Assembly: GCA_963724765.1 (NCBI GenBank)
Contig: CAVRVY010000001.1
Location: 1,120,001-1,184,000, forward strand
Source of the DNA: an uncultured delta proteobacterium
GTDB taxonomy: Bacteria; Desulfobacterota; Binatia; Binatales; Binataceae
Length of the DNA: 64,000 nucleotides
Reading direction: 5' to 3'
The position numbers and the translations under genes are program-made. How positions within the stretch are numbered: position 1 is the first letter of the stretch; each line of letters opens with the position of its first letter. The notes beneath the pieces were generated by a model, which was given only the letters and a program-made list of their open reading frames with translations, ran no database searches and was not told where the DNA came from. Below are positions 1 through 64,000 of the stretch, in pieces.

Positions 1-1500
1 GTCTCCTTCCGCATCTCGACCGAACTCATCAGCTTCGCGGTCGAGCGTGTGCCCAACTGGAATCCGATCAACTGCTGTGGCTACCACTACATGGAGAGCG
101 GGGCCGGCCCGGCCGAGGAAATCGGCTACACGTTCGGCAACGCGCTGATGATTCTCGACGCGCTGCGCCCGCGTCTGGCGCGCGAGGCTTTCGAGCAGAC
201 CGTGCGGCGCATCTCGTTCTTTATCAATAGCGGCATCGAGTTGGTGCCCGAGATAAGCAAGGTGCGCGCCTACTTCAAGCTGTGGCGCGAGCTGTGCCGC
301 GACGAATATGGCATCGACGACGTCGCTTTTCGCGCCGGATGCCAGGTGCGTTCGCTGACCCTCACCGAGCGTCAGCCCGAACTCAACATCATCCGCATCG
401 CCTACGAGGCGCTGCCGGTGGTGATCTCGGCCGCCGCGCGCGTCAACGCCCTGCAGCTCCCGGGCTTTCGCGAGGCGATGGCGCTGCCAGACCAGGCCGA
501 GCAGGCGCTCAGCCTGCGCACGCAGCAAATCCTGATGCACGAGACCGGGCTGGCCGAGTGGGGGGACATCTTCGAGGGCAGCAAGGTGATCGAGAAACTG
601 ACCGGCGAAATTGCCGACCGTGCGCGCGCGATCGCACTCTCGCTGCGCGCCTCGGGCTACTCGCGTGCGATCGCTGTCGTCGGCGGTGAACTGACGCGTC
701 TGCTCGCTGAACGCCAGCGCAAACTCGCAAACGGCGAACTGGTGCAGATTGGAGTCAATGCGTTTCTCGACGAGATTGGCCTCACCGGCCCCGGCTTCGT
801 CACCGACGACGCGGCGGAACACGCGGCGGCCGAGCGCGAACGGATCGAGTCGCTCATCCGATGGCGCCGCGAGCGCGACGCCCATAGCGATGGCGCGGTC
901 GCCCATGCGTTAGAAGCGCTGGAGCGCGCGGCCGCGAGCGGCGGCGGCGTGATGGAGCCGACGATCGATCTCGCGCGCGCCGGCGGCACGGTCGGCGAGT
1001 GGACCGCGGCTATCGAGCGCGCGACCAATGGCCGCTATACGCCGCCGGTGCTGGATCGCACGATGGCGCTGGCGCCGCTTGACGTCCCCCGCGCCCCACG
1101 CCGTATCCGCATCGCATTGGGCAAGGCCGGACTGGACGGCCATATCAACGCGGTCAAGCTGCTCGCGCATGCCTGCATGCAGGCCGGGATGGAGGTGATC
1201 CTAGCGGGCTTCAAACAGACGCCGGCCCAGATGGTCGAGACCGCGCTGCAGGAGGACGCCGAGGTGCTGGCGATAAGCTCGCTCGCCGGAGCTCACCTGG
1301 CGATCGCCCGCGAGACGGTCGCGCTGCTCAAGGAACGCGGCGCGGACGACGTGAGGCTGGTGATGGGCGGGATAATTCCCAATCGCGACCGCCAGGCGCT
1401 GCTCGAGATGGGTGTGCGCGCCGTGTTCACGCCCAAAGATTCAGACCTCGGCGAGATCGTGCGGCGGATTATCGAAGTATGCGACGGGGCGGCGGCTTGA
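1..1500 (+). CDS. B12-dependent acyl-CoA mutase, ethylmalonyl-CoA mutase (Ecm/MeaA)-like, with fused C-terminal cobalamin-binding domain; 5' end lies outside the window
   Basis: Frame is open from position 1. WNPINCCGYH, RISFFINSG, FRAGCQVRSLTLTERQPELN and LSLRTQQIL resemble Ecm/MeaA blocks. The C-terminal GKAGLDGH...SSL.G...GG region is a B12-binding Rossmann domain. Confidence 0.85.
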   Translation, partial: VSFRISTELISFAVERVPNWNPINCCGYHYMESGAGPAEEIGYTFGNALMILDALRPRLAREAFEQTVRRISFFINSGIELVPEISKVRAYFKLWRELCRDEYGIDDVAFRAGCQVRSLTLTERQPELNIIRIAYEALPVVISAAARVNALQLPGFREAMALPDQAEQALSLRTQQILMHETGLAEWGDIFEGSKVIEKLTGEIADRARAIALSLRASGYSRAIAVVGGELTRLLAERQRKLANGELVQIGVNAFLDEIGLTGPGFVTDDAAEHAAAERERIESLIRWRRERDAHSDGAVAHALEALERAAASGGGVMEPTIDLARAGGTVGEWTAAIERATNGRYTPPVLDRTMALAPLDVPRAPRRIRIALGKAGLDGHINAVKLLAHACMQAGMEVILAGFKQTPAQMVETALQEDAEVLAISSLAGAHLAIARETVALLKERGADDVRLVMGGIIPNRDRQALLEMGVRAVFTPKDSDLGEIVRRIIEVCDGAAA

Positions 1501-1602
1501 TGCTGCACAAGGAAGGACGGCGAAGCGGTAGGCGCAGGTCTCCGGTGGTCGAAGCGCCGACATCGGAGGCGCGGGGCGAGGGTTGGTAAAAGAGAGGATG
1601 AG

Positions 1603-2073
1603 ATGAAGCTCAAAAGTTTATTGCTCGTTGTGAGCTGCGGAATCGCTTTCGCCGTTGCGGGCGCGCCGTGGGCGAATGCAGCCGAGGCGCGGCCGTGGCT
1701 TTGCCGCTCCAAGCCGGTTTTTTCGTCGGATTCCGCGATGACCTACCAGGTGGTCAATCACGGCGCCTCGCGATGGAACTTGCTATTGATGCAATTCGAG
1801 ATGGGCAGCGCACACGATGGCTATGAGATCGTGGCTTCGCAGGAATTGCCCGCGGACGCGGGACAGGCCAGCGGCACGCTCGCGCCCGGCCGCTACTTCG
1901 CGGTCGCGATGTATCGGAGTGGGGGAGGGCGCTGGATTTGCCCTGGCTACGCCGAGGACAAGGACCGTCCCGCCGGCGCAGTCAGCCGGATCTGTTACGA
2001 CGAAGATTCACCGGGATGCCCGGTGACGCTGACTGTCCGTTCCGCCGTTCCCGCGAGCGGAGCTTCACACTGA
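1603..2073 (+). CDS. hypothetical secreted protein
   Basis: GAGGA RBS, N-terminal signal peptide ending ANA-A, several Cys in the mature part, followed by a hairpin. Confidence 0.75.
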   Translation: MKLKSLLLVVSCGIAFAVAGAPWANAAEARPWLCRSKPVFSSDSAMTYQVVNHGASRWNLLLMQFEMGSAHDGYEIVASQELPADAGQASGTLAPGRYFAVAMYRSGGGRWICPGYAEDKDRPAGAVSRICYDEDSPGCPVTLTVRSAVPASGASH

Positions 2074-2081
2074 TCGCGAAA

Positions 2082-2130
2082 GCAAACGGCCGCCGCCAGA
2101 GCTCGTGAGCCCTCGACGGCGGCCGTTTGC
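2082..2130. terminator. hairpin between convergent genes, probable bidirectional terminator
   Basis: GCAAACGGCCGCCG (2082-2095) pairs perfectly with CGGCGGCCGTTTGC (2117-2130). Confidence 0.7.
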
Positions 2131-2166
2131 GTGGTATGCGCGCAACCGCTGTTGCGCCGCTATCGC

Positions 2167-2757
2167 CTAGTCAGTAGGTGCGTTGCTGCCGCGCGCGCTA
2201 TCGAGGTGCCCGTCCATCGACGCGGCGTCGATCGTCGAGGTCGCGCCCGTGCCGGCGGTCATTCCGGTGACGATGCAGTGGTACTGGCCCGCGTCGAGGT
2301 CATCGACCAGCAGCTTGTGCAGCAGCGAGCGATTACACTGCAACGTGGTGGTCGCCGGGATGCAGTAAGCGCCGGTGCTGGTCGGGGCGAAGCTAAGGCT
2401 GACCGCGAATTCGCCCGCGCCCGAGCCGAAGCTTCCCGAAGGCGGCGTGATCGTTCCGTTGACCGTCCCGTTGCAGACCTCCCCGGCCGGCACCGTGGGG
2501 TCAACCGCGTTGAAGGTCTCGGCGCCGCTCAGATTTCCTTTGGCGTCCGCGATCACCTGACCGATCGCGTCGATGCTCAGCCGGACCGGCGTGGTCGAGC
2601 TCTCAGGGGTCACCAACTCGTAGCCGTTGAGGCGGAGATTGAGGTTTCCTGACGGCACTGGCAGGTCCGCCGCGGCGGCGAATTGTCCGAGTCCCATCCC
2701 CATCGCTACCACTATAGCCGTCCCCGCCATGATCCTGATTTGACTCTTGAAGTTCAT
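2167..2757 (-). CDS. hypothetical secreted protein (beta-rich, 4 Cys)
   Basis: GAGAGG RBS, signal peptide ending AAAA-D, T/G/S-rich mature region. Confidence 0.75.
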   Translation of the reverse strand: MNFKSQIRIMAGTAIVVAMGMGLGQFAAAADLPVPSGNLNLRLNGYELVTPESSTTPVRLSIDAIGQVIADAKGNLSGAETFNAVDPTVPAGEVCNGTVNGTITPPSGSFGSGAGEFAVSLSFAPTSTGAYCIPATTTLQCNRSLLHKLLVDDLDAGQYHCIVTGMTAGTGATSTIDAASMDGHLDSARGSNAPTD

Positions 2758-2813
2758 GCTACCTCTCTAAGACCTGTTGTTGCATACACTATTCCGTTAT
2801 TGACTATTAGCTA

Positions 2814-3131
2814 TTAATGAGTCTGATCGTATCTGTCCTCGTGATTCATGTAGCGGTACGGATGCGACTTCCAGTCGGCGCGTGCGATCGGATGCGTCGC
2901 GAGGTATTCGTGCAGCCCCGGATGATTAGCCATATACCTGGCGTTATCGACCAGGCCGGGATGCTGCTGGAGCTGCTGTGCGACCTCGGGATGCCGGTCG
3001 AGATAGTGATCCGTGGTGGCCAGCGGATGTGGGCCGCGCCAGTCCTGCGCCATGGCCGCGGTGCCTAGCGCTCCGGAGAAAACCACGACGGCGAGAGCGG
3101 TCAAGGTCTTTTTGAGTTGATGCCTCTTCAT
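2814..3131 (-). CDS. small secreted His-Pro repeat protein
   Basis: GGAGGAAGGG RBS, signal peptide ending AMA-Q, repeats YLDRHP/LQQHP/YMANHP/YLATHP/WKSHP. Confidence 0.8.
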   Translation of the reverse strand: MKRHQLKKTLTALAVVVFSGALGTAAMAQDWRGPHPLATTDHYLDRHPEVAQQLQQHPGLVDNARYMANHPGLHEYLATHPIARADWKSHPYRYMNHEDRYDQTH

Positions 3132-3232
3132 TTCCCTTCCTCCTTTCTCCCTTGCGGGCGCGGCGATACCGTGGCCGCGTTTGTGGTCTGTGTTTTCCCC
3201 GTCAAAAATGCGGCGGCTATGTGCGGCGTGTC

Positions 3233-3508
3233 CTAGTGGCGCACGGCGTACAGCAGAAAGCCTGTGCCTTGCGCCAGGTGGCCAACGCTCGAGACGACGT
3301 CGGCACTGGTACGCCAGGCCTGGTTGCTCTGGTTGGAGAGATGGTCCTCGAGCTGCATCTTCTGTTGCGCGCTCAGTTGATCGTAGGACTGGTTGTAGTA
3401 GCTCGGCGCGTATTGCTGGGCCGCGCCTTGCGGGTCATACGCAGTGCATCCGGCGAGCTTGCACGCGCGTTTGCGATTGCCCTGGATACCCTGATCCTTC
3501 ATCGGCAT
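3233..3508 (-). CDS. hypothetical small protein (LAGC lipobox-like motif)
   Basis: AGGAGG RBS immediately upstream. First gene downstream of the minus-strand ECF-type promoter. Confidence 0.65.
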   Translation of the reverse strand: MPMKDQGIQGNRKRACKLAGCTAYDPQGAAQQYAPSYYNQSYDQLSAQQKMQLEDHLSNQSNQAWRTSADVVSSVGHLAQGTGFLLYAVRH

Positions 3509-3537
3509 CCTCCTGTCTTCCCACGTTCAACCGCTTG

Positions 3538-3565
3538 GACGATCACGGGGCGGGTTTCGTTTACA
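3538..3565 (-). promoter_or_regulatory. ECF sigma-type promoter TGTAAAC-N17-CGTC, leftward
   Basis: Minus strand has TGTAAAC at 3565-3559, a 17-nt spacer and CGTC at 3541-3538. This fits the general ECF AAC-N17-CGT architecture. Confidence 0.7.
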
Positions 3566-3599
3566 TCGGGGATGCGTCTCGCCCGATTATTGAACATCG

Positions 3600-3627
3600 T
3601 GTAAACGGACAGCCCCGTGCTTTCGTC
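3600..3627 (+). promoter_or_regulatory. ECF sigma-type promoter TGTAAAC-N17-CGTC, rightward (probably autoregulatory)
   Basis: TGTAAAC at 3600-3606, 17-nt spacer, CGTC at 3624-3627, upstream of the ECF sigma gene. Confidence 0.7.
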
Positions 3628-3750
3628 AAAAGCGTCGGGAAAGGTAGCATCGGTCCGACGGTCAGCAGTGGGGGGGATTCCGCCGCCGGGCTGCGGGTTC
3701 GGACGGCGGCGTCTCGCTGGCCGAATTCGCGATGGGATGGAACGGTTGCG

Positions 3751-4317
3751 GTGGAGCCTTCCGATGAGGAGTTGTGCAGGCGGGTTGCCGAACGCGATGC
3801 GCAGGCTTTCGACTTACTGGTCGAGCGGCATCAGGCGCGCGCTTATCGGCTCGCCTGCTCCATCGTGGGCAACGAGGCCGACGCGCGCGACGTGTCGCAG
3901 GAAGCGTTCATCCGGCTCTATGAATCGGCCAATCGTTTCGACGGGCGATCGCGCTTCTCGACCTGGTTCCACCGCATCCTGGTCAACCTCTGCATCGACC
4001 ATCGCAGGCGCAATCGATGGTGGCGCAGGATCGTTCCGCTATCGGCGCCGGGTGGCGAGAGCGACGAGCCGGCTATCGATTTGCCGTCGGCCGAGCCGGG
4101 GCCGGAGTTGGACGCGATTCGCAATCAATCGATCGGCAAGCTGCGCGGCCTGCTGGACAATCTGTCACCCAAGCAGCGCGCGGCCGTATTGTTGCAGGTG
4201 CAGGAGGGTCTGAGCAGCCGGGAAATTGCGGCGGTGCTCGAATGCTCGGAGAATACGGCCAGGGTTCACGTGCATCGCGGGATAACGGAGCTGCGAAAGG
4301 CGCTCAAACGGGAATAG
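3751..4317 (+). CDS. RNA polymerase ECF sigma-70 factor
   Basis: Region 2 DARDVSQEAFIR...FSTWFHRILVNLCID and region 4 LSPKQRAAV...GLSSREIAAVL...TARVHVHRG. The GTG start at 3751 is estimated. Confidence 0.93.
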   Translation: MEPSDEELCRRVAERDAQAFDLLVERHQARAYRLACSIVGNEADARDVSQEAFIRLYESANRFDGRSRFSTWFHRILVNLCIDHRRRNRWWRRIVPLSAPGGESDEPAIDLPSAEPGPELDAIRNQSIGKLRGLLDNLSPKQRAAVLLQVQEGLSSREIAAVLECSENTARVHVHRGITELRKALKRE

Positions 4318-4362
4318 TCGGGAATATGATCGAGGGCAGGGCCAAAGGCCGAGAGTAGAGGC

Positions 4363-4920
4363 ATGATTACGAGGCATCCCGATACGACGCTCGTTCCATA
4401 CCTGCTCGGCGAGCTGAGCGGCGAGGAAGGCGCGCGCGTTGCGCATCACCTGGAAGGCTGTGCGTCGTGCCGCGAGACAGCCGATTCGGCCACGGCCGCG
4501 ATGCGCGAGCTGGCGCGTCGCGTCGAAGACCTGCCTGCGCCCGACCCTGCGATCTACCGCGCCGAGCTGTATCGCAAGCTCAACGTCCGCGCCGAGCGTG
4601 CCGCGCGTAGAGATGCCGAGGCTCATTGGCTGCGGCCCCGGACCGTCGGGCTGTCGCTCGCCGCGCTCGGAGCGGCGGTCGCCGCGCTTATCCTGATCTT
4701 CGTGATGCGCCAGGGCGCGCGCGTCGCGCCGCCGCCGATAGATCAGCTCGCGACGCAGGAAGACACGATGCGGGAGGCCGCGATGACCGGTGCGGATGTC
4801 GGCCTGTTGCGCGATTACCCGATGGTCGAGCATCTCGACCTGCTCGAGAATTACGACGTGATTGCGCACCTCGACGAAGTCTCGCCGTCGGCGCCGGCCA
4901 ACGATGAGAACCGGTCGTAG
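4363..4920 (+). CDS. zinc-finger (zf-HC2/ZAS) membrane anti-sigma factor
   Basis: HLEGCASC (HxxxCxxC) motif, one TM helix, located directly after the sigma gene. Confidence 0.88.
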   Translation: MITRHPDTTLVPYLLGELSGEEGARVAHHLEGCASCRETADSATAAMRELARRVEDLPAPDPAIYRAELYRKLNVRAERAARRDAEAHWLRPRTVGLSLAALGAAVAALILIFVMRQGARVAPPPIDQLATQEDTMREAAMTGADVGLLRDYPMVEHLDLLENYDVIAHLDEVSPSAPANDENRS

Positions 4921-5260
4921 CCTGGCCGTGATCGTGCTCGCGGCGGCCGCGCTCGTGATGGGAAGTAACAGGATCGGGGCGCAGGAGCAGCCGCCGCCGG
5001 ATTTGCGGATGTTACTGAATCTCGATCTATTCAGGCCACACCCGCCGGACGCCAACAGCGGCGGGGCCGGGGAGTCGTCGAACAACTCGATGCTCGATCA
5101 GATCCGCACGCTCAAGGCGATGGGCTATCTGCGGGGGAACTCGCAGGGTTCGGACGATGCTCATGAGCCGGACGATGCGGGCGACAGCGCGTCGCCCGTC
5201 AGTGGCGCTCGGGCGACGACCCCAAACATGCCGCCCAAAGACTCCGAGGGACAGCCATGA
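4904..5260 (+). CDS. hypothetical exported protein in the ECF operon
   Basis: Overlaps the anti-sigma stop, has a signal peptide-like N-terminus, and has an ATGA overlap with the next gene. Confidence 0.7.
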   Translation: MRTGRSLAVIVLAAAALVMGSNRIGAQEQPPPDLRMLLNLDLFRPHPPDANSGGAGESSNNSMLDQIRTLKAMGYLRGNSQGSDDAHEPDDAGDSASPVSGARATTPNMPPKDSEGQP

Positions 5261-5844
5261 CCCGCCGCACGCCAGGGCTTTCGATCGTGCTGGCGGCGGC
5301 AATCGCGCTGGGCGCGCTCGCGCGGCCGGCGCGCGCGCAGTCACCCGGGCAGGAACCGCCGATGGCGGCGGATCAGCCGCAGAACGCCGCCGAGCGTGCG
5401 CTCGCCACGCAGCATCCCGACGCCTGGGCGAGGCTGACGCCGGAGCAACGGGCGCGTGTGCTCCAGAATTACCGGCAGTGGCAGAAGATGACTCCCGCGG
5501 AGCAGGGCGCGGCGCGGCAAAACTTCCAGCAGTTTCGCAGTCTCCCGCCCGAGGAGCGCCAACAGGTGCTGCAAGGGCTGCATCGATGGCGCCAGCTTCC
5601 GCCAGAGCGCCGCGAGCAATTGCGCCAGGCCTACGCGCACTATAGGCAGCTTCCGCCTGAGCAACGGCAAAAGGTCTTCCAGCGCTATCAGCAGTTCCAG
5701 CGGCTTCCTCCGGCCCAGCGTCAGCACATGCTTGAGAACTATCATCGCTGGCAACAGATGACGCCCGAGCAGCGCAAGGCCGCGCGCGTCCGCTGGCGTC
5801 AGTTTTACCCCAAGCACGCGCCCCCGCTAACGAAAATTCCGTGA
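5257..5844 (+). CDS. DUF3106-like helical repeat periplasmic protein
   Basis: Signal peptide followed by about seven 18-aa repeats of W/F/Y-x-x-L/M-P/T-P-E/A-Q/E-R/Q. Confidence 0.8.
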   Translation: MTRRTPGLSIVLAAAIALGALARPARAQSPGQEPPMAADQPQNAAERALATQHPDAWARLTPEQRARVLQNYRQWQKMTPAEQGAARQNFQQFRSLPPEERQQVLQGLHRWRQLPPERREQLRQAYAHYRQLPPEQRQKVFQRYQQFQRLPPAQRQHMLENYHRWQQMTPEQRKAARVRWRQFYPKHAPPLTKIP

Positions 5845-5924
5845 CGACGCGATCCGCGAGGGGCGCCGGCCGGAAGCAACCGCGCCGTCCGCATTAAGGA
5901 CATTAAACAGATGAGGGAAGAGTT

Positions 5925-6000
5925 TGGAGGCGGCGAGCGGATTCGAACCGCTGAATGGAGGTTTTGCAGACCTCTCCCTTAGCCACTTGGGTACGCCGCC
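5925..6000 (-). tRNA. tRNA-Cys (GCA)
   Basis: Minus strand reads GGCGGCGTACCCAAGTGGCTAAGGGAGAGGTCTGCAAAACCTCCATTCAGCGGTTCGAATCCGCTCGCCGCCTCCA, with acceptor stem, GCA anticodon, TTCGAA T-loop, U73 and encoded CCA. Confidence 0.97.
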
Positions 6001-6098
6001 CCTGTGCGTAAGACTCTAGCGGAGCGGGAAAGTTAGCACACCACGCGCGGCCCCCGCAATTTGCGCCGGCCGCGCGCCCGGCTCCTACGGCCGTGTGG

Positions 6099-6127
6099 TT
6101 GACACTAAACGATGATTCTGCGGCAAT
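6099..6127 (+). promoter_or_regulatory. possible sigma70 promoter of the ferritin-like gene
   Basis: TTGACA-N17-GGCAAT, a perfect -35 with a weak -10. Confidence 0.35.
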
Positions 6128-6178
6128 GGGTTCGACGCGGCCGCGCGCCGCGAGCAACGCTCAGCAGGGAGGCAGGTA

Positions 6179-7291
6179 ATGCCTACTGTTCCGATCAAGG
6201 ACGAACATCGCGTCGGCACCGAGGCCCGCTCCAAGGTCGAGCCGTCGGCCTATCTCCAGAAGCTGTTCCAGAGCGGCACACCAGATCTGAGTTGGATGAA
6301 AGAGACCGGAGAGTGGGGCGTGCGCGCCAAGCCGTCAGGCCTGGGGCTGCGGCTCAAGGACGTCGAGATCGGCAGCTATGGCGTGGTGCCGGAGCGCGGC
6401 GGCGAGCATCGATCGATGGCGCCGCGCGGCAGCGTGGTCCCGGACAACGTGCCGTCGCTCGGCTTCACCATCAACAACAAGGACGAGTGCTGGGCCGACA
6501 ACGTGTCGGAGCTTTACGAGGAGGCGGTGGCGCGCCAATGGAGCTCCGCGCGCGACATCCCGTGGGAGGAGCTCAAGCCACTGCCCGACGATCTCGAACG
6601 CGCGATGTGCCAGCTCTGTACTTTTCTCACGGAGGTCGAGTTCATCGCCGCTGACGCGCCGACGCGCTGGATGAGCCGCATCAACCAGGACTTTTTCGAG
6701 GTCAAGATGTTCCTCGCCACCCAGGCGATGGACGAGGCGCGCCACATGGACGTTTTCCGCAAGCGCGCGCTCGCCAACGGCGGCGGGTTGGGCAAGGCCA
6801 GCCCCTACAGCGAGCTCGGGCTGAAGAAGATTTTCGACGCGCCGAGTTTCTCGGCGCAGACCGGCAGGCTGCATCTGCTGGGCGAGGGCTTCGTGCTGAC
6901 GATCTTTCGCCAGGGCGAGTTCATCGCGCCGAGCCGGGTCGATCAGGAAATCTTCCGCCGCTGCATGCAGGACGAGTCGCGCCACGTCGGCTACGGCACG
7001 ATGCATCTGCGCGCGCAGCTCAAGTCGCGTCCCGAACTGGCCGACGAGATCCACACCGAGCTCGACGACGCCGAGCGCATCCTGCTCGAGATCTTCAGCG
7101 AACCCGAGTCGGTCGAGCCGATGGCGGTGCTGATGGGCGGCGGACTCGAGCACTTCGACAAGGGGATGGAGATGCAGTCGCAACTGTGGCGGCGGATCGT
7201 CGGCGAATACCTTCAGCGCTGCGACTCGGCCGGCCTCGACCGGCGCCCGCGCTGCCTCTTGCCGACCGAGTTTGCCAAGCTCTTCTCCTGA
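6179..7291 (+). CDS. ferritin-like diiron-carboxylate protein
   Basis: Two E-x(29-31)-ExxH units (TEVEF...DEARH and GEGF...DESRH). GGAGG RBS. Confidence 0.85.
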   Translation: MPTVPIKDEHRVGTEARSKVEPSAYLQKLFQSGTPDLSWMKETGEWGVRAKPSGLGLRLKDVEIGSYGVVPERGGEHRSMAPRGSVVPDNVPSLGFTINNKDECWADNVSELYEEAVARQWSSARDIPWEELKPLPDDLERAMCQLCTFLTEVEFIAADAPTRWMSRINQDFFEVKMFLATQAMDEARHMDVFRKRALANGGGLGKASPYSELGLKKIFDAPSFSAQTGRLHLLGEGFVLTIFRQGEFIAPSRVDQEIFRRCMQDESRHVGYGTMHLRAQLKSRPELADEIHTELDDAERILLEIFSEPESVEPMAVLMGGGLEHFDKGMEMQSQLWRRIVGEYLQRCDSAGLDRRPRCLLPTEFAKLFS

Positions 7292-7743
7292 TGGCGCCGC
7301 GCTTTCCCGATCCGCATTGGTTTCTTGCCTTGGGCGGCCTGATGGCGGCCCGGAGCGAGCTTTTTCAGCGCATCGGCTACGTCGAGAGCCGCTTCGTCGT
7401 GCGCGTGCTGCCCGATGAAGATGGTGGCGGCGAGGAGCAGAACACCGGCGTCGCGATGTCAGGCTACGCGCTTACCGACGCGGCGGCGCTTGCTCCCGGC
7501 GAGACGGCGTCATTCGATCCGGACTTCGCAATCTGTGCGCGGCGCGCGGTGTGGCGGCGGATGCTGGATGAGATCGCGCGCAATGGCCGCCCCGAGTTGA
7601 GACACACGCTCAACTCGCTCGCACTCATCGGCGACGAGCTTTGGCTGGAGTCCGCCGACCAGTTGCGCGAAGACAAGTTCTACCGCTTCAATCAGAGCCT
7701 GCAGGAACTCTTCAATCTCGCCGCGCAATTGCCCGCCGGCTGA
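7291..7743 (+). CDS. hypothetical protein, possibly SCP2/sterol-binding-like fold
   Basis: TGATG coupling to the upstream gene. FPDPHWF N-terminus and DFAICARRAVW are reminiscent of SCP2-like proteins. Confidence 0.6.
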   Translation: MAPRFPDPHWFLALGGLMAARSELFQRIGYVESRFVVRVLPDEDGGGEEQNTGVAMSGYALTDAAALAPGETASFDPDFAICARRAVWRRMLDEIARNGRPELRHTLNSLALIGDELWLESADQLREDKFYRFNQSLQELFNLAAQLPAG

Positions 7744-7771
7744 TTTTCTCAAACGGCCTTTCAGCCGATCG

Positions 7772-8890
7772 CTAAAGCGTGCGCTTCACCGTCATGCTCG
7801 CAATCACCAGCATGATCGCGGTGAAGACCACCAGGAACGCGAGGTCGTTCGAGATCGCGGCGAAGTTTGCTCCCTTGAACAGGATCGATTTGAGCGCGCT
7901 CACCGCGTGGGTTTCCGGATTGTAGTGAGCGAAGGCCCGCAGCCACGGCGGAAAGCTTTCGATTGGATAAATAGCGCCGCTCGGAAAAAACAGGATCACG
8001 TTGAGGAAGCCGGCCGACGCGCCGACCACGCGCGGATTATTCGCGCGCGCCAGTATAACGAAGGTCATCGCGAGAATTCCGGTCGCCCCGATGATGATCA
8101 CGCCCACCAGCATCGCGGCCGCCAGCGCCCCGCCGGTAATCGTGCCGCCGGTGATCAGCAACCCCACCGCCAGCACGATCACCGACGCAACGCTGGTCAC
8201 CAGCACGCTCGAGCCCAGCACGCCGGCGGCGAGGTTCCAGCGCGACAGCGGCGTCACCAGGTAGCACTCCGTGATCCCCATGAAACGGTCCATCACCCAG
8301 TTGAACACGCCCGAGGTCAGCGAGCCCATGAACAGCGCCATCACGATCACGCCGGGAATCAGCGAGCGGTCGTAGTCGACGGTGGTGAAAAGGTTGCTCG
8401 GGCGCATCACGATCTGGTCGAGCTTGGGCTCGCGCGCGGTGACGTAGCCGGCGCGGATCACGGCGGTCGCCTGGCTGAACACCCCCGTAAGCGTCGCCGC
8501 GCTGATGGTGTCGACGTTGTCGGTGAACAATCCCAGCTCACCGATGCGGCCCTCATCGATGCTGTGGCTGAAACCGGCCGGGATGATCAGCGCGGCTTTG
8601 TAAACGCCATCGCGCACGTCCTGGATCGCCGTGCCCGCGTCGCTGTTATAGGTGATGGCGATGGTTTTTGGGCCGGCGGCCAGCGCCTGCATCTGCTCCA
8701 TCACGCGGATCGCATAGGGGCCGTTGTCCTGACTGACGATCACCACCGGCAGATGCTTGAGCACGCCCTGGAATGAGTTGCCGAAGATGACCAGGTAGAT
8801 GATCGGCAGCAGAACGCTGGTAAAGATGGTCAGCGGATTGCGCCCGATCTTGAGCAGGTCGCGCCGCATTATCGACCACGTTTTTCTCAT
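7772..8890 (-). CDS. ABC-2 type transporter permease
   Basis: N-terminal TM, periplasmic domain, five C-terminal TMs, SGAIYPIESFPPWL...NPETHAV. Confidence 0.9.
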   Translation of the reverse strand: MRKTWSIMRRDLLKIGRNPLTIFTSVLLPIIYLVIFGNSFQGVLKHLPVVIVSQDNGPYAIRVMEQMQALAAGPKTIAITYNSDAGTAIQDVRDGVYKAALIIPAGFSHSIDEGRIGELGLFTDNVDTISAATLTGVFSQATAVIRAGYVTAREPKLDQIVMRPSNLFTTVDYDRSLIPGVIVMALFMGSLTSGVFNWVMDRFMGITECYLVTPLSRWNLAAGVLGSSVLVTSVASVIVLAVGLLITGGTITGGALAAAMLVGVIIIGATGILAMTFVILARANNPRVVGASAGFLNVILFFPSGAIYPIESFPPWLRAFAHYNPETHAVSALKSILFKGANFAAISNDLAFLVVFTAIMLVIASMTVKRTL

Positions 8891-8906
8891 CGCCGTTAAA
8901 TCTCCG

Positions 8907-9925
8907 TCAGCGTCCCGGCGGCATCGGCATCCCGAAGCTCGAGCTGAAGAAGCCGCCCTTGCGCGCCGGTTCGTCGCGCAGACGCCGCCCGGTGAAGCGG
9001 ATGAAGACGTCCTCGAGCGACATCCGCTCGAGCTTGATCGATGAGACCTTGGCGCCGGCGTTTTCGATCTCGCTGATGATTTTCGGCATCGCGTGGGCGC
9101 CGTCGTCGACCGAGACGATAATCGGGCCGTCGGGATCGCGCGTGACGTCGTGGACGCCGGGCTGTCCGCGCAGCATCGCGATGATCTTCTCGGCGTCGCC
9201 CATGCACCTCGAGTTCGATGCGGTCCGAGCCCTTGACCATCGCCTTGAGCTCAGCCGGCGTTCCGATCGCGATGATCTTGCCGCCATCGACGATCGCGAT
9301 CCGGTCGCATAGCGTTTCCGCCTCGTCCATATAATGCGTGGTAAGCGAAATGGTGAGTCCGGTGTCGCGCCGCAACTGCTCGAGCAAATCCCACACCGCG
9401 CGCCGGCTCTGCGGGTCAAGCCCGATGGTCGGCTCGTCAAGGAACAGGACCTCGGGCGAATGGATCGAGCCCGCGCGCGATTTCCAGCCGCCGGCGCATC
9501 CCGCCCGAGTAGGTCTGTACGAGATCGTTGGCGCGCTCGGTCAAGCCCACCATGTGGATCAGATGCTGCGCGCGCTCGCGCCGCACGCGCCGGCTGAGAT
9601 TGTAGAAGCCGCCGTAGATGTCGACGTTCTCCCATCCGGTGAGTTCGAGGTCGGAGGTCAGCGCCTGCGGAATCACGCCGATCGCCTCGCGCACGCGCAC
9701 GGGGTCGCGCGCGACGTCGAGGCCGGCAACGAAGCCGTGCCCCGAGGTCGGCACGATCAGCGTCGTCAGCATCCGGCTGAGCGTGGTCTTGCCCGCACCG
9801 TTGGGTCCGAGCAGGCCGAACAATTCGCCGCGCCGCACCTCGAAACTCACGTGGTCGACGGCGGTGAATTCGCCGAAGCGCTTAGTGAGTTCGAGCGCCT
9901 GTATTGCTGCTGATTGCGATTCCAT
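8907..9925 (-). pseudogene. ABC transporter ATP-binding protein (DrrA-like), two +1 frameshifts at ~9466 and ~9200
   Basis: Walker A GPNGAGKT and YSGGMRRR are in one frame, [11 protein letters not shown] and the H-loop TTHYM in a second, and the C-terminal SLEDVF in a third. May be a sequencing artefact. Confidence 0.85.
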
Positions 9926-10767
9926 TGTTGAGCGCAAATGCGACCTCGGCGGTCATCCCCGGCTTCACCTGCCCGGTCGCCTGCAAAACCCGCACTTTGA
10001 CGTAGAACGTGCGGATGTCCTGGCGGCCTCGGCGAACGTCGGTCTCGGTCGCGAATTGTCCCTCCTGTCCGATCGCCATCACTTGCCCCGGAAAAACCAG
10101 CGGCGGATGCGTCGGCAGCGTCACCTGTGCCGGAGCGCCGACACGGATCGCGCCGAGGTCGGTCTCTTCCATGTCGACGCGCGCCCAGATGGTCGAAAGA
10201 TCGTCGATGGTGAGGACTGGCGTTCCCGGCGTGACCCATTCGCCGACTTCGAGGTTCTTGCTCACGACGGTCCCGGAGATCGGAGAGCGAATGACGGTGT
10301 CGTTCAACTGGTCGGCGTAGTACTGCACGTTGGCTTTGGCGGCCGTCACCGCGCCGCGGTCGCTGTCGAGCGCCGCGCGCGCGTCGTCGCGGTCCTTGGT
10401 CGAAATCACGTGCTCGGCATACAGCTTGTCGTCGCGCGCCATCGTGATTTCCGCGTCTCGCAGCGTGGCGCTGGCATTCGCGAGATCGCCTCGCGCCTTG
10501 GCGAGCTGATTCTTTATGTCGATGTCTTCGATGCGGCATACGACCTGGCCGCGCTCGACCGTGTCGCCCTCGAGCAGGTCGAGCTGCACGATCCGGCCGG
10601 CGATGCGGCTCGTGATGTTCACCTCGGGCGCTTCGATTATGCCGACGGTCTGGATCGTTCCGGTATCAGGCGCGGGCCAAAGATATCTGCTGCCCAGGTA
10701 GTAGCCGCCGCCGAGAATCAGCGCGACGAGCGCAAGTCTTCATCACTTTGCGGATAATGGCATTCAT
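9882..10767 (-). pseudogene. HlyD/efflux membrane-fusion protein, +1 frameshift at ~10740
   Basis: MNAIIRKVM joins RLALVALILGGGYYL...EVNITSRIAG if one A is removed. Lipoyl-like halves GDTVERGQ and IRSPISGTV are present. Confidence 0.8.
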
Positions 10768-11514
10768 AGGATTGTGCCGTGTTTCGCCGGCGCCGAAGCG
10801 CTGTACGGCCAGCGTCATGATTTTCGCCGCTTTGCCGGTTACGGCGCGTTCCATTGCGGGAACGCGAGGCGCTGCGGAGCTCGCGTGCCAGCCGGACCAT
10901 CAGCTTGTCGAACAGCTTGGCCCTTGAGCGCGCGATACTCCATGGCCAATCTCGACCATGCTGGTGCGAAAAGGGCTCGCGCCATGGCTTTTCATGTCCT
11001 CCAGCAGCTGTTCGAGGAACGACTGCCACGCGCCGGCGAAACGGCGCTCGCGCTCGACATGATGCAGCGCGGCCTCCGGGTCGTGATGCGCGAAATAGAT
11101 TTTGACCTGCGCCTCGTCGTAGACGAAGATCGGCTGCGCGGGCTCGCGCAGCGTGCGCAGGAAATACTCGCGTCCCTTGTGAGTGATCGCGTAGACTTTG
11201 CGGGCGCGCCGGCCATGCCGCTCGGCTCGCATCGTGACCATCGCGTCGTGCGCGAGTTTCTTGAGCGCGGGATAAAGCGAGCCGTCGCTGGCCCGGTAGA
11301 AGAAGCCGATCGGATCGCGAAAGCGGCGCTTGATGTCATAGCCGGTCATCTCGGACTCCATCAGGAAGCCCAGGATGGGAAACTTGATGTCGATACGCGG
11401 CGGCTTTTTGGGCCAGCCGACCTCGGGAGGCGCTTCCCAGCGTGAGAAGGATTCCTTGGCCGCCGGCCGCTTCGGTGAAATCGTCGTTCGCCCCTTTGTG
11501 TGGTTCGATTTCAT
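10718..11514 (-). pseudogene. PadR-family transcriptional regulator, C-terminus disrupted by +1 frameshifts at ~10945 and ~10922
   Basis: ILGFL...TGYDIK...GSLYPALKKL...RKVYAITHKG PadR motif. The repaired end reads IGMEYRALKAKLFDKL. Confidence 0.8.
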
Positions 11515-11536
11515 CCTCGTCTCCTACAGCATCACA

Positions 11537-11555
11537 ATATATCGACTTGATGTAT
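11537..11555. promoter_or_regulatory. palindromic operator, probable PadR autoregulatory site
   Basis: ATATATC-N5-GATGTAT inverted repeat with one mismatch, about 20 nt upstream of the padR start. Confidence 0.55.
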
Positions 11556-11693
11556 CGAAGCAAGTCTCTGGGAAAAGCCGCATAAATGCCGGAGTCGATC
11601 GCCTTCGGCCGCGGATCGCCGGCGCCTTGTTTCCGTATGGTCTGGTTTCGCAGAGTCTGCTAGATATCTCCGCGAAAAGAAGGAGCGGTCCGA

Positions 11694-12923
11694 TTGGCAG
11701 GTGGCGTCCCAGGCAGATCGATCCCGGTTGTGGAAGTCAGCGATGAGCAGGAGCTCGCGGCCACGACCGCGCAATCCCGCGAGCGATTCTATCTGCCGGA
11801 ACTCGACACGCTGCGCTTCTTCGCCTTCCTCTGCGTCTTTGCGTTCCATCTTACGTACAGCCTCACGTGGCGGCCGGGGATTGTCAAAACTATATTGACT
11901 AAAGATCTACTTCCGGCAGGAGCTTTCGGAGTCGATCTGTTCTTTACGCTTAGCGCATACCTGATTACGAAACTTCTGTTGAAAGAGCGCGCTACTTCAG
12001 GGAAGGTCCATTTTCTGTACTTTTATGCGCGCCGCGCGCTCAGAATCTGGCCGCTGTATTTTTGCTTTCTGGCGTTTGGATCGGTTCTTGTCTACTTCGA
12101 TGCTGCTTTTCGCTACAGCACAGTAGAGCCCAAATATCTATTGCTGATGGCGGTTTTCGTGGGTAATTTTGCGCCGGCAAGCTGGATGGGATCCGCTTTT
12201 GTCTTAAGCCATCTCTGGAGTGTGTCAGTGGAGGAGCAGTTCTACCTATTCTGGCCGATGGCTATTCGAAAGGCGTCTGAGCACAGAATTAGAATAATCG
12301 CTGTGGGATTGCTCGTAATCGCGTCTTTCGCGCGGATAACAGCTTATTGGGCGAGGGTTTCGCCGCTATGGGTGTGGACGTGTACCTTCACGCGTCTCGA
12401 TCCATTCGCGGTGGGTATTCTGTTAGGTACGATGCCCTACGCGAAGGTCTCCGCGCTGCGCTCGCGCTGGCGAATAGGTGTCTTGCTGACGGCGATTGTA
12501 GCCTGGTCGTTCGCGCGCTATTTCAACGCGGCGTTAGTGCCGAGACAGATGCACCCGGGCTTGCTCCTGGGATATCCGTTGGCCGCCCTTGGCAGCGGAG
12601 GATTTCTGCTTGCGATGCTGGGGGCGGGCAGCGCAGGCGTGCGCTGGGCGACCAACGCGTGGCTAGTCTACTTGGGCAGGATCTCGTATGGCCTTTACGT
12701 TTATCACTTGTTCGCCATGCTCTTCATCAGTCACTACGTATTTCCGTGGTATGTCGCCCGGTTTCAGGACTCAGGTGGGCCGCTGTGGGTCGGATGGCTG
12801 ATGTACATTACGCTGAGTCTTTCATTGACGATTCTTATGGCCGCCGCTTCCTACAGATGGCTTGAAAGTCCATTTCTCAAGCTGAAGCATCGATTCACCT
12901 ATATTGAGTCGCGCCCCGTCTGA
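11694..12923 (+). CDS. acyltransferase family 3 (OafA/YrhL-like O-acyltransferase)
   Basis: LDTLRFFA, GVDLFFTLSAYLI, RRALRIWPLY, HLWSVSVEEQFY, GRISYGLYVYH and SYRWLESP motifs. Confidence 0.92.
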   Translation: MAGGVPGRSIPVVEVSDEQELAATTAQSRERFYLPELDTLRFFAFLCVFAFHLTYSLTWRPGIVKTILTKDLLPAGAFGVDLFFTLSAYLITKLLLKERATSGKVHFLYFYARRALRIWPLYFCFLAFGSVLVYFDAAFRYSTVEPKYLLLMAVFVGNFAPASWMGSAFVLSHLWSVSVEEQFYLFWPMAIRKASEHRIRIIAVGLLVIASFARITAYWARVSPLWVWTCTFTRLDPFAVGILLGTMPYAKVSALRSRWRIGVLLTAIVAWSFARYFNAALVPRQMHPGLLLGYPLAALGSGGFLLAMLGAGSAGVRWATNAWLVYLGRISYGLYVYHLFAMLFISHYVFPWYVARFQDSGGPLWVGWLMYITLSLSLTILMAAASYRWLESPFLKLKHRFTYIESRPV

Positions 12924-12948
12924 AGAAGTTGCCAGCGCTTGGCGCACC

Positions 12949-13758
12949 TCAATCCTTCGAGCTGTAGCTGACCCCGAGCCCGGCGCGCGCGTCCTGCTGG
13001 ATCCCGTACTGCGGAATCGGATAGCGCAGGCCGTTGGCGGCCAGGCGCTTCAATCCTTCGATCGTTTTCGGCAGGTAGCGCGGCGGAATCGCCATCAGTA
13101 GTTCGTCGTCCAGCACGCCGCCGTAGCGGCGCTCGGCGAAACACGGAATTGAGACGCTCGGCTCGCCGGTCTTGAGCGCGCGGCCCCACGAGTCTGCGCA
13201 TGCCGACTCGCCGACGCATCCCCACTGAAACTTCTTGTAGCCCGCCCACTGCAGGCCATTGATGAAGATGATCATCTGGCCCGGCGTTCCGTAAATCAGG
13301 CAGATGTCGGGCGGGTTGAGGCGACCCGAGGTCAGCGGCGAGACCGCCATCGCGGCGTACTTCCCGTGAGGCACGACGTCCATCGCATGCTGATGGGCCG
13401 AGGAATCCTCCACCGTCGAGTACCATACGCCGGCCATCTGCTTGCCCGAGAGCCAGTGATCGTCGGCTGGTTGCAGTCCGATCACCACCGCGCATTGCGC
13501 GCCGACCAGGTCCTTGGCGGTGATGCCTACGGTCCAGCCCAGGCGTGCGGCCTGGGCGACGATCTGATCGGTGGTGTGGATCGACTTTGGCCGGCGCAGC
13601 TTGGGAATCTGCTCCATCTCCTCGACCGTGGCGAACAGTTTCATCCCGATCGGCGTGGTGCGGAGCCGCAGCAGGCGGTTGAGATCATCGACGATCTGGT
13701 TCCAGTCATACGATTCGGGTTCGGCGAAGCTCGCCGGCTCCGGGCGGGTCCGTTCCAT
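12949..13758 (-). CDS. DUF169 family protein
   Basis: LRTTPIGMK, GESACAD and SIPCFAERRYG...DELLMAIP motifs. GGAGG RBS. Confidence 0.8.
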   Translation of the reverse strand: MERTRPEPASFAEPESYDWNQIVDDLNRLLRLRTTPIGMKLFATVEEMEQIPKLRRPKSIHTTDQIVAQAARLGWTVGITAKDLVGAQCAVVIGLQPADDHWLSGKQMAGVWYSTVEDSSAHQHAMDVVPHGKYAAMAVSPLTSGRLNPPDICLIYGTPGQMIIFINGLQWAGYKKFQWGCVGESACADSWGRALKTGEPSVSIPCFAERRYGGVLDDELLMAIPPRYLPKTIEGLKRLAANGLRYPIPQYGIQQDARAGLGVSYSSKD

Positions 13759-13912
13759 CTGCTCTTACCTCCGGTGATGCGTTTTATACCACAGGCCGTC
13801 TGCCTCGCCACGAGGCGGCGGCGCGCGCCACGCGTTACGCGCCTACTTGCTGGCGCGCGTTGCATTGACTGTCCGCCGATGCGACCATAACGTCGATCGA
13901 GTGAGACGCGAA

Positions 13913-14278
13913 ATGGATAGACCGTTGGCACCGGCGGGGGGGTCGCGATTTCGATTAGCACCCTTCATCCTGTTCCTGCTGCTGTCCACGTTTGCGCTCA
14001 GTCTGCATGTTCAACTGGGCAGGTACGACCATCTCTCCAGCTTCTCCGGCAAGCACATACTCCACGGCGACCTCCGGCCTAACGGCGACAAACCCGTGCA
14101 AAATTTCGCCGAGGCACATGGCGCAACGGTTTCAGCGCTTGCCGTGAGCGTGTCACCGCATATAAGTTCGCTTTCGCGGTTGATCTCGAATACCGCTTTG
14201 CCGTCCTCCGAGACCTCAGTTCGCAAATTGTTAAGCTACCTTGCGCTGTTCGTTCGCCCGCCCCCAATTCTCCCCTAA
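13913..14278 (+). CDS. membrane-anchored small protein ending RPPP; candidate arrest/leader peptide
   Basis: N-terminal hydrophobic segment, His-containing linker, C-terminus LFVRPPPILP*. Confidence 0.6.
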   Translation: MDRPLAPAGGSRFRLAPFILFLLLSTFALSLHVQLGRYDHLSSFSGKHILHGDLRPNGDKPVQNFAEAHGATVSALAVSVSPHISSLSRLISNTALPSSETSVRKLLSYLALFVRPPPILP

Positions 14279-14459
14279 GCGACCAAATAGTCGCATTTGA
14301 AAGAATCGCCTGACGTGACCGATACCTGTCGGTCCGACATGTGGCGTATTTCCGCTATTTGCGCGACAGACGCTCCGGATGACGTCGGTGTCCGTGACCC
14401 GCGCAAACGCAAACGACGAGGGACGGTTCCCGAGCAGATTAAGGAAGGGCTTCACCAGA

Positions 14460-14744
14460 ATGGATAGCGTGAAGTTTAAGACGATCGAGATCTTCGAAGT
14501 TCCGAAGTGGGTGCGCAGACTAAGCGAGTGCAAAGGTTTGGTTCTTTTTCTGGCCTGGCTCGGATACGCGGCGTACGTGTCAGTCATCAACCACCTCGGA
14601 TGGCCTGCGAGTCATGAGCAATGGGACATCGCCCTGGTTGCGATTCTGGCCTTCGCTGCGGGATGGGCCTGTGTGCGGATCGGCTTTTGCCTGATCAGCC
14701 GCGCGCAGACCGAGTTGCATCGGGCGGGTAGGGATGTGCCTTGA
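14460..14744 (+). CDS. small two-TM membrane protein
   Basis: AAGGAAGG upstream, two hydrophobic segments. Confidence 0.55.
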   Translation: MDSVKFKTIEIFEVPKWVRRLSECKGLVLFLAWLGYAAYVSVINHLGWPASHEQWDIALVAILAFAAGWACVRIGFCLISRAQTELHRAGRDVP

Positions 14745-14784
14745 GTGATCGCTTCGACTGAGCGGGCAAGGAGGAATAGAAGAC

Positions 14785-16137
14785 GTGACTTCCACAGGCA
14801 TCGCTACCCTTCCGTACGTTGACGTTGCTTCGAAAATTGCACTCGCCGTGGCGGTGGGACTTCTCGTTGGTCTGGAGCGAGAATGGGCGCAAAAGGCGGT
14901 AGGGGCTCGGACCTTTGCAATAATTGCATTACTCGGGACGCTCACTTACCTGGTTTCTTCCGAGCTTCTGGTCGTCGCTTTTTGCGGAACCTTCCTGCTC
15001 GTAGTGCTTTTGAATATCAACCACCTGCTGAAGAATTGGCCACTCGATACGGCTAGTCCGGGCGCACCGCGCAAACGTGCGCGCGAGCCAGCGTACGTGA
15101 CTGATCGAGACTCGCCCCTGGAAATAACGACTTCTGCGGCGCTCGTGGTGACGTTGATGCTCGGAGCACTGATCGGACAGGGCCATTATTTCACCGCGAT
15201 TACGTCGGCCGTAGTGATGACAATGCTGCTCGCATGGAAGGAAGGGCTGTCTCGCTTCGCGGGCGGATTGCAGCCAGAGGAGATTCGTAGCGCAGTCCTC
15301 TTGAGCTTGCTTACTTTCGTCATCTATCCGCTGCTGCCGAACAGATTCATCGATCCGCTGGACCTGCTTAATCCAAAACAGTCGTGGCTCATCGTGGTCG
15401 TTATCGCCGGTCTCGGGTTTACCAACTACGTGATGCTGCGGCTTTACGGGACACGCGGCGTGTACTACGCCGCCTTCCTCGGCGGACTCGTCAATAGCAC
15501 GGCAACCGTAGCCGAGCTTTCGGGCCTCTTCAGAAACTTGGACGGTTCTACCTCACTTACTGTCGCCGTGATTATGGTCACCAGTGTCGCGATGTTCCTG
15601 CGCAATCTCGTGATCCTCGCGATCTTCGCGCCTGCCGCTGTCGGCACGGCGTTACTTCCGCTGACAGCGATGGCGCTCGCCGCGCTCTCGATAGCGTGGC
15701 TACATGCACAGCGGGAAGACTCTCGGATGTCGCCACCACTTGCTCTCTCGTCGCCCGTCTCGCCGCCGCATGTGCTGAAATTTGCCGCGATGTTCGTCGC
15801 CCTCGCCGCTGCGGGCACTCTCGCACAAATGTATACGGGTACGTTGGGCTTTTTGGCGCTCAGTATCGTTGGCGGGCTGGCGAGCAGCGCGAGCACGACG
15901 GCGACCGCTGCTGCCCTCGCCGCAGCCGGGAAAATAACCTCCAGCAATGCGGGTATGGCTGTCGTGCTCACTTCAATGGCGAGCGCCCTCGTCGATATGC
16001 CGATCGTTTACCGGCAGATTCGCGCCAAGGCCGTTTCCTACCGGCTGGCCGCTGTGTCGATGCTGGTACTCGTAGTCGGGCTGGGCGTCATGGCGCTGGG
16101 TCGTTCAGAAGGGCATTGGTGGCGTTGGCTTCGATAG
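14785..16137 (+). CDS. MgtC/SapB family membrane protein with DUF4010
   Basis: GLLVGLERE...GARTF and EITTSAAL (MgtC N-terminus), LPNRFIDPLDLLNP and GGLVNSTAT (DUF4010). AAGGAGG RBS. Confidence 0.88.
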   Translation: MTSTGIATLPYVDVASKIALAVAVGLLVGLEREWAQKAVGARTFAIIALLGTLTYLVSSELLVVAFCGTFLLVVLLNINHLLKNWPLDTASPGAPRKRAREPAYVTDRDSPLEITTSAALVVTLMLGALIGQGHYFTAITSAVVMTMLLAWKEGLSRFAGGLQPEEIRSAVLLSLLTFVIYPLLPNRFIDPLDLLNPKQSWLIVVVIAGLGFTNYVMLRLYGTRGVYYAAFLGGLVNSTATVAELSGLFRNLDGSTSLTVAVIMVTSVAMFLRNLVILAIFAPAAVGTALLPLTAMALAALSIAWLHAQREDSRMSPPLALSSPVSPPHVLKFAAMFVALAAAGTLAQMYTGTLGFLALSIVGGLASSASTTATAAALAAAGKITSSNAGMAVVLTSMASALVDMPIVYRQIRAKAVSYRLAAVSMLVLVVGLGVMALGRSEGHWWRWLR

Positions 16138-16169
16138 CAAGTCGCGCTATCTGCCCTGGCTATCCGTGT

Positions 16170-16496
16170 CTATCTTCCGTGATAAGTGAAAAATGGCGTC
16201 ACGCCGATTGACGTGAGGCGGCCGTTCTTGTCGAAATCGATTCGAATCGCGATGTCTTCGCGGGTGAAACTGAAGCGCGAGCCTACGTTGCGGATTCCCG
16301 CGAGATAAGAGCGCTCATCGGGCAGATAGCTGTGTCGCCATCCGTGCGCCGTGAGGTACGCCTCGACCTGGCTCGCCGATGTGCCGATGGGAAGCTCGCG
16401 TCGTAATTGCGCGTCGAGCTGATGCGGCTCGGGGCCGCGAGCGCATCCGATGACTCCGATCGCGAGGGCCAGCAGCGCTGCGCGGGCGCGTTTCAA
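16170..16496 (-). CDS. hypothetical lipoprotein
   Basis: MKRARAALLALAIGVIGC lipoprotein-like signal. GAGG RBS. Confidence 0.65.
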   Translation of the reverse strand: MKRARAALLALAIGVIGCARGPEPHQLDAQLRRELPIGTSASQVEAYLTAHGWRHSYLPDERSYLAGIRNVGSRFSFTREDIAIRIDFDKNGRLTSIGVTPFFTYHGR

Positions 16497-16544
16497 TCAA
16501 ACCTCGTTAGGTGGATGCGGCACGTCCACGGCGCGTGGAGCGCG

Positions 16545-19376
<2,832 letters not shown>

Positions 19377-19488
19377 TACCGATCTGCCACTGCTGCCAAA
19401 CTCTCCGCGCCCGGTTTTTCCGGCTCAGCCTTGGCGCGGCCGTTTCGCCGTCGCGGCCGCGCCGCTGCGCGTGCCGAGCGTCTATCTT

Positions 19489-20538
19489 TCACACCGTTCG
19501 CTCTCGCACCGTTCGCCCGCGCACCGCCCGCCATGCGTATTCCATCGCCGCCAGCATGCTTGCGCCGTTTGCCGTACAGCATCCCGCTATATCATACGCG
19601 GTGCCGTGATCGGGTGAGGTCCGCACGAACCGCAATCCAAGGGTCACGTTCACCGCGCGCTCGAACTCCAGCGTCTTGAGCGCGATCAGCCCCTGGTCAT
19701 GATACATCGCTACCGCTGCGTCGAAGCCGAATTTACCCGCCGGCCGGATGAACGCGGTGTCGGGTGCGAGCGGCCCGTGCGCGTCGATGCCGGCGCGCCG
19801 GGCGCGGCGGATGGCCGGGACGATCACGCGCGCCTCTTCGTTGCCGAAAAGCCCGTGCTCGCCAGCGTGCGGGTTGAATCCGAGCACTCCGACGCGAGGC
19901 CGGAGCACTCCCAGGCGTCCGCTTAGATGCTGCGCGAGCAGCCGGATCGTGTCAAAGACGCCCTGACTGCTGAGCGCGCGCGAGACTCGCGCGAGTCCTA
20001 TATGTACCGTCACCAGCGCCAGCCGCAACTGGTCGCCCGCGAACATCATGCGCCAAAGCCGCGCCCGGCTAAGTTCGGCAAGCAACTCGGAGTGGCCGGG
20101 AAAGCGATGGCCCGCGCGGTTGAGCCATTCCTTGTTGATCGGCGCGGTCACCAGCGCGTCAGCCTCGCCCGCCATCGCCATCCGCGCCCCTTGCACAATA
20201 TAGCGGTACGCCGCATCGGCGCCCTGGACGCTCGGCGTCCCGGGCTTGAGCGCGGAGGCGCCGAGCCGGCCGATTTCCAGCACTGCCAGCCCGTCCGCCG
20301 GGCGCACGGGCGCGTCGCCCGGCCGCCATGTTCGCGGCTCGGGTACGCCGCGCAAACGGCGCGCGGCCTCGCGCATCGCTCCGATATCGCCGACCACGAC
20401 CAGCGCGGGTGCGCCGCGGCGCGAAGCCATCGCGGCCGCCGCCTTCAGGATAACCTCGGGACCCACGCCGGCCGGATCGCCCATGCTTACTGCCAGCAGT
20501 GCTGGCGCGCCGCGCCCTGATGGCATCCGCCGCGTCAC
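19489..20538 (-). CDS. pdxA: 4-hydroxythreonine-4-phosphate dehydrogenase
   Basis: [33 protein letters not shown] and RTSPDHGTA motifs. Confidence 0.95.
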
Positions 20539-20539
20539 T

Positions 20540-21529
20540 CTAGTTGAAGGTTTCGATGTAATGCTGCTTGACGAGGTCGTTGTCGACCCACGTGGCGAAC
20601 TGTTTTTGAGCTTTTTGGCTCACCAGCCTGTCCCGGATCTGACCGGAGACCTCAGCGAGCGGTTTGAGGCCGGACTGCTCGTGCGCCTCGAGCTTAACGA
20701 TGTGGAAGCCGTGCTCGGTCCGTATCGGCTCGGAAATATCGCCCACCTTCATGTGATCGATCGCGTTCTGAATGGCGTCGATCATGTCGCCGCGGGAGAA
20801 GTCGCCCAGCTCGCCGCCCTGGCTCTTGGAATCGTCGTCGGAGTACTGGCGCGCCAGCTGGCCGAAGTCGGCACCGTCGAGCAGTTGCTTGTGGATGCTC
20901 TCGGCCTTGACGCGCGCCGCCTCGACCTGGGCCGGCGTGGCGTTAGGTGGCACCGCGATCAGGATCTGCGCAAGCTTGAAGCTTTCCTTGCCGACGCTGA
21001 ACTCTTGCGGATGCGCGTCGTAGTAGGCCTTGATCTCGTCGGGCGAGATATTGACCTTTCCGCGCACCTCTTTCTGGATCATCATCATCTTTTGCAGTTC
21101 CAGCCGGGAGTGTTTGCGGAATTCCTCGAAGGAGTGGCCCTGGCTCTGGAGCTGCGCGCGAAGCTGCGCGTCGGTTAACCCGTTGCCCTGCTCGAAGTTG
21201 GCGATGTATTCATCGACTTGCCGCTCATCGATCTGGTCCTTGTACTTCTTGACCTCGCTTTCCAGCAGGCGCTCCGAGATGACTCCCTTGAGCACGGCCT
21301 TGGTGTCTGGCGAATTCATATCGCCTGGATCGTTCAGCGTTACTTTGTTGATCGCCGCAAAAGTCTTGAGGTCGTGAACGGTAATCGGATCGCCGTCGAC
21401 GCTGGCTACCACCCGATCGAGGTCATTCTGCGCACGTGCCGCGCATGGCCTCGCCACTGACACGGCCGCGATGCACGCGACGATCAGCGCCACGGCGCCC
21501 AGGCGCATGCGAAAATGATGCTGACTCAT
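20540..21529 (-). CDS. surA: SurA-like parvulin peptidyl-prolyl isomerase
   Basis: Signal peptide, DRVVASVDGDPIT, F.QLARQYSDD...GGELG...GFHIVK, and mfd-surA-pdxA synteny. Confidence 0.85.
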   Translation of the reverse strand: MSQHHFRMRLGAVALIVACIAAVSVARPCAARAQNDLDRVVASVDGDPITVHDLKTFAAINKVTLNDPGDMNSPDTKAVLKGVISERLLESEVKKYKDQIDERQVDEYIANFEQGNGLTDAQLRAQLQSQGHSFEEFRKHSRLELQKMMMIQKEVRGKVNISPDEIKAYYDAHPQEFSVGKESFKLAQILIAVPPNATPAQVEAARVKAESIHKQLLDGADFGQLARQYSDDDSKSQGGELGDFSRGDMIDAIQNAIDHMKVGDISEPIRTEHGFHIVKLEAHEQSGLKPLAEVSGQIRDRLVSQKAQKQFATWVDNDLVKQHYIETFN

Positions 21530-21532
21530 GGT

Positions 21533-24500
21533 CTAACTGGCGAGCGGCCCGGCGGGGCGGCCCGGCCCAGCTTCCAATTTTTCACAGGCGGCCAGGGCCT
21601 GCAAGACGCCGTCGAGTTGCTCGAACAACAGTTCGTAATTGTTGCCGGACTCGCTGGCGCCGGTCTCGATCCGCACCATCACCTGGAACGACGGGGTGAG
21701 CCGCATGCGGCGCCGGTTGGCCTCGGTCAGCGCGACCAGCCGCGCCGTGTCCAGCGGCGCGTCGGGATGAAATTTCACTTCGAGCTGGTCGCCCTTGAGG
21801 ATCGCGCTCAACATCAGCATCTCGCGCATCCGCCGGCGCAAATCCATAGCGGCCAGCAGGTTGTCGACCAGTGTCGGCGGCGGTCCGAAGCGGTCGCGCA
21901 TCTCCTCGCGCAGCGCGTCGAGGTCGGCCCTGGAAGCCGCTCGCGCCATCCGACGGTACAGTACCAGCCGCTCGCCCTCGTCGGGCACGAAGCTGTCGGG
22001 GATGTAGGCCGGGATGCCGAGCCGGAGTTCGGGCTCAAAATCCGGACGCAGCGGCTCGCCGCGCAATTCGTGAATCGCCTGTTCCATCATCTCCGTGTAC
22101 AACTCGAAGCCGACCGCAGTTATCTGGCCCGATTGCTCGCGGCCGAGCAGGTTGCCGGCGCCGCGATGCTCGAGGTCGCGGATGGCGAGTTTGAAGCCGC
22201 CGCCGCTTTCGGTCTCGACCAGCTCGCGCAGGGCCTCGATTCGTTTCTTGGCGTCGCGCGTGATGATGTGCTCGCCCGGGATCAGCAGGTAGGCGTAGGC
22301 CTTCTGGCGTGAGCGCCCGACCCGGCCGCGTAACTGGTAGAGCTGGGCCAGGCCGAAATGGTCGGCGCGGTTGATGATCATGGTGTTGGCGTTGGGAATG
22401 TCGAGGCCCGACTCGATGATCGCTGAGCATACCAGCAGGTTGACGCGGTTCTCGATGAACTCGCGCATCACGTTCTCGAGCTGGCGCTCCTTCATCTGGC
22501 CGTGCGCTACCGCGATCTTTGCCTCTGGCACGATCGCCCGCAAATGGCGCGCCACGTACTCGATGTTCTCCACGCGGTTATGTACGAAGAACACCTGCCC
22601 CGAGCGGTTGAGCTCACGCATGATGACCTCGCGCAGCAGCCCGTCGTCGAAATGTGCGACGAAGGTGCGGATGGCCTGGCGGTCCGGCGGCGGCGTCTGG
22701 ATCACGCTCAAATCGCGAATGCCGAGCATCGCCATGTGCAGCGTGCGCGGAATCGGGGTCGCGGTCAGGGTCAGGACCTCGACCAGCTTGCGCAACCGCC
22801 TGATGCGCTCCTTGTCGGCCACGCCGAAGCGATGCTCTTCGTCGACGATCAGCAGGCCCAGGCGCGGAAACTCGACGTCGTCCTGGAGTAGGCGATGGGT
22901 CCCGACCACGATATCGACTTTGCCGCGGCCGACGTCATCGATCACCGCCCTGTTCTCGCGCGCGTTGCGAAAGCGCGAGACCATTTCGATTCGCACCGGG
23001 TAGCCGTCAAACCGCTTGCGCATCGTGTTCCAGTGCTGCTCCGCGAGCACCGTGGTCGGCACCAGCATCGCCACCTGCCGCCCGTCCATCACGGCGATGA
23101 AGGCCGCGCGCAGCGCCACCTCGGTCTTGCCGAAGCCGGCGTCGCCGCAGATCAGCCGATCCATCGGCTTGGGCCGGCACATGTCGCGCACGACCTCGTC
23201 GATCGCGGCGAGCTGGTCGGGCGTCTCCTCGAACTCGAAGCCCTCGGCGAATTCGGCGTAGTCGGCCCCCGGATGGGCGAAGGCGTGGCCCTCCATCACC
23301 TCGCGCGCGGCGTAGATGTCGAGCAGCTCGGAGGCCATCGCGAGCACCGCCTCCTTGGTCCGCCGCTTGACCCTATCCCAGGAGCCGCTGCCGAGCTTGT
23401 CGAGCTTGGGTTCCTGGCCGTCGCCGCCGATATAGCGCTGGACCAGGTTGATGCGCTCCACCGGCACGTACATCGCGTCGCCGGCCGCGTACTCCAACGC
23501 CAGGAAATCGCCCTCCGTCCCGGCGACCTTCATATGGCGCAATCCCCGGTAGCGTCCGATCCCGTGATCGATATGCACCACCACGTCGTCGGGCTTCAGC
23601 TCCTCCAGATTGAGCAGTGCGCCCTTGGAGACCGGCCGCGAGCGCCGCCGCACGCGCGGCTCACCGAAGATGTCTTCTTCGCTGTAGACGTAGAGCCCGT
23701 CGGCTTGCAGCACCACGCCGGCGGAAACTTCGCCCTCCATGATTGCGGGGCGGAAGTCGGGCCACTGGAGCAGCTCGCCGAAGCTCTTGCACTCGGTATT
23801 GACCGCGAGATCGTAGGCCTCCAGATGACGGCGCAGGCGCGCGGCCTGGCTGGCGCCTTCGACCACCATCAGCGCGCGGCCCTGTCCACGTTGCACCTCG
23901 CGCAACTCCGTGGCGAGCGGCTCGAAACTGGGCGGCGTGCGCGGCCCGCTGAGCGCGCTCGCGCCGAGCTTGAGACTGGGCTGACATTTGACCTCGATCG
24001 GCGGCGCCCATCCCTCGCGCGGCGCGGTCACGGTGACCAGCGAACCAACCTCGACCGCGGTCATCGCGCCCAGCGCGTCTTCGAATTCATCGGCGCCGAG
24101 GTAGAGCGACGGGGGCGGCGGATAGAACGAAGGCTTGCTCTGCGCGGCGTCGGCCTCGGCGGCGGTTTGCTCGGTGACCCTGATCGCCTCGGCGAGCACG
24201 CGCCCCGGCTCGACGATCCAGACCACGGTGCCCGAGGGCAGGTAGCTGAACACGGTGTCGAGCGGACGGCCGAACAGCAGCGGCGTCAGCAGCTCGGCGC
24301 CCGGGAACAGCAGCCCGTTGGTCAGCGAGTCGCTCAGCTCCGCCAGCTCCTTGCGCACCAGCCCGATCTCGCTCGCGCGCAGCGCCACGCGCTCGCGCAC
24401 CTTATCGTCTTTGAGCGTGATCGGCGGCACCAGGCGCGTACGAATCACGATCGCCTCGCGCACCTCGCCAAGCGACCGCTGCGAGGCGGGATCGAACGGG

Positions 24501-25126
24501 CGTATCGAGGTCACGATGTCCTCTTCCAGCTCGATGCGCATGGGGTTGTGGTAGAGCGGCGAGAAGATGTCGATGATTCCGCCGCGCACGCTGAAGTCGC
24601 CCGGTTCCTCGGTCTGCGGCACCCGCTGGTAACCCGCTGCGCTCAGAGCGTCGACCAGCGCTTCGAGGTCGAGCGTGTCGGCGGCGGCGATTCGCAGCAC
24701 CGAGGACTCGAACACCGGGCGCGGCAGGGTCCGCATCAGCAGCGCCTCTGCCGACGCGACCAGCATCGGGGCCTCGCCGCGCAACGCCGCGTATAGCGCC
24801 GCGAGCTGCGCCGCCTGCGTTTGCGGCGGCGGCGAGAGATGGGCGAACGGCTTCAGCTCCCAGGCGGGCAGCAGATGGACCCGGCGCGCGAGCGGGTCGC
24901 GTTCGGGCGGCTCGTCGAGGAAAAAACCGATTTCACTCGCCAGCGCCTCGGCCTCGCGCGCAAGCGCCGTCACCACCAGGATCGGACGGCCCAGGCCAAG
25001 CGCGGCCTCGCGCAGCATCAGCGCTCCCGCCGCGCCGTTAAGCCCCATCAGCGGAAAGCGGCGCGCGCCGCCGCCGTCCAGGCGCGCCCTAAGCTCGCTC
25101 GCCGCCTCTTTCAGACTCCGTTCCAA
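21533..25126 (-). CDS. mfd: transcription-repair coupling factor
   Basis: CarD-like VVHIDHGIGRY, ETPDQ, GDAGFGKTEVA, DEEHRFG, TATPIPRT, QLRGRVGR and TRCF C-terminus. Confidence 0.97.
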   Translation of the reverse strand: MERSLKEAASELRARLDGGGARRFPLMGLNGAAGALMLREAALGLGRPILVVTALAREAEALASEIGFFLDEPPERDPLARRVHLLPAWELKPFAHLSPPPQTQAAQLAALYAALRGEAPMLVASAEALLMRTLPRPVFESSVLRIAAADTLDLEALVDALSAAGYQRVPQTEEPGDFSVRGGIIDIFSPLYHNPMRIELEEDIVTSIRPFDPASQRSLGEVREAIVIRTRLVPPITLKDDKVRERVALRASEIGLVRKELAELSDSLTNGLLFPGAELLTPLLFGRPLDTVFSYLPSGTVVWIVEPGRVLAEAIRVTEQTAAEADAAQSKPSFYPPPPSLYLGADEFEDALGAMTAVEVGSLVTVTAPREGWAPPIEVKCQPSLKLGASALSGPRTPPSFEPLATELREVQRGQGRALMVVEGASQAARLRRHLEAYDLAVNTECKSFGELLQWPDFRPAIMEGEVSAGVVLQADGLYVYSEEDIFGEPRVRRRSRPVSKGALLNLEELKPDDVVVHIDHGIGRYRGLRHMKVAGTEGDFLALEYAAGDAMYVPVERINLVQRYIGGDGQEPKLDKLGSGSWDRVKRRTKEAVLAMASELLDIYAAREVMEGHAFAHPGADYAEFAEGFEFEETPDQLAAIDEVVRDMCRPKPMDRLICGDAGFGKTEVALRAAFIAVMDGRQVAMLVPTTVLAEQHWNTMRKRFDGYPVRIEMVSRFRNARENRAVIDDVGRGKVDIVVGTHRLLQDDVEFPRLGLLIVDEEHRFGVADKERIRRLRKLVEVLTLTATPIPRTLHMAMLGIRDLSVIQTPPPDRQAIRTFVAHFDDGLLREVIMRELNRSGQVFFVHNRVENIEYVARHLRAIVPEAKIAVAHGQMKERQLENVMREFIENRVNLLVCSAIIESGLDIPNANTMIINRADHFGLAQLYQLRGRVGRSRQKAYAYLLIPGEHIITRDAKKRIEALRELVETESGGGFKLAIRDLEHRGAGNLLGREQSGQITAVGFELYTEMMEQAIHELRGEPLRPDFEPELRLGIPAYIPDSFVPDEGERLVLYRRMARAASRADLDALREEMRDRFGPPPTLVDNLLAAMDLRRRMREMLMLSAILKGDQLEVKFHPDAPLDTARLVALTEANRRRMRLTPSFQVMVRIETGASESGNNYELLFEQLDGVLQALAACEKLEAGPGRPAGPLAS

Positions 25127-25281
25127 ATCGACCTTCGACCGCTCCGATCGGTGCTCGATAACTCTCTGCGCGATGAGTCGTCGAACTAAGAATCAAACCA
25201 ATGGCCAAATTAAAGGTAATGATCCAATCGATGATAGCAAAGGCGGCCGCCGCGGTCGCGTAGGCGGTTTCCGGCGCGCGT

Positions 25282-25986
25282 CTAATGGGTCGCGTCGGCG
25301 CTTTTTTGAAAGCCCAGCGTCACCGGCAACTTGACCGCCTTGTAGGTTCCGCCCCGCTGCTGGCGCAGGACGGTCAGATAGATAATGTCGCCGGGATGGA
25401 GTCGGGCGAGGTGGTCGGGCAGGTCGGAGTCGCTGGTCACGCGATGGTCATCGATTGCGACGATGAGGTCGCCGTCCTTGCCGAGTTGGCCTGTCTTCGC
25501 GAGCAGCGGCCTGAGCGCCGCGTCGAGCGGGCCGAGCAACTCGCCCGTTGTCGCGCCGCTGGCGCCGACCGTGGTCATCGGCGTGCGCGCCCTGAGCCCC
25601 GCGCGCGATGCCGGGCTGTCCTCATCGACGTCCATCACCTCCAGCCCGCCGACCTTCTGCCCGTCGCGCGTCGAAACCGCGTACAGCACCGTGATCCCGA
25701 GGTATGGGCGCGGTCCGTTATTCGCGGGGGCGGATAAATCCGAGGGCAGCGGAGCGTTGTCGGAGCCGACGTCAGGCTCCGGCGCACTTTGCTCCGGCGC
25801 GCGAGGCGCTTGGGCGCTCGGGGTTACCGCCGGGGGCGCCGAAGGCGCCGCCGGCGGTAACACGAGCGTCTGGTCGCCACCGGCCGGGATGCTTTTCGGG
25901 GCGCTCTGTGTTTGGGCGCCCGCCGGCCGCGCGCATAGCAACGCCGCCGCGAGCACGGAACAGAAAATGGTCCGAACGTGCTTCAT
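25282..25986 (-). CDS. secreted PDZ-domain protein
   Basis: Signal peptide, Pro/Ala linker, PYLGI, SPASRAGL and GDLIVAID. Confidence 0.75.
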   Translation of the reverse strand: MKHVRTIFCSVLAAALLCARPAGAQTQSAPKSIPAGGDQTLVLPPAAPSAPPAVTPSAQAPRAPEQSAPEPDVGSDNAPLPSDLSAPANNGPRPYLGITVLYAVSTRDGQKVGGLEVMDVDEDSPASRAGLRARTPMTTVGASGATTGELLGPLDAALRPLLAKTGQLGKDGDLIVAIDDHRVTSDSDLPDHLARLHPGDIIYLTVLRQQRGGTYKAVKLPVTLGFQKSADATH

Positions 25987-26106
25987 TGTCGCGTTACGCA
26001 GGCAAGGTGCCACCATCAACAGCCGTCGTCCATTGCTGTCGTCCAGTCGTCAATGATGATGATAGGACCTGCGGATCGGAGCCTCAAGCGGCGATTGCAA
26101 AACGCG

Positions 26107-26138
26107 CCGGGGGCGCCGCCATTCGGCGGCGCCCCCGG
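26107..26138 (-). terminator. GC-rich hairpin downstream of the large secreted protein gene
   Basis: CCGGGGGCGCCGCC-ATTC-GGCGGCGCCCCCGG is a perfect 14-bp stem. Confidence 0.6.
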
Positions 26139-26189
26139 GTTATCAGAGTTCGGATATCGCACTCGCGTCCTATGCGCGACGCAAGTCGC

Positions 26190-28958
26190 TTACCATGGTG
26201 CGCTCGAGGCCGGGCACTTGAACGTTCTCGCCGATTTGCAGTCCACTCCCCACAGCCGCACCAGGCCGCGATTGAGGTCGTGCTGTCCGGCAGGGGTCGT
26301 AAGCGCGCGGTTTGCGCCTTCGAAGCGAAGATCGAAGGCCGGAGCCGCCGCGGTTCCCGTGTTGAACAGCTCGAACACCGTGGCCTGCGAGTTGTTGCCG
26401 ATCAGGTTGCCGATGGGGAAATTCCCGAGATTGGCGGTGGTGCACAGCCCTGACGGACTAGAGGGCTGATCACCCACCGAGTACCCAACCAGTACCGGGT
26501 CTGCCGCGCTTCCGAGCAGATCCATCCGCCCGTAATGGAAAGTGATATAGCCGCTGCCGTCAGGGCGGGTAACTTTGCCGACAAGCCCTTTGAAGCGCAG
26601 GTCGGTCGGTCCCTCCTGGAGATCGAAAGGCACCACGTTGTTGCCGATCGGATTGCCCGCATTAAGGGTCTGCGTCGCGTTTTCATCCACTCCAGTACCG
26701 TCGTCATAGAGCGATACCGAAAACGTGTTGCTCGACCCGCAGGCCTCTTTGCCGGCCTGCGGCACGTCGATCCAGCGGAAGATGAAATGGTTGATGTTGG
26801 CGAATCCCATCGCCTGCACCGGAAACGTGTTGTTGAACGATGAGCGGCTGGCAGTATTGAGCGCCGTCCAGGCGGGCGCAATCATCGGCACACCCGACAG
26901 GAACGAGCCCGTTGCGGGCGAACTGCTGCTGTTACCGTTGCCGAAGCTCACGTTGCCGTTGGAATTCAGGAAGAATGTATTCCATGGCGAGGTACAGACT
27001 GCGGCTTGAACGCCGCCATAGACGAATTCGAAACCGCCGGCGAGCGGATCTGTGATCGCTGGGTCATTGGGGCCCGAGAAACCGTCGGAGTCGTCCCCCT
27101 TGAACGGATAATTCTGATCGTCGCCGCCCGCTACCTGATGGCTGGGATCGAAGTGCTCCCAGTACTCGGCACCACTGGAACTATTGGCCGCTTGCGTCGA
27201 TCCATTGGGCAGCTCCGGCGTATTGTCATCGGTGCGAGTGCGGTTGAGGTAGAGCAGGAAACCGTGTGACAGGCCTGCGATTCCGGTCGGAGTGTTGGTC
27301 ACCGGATCGAGGGGTGCCTGCCAATAGATGTAGTCGAAACGATTCGCAACGCCATTGCCTTTATTGCCGCCGCTCGAGCCGCTGTTAGGTGGGTTATTGC
27401 CGCGCAGATCCATATAGTCGGCGCGCAGGTTGTAAGGCCGGTCGTCGGGGAAGACCAGAATCTCGCCCAGGGTCGGCGAAGGATTGGTGCCCGCTCCGGC
27501 CGGCGTGCCGCCCGAAATGACGTAGACCTTGCCCTCCTGGTCGACGGTGACTCCCGAGTAGGTCGTGTAGTCGACCTGGAAACCGACCTTCTGCGTGCTG
27601 GCAGTGCTGCCAAAAATTGGCCCGCCGTCGCGCCGGTCAGGTCCCGTTCCGAGAACGAAGGCGCAGAAATTGTTGACGCCTGGCACCAACGGCACTCCCT
27701 TAATCGCATTGTCGGCGAAACCGTCGGCCACCGGAACCACGCCCGCGCAACCGTCGAGCGCGCCGCTATTGTCGGTGAAAGTGATGATCATCGAGGGCGT
27801 TGGGCCGAGCGCCGGCGAATTTTCGAACGGGCCGGAGTTCGCGGCTGCTCCCTTTGAAGCCGAGACCGCCGCATACACGACATTGTTGGGGCCGGTCGCG
27901 ATCGCCGCGATATTACCGAAGAAGGCTGATGTGCCTGAATAATTGGTGGCGGTGCTATGTTGCGATGCTGGTCCGCTTGCGGTGCCATACGCGCCATTGG
28001 CAGGATTCAGCGTGGAGATATTGGGGAGAAAGCTGCTGGTAGCCAGCGATCGCGTCTGGTTTGTACCGTCGGGCGTGATCTTCACGATATTCCCGCCGGT
28101 CAAACCGATCAGATCGGCCTGGTGAAAGTACAACGCTCCGCTATCGTCCACGGCAATTCCGCCTGGGTTCTGAAATGCCGAAAATAGGATTCCGAACGGT
28201 CCCCCAACCTGCACCGGAAAGCCACTGGGACTCGAGATGTTCGGACCGGTGCCCGAACTGATGTCCGCGACCGGAAAAGCCAGCACGCCGCTCCGTGCGA
28301 GCTGGTTGTTCTGAACCAGGCGGAAGCCGCCGCCATTGTCGGTGAAGCTCACGTACAAAATCTCACCGGTGAGCCCGTTAAACGACGAGAAGCCGCCATT
28401 GACGTTTGCAAATGAACTCAAATCGGCGACCGGCTCTACGGCCAGACCCGTAATCGCGATCTGATCATTGCTCTGCAGGGAACCGAAGGCATTGGTCAGC
28501 AGTGTCGGCAGGTTCATCGTGAACTTGTTGGGTGTCGGCGGCGACTGTTGCACATTGTTCGTCGCGGCGACGGTGACGTTGCCGAGCGAGTCTCCGTAAT
28601 AGAGGACGTCTTCGGTAAAGCCGTTGGCAATCGTATGCTCGGAAATTGCCACCCTGGTTAGAACCTGCGAACTACTGGTAAAGCTGTTCGCGAGGTCGTC
28701 GACGAGGCCGGAATGATCGGCGACGTTGTCTTCGCTGCCATCCCAGTCGCCCAAAAGATCGACCTCCGCCAGCGAGCTGCCTCGGCCGCCAACGTTGGTC
28801 GCGACCGCCGCCGACAGCGCTGCGCTGGCCGACATAATGTTAGGGATGCCGGCAGCTTTGATACCACTGGTTGTCGCCGCTGGATGAGGCCGCGCCAACA
28901 TTGCGGACAGGCCCAACGCCACCACTAATCCTGCAAACACCAGTTTTTTCGTCCTCAT
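26190..28958 (-). CDS. large secreted protein: beta-propeller-like repeats plus C-terminal NIDO-like domain
   Basis: Signal peptide, GLAVEP/GIAVDDSG/GVTVDQEG blades, then FFLNSNGNVSFG...IAPAW...NTFSVSLY. G/S/N/T-rich. Confidence 0.7.
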   Translation of the reverse strand: MRTKKLVFAGLVVALGLSAMLARPHPAATTSGIKAAGIPNIMSASAALSAAVATNVGGRGSSLAEVDLLGDWDGSEDNVADHSGLVDDLANSFTSSSQVLTRVAISEHTIANGFTEDVLYYGDSLGNVTVAATNNVQQSPPTPNKFTMNLPTLLTNAFGSLQSNDQIAITGLAVEPVADLSSFANVNGGFSSFNGLTGEILYVSFTDNGGGFRLVQNNQLARSGVLAFPVADISSGTGPNISSPSGFPVQVGGPFGILFSAFQNPGGIAVDDSGALYFHQADLIGLTGGNIVKITPDGTNQTRSLATSSFLPNISTLNPANGAYGTASGPASQHSTATNYSGTSAFFGNIAAIATGPNNVVYAAVSASKGAAANSGPFENSPALGPTPSMIITFTDNSGALDGCAGVVPVADGFADNAIKGVPLVPGVNNFCAFVLGTGPDRRDGGPIFGSTASTQKVGFQVDYTTYSGVTVDQEGKVYVISGGTPAGAGTNPSPTLGEILVFPDDRPYNLRADYMDLRGNNPPNSGSSGGNKGNGVANRFDYIYWQAPLDPVTNTPTGIAGLSHGFLLYLNRTRTDDNTPELPNGSTQAANSSSGAEYWEHFDPSHQVAGGDDQNYPFKGDDSDGFSGPNDPAITDPLAGGFEFVYGGVQAAVCTSPWNTFFLNSNGNVSFGNGNSSSSPATGSFLSGVPMIAPAWTALNTASRSSFNNTFPVQAMGFANINHFIFRWIDVPQAGKEACGSSNTFSVSLYDDGTGVDENATQTLNAGNPIGNNVVPFDLQEGPTDLRFKGLVGKVTRPDGSGYITFHYGRMDLLGSAADPVLVGYSVGDQPSSPSGLCTTANLGNFPIGNLIGNNSQATVFELFNTGTAAAPAFDLRFEGANRALTTPAGQHDLNRGLVRLWGVDCKSARTFKCPASSAPW

Positions 28959-29423
28959 TTCGCCCCCCTTCAAATAGAGTTAGGGATTCTGGTCGCTAAT
29001 GCTGCGATACCCTTAAGATCTGCTATGGCTTTTAGCTCTCAAGCAGTCTCCGATAGACACCTATTTTCATGTGACGCAGGCACAATAATTGTCAAACCAT
29101 CATAGAGTCAATCAGGAATGCTATTCACTTATATACACACAACTAAATGGCGAGAATCAGCAGTAAGTTTAAACTGATCTTTATTATCTTATTGCAATCA
29201 CTAACCATCTTAATTGTCTGTGGCCGCTGATCTGCTGCTGGCCTTAGGTGTGAAAGAAACTCAACTTGAACGCCTCAAACGCTTAGTGTCACAGTCGCAC
29301 TCGCCTGCGGTGATAACAGGTAATCGCTGGTCGCTGAGCGTTGGAATGCCCGAGCATTCGGGCGAGAAAAATTAACTTGAACATTTGAAGGTCCCCGTGC
29401 CACTGTTGGCGCGGGAAGCCTTG

Positions 29424-30434
29424 ATGAAAATCGTCAGCACCGTCGGCCTGAGGCCCCCTCAGCGCGCGCTCCTCGAAAAGGCCGTGCCCGGCGCTGAAAT
29501 CGTCGATCGTCAGTGTCGCACTATCGAAGAGATGGCGGAGCTGGTGGGCTCCGCCATCGGATGCGACGTGCTCTTCACCTTCCGGGTGCCGCCCGAGACG
29601 ATGCGAATTGCGCCGGGGCTCAAATGGATTCAGCTCCTGAGCGCGGGCGCCGATCACGCGCTCAAAGGCCAGGTTGGCGCCGGCGTCGCGATGACTACCT
29701 CCAGCGGAATCCATGCGGCGACGATGGCCGAGTACACGATAGCTTCGATGCTGGCGTTTGCGCACAAGCTGCACTTGCTCATCCGTGCGCAGATGAATCG
29801 CGAATGGCGGCGTTCGGGCGACTTCATGTCGATGGTCGACGCGATGCGCGGCCATACGCTGGGCGTGATCGGCTACGGCTCGATCGGGCGCGAGACGGCG
29901 CGGCTGGGGCGGGCGCTTGGGATGCGAATGATCGCGCTCAAACGCAATCCGGCCGCACACCGCGATGAAGGATGGATGCCGGCGGGGCTCGGCGATCCCG
30001 ACGGCAGCATCCCCGAGCGCTTCTTCGGCCCCGGCGAGCGCGTGGAGATGCTCGGCGAGTGCGATTACGTCACGGTCACGCTGCCGCTCACGGAGGCGAC
30101 CCGCGGATTTATCGGCGAGCGTGAGCTCGGCGCGATGAGACCGCACGCCTACCTGGTCAACGTCGGACGCGGCGAAGTCGTCGACCAGGGCGCGCTGATC
30201 GAGGCGCTGCGCGCGGGCCGTATCGGCGGAGCCGGTCTCGACGTCTTCGAGCGCGAACCGCTGGAGGCGGAGAGTCCGCTGTGGACGATGGAGAACACGA
30301 TCCTGACGCCTCACATGTCGGGCGCTTTCAGGGGCTACGTCGAAACCTGTTGCGAGCTTTTCGCCGACAACCTGCGGCGCTTCGCCGCCGGCCAGCCGCT
30401 GCTCAACCAGGTCGACCCGGCGCTCGGCTACTGA
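29424..30434 (+). CDS. D-2-hydroxyacid dehydrogenase
   Basis: GYGSIG, LPLTEAT, VNVGRG, LDVFEREPL and TPH motifs. Confidence 0.93.
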   Translation: MKIVSTVGLRPPQRALLEKAVPGAEIVDRQCRTIEEMAELVGSAIGCDVLFTFRVPPETMRIAPGLKWIQLLSAGADHALKGQVGAGVAMTTSSGIHAATMAEYTIASMLAFAHKLHLLIRAQMNREWRRSGDFMSMVDAMRGHTLGVIGYGSIGRETARLGRALGMRMIALKRNPAAHRDEGWMPAGLGDPDGSIPERFFGPGERVEMLGECDYVTVTLPLTEATRGFIGERELGAMRPHAYLVNVGRGEVVDQGALIEALRAGRIGGAGLDVFEREPLEAESPLWTMENTILTPHMSGAFRGYVETCCELFADNLRRFAAGQPLLNQVDPALGY

Positions 30435-30543
30435 CCGCGGGCGTCCGCTCTCTTACACTCGCGCTGGCAGTGCACCGCTCGTGCCGGGGACGCCTTGTTC
30501 GCTCCGGCGGCGCCTCTTATGCTGCCTGATTGGCGGTGGCGCA

Positions 30544-31371
30544 ATGGGCGACTGGGATCCCGATCTTTATCACAGGTTTCGTCGTTATCGCTCCGAGCCC
30601 TTCGCGGCGATTGTGGCGAGGCTCGAGCCTGACCGCTATGTGCGGCGGATCGTCGATCTCGGCTGCGGCACCGGCGAGAACACGGCGGAACTCGCGCGCC
30701 GCTTTGCCGGCTGCACGGTGGTCGGGATGGACTCGTCGCCGGCGATGATCGATCGCGCGCTCAAACTGCGCGAGGGCCTGGAGCCGGCGCTGCGCGAACG
30801 GCTGAGCTTTGTCCTTGGCGATATCCGCGAATTCAACGGACCGCGCAAATCTTCTGACGAGCCCTCGCGTGGATACTCGATGATTTTCTCCAACGCCGCG
30901 TTGCAGTGGCTCATTGAACATCGTGAAATCTTCACGCGTTGCTTCGAGGCGCTGGCGTCCGGCGGGCGGCTGGTGGTGCAGATGCCCGCCAACGATCACG
31001 AGACCGCGCAGGTCACGCTCGACGCGCTGGCGCACGAGGAGCCGTGGCGCGCAGCTCTGGCCGGCGTCAGACCGCCCTCCGCCACGGTCGCCGCGCCCGA
31101 GGTTTACGATCGGATGCTCGGCGCAATCGGTTTCACCGGCATCGATTGCTACTACCATACGTTTCATCACCCGATGGGCTCGCCCGCCGAGATCGTCGAA
31201 TGGTGCCGCGCAACCGTGTTGCGCCGTTACGTGGACTTGCTCGAGCCCGCGGCGCGCGAGCCTTTCGTCGAGGCTCTAACCGAGCGCCTGGAGACCGCCT
31301 ACGGCACGCGAGGGCCTTTGACCTTCAACTTTCGCCGGCTTTTTATTTGGGCGCTGCGCCCGGCCAACTGA
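30544..31371 (+). CDS. tam: SAM-dependent methyltransferase, trans-aconitate 2-methyltransferase-like
   Basis: WDPDLY, DLGCGTG, DSSPAM, SNAALQW, QMPAN and FRRLF motifs. Confidence 0.8.
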   Translation: MGDWDPDLYHRFRRYRSEPFAAIVARLEPDRYVRRIVDLGCGTGENTAELARRFAGCTVVGMDSSPAMIDRALKLREGLEPALRERLSFVLGDIREFNGPRKSSDEPSRGYSMIFSNAALQWLIEHREIFTRCFEALASGGRLVVQMPANDHETAQVTLDALAHEEPWRAALAGVRPPSATVAAPEVYDRMLGAIGFTGIDCYYHTFHHPMGSPAEIVEWCRATVLRRYVDLLEPAAREPFVEALTERLETAYGTRGPLTFNFRRLFIWALRPAN

Positions 31372-31372
31372 G

Positions 31373-32452
31373 GTGGAACACGCGCGCATAACTCCGGCCA
31401 AAGCGCCAGCCAGAGCTGCAGCATTGATCGCGCATGGCGGCGCGGGCGGCCGCGGTCCGGCCACAGAGCGGCCGGAGCGCCGGCGCGGGATGCTGGCCGC
31501 GGTGGCTGCCGGCGCGGAAGTCCTGCGCGCCGGCGGCAGCGCGCTCGACGCGGTCGTCGCCACGGTGCTCGCCCTGGAGGACCATCCGCTGTTCAACGCT
31601 GGCGTGGGCTCGCTGCTGACGGTCGAGGGAACGGTGGAGATGGACGCGTCGGTAATGGTTGCCCTGCCGCCGCCGCCGATGCCGCGCCGCGGCGCGGCAT
31701 CGGCGGCGGCAGCCGGCGCTCGCGCCGCGACCCTCGGACCGCTCCCGCGCGCAATATTGCGCGCCGGTGCGGTCGCCGGAATCACGCGCGTGCGCAATCC
31801 GATCCTGCTCGCGCGCGCGGTGATGGAGCTTACGCCGCACGTGCTGATGGCGGGTGCGGGCGCCGAGCGCCTCGCGCGCCGCGCCGGAATCGCGCTCTGC
31901 CGCCCCGCCGACCTGATAACGTTGCGCGCGCGCGAGCGCTGGCGCGCTGCGATCGAGCGCCGCGCCGAAGCTGCCGGGACCGCCGCCGCAGGCGGCGGTC
32001 CCGGCAGCTTCGGCACCGTCGGCGCGGTCGCGCTCGACGCGGCGGGCGGGCTCGCCGCGGCGACTTCGACCGGTGGAGTCAGCGGCAAGTTGCCCGGACG
32101 CGTCGGCGACTCGGCCATAATCGGCGCCGGGACTTTTGCCGACGCCGACGGCGCGGCCTCCGCGACGGGGCAGGGCGAGGCCATTATGAAGGCCGCGCTC
32201 TGCCGCGAGGCAGTGGCGGCGCTTCGGCGCGGTGAGCCGCGCGCAGTCGCCGAGCGCGCGATCGCCGAGTTGGCGGCGCTGACCGGCGGCCAGGCCGGTG
32301 TCGTGGTGATCGATCGTCGTGGCAGGCTTGGCTACGCGCACAATGCCCAAGTGATGGACGTGGCGATGTTCGACGCCATCGGCGGCTTCGCGTATCGATG
32401 GGCCGCGCCGCTTAAGAGCCGCGGCGACGTCGCGCCGGCGACTGGCGGCTAG
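31373..32452 (+). CDS. iaaA: isoaspartyl peptidase/L-asparaginase (Ntn hydrolase)
   Basis: HGGAG, LEDHPLFNAG, G-TVGAVA nucleophile Thr, TSTGG, GRVGDS and TGQGE. Confidence 0.88.
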   Translation: MEHARITPAKAPARAAALIAHGGAGGRGPATERPERRRGMLAAVAAGAEVLRAGGSALDAVVATVLALEDHPLFNAGVGSLLTVEGTVEMDASVMVALPPPPMPRRGAASAAAAGARAATLGPLPRAILRAGAVAGITRVRNPILLARAVMELTPHVLMAGAGAERLARRAGIALCRPADLITLRARERWRAAIERRAEAAGTAAAGGGPGSFGTVGAVALDAAGGLAAATSTGGVSGKLPGRVGDSAIIGAGTFADADGAASATGQGEAIMKAALCREAVAALRRGEPRAVAERAIAELAALTGGQAGVVVIDRRGRLGYAHNAQVMDVAMFDAIGGFAYRWAAPLKSRGDVAPATGG

Positions 32453-32465
32453 CGGCGCTCGTCAT

Positions 32466-34256
32466 ATGGCGATCGGGGTGCGGCCCCATCTGGGAGTGCA
32501 ACGAGCGGTTGCGGTCGCACTGGTTGCGGCGGCGATCGTGCTCAGCCTTGGTATCGGCGCGCCATTCGAGAAGGACCAGGAGCCGCAATCGGCACAATGG
32601 ATCCAGGCGATCGTCCAGCGCGGACAGTGGCTGCTGCCGCAGGACGACTACGGCGGAATCGACCGCAAGCCGCCGCTTTACTACTGGCTGTCGGCGTTGG
32701 CCGTGAAGGCCGTCGGCGCGCGCGTCGACGAGGTCAGCGCGCGTCTCGTCGCGTTGGTCGCGGGCGTCATGCTCGCGGTCGCGGTGATGCGGTGGAGCGC
32801 GGCCTTCCTCGGCGAGACCACCGGGTGGCTTGCGCTCGCCTTCGTGCTGGGCACCTACGGTTTCGCTTCACGCGCGACGCTCGATCTCACTGACATGCTG
32901 CTTTCTTTTCTGCTCTTCGCGGCGTGGTGGTGTATCTATCTGCTTCTGGAAGAGGATGGCTCACGCGCCGTGTCGATTTTGGGCGGCGGGCTGCTGGGGC
33001 TGGCGGTGCTGACCAAGGGACCGGTTGCGATCGTGCTGATCGGCTTGGCGGGCTTCATCTACTTGCTGCTGGTCAGGCGGTCGCCGTTCGCGGTCCTGGC
33101 TCGCGGATGGCCGTGGGGGATGATGGCAGTGGCGCTGATGATCGGCGCGTGCTGGTACGTGCCGGCCTTTGTCGAGGGCGGACGGGTCGTGGTCGGCGTG
33201 TTTCTCTCGGAGAATTTCGGCCACTTCATGCCCTCGGCGCTGGGTGGGACGGGCGAGGCGGCACGGCCGGTATGGTATGTCGCGGCCCGGATGTTCGGCA
33301 GCGCGCTGCCGCAAAGCATGCTGGTTGTCGCGCTGGCGTTTGCGCTCTTGCGGCGCGACGGCGATAAGCGAGCGCGCAAGCCGCTGCTTTTTCAGTTGAG
33401 TCTGGTGCTGGCGGTGCTGGCTTTCTTTTCGATCGCTAGCTCCAAGCGCGACGATTACATTCTGCCCGCGATGCCTGGGTTGGCGATTCTGTTTGCCGCA
33501 CTGTTCACCGGTGCGGCGATCGCTCCCGAACGCGAGCGCTCACCGTCGGGCAGAGTTCGCGACTTCATCGCGGCGGTAATCGCGGCCGCATTCGTCGCGC
33601 TGGTCGCCGGCGCGCTGGTTGCGGCGCATCAGCCGCAGTTGCTCGCCGCGTTTTCCGCTGGACTGCAGTCGAGCGACGTCGTGTTTCTCGAACTGTTTCT
33701 GAGCGGGATGCGGCGTCTGTCGCCGCCGTTCATGATCTTCGCCGCCGGCTCGATCATCGGCGCGGTGGTCGTGTTTGCCGGGCTGTTGGTCCGCCGCCCG
33801 CTGTGGTCGGGTGCAGGATTGGCTGCGATGGCGCTTTTCGGATCGACGCTCTTTGCCGGCACGCTCAAACCCGAGTCCGCGCGTGCGCGGTCGGTGAAGA
33901 CGTTCGCAGAGCAAATTCATCGCCGCGTCGGCGACGCGCCGCTCTACGTTGCGTGGGGCCACGATTACGAGCTGTCCTTCTATTATGGCCGCGGCATCTG
34001 GGGTCTGGATCAGCCGAACCCGTCGGTTTTGGCTTCTGACTTCGCCTCGGATCGGCCGGTTTACGTCGTCGCGCGGCCGCGCGAGCTTTCACGAATCGCC
34101 CCGGCGCTTCGCATCCGACTGAAACTCGTGATGCGATCCGGCCTGGTCGGCGGCGGCGGGCCGCCCGCGCTGTATGAACTCACGCCCGAGCCCGTCTCGC
34201 CGCCGGCGCCCGCCCCGCCCGCGACTTTGAATTCAGGTGCGCCTGCGACTAAATAG
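32466..34256 (+). CDS. ArnT/GT83-like lipid glycosyltransferase (GT-C fold)
   Basis: RKPPLYYW, DMLL, LTKGP and SSKRDDYILP motifs, with many TMs. Confidence 0.85.
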   Translation: MAIGVRPHLGVQRAVAVALVAAAIVLSLGIGAPFEKDQEPQSAQWIQAIVQRGQWLLPQDDYGGIDRKPPLYYWLSALAVKAVGARVDEVSARLVALVAGVMLAVAVMRWSAAFLGETTGWLALAFVLGTYGFASRATLDLTDMLLSFLLFAAWWCIYLLLEEDGSRAVSILGGGLLGLAVLTKGPVAIVLIGLAGFIYLLLVRRSPFAVLARGWPWGMMAVALMIGACWYVPAFVEGGRVVVGVFLSENFGHFMPSALGGTGEAARPVWYVAARMFGSALPQSMLVVALAFALLRRDGDKRARKPLLFQLSLVLAVLAFFSIASSKRDDYILPAMPGLAILFAALFTGAAIAPERERSPSGRVRDFIAAVIAAAFVALVAGALVAAHQPQLLAAFSAGLQSSDVVFLELFLSGMRRLSPPFMIFAAGSIIGAVVVFAGLLVRRPLWSGAGLAAMALFGSTLFAGTLKPESARARSVKTFAEQIHRRVGDAPLYVAWGHDYELSFYYGRGIWGLDQPNPSVLASDFASDRPVYVVARPRELSRIAPALRIRLKLVMRSGLVGGGGPPALYELTPEPVSPPAPAPPATLNSGAPATK

Positions 34257-34288
34257 GAATGGCGGGTTCCGGGACGTTGGTGACAAGC

Positions 34289-34504
34289 ATGGCGGGAAAA
34301 CAAGACAAGGTTCAGGAATCGATAAGTTGGATCGTGCGGCTGCTGGTATCGCTGATTCTGCCGCTATGGGGAATCGTGCTGATCGTACTCGGCCTGAAAT
34401 ATGGCTCGGCATGGTGGATAGCCAGTGGGGTCGCGATTCGGGCCACCGGAGTGGTCACGTTCGTCGGTTCGCCACTGATACGCCTCGGCGGCCGCGAGGG
34501 CTGA
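34289..34504 (+). CDS. small two-TM membrane protein
   Basis: Two hydrophobic segments, follows the arnT-like gene. Confidence 0.55.
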   Translation: MAGKQDKVQESISWIVRLLVSLILPLWGIVLIVLGLKYGSAWWIASGVAIRATGVVTFVGSPLIRLGGREG

Positions 34505-34597
34505 GAGCCGCGTTGCCGGCGCAAACAGCGCGGGGCCAGCGCAAGAGCGCCAGCCCCGCTTCTTCACCTGTTCAACGGAATCAGCTTCGCGAAAATC

Positions 34598-35206
34598 TTA
34601 AGCCTTGGCGCTCGGCCGCGAGGACACCGTCTCGTGCCATCGTGCCAGGTTCTTCTGCTCGGGCGTTATCCGCAGCTTGATCAGCTTGGCGAAGTCGATC
34701 GCGACCAGCGCCGTGATGTCGGCGATCGTGTAGCGCTCGCCGGCGATGAATTTGCTCGCGGCCAGGAACCCGTCGATCATCGTGAATGCCTTCTCCGCCG
34801 CCTGCCGGCAGACCTCGCCGTACTCGGGCACCTGCGGGATACGTCCCTTGAAGAAATCCGAGGTATTGCGAAACGCTCCGGTCACCATCGCGAACAGGTT
34901 CTGTTCCATCCGCCGCTGCCACATCTCGACCAGCGCCCTGTCGCGCGCGTCGACGCCCATCAGGCGCGGCTCGGGATGGGTCTCCTCGAAGTAGCGGCAG
35001 ATTGCGACCGACTCGGCGAGGTAGGTGCCGTCGTCCAGTTGCAGCACCGGCACTCCGCCGAATGGGTTGATCTTCAGGAACTCCGGCGTGCGGTTTTGCG
35101 CCTTGGCGAGGTCGATCTGCTCGTCGGGGACCTGGACGCCTTTTTCGGCCAGGAAGATCCGCACGCGGCGCGGATTGGGCGCCATCTTGGTATCGTAAAG
35201 CTTCAT
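34598..35206 (-). CDS. glutathione S-transferase family protein
   Basis: APNPRRVRIF, INPFGGVPVL, ESVAICRY and GERYTIADI. AAGGAG RBS. Confidence 0.93.
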   Translation of the reverse strand: MKLYDTKMAPNPRRVRIFLAEKGVQVPDEQIDLAKAQNRTPEFLKINPFGGVPVLQLDDGTYLAESVAICRYFEETHPEPRLMGVDARDRALVEMWQRRMEQNLFAMVTGAFRNTSDFFKGRIPQVPEYGEVCRQAAEKAFTMIDGFLAASKFIAGERYTIADITALVAIDFAKLIKLRITPEQKNLARWHETVSSRPSAKA

Positions 35207-35221
35207 CGTTATTTCTCCTTC

Positions 35222-35257
35222 CGGAATTTTGCCGGGATTGTCGCGGAATTTTGCCGG
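35222..35257. promoter_or_regulatory. 14-bp direct repeat with 22-bp period in a divergent promoter region
   Basis: CGGAATTTTGCCGG at 35222-35235 and 35244-35257. Confidence 0.5.
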
Positions 35258-35405
35258 ATGCTAGCAATGGGTGGAGTTCGATGCCAAACGGCGCGCGTGC
35301 CCAGTTGTTCGGACGGCGGTCAAACGGAATGCCGCGGATTGCCAACGCGCGGATCCCCAGGGCGGCGGTTTGCCCGCTTCATTTGGCGGAGTTATTGTCA
35401 TTGCG

Positions 35406-35741
35406 ATGCCGATCTACGAGTACGAATGCGCGGCCTGTGCGAAGGTAAGCTCGCACGTCGTGATGGGCTCGCGGCGCCGCTCGCGGCTGGCCTGCCCGGC
35501 GTGCGGGGCGGCGCGGCTTAAGCGCGTGATGTCGTCGTTCGCGGTGGTTTCGAGCGAGGCGTCGCGGCTGGCGGAGTTCGACACCTCGCGCCCGCGCGAC
35601 GAGTCGTTCTATCGCGACTCGCGCAACGTCGGACTGTGGGCCAAGAAGCGCGCGAAGGAAATGGGCGCGGACCTGGGAAGCAAATTCGAGGAGACGGTCG
35701 AAAAAGCGCGCAGCGGCAAACTGGTCAAGGAAATGCTCTAA
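35406..35741 (+). CDS. FmdB family zinc-ribbon protein
   Basis: MPIYEYECAAC...CPACG...RVMSSF. Confidence 0.88.
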   Translation: MPIYEYECAACAKVSSHVVMGSRRRSRLACPACGAARLKRVMSSFAVVSSEASRLAEFDTSRPRDESFYRDSRNVGLWAKKRAKEMGADLGSKFEETVEKARSGKLVKEML

Positions 35742-35785
35742 GGAAATCGCGCGCGGTGCTCCGATCCAATACGCAAGGAACAAAA

Positions 35786-35837
35786 GCGGGACACGACGCG
35801 GGACAAAGAAAAAGCGCGACAGAGAAAGAGCGGGACA
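35786..35837 (+). repeat. purine-rich tandem repeat GCG(G/C)GACA x4
   Basis: Copies start at 35786, 35798, 35814 and 35830, with A/G-rich spacers. Confidence 0.6.
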
Positions 35838-35843
35838 AAAGAG

Positions 35844-36098
35844 ATGGACGAAAAAGATCGTTACGGTGACAAGCTTCACGACGTCGAACGCGCACGCGAA
35901 GAGCAGTGGGCCCATCAGCGTGACCAGGAATTGCTCGAGAAGCTGCGCAAACAGGGCGACGACGCGCTCTGCCCGCAGTGCCGCAAGCCCTTGGTGGCCC
36001 AGACGCGCGGCGGCGTCGCGATGATGGCGTGCGCGGACCAACACGGCGCATGGCTGCGCGCCGAGGTGCTCGACGCGATCTTCAAGCGTTTGAAGTGA
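35844..36098 (+). CDS. small zinc-finger (zf-TFIIB-like) protein
   Basis: EEQWAHQRDQELLEKLR followed by CPQC...CADQHGAWL. Confidence 0.75.
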   Translation: MDEKDRYGDKLHDVERAREEQWAHQRDQELLEKLRKQGDDALCPQCRKPLVAQTRGGVAMMACADQHGAWLRAEVLDAIFKRLK

Positions 36099-36191
36099 AC
36101 ACTACTCATTGATGGTCGTGGCGGCCCCACGACCTCGAACTGTCCGCTCCATTCGGCGCTCGCCCGATTGCGCGAGCAGGGGGGGAATGAC

Positions 36192-37067
36192 ATGAAGCTC
36201 GCAACCTTCACGCATCAGGGAAGCACGCGTATCGGCGTCGTGGTCGACGACGCGGTGGTCGATCTTGCCGCGGCGGCGCCGGAGTTGCCGCGCGAGATGG
36301 CGGCGCTGTTGGCGGCCGGCGCAGGCGCGGTGGATCGCGCACGCGCGGCGGCGGCCGCGGGCAAAAACCGGATCGCGCTCGGCCAGGTGAAAATCGAAGC
36401 ACCGATTCGGCGTCCACCCGAGTTCCTCGCGATTGGGTTGAACTACGCCGACCATATCGGAGAGACCGGCCGCGAGCGCCCAACCTTTCCGATCTTCTTC
36501 AACAAGCAGATCACCTGCGTCAACGGGCCCTATGACCCGATTCATCTGCCGCGTGCCTCGGAGGCGCTGGATTACGAGGGCGAACTGGGCCTCGTTATCG
36601 GGCGGCGCTGCCGCCACGTGCCGCGCGAGCGCGCTCACGAGGTTATCGGCGGCTATATGATCGTCAACGACGTGAGCGTGCGCGACTGGCAGCGCAAGGC
36701 GGCCACGATGACGCTCGGCAAGTCGTGGGACACCCATGGCCCGACCGGGCCGTGGATCGTGACGCCGGACGAAATCGGCGACCCGCACACGCTCGAACTG
36801 CGCACGCTGGTCAATGGCGAAGAGCGCCAGCATTCGAACACGCGCCACCTGATCTTCGACTGCTTCTCGATCATCGAAACGCTTTCGACCGTATGCACGC
36901 TCGAGCCGGGTCTCATCATCTCGACCGGAACTCCGTCGGGCGTGGCCTTGGCGATGAAGCCGCCGCGCTGGCTCAAGGCCGGCGACGTGGTGCGGATCGA
37001 AATCGAACGTATCGGGTATATCGAAAACCGCGTGATCGACGAGCCCGCCAGCACCACGGTCATCTGA
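36192..37067 (+). CDS. fumarylacetoacetate hydrolase family protein
   Basis: GLNYADH, DYEGEL, NDVSVRD, GKSWDT and TGTPSGV motifs. Confidence 0.93.
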   Translation: MKLATFTHQGSTRIGVVVDDAVVDLAAAAPELPREMAALLAAGAGAVDRARAAAAAGKNRIALGQVKIEAPIRRPPEFLAIGLNYADHIGETGRERPTFPIFFNKQITCVNGPYDPIHLPRASEALDYEGELGLVIGRRCRHVPRERAHEVIGGYMIVNDVSVRDWQRKAATMTLGKSWDTHGPTGPWIVTPDEIGDPHTLELRTLVNGEERQHSNTRHLIFDCFSIIETLSTVCTLEPGLIISTGTPSGVALAMKPPRWLKAGDVVRIEIERIGYIENRVIDEPASTTVI

Positions 37068-37070
37068 GGC

Positions 37071-37655
37071 ATGGAAAAACCGGCAGAGACCGCCCATCCG
37101 ATCGAGGAGTTGCTGCGGCGGCGATGGAGTCCGCGGGCGTTCGCCGAGCGGCCGGTCGAACCGGAGAAGCTGGCGAGCATGTTCGAGGCCGCACGATGGT
37201 CGGCCTCTTGCTTCAACGAGCAGCCGTGGAGTTTTATCGTCGCCACCCGCGACGACGCGGCCGAATTCGCACGCCTGCTGAGTTGTCTCATCGACGGTAA
37301 TCAGGCCTGGGTCTCCCATGCGCCGGTGTTGATGGTGTCGGTGGCGCGGCTCAACTTTGCGCAGAACGGGCAGCCTAACCGGCAGGCAATCCACGACGTT
37401 GGGTTCGCGACGGCGCAAATGATCCTGCAGGCGACGGCGATGGGCCTTTTCGCGCATCCGATGGCCGGGTTTTACCCCGACAAGGTGCGCGAGCTTTACG
37501 GCGTGCCCGAGGGTTACGAGCCGGTCGCCGCGATCGCGGCGGGCTATCCGGGTGATCCGGCGGCGCTAAGCGAATCGCTTCGCCAGCGCGAGCTTGCGCC
37601 CCGTGTGCGCAAGCCTCAGGAGGAATTCGTGTTGCGCGGGCGCTTCCGCGCATGA
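37071..37655 (+). CDS. nitroreductase family protein
   Basis: RWSPRAF, AARWSASCFNEQPW, HPMAGF and IAAGYPG. Confidence 0.92.
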   Translation: MEKPAETAHPIEELLRRRWSPRAFAERPVEPEKLASMFEAARWSASCFNEQPWSFIVATRDDAAEFARLLSCLIDGNQAWVSHAPVLMVSVARLNFAQNGQPNRQAIHDVGFATAQMILQATAMGLFAHPMAGFYPDKVRELYGVPEGYEPVAAIAAGYPGDPAALSESLRQRELAPRVRKPQEEFVLRGRFRA

Positions 37656-37710
37656 TTAGCGAACCCTGAGATTCGGAGCGGCGGCGCGACGCCGATAAAA
37701 CGAGTCCATG

Positions 37711-37739
37711 TTGACAGGGTGATCCTCGCCAACTACATG
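37711..37739 (+). promoter_or_regulatory. possible sigma70 promoter of the nuo operon
   Basis: TTGACA-N17-TACATG. Confidence 0.4.
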
Positions 37740-37792
37740 AGGATCAGGGGACCTGCCCGAGTCTCGGCACATGAGGCCGCAGGCATAAAGAG

Positions 37793-38233
37793 ATGTATTT
37801 CAACTTCAGCGTCGTGCTCGCACTCACGATCCTGGCGCTTGGCGTCTCGGCGCTGCTGCTCGGCCTGCAAAAGCTGCTGGCGCCGAGCAATCCACACGCG
37901 CGCAAGCTGATGGCCTACGAGTGCGGCGAGCCGCCCACCGGACGCGCCTGGATAAATTTCAACGTCCGCTTCTATCTGATTGCGCTGATCTTCGTAATCT
38001 TCGAGGTCGAGGTCGCCTTCATTTACCCGGTCGCCGCCGTGTTTTCGGACTGGGTGCGCCATGGTCAGCGGCTGTTCGCGCTCGCCGAACTGCTCATCTT
38101 CCTGCTGATCCTGTTAGTCGGGCTGGCTTACGTGTGGGTCAAGCACGACCTCGAGTGGGTCAAGCAAGTCTCCGCAAGCCAGGTCCCTGCAAGCAAGGTC
38201 CCCGCAAGCAAGCCTCTGCGAGCAAATATCTGA
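37793..38233 (+). CDS. nuoA: NADH-quinone oxidoreductase subunit A
   Basis: YECGEPP and FYLIALIFVIFEVE. Confidence 0.93.
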   Translation: MYFNFSVVLALTILALGVSALLLGLQKLLAPSNPHARKLMAYECGEPPTGRAWINFNVRFYLIALIFVIFEVEVAFIYPVAAVFSDWVRHGQRLFALAELLIFLLILLVGLAYVWVKHDLEWVKQVSASQVPASKVPASKPLRANI

Positions 38234-38268
38234 CCGACAGCGTAGACTGATTGGATGAAGGTCGAACA

Positions 38269-38772
38269 ATGCCGTTGCTGAACAGTCTGCCGGACTATGT
38301 CCTGACCGCCAAGACCGACGAGCTCATCAACTGGATGCGCAAGTCGAGCATCTGGTACATGCTCTTCGGACTGGCCTGCTGCGCGATCGAGCTGATGCAT
38401 ACGGGCGGTCCGCGCGCCGATATCGAGCGCTTCGGCGCGACCCCGCGCGCGTCCGCGCGCCAATCGGACCTGATGATCATCGCGGGCACGTTGACGCTCA
38501 AGATGGCGCTGCGCACGCGCCTGTTGTACGACCAGATGCCCGATCCGAAGTACGTGATCTCGATGGGAAGCTGCTCGAACTGCGGCGGCCTGTTTCAGCT
38601 CGCGTACTCGGTGTGCGATGGCGTCGACAAGGTCATCCCGGTCGATGTTTACGTGCCGGGATGCCCGCCGCGTCCCGAGGCGCTGACCGAGGGCCTGCTG
38701 AAGCTGCAGGAAAAGATCATGACCGAACGCTGGCTCGCCAAGGCGCCGGGCGCCAAGGGAGAGGCCGCTTAG
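38269..38772 (+). CDS. nuoB: NADH-quinone oxidoreductase subunit B
   Basis: [22 protein letters not shown] and [14 protein letters not shown]. Confidence 0.95.
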
Positions 38773-38784
38773 TCGCCGCCAACG

Positions 38785-39303
38785 ATGGAGCCGCTCCAGA
38801 TATACGAGCGACTCAAGAGGCGCTTCGGCGAGCGGGTTCTGGAGACGATCGAGAAGAAGCCGGACCCGTTTGCCGTGGTTGACCCGGCCGCGCTGATCGA
38901 AATCTGTCAGTACCTGCGCGAGGATCCGGAGCTTGCGATGGATTGCCTGTCGAACGAGACCGGCGTCGATTACAAGGACCACGTCGAGGTCGTCTACCAT
39001 CTGTTCTCGTACAGCTATCGCCATGGCGCGGTGCTCAAGATCAAACTTCCGCGCGAAGAGCCGCGTGTGGCGACCGTCGAGAGCATCTGGAAGTCGGCCA
39101 ACTGGATGGAGCGCGAAATTTTCGACCTGGTGGGCGTCAACTTCGAGGGCCACAGCGATCTGCGCCGCATCCTGATGCCCGAGGACTGGCCCGGCCATCC
39201 GCTGCGCAAGGACTTCGTCGAACCGCAGGAATATCACGGCATCTCGACCGTGCGCGAAAGTCCGATCGTCCGCCTGGATCACCATAAGAAAAAACCAGCA
39301 TAA
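38785..39303 (+). CDS. nuoC: NADH-quinone oxidoreductase subunit C
   Basis: [13 protein letters not shown]...GHPLRKD. Confidence 0.95.
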
Positions 39304-39308
39304 GAAAA

Positions 39309-40442
39309 ATGAGCGACGCGACCGAGCCAACGCTGCGCACCGAGGAAATGACCCTCAATATGGGGCCGCAGCATCCCTCGACCCACGGGGTGTTGCGCTT
39401 CGTGATTCGCGCCGACGGCGAAGTGATGCGCGAGGCCGTGCCCGACGTCGGCTACTTGCATCGCTCGATCGAGAAGATCGCCGAGAAGGTCGGCTATCAC
39501 GGCTTCATGCCGTACACCGATCGCGTCGATTACGTGTGCGCGATGTTCACCAACCAGGGCTGGGGGATGGCGTGCGAGAAGCTCGCCGGTATCGAAGTGC
39601 CGCGCCGCGGCGAGTACTGCCGGGTGGTCTCCACGGAATTCAACCGTATCGCATCGCATCTGCTCACGGTCGGCCTGATGGGGATGGATATCGGGGCGAT
39701 GACGCCCTTTCTGCACGCGCTGCGCGAGCGCGAAATGATCAACGATCTGATCGAAGAGCTGTGCGGCGCGCGGCTCACCTTCAATTACATGCGTATCGGC
39801 GGCGTGGCGTGGGATCTGCCGCCGGGCTGGCGTGAGAAAGCGCTCGCCTACCTCGATCATCTCGATCCGATTCTGGAGGAGTACAACGCGCTCTTCTCCT
39901 ACAACAAGATCTGCATCCAGCGCCTGGCCAACGTCGCCCCGATAAGCGCCGAGGAGGCGATCAACTACAACCTGGTCGGGCCCAACCTGCGCGCTTGCGG
40001 CGTCAAATGGGACGTGCGCAAGGACATGCCGTACTCGGCCTATTCCGACTTCGAGTTCGACGTTCCGATCGGCCACGGGGAGTGGGGCACGATCGGCGAC
40101 TCGATGGACCGCTACATGATGCGGATCTACGAGATGAAGGAGTCGGCGAGGATTCTTCGCCAGGCGCTCACGCGGATGCCCGACGGCCCGGTGCTGGCCA
40201 AGGTGGTGCGCAATTTCCGTCCGCCGGCCGGCGAATGCCAGGTGCGCGTGGAAAGCGCCCGCGGCGACCAGGGATGGTACGTGGTGAGCGATGGCAGCGG
40301 CTATCCGTGGCGGGTCCACGTGCGCACCGGCTCGTTCGCCGCGATGGGGATCATCCAGAAGCTCAGCCGCGGGCTGATGATCGCGGACCTGGTGGTGCTG
40401 ATCGCGAGTCTCGACGTTATTGCGCCGGAGATCGATCGCTAG
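39309..40442 (+). CDS. nuoD: NADH-quinone oxidoreductase subunit D
   Basis: [24 protein letters not shown] and C-terminal EIDR. No NiFe CxxC motifs. Confidence 0.95.
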
Positions 40443-40449
40443 GGCGCCG

Positions 40450-41640
40450 ATGCAAAACTGGATCAACAGCCTGATCGCCGCCGGCGAGTTCGGAAAAAAT
40501 CCGCCGCGCGACCTGGTCTACGCGGCCTTCATCTTCGTGCTGAGCGCGGTGGTCTTCCTGGGCGTGGCCTTTCCCTTCGCCGGGATCGTGAGCTGGGTCG
40601 AGCGCCGCGTGTGGGCGCGTATCCAGTCGCGCGTCGGCCCCAACCGCGTCGGTCCCAACGGCTCGCTGCAATGGCTCGCCGACGGCGCCAAGCACGTGCT
40701 CAAGGAAGACATCATTCCCGACGAGGCCGACGCGCGGCTGTTCAAACTGGCGCCATACGTGGTCGTGCTCGGCTTCGTGCTGCCGTGGGCGGTGATGCCG
40801 TTCTCCTCGGCGCTCATCCTCGCCGACCTCAACGTCGGTATCCTCTACTTCACAGCGATAACCGCGCTGACGGTGGTCGGCGTGCTGATGGCCGGATGGG
40901 CGTCGGACAACAAGTGGTCGCTGATCGGCGGCATCCGCTCGGCGGCCCAGATCATCAGCTATGAGATTCCCGCCGGGATGTCGATTTTCCCGGTGGTGTT
41001 GATCACCGGCACGCTCTCGATGCAGGGAATCATCCGGGCCCAGGAATGGGAGCCGTATCACTGGTTCCTGTTCTCGAATCCGTTCTGTTTCGTCGCGGCG
41101 ATCGTGCTTTACATATCGGCGCTGGCCGAAGGCAATCGCACGCCGTTCGATCTGCCGGAGGCCGAGTCCGAGCTGGTCGCCGGTTTCGCGACCGAGTACA
41201 GCGGGATGCGCTACCTGCTTTTCTTCTTCGCCGAGTGGGGCAACATGTTCATCGCCGGCGCGCTCATCACGACCCTGTACCTTGGCGGATGGCAGGCGCC
41301 GCAGCTGAGCTCGAGCCCGGTCGTGATGAACGTGCTCGAGCTGTTGAGCTTCAACGTCAAGGTACTGTTTTTGGTTTTCACCTCGATGTGGGTGCGGGGG
41401 ACGCTGCCGCGGGTCAGAATCGATCAGATGATGTCGCTCTGCTGGAAGTTTTTCGTGCCGATCGCCTTCATCAATATGATCGGCACGGCAGTGTGGGTCG
41501 CAATCTGGCCCGACGGTAACCCGGTCGCGGGCTATGTGATGTTCGCGCTGGGCGTGGCGATTACCGTGCTGTTCATCCAGCGCGTGATGTACTATCTGAA
41601 GCGCTCGCGGATGGAGATGTACCTGCATCCGACGATCTGA
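40450..41640 (+). CDS. nuoH: NADH-quinone oxidoreductase subunit H
   Basis: ERRV...RVGPNRVG, RSAAQIISYE and NRTPFDLPEAESELVAG. Confidence 0.95.
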   Translation: MQNWINSLIAAGEFGKNPPRDLVYAAFIFVLSAVVFLGVAFPFAGIVSWVERRVWARIQSRVGPNRVGPNGSLQWLADGAKHVLKEDIIPDEADARLFKLAPYVVVLGFVLPWAVMPFSSALILADLNVGILYFTAITALTVVGVLMAGWASDNKWSLIGGIRSAAQIISYEIPAGMSIFPVVLITGTLSMQGIIRAQEWEPYHWFLFSNPFCFVAAIVLYISALAEGNRTPFDLPEAESELVAGFATEYSGMRYLLFFFAEWGNMFIAGALITTLYLGGWQAPQLSSSPVVMNVLELLSFNVKVLFLVFTSMWVRGTLPRVRIDQMMSLCWKFFVPIAFINMIGTAVWVAIWPDGNPVAGYVMFALGVAITVLFIQRVMYYLKRSRMEMYLHPTI

Positions 41641-41690
41641 GCGGGCGATTCTGAGCGAACGATCCGAGCGAGAGGCGCGCGGCGCGAACG

Positions 41691-42515
41691 ATGGGAGCGA
41701 CAACCGAATATTTTCGCCATATCAAGGACGCGGTCTTCACCATCTTTGACGGGATGGCGGTGAGCGCGTCGCATCTGATCCGCCGCCCGTATACCATTCA
41801 GTACCCCGATCGCACGCCGGTGCGTGTGCAGGACACGCTGCCGTTCCGCTATCGCGGCATCCTCGACGTCGACCTGGAGATTTGCACGGGATGCCTCGCC
41901 TGCGAGCGCGCCTGCCCGATCGACTGCATCGTGATCGTCTGCGAGAAGAACGCACAGACTCGCGAGTTGACCATCTCGCAATTCGATATCGACATCGCCA
42001 AATGCATGTACTGCGGCTTGTGCAGCGAGCCGTGTCCGACTGGCTCGATCCATCATACGACCGAATTCGAGGGCGCGGACTTCTCGCTCGAGAGCCTGAT
42101 TCGCCGCTACGTGCCCGAGCCCGTCGTGGCCTACAAGGTCAAGAAGGGCCCCGAGCCTGACGTGCACGTCGGCCAACTGCTCGAGCGCGGGATGCGTTAC
42201 GTCGACGAATGGGCGCAGCCGGGCGGCGCCAAGCCGCCCGCCGCGCCCGGGCCCGCGGCCGCCGCTGGGGCCGCGACGAAGGCCGCGGCCCCAGCGGCGG
42301 CCGCCAGGCCCGCCTCGCCCGCAGCCGGCGCTGCTGCGGCGGCGAAGCCCGCCGCAGCAGCGCCGGCTGCCCCCGCGAAGCCCGAATCGGCGGCGGACTC
42401 AGCGGGCGCGTCCGCGCCCACTGAGTCCGCCGCCGCAACAGCGCCGACGGCTGCGCCGGCCGGCGCTCCCAGCCCTAACCCTGGCGCCAAGAAGGATGAG
42501 CCGGAGCGAGCGTAG
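41691..42515 (+). CDS. nuoI: NADH-quinone oxidoreductase subunit I with long Ala/Pro-rich tail
   Basis: CTGCLACERACP and CMYCGLCSEPCP 2x[4Fe-4S] motifs. Confidence 0.93.
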   Translation: MGATTEYFRHIKDAVFTIFDGMAVSASHLIRRPYTIQYPDRTPVRVQDTLPFRYRGILDVDLEICTGCLACERACPIDCIVIVCEKNAQTRELTISQFDIDIAKCMYCGLCSEPCPTGSIHHTTEFEGADFSLESLIRRYVPEPVVAYKVKKGPEPDVHVGQLLERGMRYVDEWAQPGGAKPPAAPGPAAAAGAATKAAAPAAAARPASPAAGAAAAAKPAAAAPAAPAKPESAADSAGASAPTESAAATAPTAAPAGAPSPNPGAKKDEPERA

Positions 42516-42547
42516 TTGCTGCGGCCGCGCGCACGCCGACCCGTTAG

Positions 42548-43111
42548 ATGCTTAACACGCTCGCAGCGCAGATAATCTTCTACTTCGTCGCGGCGATTAC
42601 CGTCGGGTTCGGCGCACTGGTCGCATTCTCGCGCAACATCGTCTATTCGGCGTTCGCGCTGGTCGGCGCGCTGATGGGTGTCGCGGGAATTTATATTCTG
42701 CTCGCTGCCGATTTTGTCGCGATGGTCCAGGTGTTGCTCTACGTAGGCGGCATCGTGGTGCTGACGATTTTCGCCGTGATGCTCACGCAGGGAATCGGCG
42801 ACGTCGCCGTATCGAATCGCGCGGCCGGGCCGATCGCTGGCTTGACCGTGACCGCGCTCGCCGGGGCAGTGATGTTGTACGCGACGTTGCGGACGCCGTG
42901 GCATCTTGCGCCCAAGATCAGCGTTTCGGCGACGACCTATGGCGTCGGCAACGCTTTTCTGGGCGCCTACGTGCTGCCGTTCGAGGTTGCGTCGCTGGTC
43001 CTGTTGGTGGCCCTGATCGGCGCGGTCGTCATATCGCGTCAGGATCCGATCTCGAGCCCGGATCCCGTAGCAGAAACGGCAGGCGCGGCGGCCGATAAGG
43101 CGGGGGACTGA
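42548..43111 (+). CDS. nuoJ: NADH-quinone oxidoreductase subunit J
   Basis: QVLLYVGGIVVL and PFEVASLVLLVALIGA. Confidence 0.93.
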   Translation: MLNTLAAQIIFYFVAAITVGFGALVAFSRNIVYSAFALVGALMGVAGIYILLAADFVAMVQVLLYVGGIVVLTIFAVMLTQGIGDVAVSNRAAGPIAGLTVTALAGAVMLYATLRTPWHLAPKISVSATTYGVGNAFLGAYVLPFEVASLVLLVALIGAVVISRQDPISSPDPVAETAGAAADKAGD

Positions 43112-43116
43112 CCGCG

Positions 43117-43431
43117 ATGGGCGGCGGGATCACGCTCAACCATTTCCTCGTCCTGGGGCTGATCCTGTTTTTGCTCGGCTCGTATTGCGTGCTGACGCGG
43201 CGCAACGCGATCGGCATCCTGATGGGCATCGAGCTCATCCTCAACGCCGCCAATATCAATTATCTTGCCTTCGCCTATTTCGGCGGCGCCCGCTACGACG
43301 GGCAGGTCTTTGCGATCTTCGTCATCATGCTGGCCGCGGCTGAGGCCGTGATCGGTCTCGCCGTGATCCTGGCGATCTACCAGAACCTGCGAACGATTGA
43401 CGTCGATGCGACCGAGACGCTCAGAGGCTAG
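43117..43431 (+). CDS. nuoK: NADH-quinone oxidoreductase subunit K
   Basis: RRNAIGILMGIELILNA and AAAEAVIGLA. Confidence 0.94.
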   Translation: MGGGITLNHFLVLGLILFLLGSYCVLTRRNAIGILMGIELILNAANINYLAFAYFGGARYDGQVFAIFVIMLAAAEAVIGLAVILAIYQNLRTIDVDATETLRG

Positions 43432-43607
43432 CCGCTTTCGCCGCGAGCGTCACGGGCCTCACGGTGCAGCGCAGCCAGCCGTCTCCCACGCCTCGTCCGC
43501 CTTGTTTTCGTCGCGGTTTCTGCTTATATCGACGCGATCCCGTTGGCGATCCCGCTTCTCGTTGAATCGGCGCGATTGCGGTGGGGTTGAGGTGAGGCTC
43601 TAGCGCG

Positions 43608-45668
43608 ATGGAGCATCCGCTCGCGGTCGATTTCGTGCGCTGGATCGTATTGCTGCCGCTGCTCGGCGCGGCGGTGAACTTCCTGGCCGGCGCCCGCTTG
43701 CAGCGCGAACTCGGCAAGCGCGCGATAAGTATCGTGGGATGCGGCACGGTGGCCGCGGCTTTCGCGCTGGCCGTTTACGCCTGGGCCATGATGCTGGCGA
43801 TGGCGCCCGCCGATCGCTTCATGCTTGACCATCTTTGGCGATGGATTAACGTAGGCCCGCTCAATCTCGACATCGCGTTCTGGCTCGACCCGCTCTCGAT
43901 GCTGATGGCGCTGATCATCACCGGAGTCGGCGGCCTGATTCACATCTATTCGACCGGCTACATGCACGAGGACGAGTCCTACTGGCGCTTCTTCGCGTGG
44001 CTGAACCTGTTCACGTTCGCGATGTTGGTGCTGGTGCTGGCGGACAATCTGTGGCTGATGTTCGTTGGCTGGGAGGGCGTGGGGCTGTGCTCGTTCGCGC
44101 TGATCGGCTTCTGGTACAAGGACCTCGCGAACACTACCGCCGGCAACAAGGCGTTTATCGTCAACCGCGTCGGCGACTGGGCGTTCGTGGTCGCGCTGTA
44201 TTCGCTGTTCACCGGACTTGGCACTGCTGGTCATGCGACCTTGGTCATCCGCGACGTCGCACACTGGGCGCCTGCGCTGGCCGGTATGCCGGGCTACTTC
44301 GGGATGTCGCTGGTCACGTTCGTGACGCTACTGCTGTTCGCGGGCGCGACCGGCAAGTCAGCGCAGATTCCGCTTCACGTATGGCTGCCTGACGCGATGG
44401 CCGGGCCGACGCCCGTGAGTGCGCTAATCCACGCGGCCACGATGGTGACGGCGGGCGTGTACATGGTGGCGCGGCTCAATTTCCTGTTCTCGATGGCGCC
44501 GGCGACGATGCTGACGATTGCGACAATCGGGACGCTGACCGCGTTTTTCGCCGCCACTATCGGCACCACCCAGGACGACATCAAAAAGGTGCTGGCCTAT
44601 TCGACCGTGAGCCAGCTCGGTTACATGTTCGCCGCGGTCGGGGTGGGCGCGTATGTCGACGGCGTCTTTCACCTGATGACGCATGCGTTCTTCAAAGCCT
44701 GCCTGTTCCTCGGCGCGGGCTCGGTGATCCATGCGATGGGCGGTGTGCAGGACATGCGGCTGATGGGCGGTCTGCGCGAGCGGTTGCCGATCACGTTTTG
44801 GACTTTTCTCGCCGCGACGCTCGCGCTCTGCGGTATCCCGCCGTTCGCTGGTTTCATGTCGAAGGACGCGATCATCTGGGACAGCTTCGCTCACGGCCAT
44901 CCGCTGCTGTGGGCGCTTCTGTGGCTGGGCGCGGGAATCACCGCCTTTTACATGTTTCGCCAGGTTTATATGACGTTTTTCGGGGAGTTTCGCGGCACTC
45001 ACGAACAGGAGCATCACCTGCACGAATCGCCGCCCTCGATGACGCTTGCGCTGGTGGTGCTGGGCGCGTTGTCGGTGGTCGGCGGCTTCGTAAAATTGCC
45101 TGGCTTTATCGAGCGCCTCGATCCGTTCGGAAACTTCCTCGCGCCGGTGTTCGCCTCGCCGGCGACGCGCCAGATGATCGAATCCGCGACCGAGAACCGT
45201 AGCGCCGAGGCCGGCCTCGCCGTGTTGTCGCTGGCGATGGTGGCTGCGGGATGGTATCTGGCCGACCTCATATATCGCCAGGGCTCGACCGCCTACGATT
45301 GGGTCAGCGAACTGTGGGGCGGCGCGCTATATCGCACGGTGCTCAACAAGTACTACGTCGACGAGGCTTACGCAGCGGGTCCGGTGGCCGGGACGCTCGA
45401 AGCCTCGCAAGCCGCGGCCTGGTTCGATTTCCACATCATCGATTGGATCGTCAACTTCGCCGCCACGGCGACCGTTTTCAGTTCGTGGCTCTCGGGGCTG
45501 CTCGACCGCTACGTGGTCGACGGACTGGTCAATCTTGCCTCCAACGTGACGTTGGATGCGGGTCAGCGGATGCGGCGGCTGCAGACCGGTTCGATCAACG
45601 GCTACCTGTACGGAATCCTGGCGGCGGTTACGTTCGCCCTCATTGTCCGCGCGGTGTTGCGGACGTGA
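43608..45668 (+). CDS. nuoL: NADH-quinone oxidoreductase subunit L
   Basis: GWEGVGLCS, GKSAQIPLHVWLPDAMAGPTPVSALIHAATMV and HAFFKA. Confidence 0.96.
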   Translation: MEHPLAVDFVRWIVLLPLLGAAVNFLAGARLQRELGKRAISIVGCGTVAAAFALAVYAWAMMLAMAPADRFMLDHLWRWINVGPLNLDIAFWLDPLSMLMALIITGVGGLIHIYSTGYMHEDESYWRFFAWLNLFTFAMLVLVLADNLWLMFVGWEGVGLCSFALIGFWYKDLANTTAGNKAFIVNRVGDWAFVVALYSLFTGLGTAGHATLVIRDVAHWAPALAGMPGYFGMSLVTFVTLLLFAGATGKSAQIPLHVWLPDAMAGPTPVSALIHAATMVTAGVYMVARLNFLFSMAPATMLTIATIGTLTAFFAATIGTTQDDIKKVLAYSTVSQLGYMFAAVGVGAYVDGVFHLMTHAFFKACLFLGAGSVIHAMGGVQDMRLMGGLRERLPITFWTFLAATLALCGIPPFAGFMSKDAIIWDSFAHGHPLLWALLWLGAGITAFYMFRQVYMTFFGEFRGTHEQEHHLHESPPSMTLALVVLGALSVVGGFVKLPGFIERLDPFGNFLAPVFASPATRQMIESATENRSAEAGLAVLSLAMVAAGWYLADLIYRQGSTAYDWVSELWGGALYRTVLNKYYVDEAYAAGPVAGTLEASQAAAWFDFHIIDWIVNFAATATVFSSWLSGLLDRYVVDGLVNLASNVTLDAGQRMRRLQTGSINGYLYGILAAVTFALIVRAVLRT

Positions 45669-45723
45669 GGCGGAGGGAGGGGGGAGGGGCGGCAGAGCCA
45701 ACGGCCGCGTCGCGCAACCGACG

Positions 45724-47223
45724 ATGACTCATCCGCTGACCCTTATCACCTTCATTCCGCTCGTCGGGATGGTTCTGATCCTGCTCTGCCCCAAGGGGCA
45801 GGAGAAATTCATCCGCTGGATCGCCGCGCTCTTCACCTTTCCGCAACTGCTTATCGCCGGATGGCTGTACGCCAACTTCGATACCACCACCACTTCCATC
45901 CAGTTCGCCGAGCATCGCGCCTGGATTCCCGCCTATCATATCTTTTACTTTCTGGGCGTTGACGGGATCAGTATCTCGATGGTCCTGCTGACCGCGATCA
46001 TCTGCTTCATCTCGGTGTTCGCGAGCTTCACCATCGACCGCGGCGAGCGCGGCTATTACGCGCTGCTGCTGCTGCTCGACACCGGCATGATGGGCGTGTT
46101 CGTCGCGCTCGACTTTTTCCTGTTCTACATTTTCTGGGAAGTGATGCTGCTGCCGATGTACTTCCTCATCGGTGTGTGGGGCGGGCCGCGGCGCGAGTAC
46201 GCCGCGATCAAGTTCTTTCTCTACACGCTGCTCGGCTCGGTGCTGATCCTGCTCGCGATGCTGGGGCTGTACTATTATGGCGCGGCGCCGACCTTCGACA
46301 TGATCGAGCTCGCCGCCAACGCCGGCCACTATTCGATGACCTTTCAGCGCGTGGCATGGATCGCGCTGTTTATAGGCTTCGCGATCAAAATCCCGGCCTT
46401 TCCATTCCACACCTGGCTGCCCGACGCGCACGTCGAGGCGCCCACCGCGATCAGCGTCATCCTGGCCGGCGTGCTGCTCAAGATGGGCACCTATGGCATC
46501 CTGCGTATCAACTTCTCCATCCTGCCGGCCGCCAGCCACGAGTTCGCCTTCTGGCTGCTCGGGGTGATCGGCACGATCAACATCGTGTACGGCGCGCTGT
46601 GCGCGATGGCACAGACCGACTACAAGAAGCTCATCGCCTATTCCTCGGTGAGCCACATGGGTTACGTGATGCTGGGGATGGCGGCGCTGACCGAGGCCGG
46701 GATCAATGGCGCGGTGCTGCAGATGTTCAACCACGGCACAATCACCGCGATGCTCTTCCTGCTGGTCGGCGTGATCTACGATCGCGCGCACCATCGCGAA
46801 ATCGCCGGCTTTGGCGGGTTGGCCAGCCAGATGCCGATGTGTGCGGCGCTGACCGGCTTTGCGTTTTTCGCTGCGATGGGTTTGCCGGGACTCTCGGCTT
46901 TCATCTCCGAGGTTCTGGTGCTGATCGGCGCATGGCAGCGCTATCCGGTGATGACTGTCCTGGGCGCCGGCACGGCGATTCTAACCGCCGGTTACATGCT
47001 GTGGACCTTTCAGCGCATCTACCTCGGCCCGCTCAACGAAAAATACAAGAGCCTGACCGACCTCACGCTGCGCGAAGCCTTCATGCTGATCCCGCTCGCG
47101 ATCATCGTGCTCATCCTCGGCGTCTATCCGCATGCGATCCTCGATCTGCTCGGCGCTTCGCTCAATCACGTCAACCAGGTCGTGCTGATGGCGCATGCGC
47201 CAGCGTCCGCGATCGTGCCGTGA
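45724..47223 (+). CDS. nuoM: NADH-quinone oxidoreductase subunit M
   Basis: FWEVMLLPMY, PFHTWLPDAHVEAPT and YSSVSHMG. Confidence 0.96.
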   Translation: MTHPLTLITFIPLVGMVLILLCPKGQEKFIRWIAALFTFPQLLIAGWLYANFDTTTTSIQFAEHRAWIPAYHIFYFLGVDGISISMVLLTAIICFISVFASFTIDRGERGYYALLLLLDTGMMGVFVALDFFLFYIFWEVMLLPMYFLIGVWGGPRREYAAIKFFLYTLLGSVLILLAMLGLYYYGAAPTFDMIELAANAGHYSMTFQRVAWIALFIGFAIKIPAFPFHTWLPDAHVEAPTAISVILAGVLLKMGTYGILRINFSILPAASHEFAFWLLGVIGTINIVYGALCAMAQTDYKKLIAYSSVSHMGYVMLGMAALTEAGINGAVLQMFNHGTITAMLFLLVGVIYDRAHHREIAGFGGLASQMPMCAALTGFAFFAAMGLPGLSAFISEVLVLIGAWQRYPVMTVLGAGTAILTAGYMLWTFQRIYLGPLNEKYKSLTDLTLREAFMLIPLAIIVLILGVYPHAILDLLGASLNHVNQVVLMAHAPASAIVP

Positions 47224-47278
47224 GCGGCGGGTGCGCGCGCCGCGGCGGATTAGCGGTCAAGATTAAAGCGAATTAAAG

Positions 47279-48766
47279 ATGGACCTCGGCAACCTCGCCA
47301 GCCTGAGCCATTTCCTGCCCGAATTGCTGCTCACGGCGGGAGTAATCGTACTGGTCGTCGTCGATCTGATCCTGCGCGACAAGACGCCGCTCGGCGATCT
47401 CGCGCTGATCATCACCGCCGGAGCGCTGGTGCTGATCGCTATCGAACCGGTGCAGCGCGGTGCATGGCTGTTCCATCGGATGCTGGTGTTCGATGCGTTC
47501 GGGTTCTTCTTTCGGGCACTGATCGCGCTGGCCGCGCTGGTCGCGGTCTGGATGTCGATGGGTTCGGTGGAGGTGCGCCAGTGCGACCAAGGCGAGTACT
47601 ACGCGATCCTGCTCGCCAGCACGCTCGGGATGTTCCTGATGGCGGAGGCGGCCAACCTCCTTATGGCCTACCTGGCGCTGGAGTTCGTAAGCCTGACCTC
47701 ATACATCCTGACCGGTTTCCTGCGCCACAACCGCCGCTCGCAGGAGGCCGCGCTGAAATACCTGATCTACGGCGGCGTCGCCTCGGGCACGATGGTTTAC
47801 GGGATGAGCTGGATTTTCGGAATCACCGGCTCACTCGACTTTAACGCGATCAACAGCGCGCTGAGCGCGCCCGGCCATCTCCCGGTGCTCACCGTGTTCA
47901 TCGCGGTGGTGCTGATCCTGGCCGGGCTCGGCTACAAGATCGCTTCGGTGCCGTTTCACATGTGGGCGCCCGACGTTTATACGGGCGCGCCGATTCCGAT
48001 CACCACTTTTCTGGCCGTGGGATCGAAGGCGGCCGGCTTCGCGCTGCTCACCCGTTTTTTCTACCCCGCGATTTCGCGTCTGGGCGCGGCCGGAAACTGG
48101 CAGCCGCTTAACGGCGTCGATTGGCCGCAACTGCTGCTGGTCGTGTGCGTGATCACGATGACGCTGGGCAATCTCGCCGCGCTCCAGCAGACCAATATGA
48201 AGCGGCTGCTCGCCTACTCCTCGATCGCACAGGCAGGCTACGCTTTGATGGGCTTGGTGATCCTGACCAACGACGGCATCCGCGCGACGCTGTTCTACCT
48301 GTTCGCGTACTACGTGATGGACGCGGGGGCGTTTTTGGTCGTGATGATCGTCGCCAACGCTACCGGCCGCGAGGATATCGAGGCCTACCGCGGTCTGGCC
48401 TGGCGCGGCGGCGCGGTCCCGGCGGTCGCGCTGGCGATCTTCCTGCTCTCGCTGACCGGCATCCCCGCGACCATCGGCTTCATCGGCAAGTTCTACATCT
48501 TCGCCGCGGTCATCCGTTCGCAATTCTACGTGCTGGCGGTGATCGGCATATTAAATTCGACCGTCTCTCTCTACTACTACATGGCGCCGGTCAGGATGAT
48601 GTTCCTTGAAGAGCCGCGTGGCGACGAGACGCCGATCACGTTCGAGGCATGGAACTACAGCCTGATGGGCGTGCTGGCGTGCGCGACGGTGGTGCTGGGA
48701 TTGTACTGGACACCGATCATCGCATTCGCCGACCGCTCGATGCACTTCTTCACCGGCCCTTCGTGA
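47279..48766 (+). CDS. nuoN: NADH-quinone oxidoreductase subunit N
   Basis: EAALKY, PFHMWAPDVYTGAP and KRLLAYSSIAQAGY. Confidence 0.96.
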   Translation: MDLGNLASLSHFLPELLLTAGVIVLVVVDLILRDKTPLGDLALIITAGALVLIAIEPVQRGAWLFHRMLVFDAFGFFFRALIALAALVAVWMSMGSVEVRQCDQGEYYAILLASTLGMFLMAEAANLLMAYLALEFVSLTSYILTGFLRHNRRSQEAALKYLIYGGVASGTMVYGMSWIFGITGSLDFNAINSALSAPGHLPVLTVFIAVVLILAGLGYKIASVPFHMWAPDVYTGAPIPITTFLAVGSKAAGFALLTRFFYPAISRLGAAGNWQPLNGVDWPQLLLVVCVITMTLGNLAALQQTNMKRLLAYSSIAQAGYALMGLVILTNDGIRATLFYLFAYYVMDAGAFLVVMIVANATGREDIEAYRGLAWRGGAVPAVALAIFLLSLTGIPATIGFIGKFYIFAAVIRSQFYVLAVIGILNSTVSLYYYMAPVRMMFLEEPRGDETPITFEAWNYSLMGVLACATVVLGLYWTPIIAFADRSMHFFTGPS

Positions 48767-48903
48767 CTTGTCTTTCGCTGCTCGGAACGCGCAAGGCCAA
48801 GGGCATCGCTCTTGATGCGCAAATGATCGCAGGCTAGATGCTATAGCGCCTGCGCGCGTTGCTGAACCAACATCGCGGCGAATCAAACGGAGTGAAATAG
48901 AAA

Positions 48904-49692
48904 ATGGGCAAGCTCGACGGGAAAATCGCATTGATCACCGGCGGTGGATCGGGAATCGGACGCGCCACCGCAAAAGTGTTCGCCGCGGAGGGCGCGAAGG
49001 TCGCGGTCGTGGACCGCGCCGAGGACAACGCACGCGCAGCCGCCGCCGAAATCACGAAAAGCGCCGCCGAGGCGATCGCGATTGTGGCCGACGTATCGAA
49101 AGCCGCCGACACCGAGCGGATGGTGGCCGAGACGGTAGGCCGCTTCGGCCGGCTCGACATCCTCTACAACAACGCCGGCGTCGGTTTCGCCCGGCGCACG
49201 CATCTGCTCACCGAGGAGGAATGGGATCGCACGATCGACGTCGATCTGAAGGGCGTCTTCCTGGGTTGCAAATACGCTTTGCCCGAGTTGATGAAGCGGG
49301 GCGGCGTGATCCTGAGCACGGCGTCGGTCGCCGGGATCGAGGGCTTCCGCCAGATGGCCGCGTACTGCGCGGCGAAGGCGGGCGTGATTCTGCTGACCAA
49401 GTCGCTCGCGATGGACTACGCGGAGTATGGCATTCGCGTCAACTGCATCTGCCCGGGATCGATCGAAACGCCGCTTTATGAGAGCGGCTTCGACAACCTG
49501 ACGCCCGAAAAGCGCGCGCGAGCGCATCAGATGTTCGCCGCGATGCATCTGCTGGGACGCGCCGGAGAGCCCGAGGAGATTGCGCGAGTCGCGTTATTTT
49601 TATCCTCGCAAGACGCGTCTTTTATCACTGGGCAGGCTGTAGTCGTGGATGGCGGCTATTCGACGGGTCATCGAATGATAAGACTCACCTAA
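48904..49692 (+). CDS. short-chain dehydrogenase/reductase
   Basis: TGGGSGIG, NNAG, YCAAK and VNCICPG. Confidence 0.93.
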   Translation: MGKLDGKIALITGGGSGIGRATAKVFAAEGAKVAVVDRAEDNARAAAAEITKSAAEAIAIVADVSKAADTERMVAETVGRFGRLDILYNNAGVGFARRTHLLTEEEWDRTIDVDLKGVFLGCKYALPELMKRGGVILSTASVAGIEGFRQMAAYCAAKAGVILLTKSLAMDYAEYGIRVNCICPGSIETPLYESGFDNLTPEKRARAHQMFAAMHLLGRAGEPEEIARVALFLSSQDASFITGQAVVVDGGYSTGHRMIRLT

Positions 49693-49873
49693 AAGGATCA
49701 CGAACGACTCAAAGTGAACGGCCAGCAGGGTTTTCGCGAGCAAGATCGCAATTCGATGGTCTGGCTGCTTACGCGGATGTATAATTCGTCTTGAGAGTTG
49801 GCTTTTGCGATTGGACATCTGCTGTCAGCCGGCGCTGCAGGGGGCGCATCGCCACAGCTTTGAGGAGAATGTT

Positions 49874-50050
49874 ATGTCTGCGGTAGTCTTCACCCTGCTT
49901 TTCGGCTTGCTTTCGGGAATCGCCGGTTTTGTCGGGAGTGCGTCGTTCGAGACGGTCTTGATGCTGGGGCTGCTCGGCCTTATGCATCTGAGCGTCGTTT
50001 CCGCGCGCCAGGCCAACACAACGGTAGCTCGCGAAGATATCCGAAGATAA
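49874..50050 (+). CDS. small hydrophobic membrane protein (58 aa)
   Basis: GAGGAG RBS, two hydrophobic segments, TATAAT at 49780-49785 upstream. Confidence 0.5.
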   Translation: MSAVVFTLLFGLLSGIAGFVGSASFETVLMLGLLGLMHLSVVSARQANTTVAREDIRR

Positions 50051-50059
50051 CAGCCGCGC

Positions 50060-50941
50060 GTGTCGGGGATGCTTTATGTCGTCGCGATGCCGATCGGCGA
50101 CATAGCCGATTTGAGCCCGCGCGCGTTCGGCATTCTGGCGCAGGTGGATTTAATCGCGTGCGAGGATACGCGGCGAGTGGCACCGCTGCTCGCCGCGCAT
50201 GCGATCCGCACGCCCACAATCAGCTACTTCGAGCATAACGAGGAACGCCGCGCCTCCGAGCTGGTCGAGCGGATGCGCCGCGGCGCGCGAATCGCGCTGG
50301 TTACCGATGCCGGCACGCCGGCTATCTCCGATCCTGGCTTCAGGCTGGTGCGCGAGGCGCTGAGTGCGGGAATCCGGGTTGGCGCGATTCCCGGCCCCTC
50401 GGCCGTGATCGCGGCGCTCTCGATCGTCGGGCTGCCGACCGACCGTTTCACCTTCGAAGGTTTTCTGTCTTCGAAATCCGCGTCCCGTCGAAACGAGTTG
50501 AAGGCGCTCGTTCGCGAACGGCGCACGATGGTGTTCTTCGAGGCGGCGCGCCGCCTTGGTCCGACGCTGACCGCGATGGCCGAGGCTTTCGGCGCGGAGC
50601 GCGAGGCCGCGGTCGCGCGAGAGATCGGGAAGACATACGAGGAAGTGGTGCGCGCGAGCCTCGCAGAGCTGGCGGCGCGCTTTACCGCAAACCCTGCGCG
50701 CGGCGAGATCACGTTGGTAGTTGCGGGCATCGGTCGCGAGCAGAGCGCGCAGGAGCAGGCACTTGGCGATTTGGCGGCGGCGCCGGCAGCACTCACGGTC
50801 GAGATGCTGTGCGAGGCCGGGCTCTCACTCAAGCAGGCGAGCGCGGTGATCGCACGGCTTGGCGGGGGCAGCCGGCGCGAGGTTTACCAGAATGCGCTGG
50901 CCTCGCGGCGAACACGCCAAGACGACACAGAAGATGATTAA
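50060..50941 (+). CDS. rsmI: 16S rRNA (cytidine1402-2'-O)-methyltransferase
   Basis: LYVVAMPIGD, ACEDTR, DAGTPAISDPG and IPGPSA. Confidence 0.93.
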   Translation: MSGMLYVVAMPIGDIADLSPRAFGILAQVDLIACEDTRRVAPLLAAHAIRTPTISYFEHNEERRASELVERMRRGARIALVTDAGTPAISDPGFRLVREALSAGIRVGAIPGPSAVIAALSIVGLPTDRFTFEGFLSSKSASRRNELKALVRERRTMVFFEAARRLGPTLTAMAEAFGAEREAAVAREIGKTYEEVVRASLAELAARFTANPARGEITLVVAGIGREQSAQEQALGDLAAAPAALTVEMLCEAGLSLKQASAVIARLGGGSRREVYQNALASRRTRQDDTEDD

Positions 50942-51037
50942 CGATGATTAGGCGAATCGCGCCGGACTCCGCTGTTGATGCGCACGCTGATCGTTGCTTG
51001 AAAGCCGCCGGTTGGTAGGCTTCAATGCCCGCCAGAG

Positions 51038-51556
51038 ATGGCGAGGACAGGCAAAGCGGACGCTGGTGACACCGCCGCAGGTAGCGCGCCTGGCGCGTCG
51101 GCGGCCGTGCTGGTTATCCATGGACCGAACCTGAATCTTCTCGGCGAGCGCGAACCGGAAATTTACGGTCGCACGCGTCTGGGCGACATCGACCGCTCGC
51201 TCAAGCAGTTGGGCCGCGAGCTGGGCCTCAAGGTGGAGACCTTCCAGTCGAACAGCGAAGGGGCGATCGTGGATCGAATCCAGCAGGCGCGTGGGCGCGC
51301 GCAGGTGCTGGTGATCAACCCGGCCGGCTATACGCATACCAGCGTGGCGATTCGCGACGCGATAACCGCTTGCGAGCTGCCGACCGTCGAAGTCCATCTT
51401 TCGAACGTTTATGCGCGCGAGCCATTTCGCCATCATTCGACCATCGCCGGCATCGTGGTTGGCCGAATCATGGGCTTCGGCGCCGAGGGCTACCTCCTGG
51501 CGCTGCGCGCGGCAAAGCGGCTGATCGAGGCGGATCAGGCCGCCGCGGATGCCTGA
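51038..51556 (+). CDS. aroQ: type II 3-dehydroquinate dehydratase
   Basis: [26 protein letters not shown] and EVHLSN. Confidence 0.96.
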
Positions 51557-51615
51557 CCCGCCTCGGCTGTTTGGCGTAACGCGAAGTGGCCCGGGCCGTA
51601 TCCCTGGGAGCATCG

Positions 51616-52104
51616 ATGGAACTGCGGGAAATAAAAGCTCTGCTCGCACTGATGCGAGACTTCGGGCTGAGCGAGCTTGAAATCGAAGATAAAAAGGGCA
51701 AGGTGCGCCTGGTGCGCGCGGCCAACTCGGCCGACCAGCATCATCCGCCTCCGGCTGTCGTTCACCAGCGCGGCGTGACGCGCGTGGCCGTCGAAGCCGC
51801 CACAGGTCTTGGCGGTCCGATTTCGGACGCGCGGCCCGCGGCGGCGCAGGAACTCGCCCCCGGCCATCGCTACGTGCAGAGCCCGATGGTGGGGACGTTC
51901 TATCGCGCGGTGTCTCCCGATTCCGATCCGTTCGTGGAGGAGGGCGACAGCGTACGCAAGGGCCAGGCCCTGTGCATCATCGAAGCGATGAAGATGATGA
52001 ACGAGATCGAGGCCGAGATTGGTGGTAAGCTGGTTAAGATACTTTGCGAAAACGGCCAACCCGTCGAGTACGGGCAGCCCTTGATGGTAATCGAGGCCGG
52101 CTAA
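51616..52104 (+). CDS. accB: biotin carboxyl carrier protein
   Basis: SPMVGTFY and EAMKMMNEI biotinylation motif. Confidence 0.95.
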
Positions 52105-52131
52105 GCCGCGCCTGGTGTAAACGACCGCGCC

Positions 52132-53511
52132 ATGTTTAAAAAACTGCTGGTAGCCAATCGCGGCACGATCGCCATCCGGATCATCCGCGCCTGCCGCGAG
52201 CTGAACATCGCCACGCTGGCGATCTATTCGACCGCTGACAAGGACGCACTGCATGTGCGGATGGCCGATGAGGCAGTCTGTATCGGGCCGGCTGCGGCCG
52301 AGGAGAGCTACCTCAACATTCCGGCGATCATCAGCACGGCGTTGACCTATGGTGCCGACGCGGTCCATCCCGGCTACGGTTTCCTGTCCGAAAACGGCGA
52401 CTTCGCCGAGGCCTGCCGCCGCTCGGGTGTGCATTTCGTCGGCCCGCTCGCGCGCCATATCCGCCTGATGGGTGACAAGCCGCGCGCGCGCCGCATCATG
52501 GTTCGCGCCGGCGTACCGGTGCTGCCGGGCAGCGAGGGTAAGGGCGTGACCGAAGTGCGCGAGGCGGCGGCCGACGCCAGGCGGCTCGGTTTCCCGGTGC
52601 TGATCAAGGCGGCGGCCGGTGGCGGCGGCAAGGGGATGCGCGTGGCGCGCGACGAGAAGGAGCTGAACCGCCTGTTCGCACTCGCCCGCGCCGAGAGCGA
52701 GGCGGCCTTCGGCTCGCGCACGATGTACCTGGAGAAGTACCTCGAGCACGCGCGGCACGTCGAATTTCAGATTCTCGCCGACACCCATCGCAATGTGATT
52801 CATATGGGCGAGCGCGACTGCTCGATCCAGCGGCGCCATCAGAAGGTGCTCGAAGAGGCGCCGTGCCCGGTGATGACGGCGCGGCTGCGCGAGAAGATGG
52901 GCAAAGCTGCCGTGCGCGCCGCCCAGGTAGTTGGCTATTCCAACGTCGGCACGGTCGAGTTCCTGCTTTCCGCCGACGGCAGTTTCTATTTCATCGAGAT
53001 GAACACCCGCATCCAGGTTGAGCACGGCGTGACCGAGATGGTGACCGGCGTCGACCTGGTGCGCGAGAGCCTGGCGCTCGCGATGGGCGAGCGGCTGCGT
53101 CTCAAGCAGCGCCAGGTCACGATCAGCGGCGCGGCGATGGAGTTCCGGATTTATGCGGAGGATCCCGACACTCACCTGCCATCGCCTGGCGTGGTGTCGA
53201 ATCATCATGCACCCGGCGGATTGGGCGTGCGGGTCGAATCGGCGCTGTACGACGGCTACCGCGTGCCGGTGCAATACGATCCATTGATCGCCAAGCTGAT
53301 TGTGCACGCCGATAATCGCGCGGGAGTGGTGACGCGGGCGCGTGCGGCGCTGCGCGAGTACCAGGTCGACGGCATCAAGACCAATATCCCGCTTCATCTG
53401 CGGATTCTGCAGGACCCGGATTTTTTGCGCGGCGAGTTCGCCACCGATTTTCTAAGCCGCTTCGAGCGCGACGCCAACGGCGCCGAGGCCGTCCGCGCCG
53501 CGGGGCGCTGA
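52132..53511 (+). CDS. accC: biotin carboxylase
   Basis: LVANRG, HPGYGFLSEN, GGGGKGMR, RDCSIQRRHQK and EMNTRIQVEH. Confidence 0.96.
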   Translation: MFKKLLVANRGTIAIRIIRACRELNIATLAIYSTADKDALHVRMADEAVCIGPAAAEESYLNIPAIISTALTYGADAVHPGYGFLSENGDFAEACRRSGVHFVGPLARHIRLMGDKPRARRIMVRAGVPVLPGSEGKGVTEVREAAADARRLGFPVLIKAAAGGGGKGMRVARDEKELNRLFALARAESEAAFGSRTMYLEKYLEHARHVEFQILADTHRNVIHMGERDCSIQRRHQKVLEEAPCPVMTARLREKMGKAAVRAAQVVGYSNVGTVEFLLSADGSFYFIEMNTRIQVEHGVTEMVTGVDLVRESLALAMGERLRLKQRQVTISGAAMEFRIYAEDPDTHLPSPGVVSNHHAPGGLGVRVESALYDGYRVPVQYDPLIAKLIVHADNRAGVVTRARAALREYQVDGIKTNIPLHLRILQDPDFLRGEFATDFLSRFERDANGAEAVRAAGR

Positions 53512-53559
53512 GCCGCGATTCGTTATCAGTTCAACGAGCATTTTTTCCAGGCATCCGTT

Positions 53560-54633
53560 ATGAACGCCAACCTCCGCTCAGCTTTGATGCTTGCCGCATT
53601 GCTGGCGATCGGCGCGCGCTTCGCCACGCCGGCACGCCATGCCTTTGCCGCCGACTTACCCTCGGCGGGTTCGGCACTGCTCGGCGAGCAGTCGGGCTCG
53701 GCTGCGGCCGGGGCGCCGAAGGCCGAGGTTGCCGAACCGGCCTATAATTTCGGTACGGCGCTAAGCGGCCCGCCACTGAATCATGTCTTCATGATCAAGA
53801 ACGTGGGCAGCGCGCCGCTTGAGATCAGGAATGTCAACTCGTCGTGTGGATGCACTGCCGCCAAACCAAGCAAGAATATCCTGACGCCTGGCGAAGTTGC
53901 TACCATCGCGGCCTCCGTCGATACGCACTTCGAGCAAGGCCACAGCCTCTCCGTGATTACCCTGACCACCAACGATCCCGCCAACGCGTCGCTACAACTC
54001 AAGATCGAAGGCGTGATCAAGCCGCAAGTGGCGGCCCAGCCGATGGACCTGGACTTCGGCAGCGTTCATCGCGGCAGCGCGGCCACTCGCGACGTCGTCG
54101 TCAGCGACATGGTCGGAGGCAGGGGATTCGCGCTGAAGTCGGTAAAGAACGATAGTCCGTATATCAAGGTGACGGAGTCGGCGCGCACCGACGGCAAGCC
54201 GGGAGCGTTGCTGCACGTGGCGCTGTCGCCGTCGATGCCGCCGGGGCCGATCAGCGATACGCTGCGGATCGAGACCAGCCGCGCGCCGCTCAGAGTCGCG
54301 ATTCTCGGCGTGGTCACCGGCGATCTGGTGGTCAAGCCGAACCAGGTCTCGTTCGGCATCCTGCCGCATCATCAGGGAGCGGTGCGTATCGTGCGGCTCA
54401 CCAACCAGGGCAGCCACACCATCAACGTGCTCGGCGTGGACAGCACCAGCAATAGTGTCTTCGCCAAGGTCGCTCCGGTGACGCCGGGCAAGGAGTACAA
54501 GCTCACGGTGGCGCTCAGGCCCAACACTCCGGATGGCCAGATACGTGGCGCGCTGACCATCCGCACCGACGACCCGCAACAGACGACCCTGACCGTGCCG
54601 TACTACGGCATCGTCGGATCATTCAGGAGCTAA
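53560..54633 (+). CDS. DUF1573-domain secreted protein (tandem Ig-like domains)
   Basis: Signal peptide, YNFG...SSCGCT, and repeated (L/V)xFG domains. Confidence 0.8.
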   Translation: MNANLRSALMLAALLAIGARFATPARHAFAADLPSAGSALLGEQSGSAAAGAPKAEVAEPAYNFGTALSGPPLNHVFMIKNVGSAPLEIRNVNSSCGCTAAKPSKNILTPGEVATIAASVDTHFEQGHSLSVITLTTNDPANASLQLKIEGVIKPQVAAQPMDLDFGSVHRGSAATRDVVVSDMVGGRGFALKSVKNDSPYIKVTESARTDGKPGALLHVALSPSMPPGPISDTLRIETSRAPLRVAILGVVTGDLVVKPNQVSFGILPHHQGAVRIVRLTNQGSHTINVLGVDSTSNSVFAKVAPVTPGKEYKLTVALRPNTPDGQIRGALTIRTDDPQQTTLTVPYYGIVGSFRS

Positions 54634-54765
54634 GAGTCACATTATCAAGGGCTTATGAACGTCTCGTCCCCAGCTTCGCACTTGTTTGGATAAGCTAGCG
54701 CCCCGTATACTAGTTCCAGCGGCCGCGGCGCCCCGCAGGTGCTCCGGCCCCGAGACGGCTGGCCG

Positions 54766-55668
54766 ATGGGCGCATCCACACTGCTGGAGCCATTTCGCCG
54801 CGTGCGTGATGCGTTGATGCGTTTCGCAGTCCGTCAGCTCACCACGCCGCTTAAGCGCTACACCCTCGTTTATCCCAACGACCTGGCGGAGCTGAAACGG
54901 CAGATCCGCAAGGGCGACGTAGTCCTGGCTGAGGGCAACGAGCGTATCAGCGAGGTCATCAAATACCTGACCCAGAGTTCGTGGTCGCATTCGGCGCTTT
55001 ACGTCGGTGACGAGGCGATCAAGCGCGACCCAGAATTGCGGCTCAGGCTCGCCCAGGAATACGGCGAAGAAGCCAACTACATGGTGGTCGAGGCGCTGGT
55101 GCAGAGCGGAGTCGTGTTGACTCCGCTGGCGAGGTACCGCGACTTCAACGTCCGCATCTGCCGCCCCTACCGGCTCTCCGAATCCGATCTCCGGGTCGTG
55201 ATGGACGAGGCGCTGGCGCATGTCGGGCGGCAGTACGATCTCAGAAACGCATTCGACCTCGCCCGTTACTTTCTGCCGGTGAGCCTGGTGCCGGCGCGCT
55301 TTCGCCACACGGCCTTGCGCTTTGGCAGCGGCGACCCAACTCGCGCGATTTGTTCGAGCATGATCGCCGAGTGTTTCGCCCGGGTGCGATTTCCGATCGT
55401 GCCCAGGATCGAGCCGATGCCCGAAGGCTATCCGGTCGTTCATGGTCCGCCGCACCGGCTCGGCAAGTTGATCTCGAGGCCGGCCCATCTTCCGCCCGGG
55501 CTTTATCACATGATTTCGCCCTCGCTGATCACGCCGCGAGACTTCGACCTGTCGCCATATTTCGAGGTGATCAAATTCAACCTCATCGCTGGCTCACGCT
55601 TTGACTACCGCAGGATCGTCTGGGCCGACGAGAGCGAGGGACCCTCCCAGCTGGAGAAGGCGAGCTGA
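54766..55668 (+). CDS. YiiX/YebB-like permuted NlpC/P60 cysteine hydrolase
   Basis: GDVVL, SSWSHSALY (His), GRQYD and ICSSMIA (Cys). Confidence 0.8.
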   Translation: MGASTLLEPFRRVRDALMRFAVRQLTTPLKRYTLVYPNDLAELKRQIRKGDVVLAEGNERISEVIKYLTQSSWSHSALYVGDEAIKRDPELRLRLAQEYGEEANYMVVEALVQSGVVLTPLARYRDFNVRICRPYRLSESDLRVVMDEALAHVGRQYDLRNAFDLARYFLPVSLVPARFRHTALRFGSGDPTRAICSSMIAECFARVRFPIVPRIEPMPEGYPVVHGPPHRLGKLISRPAHLPPGLYHMISPSLITPRDFDLSPYFEVIKFNLIAGSRFDYRRIVWADESEGPSQLEKAS

Positions 55669-55782
55669 CGGGACTTGTGCGACGCGCGCCGGGTCTGCGA
55701 TAAGTAGGCAGCGCAGGCGCGCCGCGCCGTGTTAAAAGGTGGTGCCGGGCTCGCCCCGCGAATCCTGGACGGTATCGTGTGC

Positions 55783-56040
55783 ATGAGCAGTCGCGAACTT
55801 TTAGAGAAGGCGATAGCCAGAATTTTGCATCGACACTGCAACTTCGGCTGGGCGCATTACTACATCCCGAGCGAGAAGTTTCCGAGCCTTATCGAAGAAC
55901 TGGTTGAAGTGGCCAGTCCCGCGGGGCAGGTGAGTCACGAGGAACTGGTGCAGTTCTTCCTGCGCACGCAGCGGCTGAGCTCCGCCCAGGAGCGCGCGGC
56001 CAGGTTCGAGGAGGAGTTCGCGATCTATCGTCGAGGTTAA
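55783..56040 (+). CDS. hypothetical protein
   Basis: Protein-like composition and GC3-biased codons. Confidence 0.55.
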   Translation: MSSRELLEKAIARILHRHCNFGWAHYYIPSEKFPSLIEELVEVASPAGQVSHEELVQFFLRTQRLSSAQERAARFEEEFAIYRRG

Positions 56041-56272
56041 TTGGCGTCGAGGTTGATTGGCGCCACGGCCGACCGCGCGAAAGCTGCCGATGCCGCGCCG
56101 CTACGCCGGCGCGTCTCGTCAGCGGCGCCGCGAACTTCAGGAAATCGTCTCGCGCTCTGGGAAGCGCGGCGCGCTCTGATAGGATAGCCTGCGCCCGGCG
56201 CAGACATCTCATACTTAATACGCCGCGCTGGCGCGAGCGCGATCGATTCTCCGACGGAGGTTTCATCCGACC

Positions 56273-56713
56273 ATGCCAATTAACCAGGCCGAGCCGCCGC
56301 AGGCTCACGAGATACTGAAGAACAACCCTGACGCAATTTATCTCGACGTCCGCACCGAACCCGAATTCGCCCAGGGCCATCCGCAAGGTGCAATCAACGT
56401 CCCGGTGGTTTTCATCAAGGGCCCGGGCCAGATGGAACTCAACGGCGAATTCGTCGACGTGGTGGCCAAGACGCTGGCGCGCGAGAAGAAACTGGTGGTG
56501 GGATGCCTGGCGGGTGGACGCTCGCAGCGCGCGTGCGAACTGCTCGAGGCGGCCGGCTACACCGACCTCACCAACGTGCGCGGCGGGTTTGGCGGCGCGC
56601 GCGACGCCTCGGGTCAGGTCGTGGTTGCAGGATGGCGCGAGGCGGGGCTGCCGGTCTCGAGCGAAGTCGGCGACAACAGCTACCAGGCGCTGCGGCGCAA
56701 GGCCGGGCTTTAG
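56273..56713 (+). CDS. rhodanese-like protein
   Basis: LDVRTEPEF..GH, CLAGGRS active loop, and GG...W. Confidence 0.9.
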   Translation: MPINQAEPPQAHEILKNNPDAIYLDVRTEPEFAQGHPQGAINVPVVFIKGPGQMELNGEFVDVVAKTLAREKKLVVGCLAGGRSQRACELLEAAGYTDLTNVRGGFGGARDASGQVVVAGWREAGLPVSSEVGDNSYQALRRKAGL

Positions 56714-56746
56714 CGCGCGGACCCTGCCGCGCACGGGTCACAACAG

Positions 56747-57439
56747 ATGGCGATTCGGCTGACACGGATCTATACGCGCAGCGGCGACCGCGGCCTGACC
56801 GCGCTGGTCGGCGGCGCTCGCGTGGCCAAGGAGAGCGCGCGCCTGGAGGCCTACGGTACTGTCGACGAGCTCAATTCCATCGTCGGTATCGTGCGCAGTT
56901 ATCTCCCCGGCTACAAGCGCCGCTTCGGCAAGGATTACGGTTGGTATTCTGAAAGCCTGCGGCGCATCCAGAACGAGCTATTCGACGTCGGCTCCGAACT
57001 GGCGACGCCGCCGCCCGCTGAATACGCCGGGATGCACAGGATGAGCGCGGCGGAAGCGAAGAAGCTCGAGGAGGAGATGGACCGGATGCAGCAGGAGCTG
57101 AAGCCGCTCAACTCCTTCACGCTTCCCGGCGGCGGCGTGCTCAACGGCTTCCTGCACCAGGCGCGCACCGTGTGCCGGCGGGCCGAGCGCGTATGCTGGG
57201 CGCTGAGGCGCGTCGAGCCGATCAACGACCATCTGATGGTCTACGTCAATCGCCTGAGCGACCATCTGTTCGTGCAATCGCGATGGGTTGCAAAGCGGCT
57301 CAAGGAGCCCGAGTTCCTGTGGGACCGCGGGTTGCGAATCGATCCGCGCGCGGCGGTGGCGGCCAAACGACGGGCGGCCGCGGCGGGCGATAACGCGAGC
57401 GGCAAGGACAACGATGCGCCGCGGCGCGGCAAGCGCTAG
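56747..57439 (+). CDS. pduO: PduO-type ATP:cob(I)alamin adenosyltransferase
   Basis: IYTRSGDRG, GTVDELNS, QNELFDVG, RTVCRRAER and NRLSDHLF. Confidence 0.9.
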   Translation: MAIRLTRIYTRSGDRGLTALVGGARVAKESARLEAYGTVDELNSIVGIVRSYLPGYKRRFGKDYGWYSESLRRIQNELFDVGSELATPPPAEYAGMHRMSAAEAKKLEEEMDRMQQELKPLNSFTLPGGGVLNGFLHQARTVCRRAERVCWALRRVEPINDHLMVYVNRLSDHLFVQSRWVAKRLKEPEFLWDRGLRIDPRAAVAAKRRAAAAGDNASGKDNDAPRRGKR

Positions 57440-57597
57440 ATTTGAATTACGGCGCTAATCGCTTAATGACACGAGACGGAATTGCCGGCCGAGTTGCCGG
57501 CGGAAGTTGCTGGAAGGATTGAAATTGTCGCGCGGACTGAGATTCCCGCGTTGAACGCGCGGCGGAGAGAGTAAAACCCGGAGAAAGTAAAAGATCG

Positions 57598-60377
<2,780 letters not shown>

Positions 60378-60392
60378 GAGCGCGCGACGACT

Positions 60393-60677
60393 ATGCCCGG
60401 ACCTGATTTGGCGCGGCTCAGGATGCTGGTGCACGGGCGGGTGCAGGGAGTATTTTTCCGTCATGCGGCGGCCGAGGAGGCTCGCGAGCTGGGGCTTCGC
60501 GGATGGGTGAAGAATCTGGCCAACGGCGACGTCGAAATCGTTGCGGAGGGGCAGCGCCGCGAGTTAAAGATCTTTGCGGCGTGGGCCAATCAGGGGCCGC
60601 GGCTGGCGCGCGTAACCGGGGTGGAGGAGGAATGGTCGGATTGTCGAGGCGAGGAGGGCGCTTTTACGATCCGTTAG
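60393..60677 (+). CDS. acyP: acylphosphatase
   Basis: GRVQGVFFR and GWVKN. Confidence 0.93.
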   Translation: MPGPDLARLRMLVHGRVQGVFFRHAAAEEARELGLRGWVKNLANGDVEIVAEGQRRELKIFAAWANQGPRLARVTGVEEEWSDCRGEEGAFTIR

Positions 60678-60814
60678 TCCGCTGGTTAAGTATCGGACCC
60701 TTTCGCTTTTTTCTGTTATTAGCTATAGTTTTGGATGGTATAAGGAACTTGGCCTCGGCTATGACGCTGAAATTCGTCCGCCGCAGCCACGTAGCGCAAG
60801 GAGTTTGAACGAAA

Positions 60815-62716
60815 ATGGCTCTACCACCTGAGGCAGCCGGACAAGCCGCGGAATCGCACAGCATTGCCGGCGGCGGTGCCGGACACAAGCGGCGCGAGAA
60901 GGTCGACCACGTCGTCATTCGCTTCGCAGGCGACTCGGGCGACGGGATGCAGCTTGCCGGTATGCAGTTCACCACCGAATCGGCACTGGCGGGCAACGAT
61001 ATCGCGACCCTGCCCGATTTCCCCGCCGAGATACGCGCTCCGGCGGGAACGCTGGCCGGCGTCAGCGGCTTCCAGGTCAACTTTTCCAGCAGCGAAATCT
61101 TCACCGCCGGCGACGAGCCCAACGTACTGGTCGCGATGAATCCGGCGGCGCTCAAGGCCAACCTCGACGACGTTCCGCCCAATGGCGTGATCATCGCCGA
61201 CGTTGCGGCGTTTAGCGACTCCAACCTCAAGCGCGCGGGCTTCACTACCAACCCGCTCACCGATCATTCGCTCGACAAGTACCAGCTTTTCCAGGTCGAC
61301 GTCACCAAGATGACGACGCTGGCGCTGCGCGACTCGGGGCTCAACAACCGGGCCGTGATGCGCTGCCGGAACCTGTTCGTGCTCGGCCTGGTGTCGTGGC
61401 TCTATCAGCGGCCGATCGAAAGCACCGAAAGCTGGTTGGCCGGGCGCTTCCGCAAATTGCCGGACGTGCTGGCCGCCAACGTCAAGGCGCTCAAGGCGGG
61501 CTACAACTACGGCGAAACCACTGAGGCGTTCGCCAGTTCCTACGTCGTGGACCCGGCCCGGATAGCCTCGGGCTTTTACCGCAACATCACCGGCAACAGC
61601 GCAACCGCGCTGGGCTTTGTAGTGGCGGCGTGCCGGGCCAAGCGCCCGCTGTTCCTGGGCTCCTATCCGATTACACCCGCCAGCGACGTGCTTCACGACC
61701 TCGCCGGCTTCAAGAATTTTCCGGTCTACACCTTCCAGGCTGAGGACGAGATTGCCGGCATGGCCTCCGCGATCGGCGCAGCCTTCGGCGGCGCAATCGC
61801 GATCACCACGACCTCGGGCCCCGGGATGAATCTCAAGGCCGAGGCGGTGGGCCTGGCGGTCAAGACCGAACTGCCGGTCGTCATCACGGACATCCAGCGC
61901 GCCGGCCCCTCGACCGGAATGCCGACCAAGCCGGAGCAGGCCGACCTGCTGATGGCGATGTACGGGCGGCACGGCGAATCGCCGATTCCGATTATCGCGG
62001 CGGCGACACCGGGCGACTGCTTCGACTGCGCCTACGAGGCCGTGCGGATCGCGACCAAGTACATGACCCCGGTCATCCTGCTCACCGACGGCCAACTGGC
62101 CAACGGCGCCGAGCCCTGGCTGGTGCCCGACGTAAGCAAGTTGCCCGACATCAAGGTCGAGTTCCGCACCGACCCCAACGGCTTCATGCCTTATACTCGC
62201 GATCCAGAAACGATGTCGCGGCCGTGGGCGGTGCCCGGCACGCCTGGCCTCGAGCATCGGCTCGGCGGCCTTTCGACTGAAGACCAGACTGGCAATATCA
62301 GCTACTCGCCGGCCAACAACGAGCTGATGGTGCGGCAGCGCGCGCGCAAGATCGCGGGCATCGCGCGCGAGATTGCGCCGATCGAAATTTTCGGTGACGC
62401 GGGCGGCGGCGAACTGCTGATGCTCGGATGGGGCTCGACCTTCGGGCCGATTCGCGAGGCGGTCAAGCAGTTGCGCGCCAAGGGCAAGAACGTCTCGCAC
62501 ATCCACCTGCGCTATCTCAATCCGCTGCCGAGCGATCTGGGCGACAAGCTGCGGAGCTTCCGCAAGGTGATGGTCGCCGAGATGAACATGGGACAACTGC
62601 TCAAGATGGTGCGCGCCGATTACCTGGTCGACGCCGTGGGCTGCAACAAGATCCAGGGCCGTCCGTTCAAGGTCAGCGAACTGACTAATCGCATCCTGCG
62701 CGCGCTGGAGGGCTGA
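60815..62716 (+). CDS. korA: 2-oxoacid:ferredoxin oxidoreductase subunit alpha (gamma-fused)
   Basis: FAGDSGDG, YPITPAS, QAEDEI, TSGPG and QRAGPSTG. Confidence 0.9.
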   Translation: MALPPEAAGQAAESHSIAGGGAGHKRREKVDHVVIRFAGDSGDGMQLAGMQFTTESALAGNDIATLPDFPAEIRAPAGTLAGVSGFQVNFSSSEIFTAGDEPNVLVAMNPAALKANLDDVPPNGVIIADVAAFSDSNLKRAGFTTNPLTDHSLDKYQLFQVDVTKMTTLALRDSGLNNRAVMRCRNLFVLGLVSWLYQRPIESTESWLAGRFRKLPDVLAANVKALKAGYNYGETTEAFASSYVVDPARIASGFYRNITGNSATALGFVVAACRAKRPLFLGSYPITPASDVLHDLAGFKNFPVYTFQAEDEIAGMASAIGAAFGGAIAITTTSGPGMNLKAEAVGLAVKTELPVVITDIQRAGPSTGMPTKPEQADLLMAMYGRHGESPIPIIAAATPGDCFDCAYEAVRIATKYMTPVILLTDGQLANGAEPWLVPDVSKLPDIKVEFRTDPNGFMPYTRDPETMSRPWAVPGTPGLEHRLGGLSTEDQTGNISYSPANNELMVRQRARKIAGIAREIAPIEIFGDAGGGELLMLGWGSTFGPIREAVKQLRAKGKNVSHIHLRYLNPLPSDLGDKLRSFRKVMVAEMNMGQLLKMVRADYLVDAVGCNKIQGRPFKVSELTNRILRALEG

Positions 62717-62721
62717 GAGAA

Positions 62722-63720
62722 ATGGCTACCGCTTTGACTCGCAAGGACTTCATCTCCGACCAGGAAGTGCGCTGGTGCCCTGGATGCGGCGACTACGCAA
62801 TCCTCGCTCAGGTACAAAAAATCATGCCGGAGCTGGGCGTCGCGCGCGAGAACACGGTCTTCATCTCGGGCATCGGATGTTCGAGCCGTTTTCCGTACTA
62901 TATGAACACCTACGGCTTCCATACGATTCACGGCCGCGCACCGGCGGTCGCGACCGGGTTGAAAGTCACTCGGCCCGAGCTCGACGTATGGGTGGTTACG
63001 GGCGATGGCGACGGACTGTCGATCGGCGGCAACCATCTGATTCACGTGCTGCGCCGCAACGTCGACCTCAAGATCCTGCTCTTCAACAATCGCATCTACG
63101 GTCTCACCAAGGGCCAGTATTCACCGACCTCGGAGGTGGGCAAGGTAACCAAGTCCACGCCCGCCGGCTCGGTTGATTTTCCGTTCAATCCGATCACGGT
63201 CGCGCTCGGCGCGCACGCGGCTTTCGTAGCGCGCACGATTGACGTCGAACAAAAGCATTTAGGCGAAGTTCTCAAGCGCGGCCACGCGCATCGCGGCGCG
63301 TCGTTCATCGAGATTCTCCAGAACTGCAACATCTTCAACGACGACGCGTTCAAGGAAGTTAGCGACAAGACCATCAAGGCGGACCATCAGCTCGTGCTCG
63401 AGAACGGCAAGCCGCTCATCTTCGGCAAAAACCGCGACCGCGGCATCCGCATGAACGGGATGCGTCCTGAGGTGGTACAGCTCGGCAACGGCGTCAGCGA
63501 AAGCGACATCGTCGTGCACGACGAGAGCAACCTCTCGCTGGCCTTCATGCTGGCGAACTTTGAGCCGCCGATGCCGACGCCGGTCGGCGTTTTCTACTGC
63601 GTCTCGCGTCCGACCTACGATGCGGCGATGAACAAGCAGCTCGAAGAGGCGCGCGCCAAGATGGGCGTGGGCGACCCACAAAATCTGCTGCGCCAGGGCG
63701 ATACCTGGACGGTCAACTAG
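62722..63720 (+). CDS. korB: 2-oxoacid:ferredoxin oxidoreductase subunit beta
   Basis: WCPGCGD, SGIGCS, GDGD...NN TPP motif and YGLTKGQ. Confidence 0.9.
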   Translation: MATALTRKDFISDQEVRWCPGCGDYAILAQVQKIMPELGVARENTVFISGIGCSSRFPYYMNTYGFHTIHGRAPAVATGLKVTRPELDVWVVTGDGDGLSIGGNHLIHVLRRNVDLKILLFNNRIYGLTKGQYSPTSEVGKVTKSTPAGSVDFPFNPITVALGAHAAFVARTIDVEQKHLGEVLKRGHAHRGASFIEILQNCNIFNDDAFKEVSDKTIKADHQLVLENGKPLIFGKNRDRGIRMNGMRPEVVQLGNGVSESDIVVHDESNLSLAFMLANFEPPMPTPVGVFYCVSRPTYDAAMNKQLEEARAKMGVGDPQNLLRQGDTWTVN

Positions 63721-63757
63721 ACAACAACAGTCTGCCGCAGCAATAGGACTTGATAGC

Positions 63758-63795
63758 AAAGGGCCCGGCGGCTTCAGCCTCCGGGCCTCTTTTTC
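63758..63795 (+). terminator. rho-independent terminator
   Basis: GGCCCGG-cggcttcagcct-CCGGGCC stem followed by TCTTTTT. Confidence 0.75.
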
Positions 63796-63908
63796 AAGGA
63801 TCTCACAGCCGCCGCTCCGATGTCGCGGCTTGCCCCCCCGCTCGCTGCTTGCTGCGTTAGTTCCGGTTCCGCAGCGCCGTGGCGTCAGCGGCCTGCCGTC
63901 CTGCTGCG

Positions 63909-64000
63909 TCAGCCGCGTCGTGGAAGCTCGACGCGTGCCCATCCCGACGCGCACAGCTCGCCCTTTTGGTTGCGCTCTTCGAGCTCGCACTCGACCACAC
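63909..64000 (-). CDS. 3' end of a gene, MaoC/hotdog dehydratase-like C-terminus (partial)
   Basis: Minus strand reads VVECELEERNQKGELCASGWARVELPRRG*, resembling MaoC-type ends (NQxGE...A.V.LP). Confidence 0.55.
   Translation of the reverse strand, partial: VVECELEERNQKGELCASGWARVELPRRG

Follow-up and report, generated by a model that had tools for sequence, protein, structure and literature searches.

A candidate RxPP arrest-leader family upstream of MgtC/DUF4010 genes in Binataceae

Results

A small gene at the head of an MgtC/DUF4010 operon

The window analyzed here is a 64,000-nucleotide stretch from an uncultured soil delta proteobacterium of the Binataceae (GCA_963724765.1, contig CAVRVY010000001.1, positions 1,120,001-1,184,000, forward strand). 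It contains a small gene, orfA, followed by a second small gene, tm2, and by a gene of the MgtC/DUF4010 type. The features are listed below, with positions counted from the first letter of the window.

13865..13893, + strand: sigma-70-type promoter (-35 TTGACT 13865-13870, 17-nt spacer, -10 TAACGT 13888-13893)
13901, + strand: GTG, possible alternative start of orfA
13913..14278, + strand: orfA, 121 aa (ATG 13913, stop TAA 14276-14278), proposed arrest-peptide leader or sensor
13955..14038, + strand: N-terminal transmembrane or signal-anchor helix, residues 15-42, predicted by AlphaFold2 and preceded by Arg residues
14054..14080, + strand: HILHGDLRP, residues 48-56
14222..14266, + strand: C-terminal block R-x-(F/L)-L-x-Y-L-A-(L/R)-F-(V/F)-R-(P/A/G)-P-P, conserved in the alignments
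14231..14259, + strand: predicted 5' arm of a long-range helix (14231-14237 and 14241-14259, codons for LSYLALFVR-P)
14255..14266, + strand: R-P-P-P codons CGC CCG CCC CCA, proposed stall site
14279..14459, + strand: untranslated spacer between orfA and tm2, 181 nt
14315..14353, + strand: conserved intergenic block GTGACCGAT-n-TGTCGGTCCG-n-GTGGCGTATTTCC (alignment A3, 10 loci), containing a 6-bp inverted repeat
14447..14479, + strand: predicted 3' arm of the long-range helix (14447-14450 and 14458-14479)
14460..14744, + strand: tm2, 94 aa, start ATG 14460, with two hydrophobic stretches read from the sequence
14785..16137, + strand: MgtC/DUF4010 membrane protein, 450 aa (Pfam MgtC PF02308, 5.7e-16; DUF4010 PF13194, 1.7e-43)

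The original prediction had described a 121-aa ORF with an N-terminal membrane segment and RPPP three residues before the stop, followed by a two-TM protein and an MgtC/DUF4010 gene. The coordinates, the translation and the AlphaFold2 helix bear out the first part (I-L-P separates RPPP from the stop codon), and the 94-aa ORF with its two hydrophobic stretches and the two Pfam domains bear out the second.

Comparison of 14 distinct loci whose context was analyzed, three of them with RAPP-type members, indicates that orfA is a real, translated gene, as third codon positions are about twice as variable as first and second positions (pairwise differences at codon positions 1/2/3 of 804/724/1456 in the TM-HGDLRP block and 521/313/930 in the C-terminal block) and the codons of the motif Arg (CGC/CGA/CGT/CGG) and Pro residues show synonymous turnover. 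The codon aligned to ATG 13913 reads Ile (ATC) in five of the ten aligned loci, and the GTG at 13901 is present in nine of the ten. The window protein contains no Cys, had no Pfam match at E up to 0.1 and received no name from NCBIfam. AlphaFold2 gave mean pLDDT values of 73, 91 and 74 for residues 11-20, 21-30 and 31-40, and no confident fold past this first helix (mean pLDDT 59 for the whole protein); the best 17-aa Kyte-Doolittle window scores 2.31. Stop-to-stop frames of 60 aa or more number 48,556 in this genome, and only 3 of them have both R[AGP]PP within their last 14 residues and a strongly hydrophobic window.

The downstream genes singled out by the original prediction also follow in the homologues: the same operon is present at all 14 loci, with orfA first and on the same strand. 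The MgtC/DUF4010 gene lies downstream in 13 of them (58-84% identity), and G568 holds a 63-codon stub. tm2, which had no Pfam or NCBIfam match and for which a protein language-model search returned nothing useful among clusters, comes directly after orfA in 7/14 loci, including all three RAPP-type loci, and its homologues behind RAPP-type leaders share 34% identity (E 7e-9). The NCBIfam MgtC equivalogs score far below their cut-offs (18 vs 214 bits), so the MgtC/DUF4010 protein of the window is not a Salmonella-type MgtC. An MgtC/DUF4010 orthologue in G034 (57% identity) has no orfA upstream, which counts against reading orfA as a leader.

Homologs of orfA were found in 12 of the 165 Binataceae genomes searched and in rare metagenome sequences. 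A class-level sample gave matches in 7 of 401 genomes, all of one family, and a phylum-wide sample of 401 genomes gave none beyond the window's own genome. The RAPP, RGPP and HPPP relatives are distant and were found by profile search. Alignment A7 holds 22 sequences; left out of it were P0014 and P0015 (frame-broken), P0019, P0020 and P0029 (matching the N-terminal part of the profile only) and P0039 (1226 aa, E 6e-5). Loci L004-L008, L016-L018 and L022 were dropped as weak hits that match by chance or out of frame.

A conserved HxxHGD motif at a fixed distance from RxPP

Three blocks are conserved in the family: the end of the transmembrane segment, HxxHGD, and about 15 residues ending in RxPP. 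Conservation had been expected at the transmembrane and RPPP positions only; it was found at both (the helix end FALSLHVQL is nearly invariant), but these are not the only conserved parts. Indeed, what had been described as a His-containing low-complexity linker is the best-conserved motif of the family, HILHGDLRP. In alignment A5, H48, L50, H51, G52, D53, L54 and P56 are invariant; in A7, D53 is again invariant, and conservation of H48, H51, G52 and L54 reaches at least 90%. Counted from the first His of HxxHGD, the Arg of RxPP lies 64-70 residues away (median 66) in all 21 A7 sequences for which the spacing was tabulated, and the sequence in between is poorly conserved. HILHGDLRP is a candidate ligand- or metal-binding sensor that would sit on the outer side of the membrane.

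Among the 22 A7 sequences, the C-terminal motif reads RPPP in 10, RAPP in 10, RGPP in one and HPPP in one, an alternation of A, P and G at the second position that represents few independent changes among related sequences. The motif is followed by 2-8 residues in A7 and by 2-11 in the loci. R-x-P-P is retained in all 14 distinct loci, and PPP occurs in the window locus and in 10 others. Pro-Pro is invariant in A5 and A7, and the Arg is kept except for a His in P0017 and a Cys in P0007. The C-P-P-P of P0007, seen in A5, should not arrest if the Arg is indispensable, and it counts against a stall. The length of the block at 14222..14266 matches the portion of a nascent chain that lies within the upper exit tunnel.

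These patterns can be set against what is reported for known arrest peptides. No substitute for the Arg was tolerated in any of the three peptides examined (ApcA, ApdA and ApdP), and at the second motif position ApdA and ApdP tolerated Gly fully and Pro, Ser and Asp partly (PMC12992588). RPPP permitted arrest only in part in ApdA and, with expression in E. coli, in ApdP, which counts against a stall at RPPP; the A132P variant of ApdP in B. subtilis was close to full arrest (2.4 vs 1.9 units), and genetic screens recovered RxPP with G, A, S or P as x (PMC12992588). Ribosomes on RAPP peptides are described as stalling with the third codon in the P site and the fourth in the A site (PMC12992588), and R/HxPP motifs have been named as arrest motifs (PMC10951233). 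RAPP and RGPP are reported to be markedly avoided in the proteomes of bacteria, except close to the C-terminal end of small exported proteins (PMC12992588).

orfA shares several hallmarks of RAPP-like arrest peptides: an R-(A/G)-P-P-like motif a few residues before the stop, conservation of the Arg and Pro-Pro as amino acids among homologs, an N-terminal signal sequence or transmembrane segment (here a predicted helix), and conserved synteny. The conserved sensor-to-arrest spacing of the DUF2946 family is found as well, by the same principle with a different value. The CXXC or CXXXC copper-binding motif of that family is absent from orfA, and H-x-x-H-G-D is conserved instead. None of 16 orfA members matched Pfam DUF2946 (PF11162) at E up to 10, and a six-frame DUF2946 search of the genome gave no match at E up to 0.01. 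A protein language-model search placed orfA near a 'DUF2946 domain-containing' cluster (0.93, 85 shared features) and a CzcI-like cluster (0.92), both weak leads only, and otherwise near unnamed clusters.

Promoter, spacer and RNA features

The TTGA of the -35 element and the T-A-n-n-n-T of the -10 element are invariant in the 10-locus alignment. With 7 nt between the end of the promoter and GTG 13901, and 19 nt to ATG 13913, the transcript is predicted to be almost leaderless, its start being placed from the promoter. A consensus scan found no promoter, having missed this one because its -10 element matches at just 3/6 positions, and found 3 terminator-like sites against 2.9 expected.

An untranslated gap of 88-198 nt follows orfA in 14/14 loci, compared with 40 nt between tm2 and the MgtC/DUF4010 gene in the window, a leader-like layout that counts for the leader reading. 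The original prediction had called the gap in the window a structured 180-nt spacer. The spacer is there, at 181 nt; on its own, it folds no better than shuffles (z -0.52; 57/200 fold as well), and an excess of structure over shuffles is seen only when the longer stretch 14225-14480 is folded (z -3.17; 0/200 as good). An Rfam search of 13700-14900 at E up to 10 returned only a chance snoRNA match of 16 bits. In the conserved block at 14315..14353, RNAalifold kept three pairs and no covariation; on visual inspection, the block could not be made out in two RAPP-type loci, L034 and L035, and a similar stretch is present in L026. A repeated operator was rejected since the block is single-copy in the genome, and, judged by eye, its spacings and frames do not fit a sigma-70, sigma-54 or ECF promoter or a small ORF.

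Both the MFE and the centroid fold of 14225-14480 contain a predicted long-range helix between the stall zone and the tm2 start site, whose 3' arm covers the GGGC just after the AAGGAAGG Shine-Dalgarno-like run as well as the tm2 start codon and first six codons. The duplex energy is -24.3 kcal/mol, a stability that 0.4% of 451 background windows equal or surpass, and in this window the helix counts for the leader reading. Across the family, the pairing probability of the two zones is at least 0.18 in 4/14 loci and at most 0.04 in 10/14, and by duplex energy one locus of 14 falls in the best 5% of its own background (median 36%). A start-site-sequestering helix was therefore rejected as a conserved family feature, and its appearance in all 10 loci when short segments were folded arose artificially, from pairing between the ends of the segment chosen.

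In 14/14 loci, the C/G ratio taken over 78-nt windows peaks (1.5-2.5) at the orfA 3' end, within the top 0-6% of the windows of each locus. Third-position C:G counts are 563:413 in orfA vs 145:158 in the MgtC gene. Since C-over-G richness is largely set by the Pro, Leu, Ser and Phe residues that orfA encodes, it does not count as separate support for a rut site; the tract agrees with Rho-dependent control but could merely mirror the encoded residues. EF-P and Rho are both encoded in this genome; EF-P normally resolves PPP, which counts against a stall at RPPP.

Discussion

Relation to known leaders

The closest parallel is CruR (Bp2923), a DUF2946 protein of Bordetella pertussis encoded upstream of the TonB-dependent transporter BfrG (PMC9426467), whose arrest has been demonstrated in vitro (PMC12992588). 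Each is a small protein that begins with an export or membrane signal and carries a sensor motif (putative in orfA) at a fixed distance from a C-terminal R-x-P-P, which lies three residues before the stop. Each gene comes first in its operon, is C>G-rich at its 3' end and is separated from the next gene by a long untranslated stretch (162 bp for CruR, PMC9426467; 181 nt for orfA). In contrast to CruR, orfA has no Pfam DUF2946 match, carries HxxHGD rather than CXXC, spaces its motifs by about 66 residues rather than 45 (PMC9426467), has Pro as the second motif residue in the window, and precedes a 2-TM protein and MgtC/DUF4010 rather than a TonB-dependent transporter. The comparison with CruR and CutF drawn in the original prediction thus holds for the layout, namely a localisation signal, a His/Asp motif at a fixed distance, an arrest motif near the stop and a long gap, and fails for membership in the DUF2946 family as judged by Pfam.

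CutF of the Rhodobacter capsulatus cutFOG operon has a signal sequence, a binding motif exposed to the periplasm and a stall at a C-terminal PPP (bioRxiv 10.1101/2025.02.05.636593, PMC9973294), all three with predicted counterparts in orfA, and an mRNA helix that masks the next gene's ribosome-binding site and could be opened by a stalled ribosome, as predicted in the window (bioRxiv 10.1101/2025.02.05.636593). EF-P may be involved in both. orfA differs in that its helix is not conserved in relatives (1/14), its gap is much longer, its motif is His/Asp rather than CXXXC, and its family and cargo are others. With ApdA, ApdP, ApcA and seven uORFs of Streptomyces lividans it shares an R-(A/G)-P-P-type motif near the C terminus (PMC7897499, PMC10951233, PMC12992588) in a small protein, secreted or membrane-bound, whose gene lies upstream of the one under its control, such control being presumed for orfA. 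The orfA family includes true RAPP and RGPP members, but has no sequence relationship to these peptides beyond the motif, and its downstream genes are not Sec/YidC components.

The mgtM and mgtP leader ORFs of Salmonella are very short, lie inside a long 5' leader and act via alternative stem-loops. orfA is not a leader ORF of this type, as its product is a 121-aa protein with a membrane helix and a nascent-chain motif, its start lies no more than about 20 nt from the promoter, and it precedes an MgtC/DUF4010 fusion. What it shares with mgtCBR is an MgtC-family gene behind an upstream ORF thought to control its expression, with proline codons involved (PMC3641672); the mgtP precedent invoked in the original prediction is thus an analogy only.

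A stall-operated sensor leader as the favored reading

The retention of RxPP among relatives, together with the constant position before an MgtC-family gene, makes a new family of stall-operated sensor leaders the most likely explanation. We favor, with moderate confidence, the view that orfA is the sensor leader of a three-gene operon formed with the 2-TM and MgtC/DUF4010 genes and is operated by a stall at RxPP. The family probably adds a new member to the RAPP-like arrest leaders, one whose sensor motif and target are both new. Stalling on orfA, its ligand and a link to downstream expression are what we infer from the conserved sequence features.

In such a mechanism, the transcript would begin almost at the orfA start codon, and the N-terminal helix would bring the nascent chain to the membrane. 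During the stall, the invariant HxxHGD would be about 68 residues from the peptidyl-transferase center, which would place it outside the tunnel and probably on the membrane's outer side. Stall duration might be set by binding of a ligand, probably a metal, or by the pulling force of insertion, and the three prolines could add an EF-P-sensitive polyproline component, as in CutF. A ribosome stalled on the last orfA codons would raise downstream expression. It would either cover a C-rich tract on which Rho loads, in the manner of CruR, or, in this window, open the helix that hides the next start codon, as in SecM and CutF. It is possible, though less likely than not, that this undescribed transmembrane family uses HxxHGD to sense either a cation in the periplasm (Mg, Zn, Ni, Mn or Cu) or the force of insertion, and that expression of tm2 and MgtC/DUF4010 is set in this way.

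The whole length of orfA and its three motifs are conserved family-wide, not just its ends, and this counts against a leader, as it also fits an ordinary small membrane protein of one or two helices. Such a protein could be a subunit or assembly factor working with tm2 and MgtC/DUF4010, with RxPP being structural and any pause non-regulatory. Co-operonic small membrane proteins are common, neither RNAalifold nor the 14-locus pairing and duplex comparisons revealed a conserved RNA switch, and the middle segment of the RAPP-type members P0023, P0028, P0030 and P0032 is hydrophobic (Kyte-Doolittle 2.1-2.7), suggesting a two-helix hairpin, as in many small subunits. We nevertheless consider this explanation unlikely, as the variable motif position admits A, P and G only, an arrest-permissive set (PMC12992588), between a near-invariant Arg and an invariant Pro-Pro. 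The avoidance of RAPP and RGPP outside the C termini of small exported proteins (PMC12992588) also speaks against it, as does the gap after orfA, whose length in all 14 loci would be unusual between subunit genes, and so does the low-confidence AlphaFold2 model beyond the first helix.

A pause at RxPP might instead serve targeting, by holding the polycistronic mRNA at the membrane or by slowing translation while orfA inserts. In eukaryotes, XBP1u is a known case of an mRNA whose targeting to the membrane depends on a pause, all three operon products are membrane proteins, the transcript seems to begin at orfA, and the 14 loci gave no conserved switch structure. This appears highly improbable, however: no bacterial precedent was found in the literature searched, an invariant HxxHGD at a fixed distance from the stall site suggests sensing over mere tethering, and tm2 is lost in 6/14 loci while the long spacer is kept. 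Finally, the Pro codons could act as a pure polyproline attenuator that reports EF-P activity or Pro-tRNA supply, as has been proposed for Salmonella mgtP and mgtL. The frequent PPP among the loci and the presence of an EF-P gene fit this reading, as do the need for EF-P in CutF regulation at a C-terminal PPP (bioRxiv 10.1101/2025.02.05.636593) and the control of transcription by short leader ORFs in Salmonella mgtCBR (PMC3641672). We think it rather improbable, given that orfA is unlike those very short leaders in its length and membrane helix and that RAPP and RGPP relatives with only two prolines still keep the Arg, which points to the R-x-P-P mechanism, reported to be refractory to EF-P (PMC12992588).

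Implications

If HxxHGD does act as such a sensor during an RxPP arrest, orfA would give a first hint, from regulation and ligand, of what DUF4010 does, a domain that came up in a single mention in the literature searched, and a leader that senses an extracellular signal would indicate what MgtC/DUF4010 proteins respond to. MgtC-family genes would then have come twice, independently, under proline-based leader control. New in this family are the HxxHGD candidate sensor in place of CXXC, the new cargo, and the natural alternation of RPPP, RAPP and RGPP; with A, P and G at the second motif position and the context otherwise constant, the family offers a natural test set for how this residue affects arrest strength and EF-P sensitivity. 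As the family is narrow and its Binataceae hosts uncultured, practical reach is limited and tests are necessarily heterologous.

MgtC and DUF4010 do not occur in the main text and the 10 supplement files of PMC12992588 that were searched, nor does SapB in those 10 files; gene lists in its supplement files 3, 8 and 10 may still include RAPP-type members of the orfA family. Control by RAPP-like arrest leaders is now known to extend past protein-export genes, chiefly to copper and TonB systems. In support of the leader reading, the genome studied here also carries a classical CxxC...RAPP ORF before a TonB-dependent receptor with ExbB/ExbD.

Gene order around orfA

The source genome (5.4 Mb) belongs to the family Binataceae, and the relatives recovered in protein and contig searches carry the names 'Candidatus Binatus' and 'Candidatus Binataceae'. 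In the window, orfA, the proposed arrest-peptide leader, is followed on the same strand by tm2, which encodes a small two-helix protein, and by an MgtC/DUF4010 membrane protein gene:

ATG 13913 to TAA 14276-14278 (+), orfA, 121 aa, C-terminal end ...YLALFVRPPPILP
14255-14266 (+), R-P-P-P codons of orfA, from the sequence
181 nt (+), gap between the orfA stop and the tm2 start
14460-14744 (+), tm2, 94 aa, two hydrophobic stretches
14785-16137 (+), MgtC/DUF4010 gene, 450 aa, Pfam MgtC 5.7e-16 and DUF4010 1.7e-43

The sequence confirmed the coordinates originally assigned to the RPPP codons. tm2 has no match in Pfam or NCBIfam, and 40 nt separate it from the MgtC/DUF4010 gene.

The genomic context is known for 14 distinct orfA loci. 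In all of them orfA comes first, on the same strand as the genes behind it, and is followed by a gap of 88-198 nt. An MgtC/DUF4010 gene lies behind orfA in 13/14 loci, its product being 58-84% identical to that of the window; orfA itself is less conserved (43-67% identity by tblastn). tm2 is found between the two in 7/14 loci, including all three RAPP-type loci (genomes G816, G847, and G568), from which orfA-tm2-MgtC/DUF4010 follows as the ancestral unit. In G568, orfA (RAPP-type) and tm2 are intact, and what remains of the MgtC/DUF4010 gene behind them is a stub of 63 codons (contig stretch L030, 5253-5444, minus strand). The first ~19 residues of this stub still resemble the MgtC N terminus, and it is abutted by a convergent solute-binding-protein gene (PF13531, 1.2e-66). 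The leader is not universal for the MgtC/DUF4010 protein, as genome G034 (L039, 1-1700) encodes an orthologue (57% identity) without orfA or tm2; there, an ABC-transporter ATPase gene lies directly upstream and ends ~115 nt before it.

Evidence that orfA is a gene, and its start

Judged by its conservation, orfA is a genuine gene. Two clear homologues with open frames were found in a search of 61 related genomes, 15 proteins in a search of 5.8 billion proteins, and further loci in scans of genome and metagenome contigs; within the Binataceae, 12 of the 165 genomes searched carry it. Two ungapped blocks were compared across the 14 distinct loci. Differences at first, second, and third codon positions numbered 804/724/1456 in one and 521/313/930 in the other, so that third positions vary roughly twice as much as either of the others, and the motif's Arg and Pro codons show synonymous changes. 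Selection thus works at the level of the peptide rather than of the RNA sequence. In one locus (L013, identical to L027, genome G755), a frameshift at about 5240-5340 interrupts orfA, so that the conserved C-terminal block and RPPP are read in a different frame; either the G755 assembly contains an error here or the copy of the gene is broken.

A promoter-like element, TTGACY-17 nt-TARCTT, is invariant in the alignment of orfA loci (13865-13915 region, plus strand). It ends 7 nt before a GTG codon at 13901 and 19 nt before ATG 13913. The start codon of orfA is uncertain, since the codon aligned to ATG 13913 reads Ile (ATC) in 5/10 aligned loci and the GTG is kept in 9/10. Because the promoter adjoins the GTG and the ATG often reads Ile, translation may begin at GTG 13901, on a leaderless or nearly leaderless message; the orfA mRNA is, in any case, probably almost without a leader. 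Gene callers run through this promoter and produce false N-terminal extensions.

The opposite strand carries a DUF169 gene (12949-13758, minus) upstream of orfA and divergent from it. DUF169 genes also occur near orfA in the loci of three other species (L003/L015, L011, and L014), where the copies share only 23-24% identity with that of the window; L003, the single relative locus inspected for orientation, has the same divergent arrangement.

Conserved blocks of OrfA and its C-terminal motif

A search of 1.84 billion representative proteins with a profile built from 16 orfA members retrieved 26 proteins at E values up to 1e-3, 21 of them at 1e-10 or better. The resulting alignment, A7, holds 22 sequences, namely the OrfA of the window and 21 profile matches; it leaves out P0019, P0020, and P0029, whose similarity to the profile is confined to its N-terminal part, P0015, a frame-broken fragment, and P0039, a long chance match. 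Family alignments revealed three conserved blocks:

Block 1, end of the first helix: FAL-x-LH-V/I-Q
Block 2, His/Asp motif, the best-conserved one: H-I/V-L-H-G-D-L-R-P
Block 3, C-terminal ~15 residues up to RxPP: L-x-Y-L-A-L/R-F-V/F-R-x-P-P

The His-containing stretch, which the original prediction took for a low-complexity linker, is instead the motif that the family conserves best. Between blocks 2 and 3, the sequence is poorly conserved and the length is conserved: 64-70 residues (median 66) separate the first His of block 2 from the Arg of RxPP in 21/21 sequences measured. The Kyte-Doolittle hydropathy of this middle segment ranges from 0.8 to 2.7 across members, with a marginal 1.21 for the protein of the window, and a second membrane helix is probable in some members. 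The AlphaFold2 model of OrfA (overall mean pLDDT 59) is confident for the first helix only.

The C-terminal motif in A7 is RPPP in 10 sequences, RAPP in 10, RGPP in 1, and HPPP in 1, and is followed by 2-8 residues (2-11 in the loci). According to published accounts, RxPP and R/HxPP are arrest motifs, and R-A-P in the P site blocks peptide-bond formation with an A-site Pro-tRNA (PMC10951233). The Arg was irreplaceable in ApcA, ApdA, and ApdP, the three peptides tested, while at the second motif position of ApdA and ApdP, Gly allowed full arrest or more and Pro, Ser, and Asp allowed it in part (PMC12992588). In the same report, random-library screens recovered RxPP with G, A, S, or P as x. RPPP was weaker in two of three contexts, being partial in ApdA and intermediate for ApdP in E. 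coli; near full arrest was described only for ApdP in B. subtilis, where the A132P variant gave 2.4 units against 1.9 for the wild type (PMC12992588).

The motif spectrum of the orfA family, as read from its sequences, agrees with this rule for R-x-P-P motifs. Given the RAPP and RGPP relatives and the published tolerance, the RPPP of the window is the Pro variant of a family with canonical motifs. It should be noted that the alternation of Ala, Pro, and Gly represents only a few independent changes, as the family sequences are related. An exception to the published rule is P0007, a metagenome protein of the close set that forms a single-member cluster and reads FVCPPP, with Cys in place of Arg; if this CPPP is not a sequence error, it would be a natural non-arresting variant. 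Ribosome arrest is the probable mechanism of the family.

Possible routes from stalling to the downstream genes

Two routes by which a stall could reach tm2 and the MgtC/DUF4010 gene were considered. In the window, the stretch 14231-14259 (codons L-S-Y-L-A-L-F-V-R-P) is predicted to pair with 14447-14479, which comprises GGGC after a Shine-Dalgarno-like run, the tm2 start codon, and the first codons. The 14225-14480 fold has a z of -3.17 (0/200 shuffles as good), and of 451 background windows, 0.4% equal or beat the duplex, at -24.3 kcal/mol. If a ribosome were to hold the second or third Pro codon in its P site, the larger part of the 5' arm of this helix would lie beneath it. This pairing is not kept in relatives: the start region pairs with the stall zone with a probability of 0.53 in the locus of the window, three relatives have values of 0.39, 0.29, and 0.18, and 10/14 loci do not exceed 0.04. 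The duplex falls within the best 5% of its own background in only 1/14 loci, not far from chance expectation. The 181-nt spacer, originally described as structured, does not fold better than shuffles when taken alone (z -0.52). Rho-dependent attenuation would be the other route, and Rho is encoded in the genome. In every locus, the 78-nt stretch with the highest C-to-G ratio (1.5-2.5) falls at the orfA 3' end and ranks in the top 0-6% of its locus, and third-position C:G is 563:413 in orfA vs 145:158 in the MgtC gene. This bias is compatible with a Rho route and is not evidence for it, because it is mostly set by Pro, Leu, Ser, and Phe codons.

The spacer also contains a 39-nt block (14315-14353, plus strand) that is conserved in 10 aligned loci and single-copy in the genome. 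It consists of a GACCGA-n6-TCGGTC inverted repeat followed by GTGGCGTATTC. The block has no Rfam match, conserved pairs in it number only 3, and visual inspection did not reveal it in 2/3 RAPP-type loci.

Comparison with known arrest leaders

Small exported proteins with a C-terminal RAPP or RGPP are known upstream of diverse genes, including those of metal homeostasis (PMC12992588). As described there, only RAPP and RGPP ORFs were extracted, which places RPPP members beyond the scope of that study, and downstream genes annotated as 'unknown' were excluded; RAPP members followed by tm2 may have been excluded as well, since tm2 has no Pfam or NCBIfam name. MgtC and DUF4010 have 0 occurrences in the main text and the 10 searched supplement files of that paper. 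A literature search for DUF4010 returned one unrelated paper, and no publication joining MgtC with arrest peptides was among the ten matches listed.

Two copper-responsive leaders offer the closest comparison. CruR, an exported protein of 145 aa, carries CXXC and RAPP motifs; its arrest prevents termination by Rho and is relieved by copper (PMC9426467). CutF is reported to combine a signal peptide with a CXXXC in the periplasm and a PPP at the C terminus, and its copper-induced stall to melt the stem-loop in which the cutO ribosome-binding site is hidden (bioRxiv 10.1101/2025.02.05.636593). The orfA family has the same three-part design but carries a His/Asp motif where CruR and CutF have cysteines. 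None of 16 orfA members matched the DUF2946 Pfam model at E values up to 10, nor did a six-frame search of the genome of the window; we therefore file orfA as working like CruR and CutF and not as a member of their family. EF-P takes part in CutF regulation (bioRxiv 10.1101/2025.02.05.636593) and failed to relieve RAPP-peptide arrest (PMC12992588). The genome of the window encodes EF-P. We rate orfA as a new family, probably within the known class of arrest leaders; both its proposed sensor motif and its cargo are new.

A genome-wide scan of 48,556 stop-to-stop frames (60 aa or longer) yielded 3 that have R[AGP]PP among their last 14 residues together with a strongly hydrophobic window, one of them orfA. 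Another is a 119-aa ORF outside the window, on contig 1 of the same genome (1258614-1258973, plus strand; L057, 315-674), with an N-terminal hydrophobic segment, a C-A-L-C (CxxC) ~45 residues before R-A-P-P, and its stop three residues after the motif. It has no Pfam DUF2946 match and lies directly upstream of genes for a TonB-dependent receptor (PF00593, 1.2e-22), ExbB, and ExbD (L057, 641-4533). The genome that carries orfA thus also has the CruR-BfrG layout, and the lineage of orfA appears to use such leaders.
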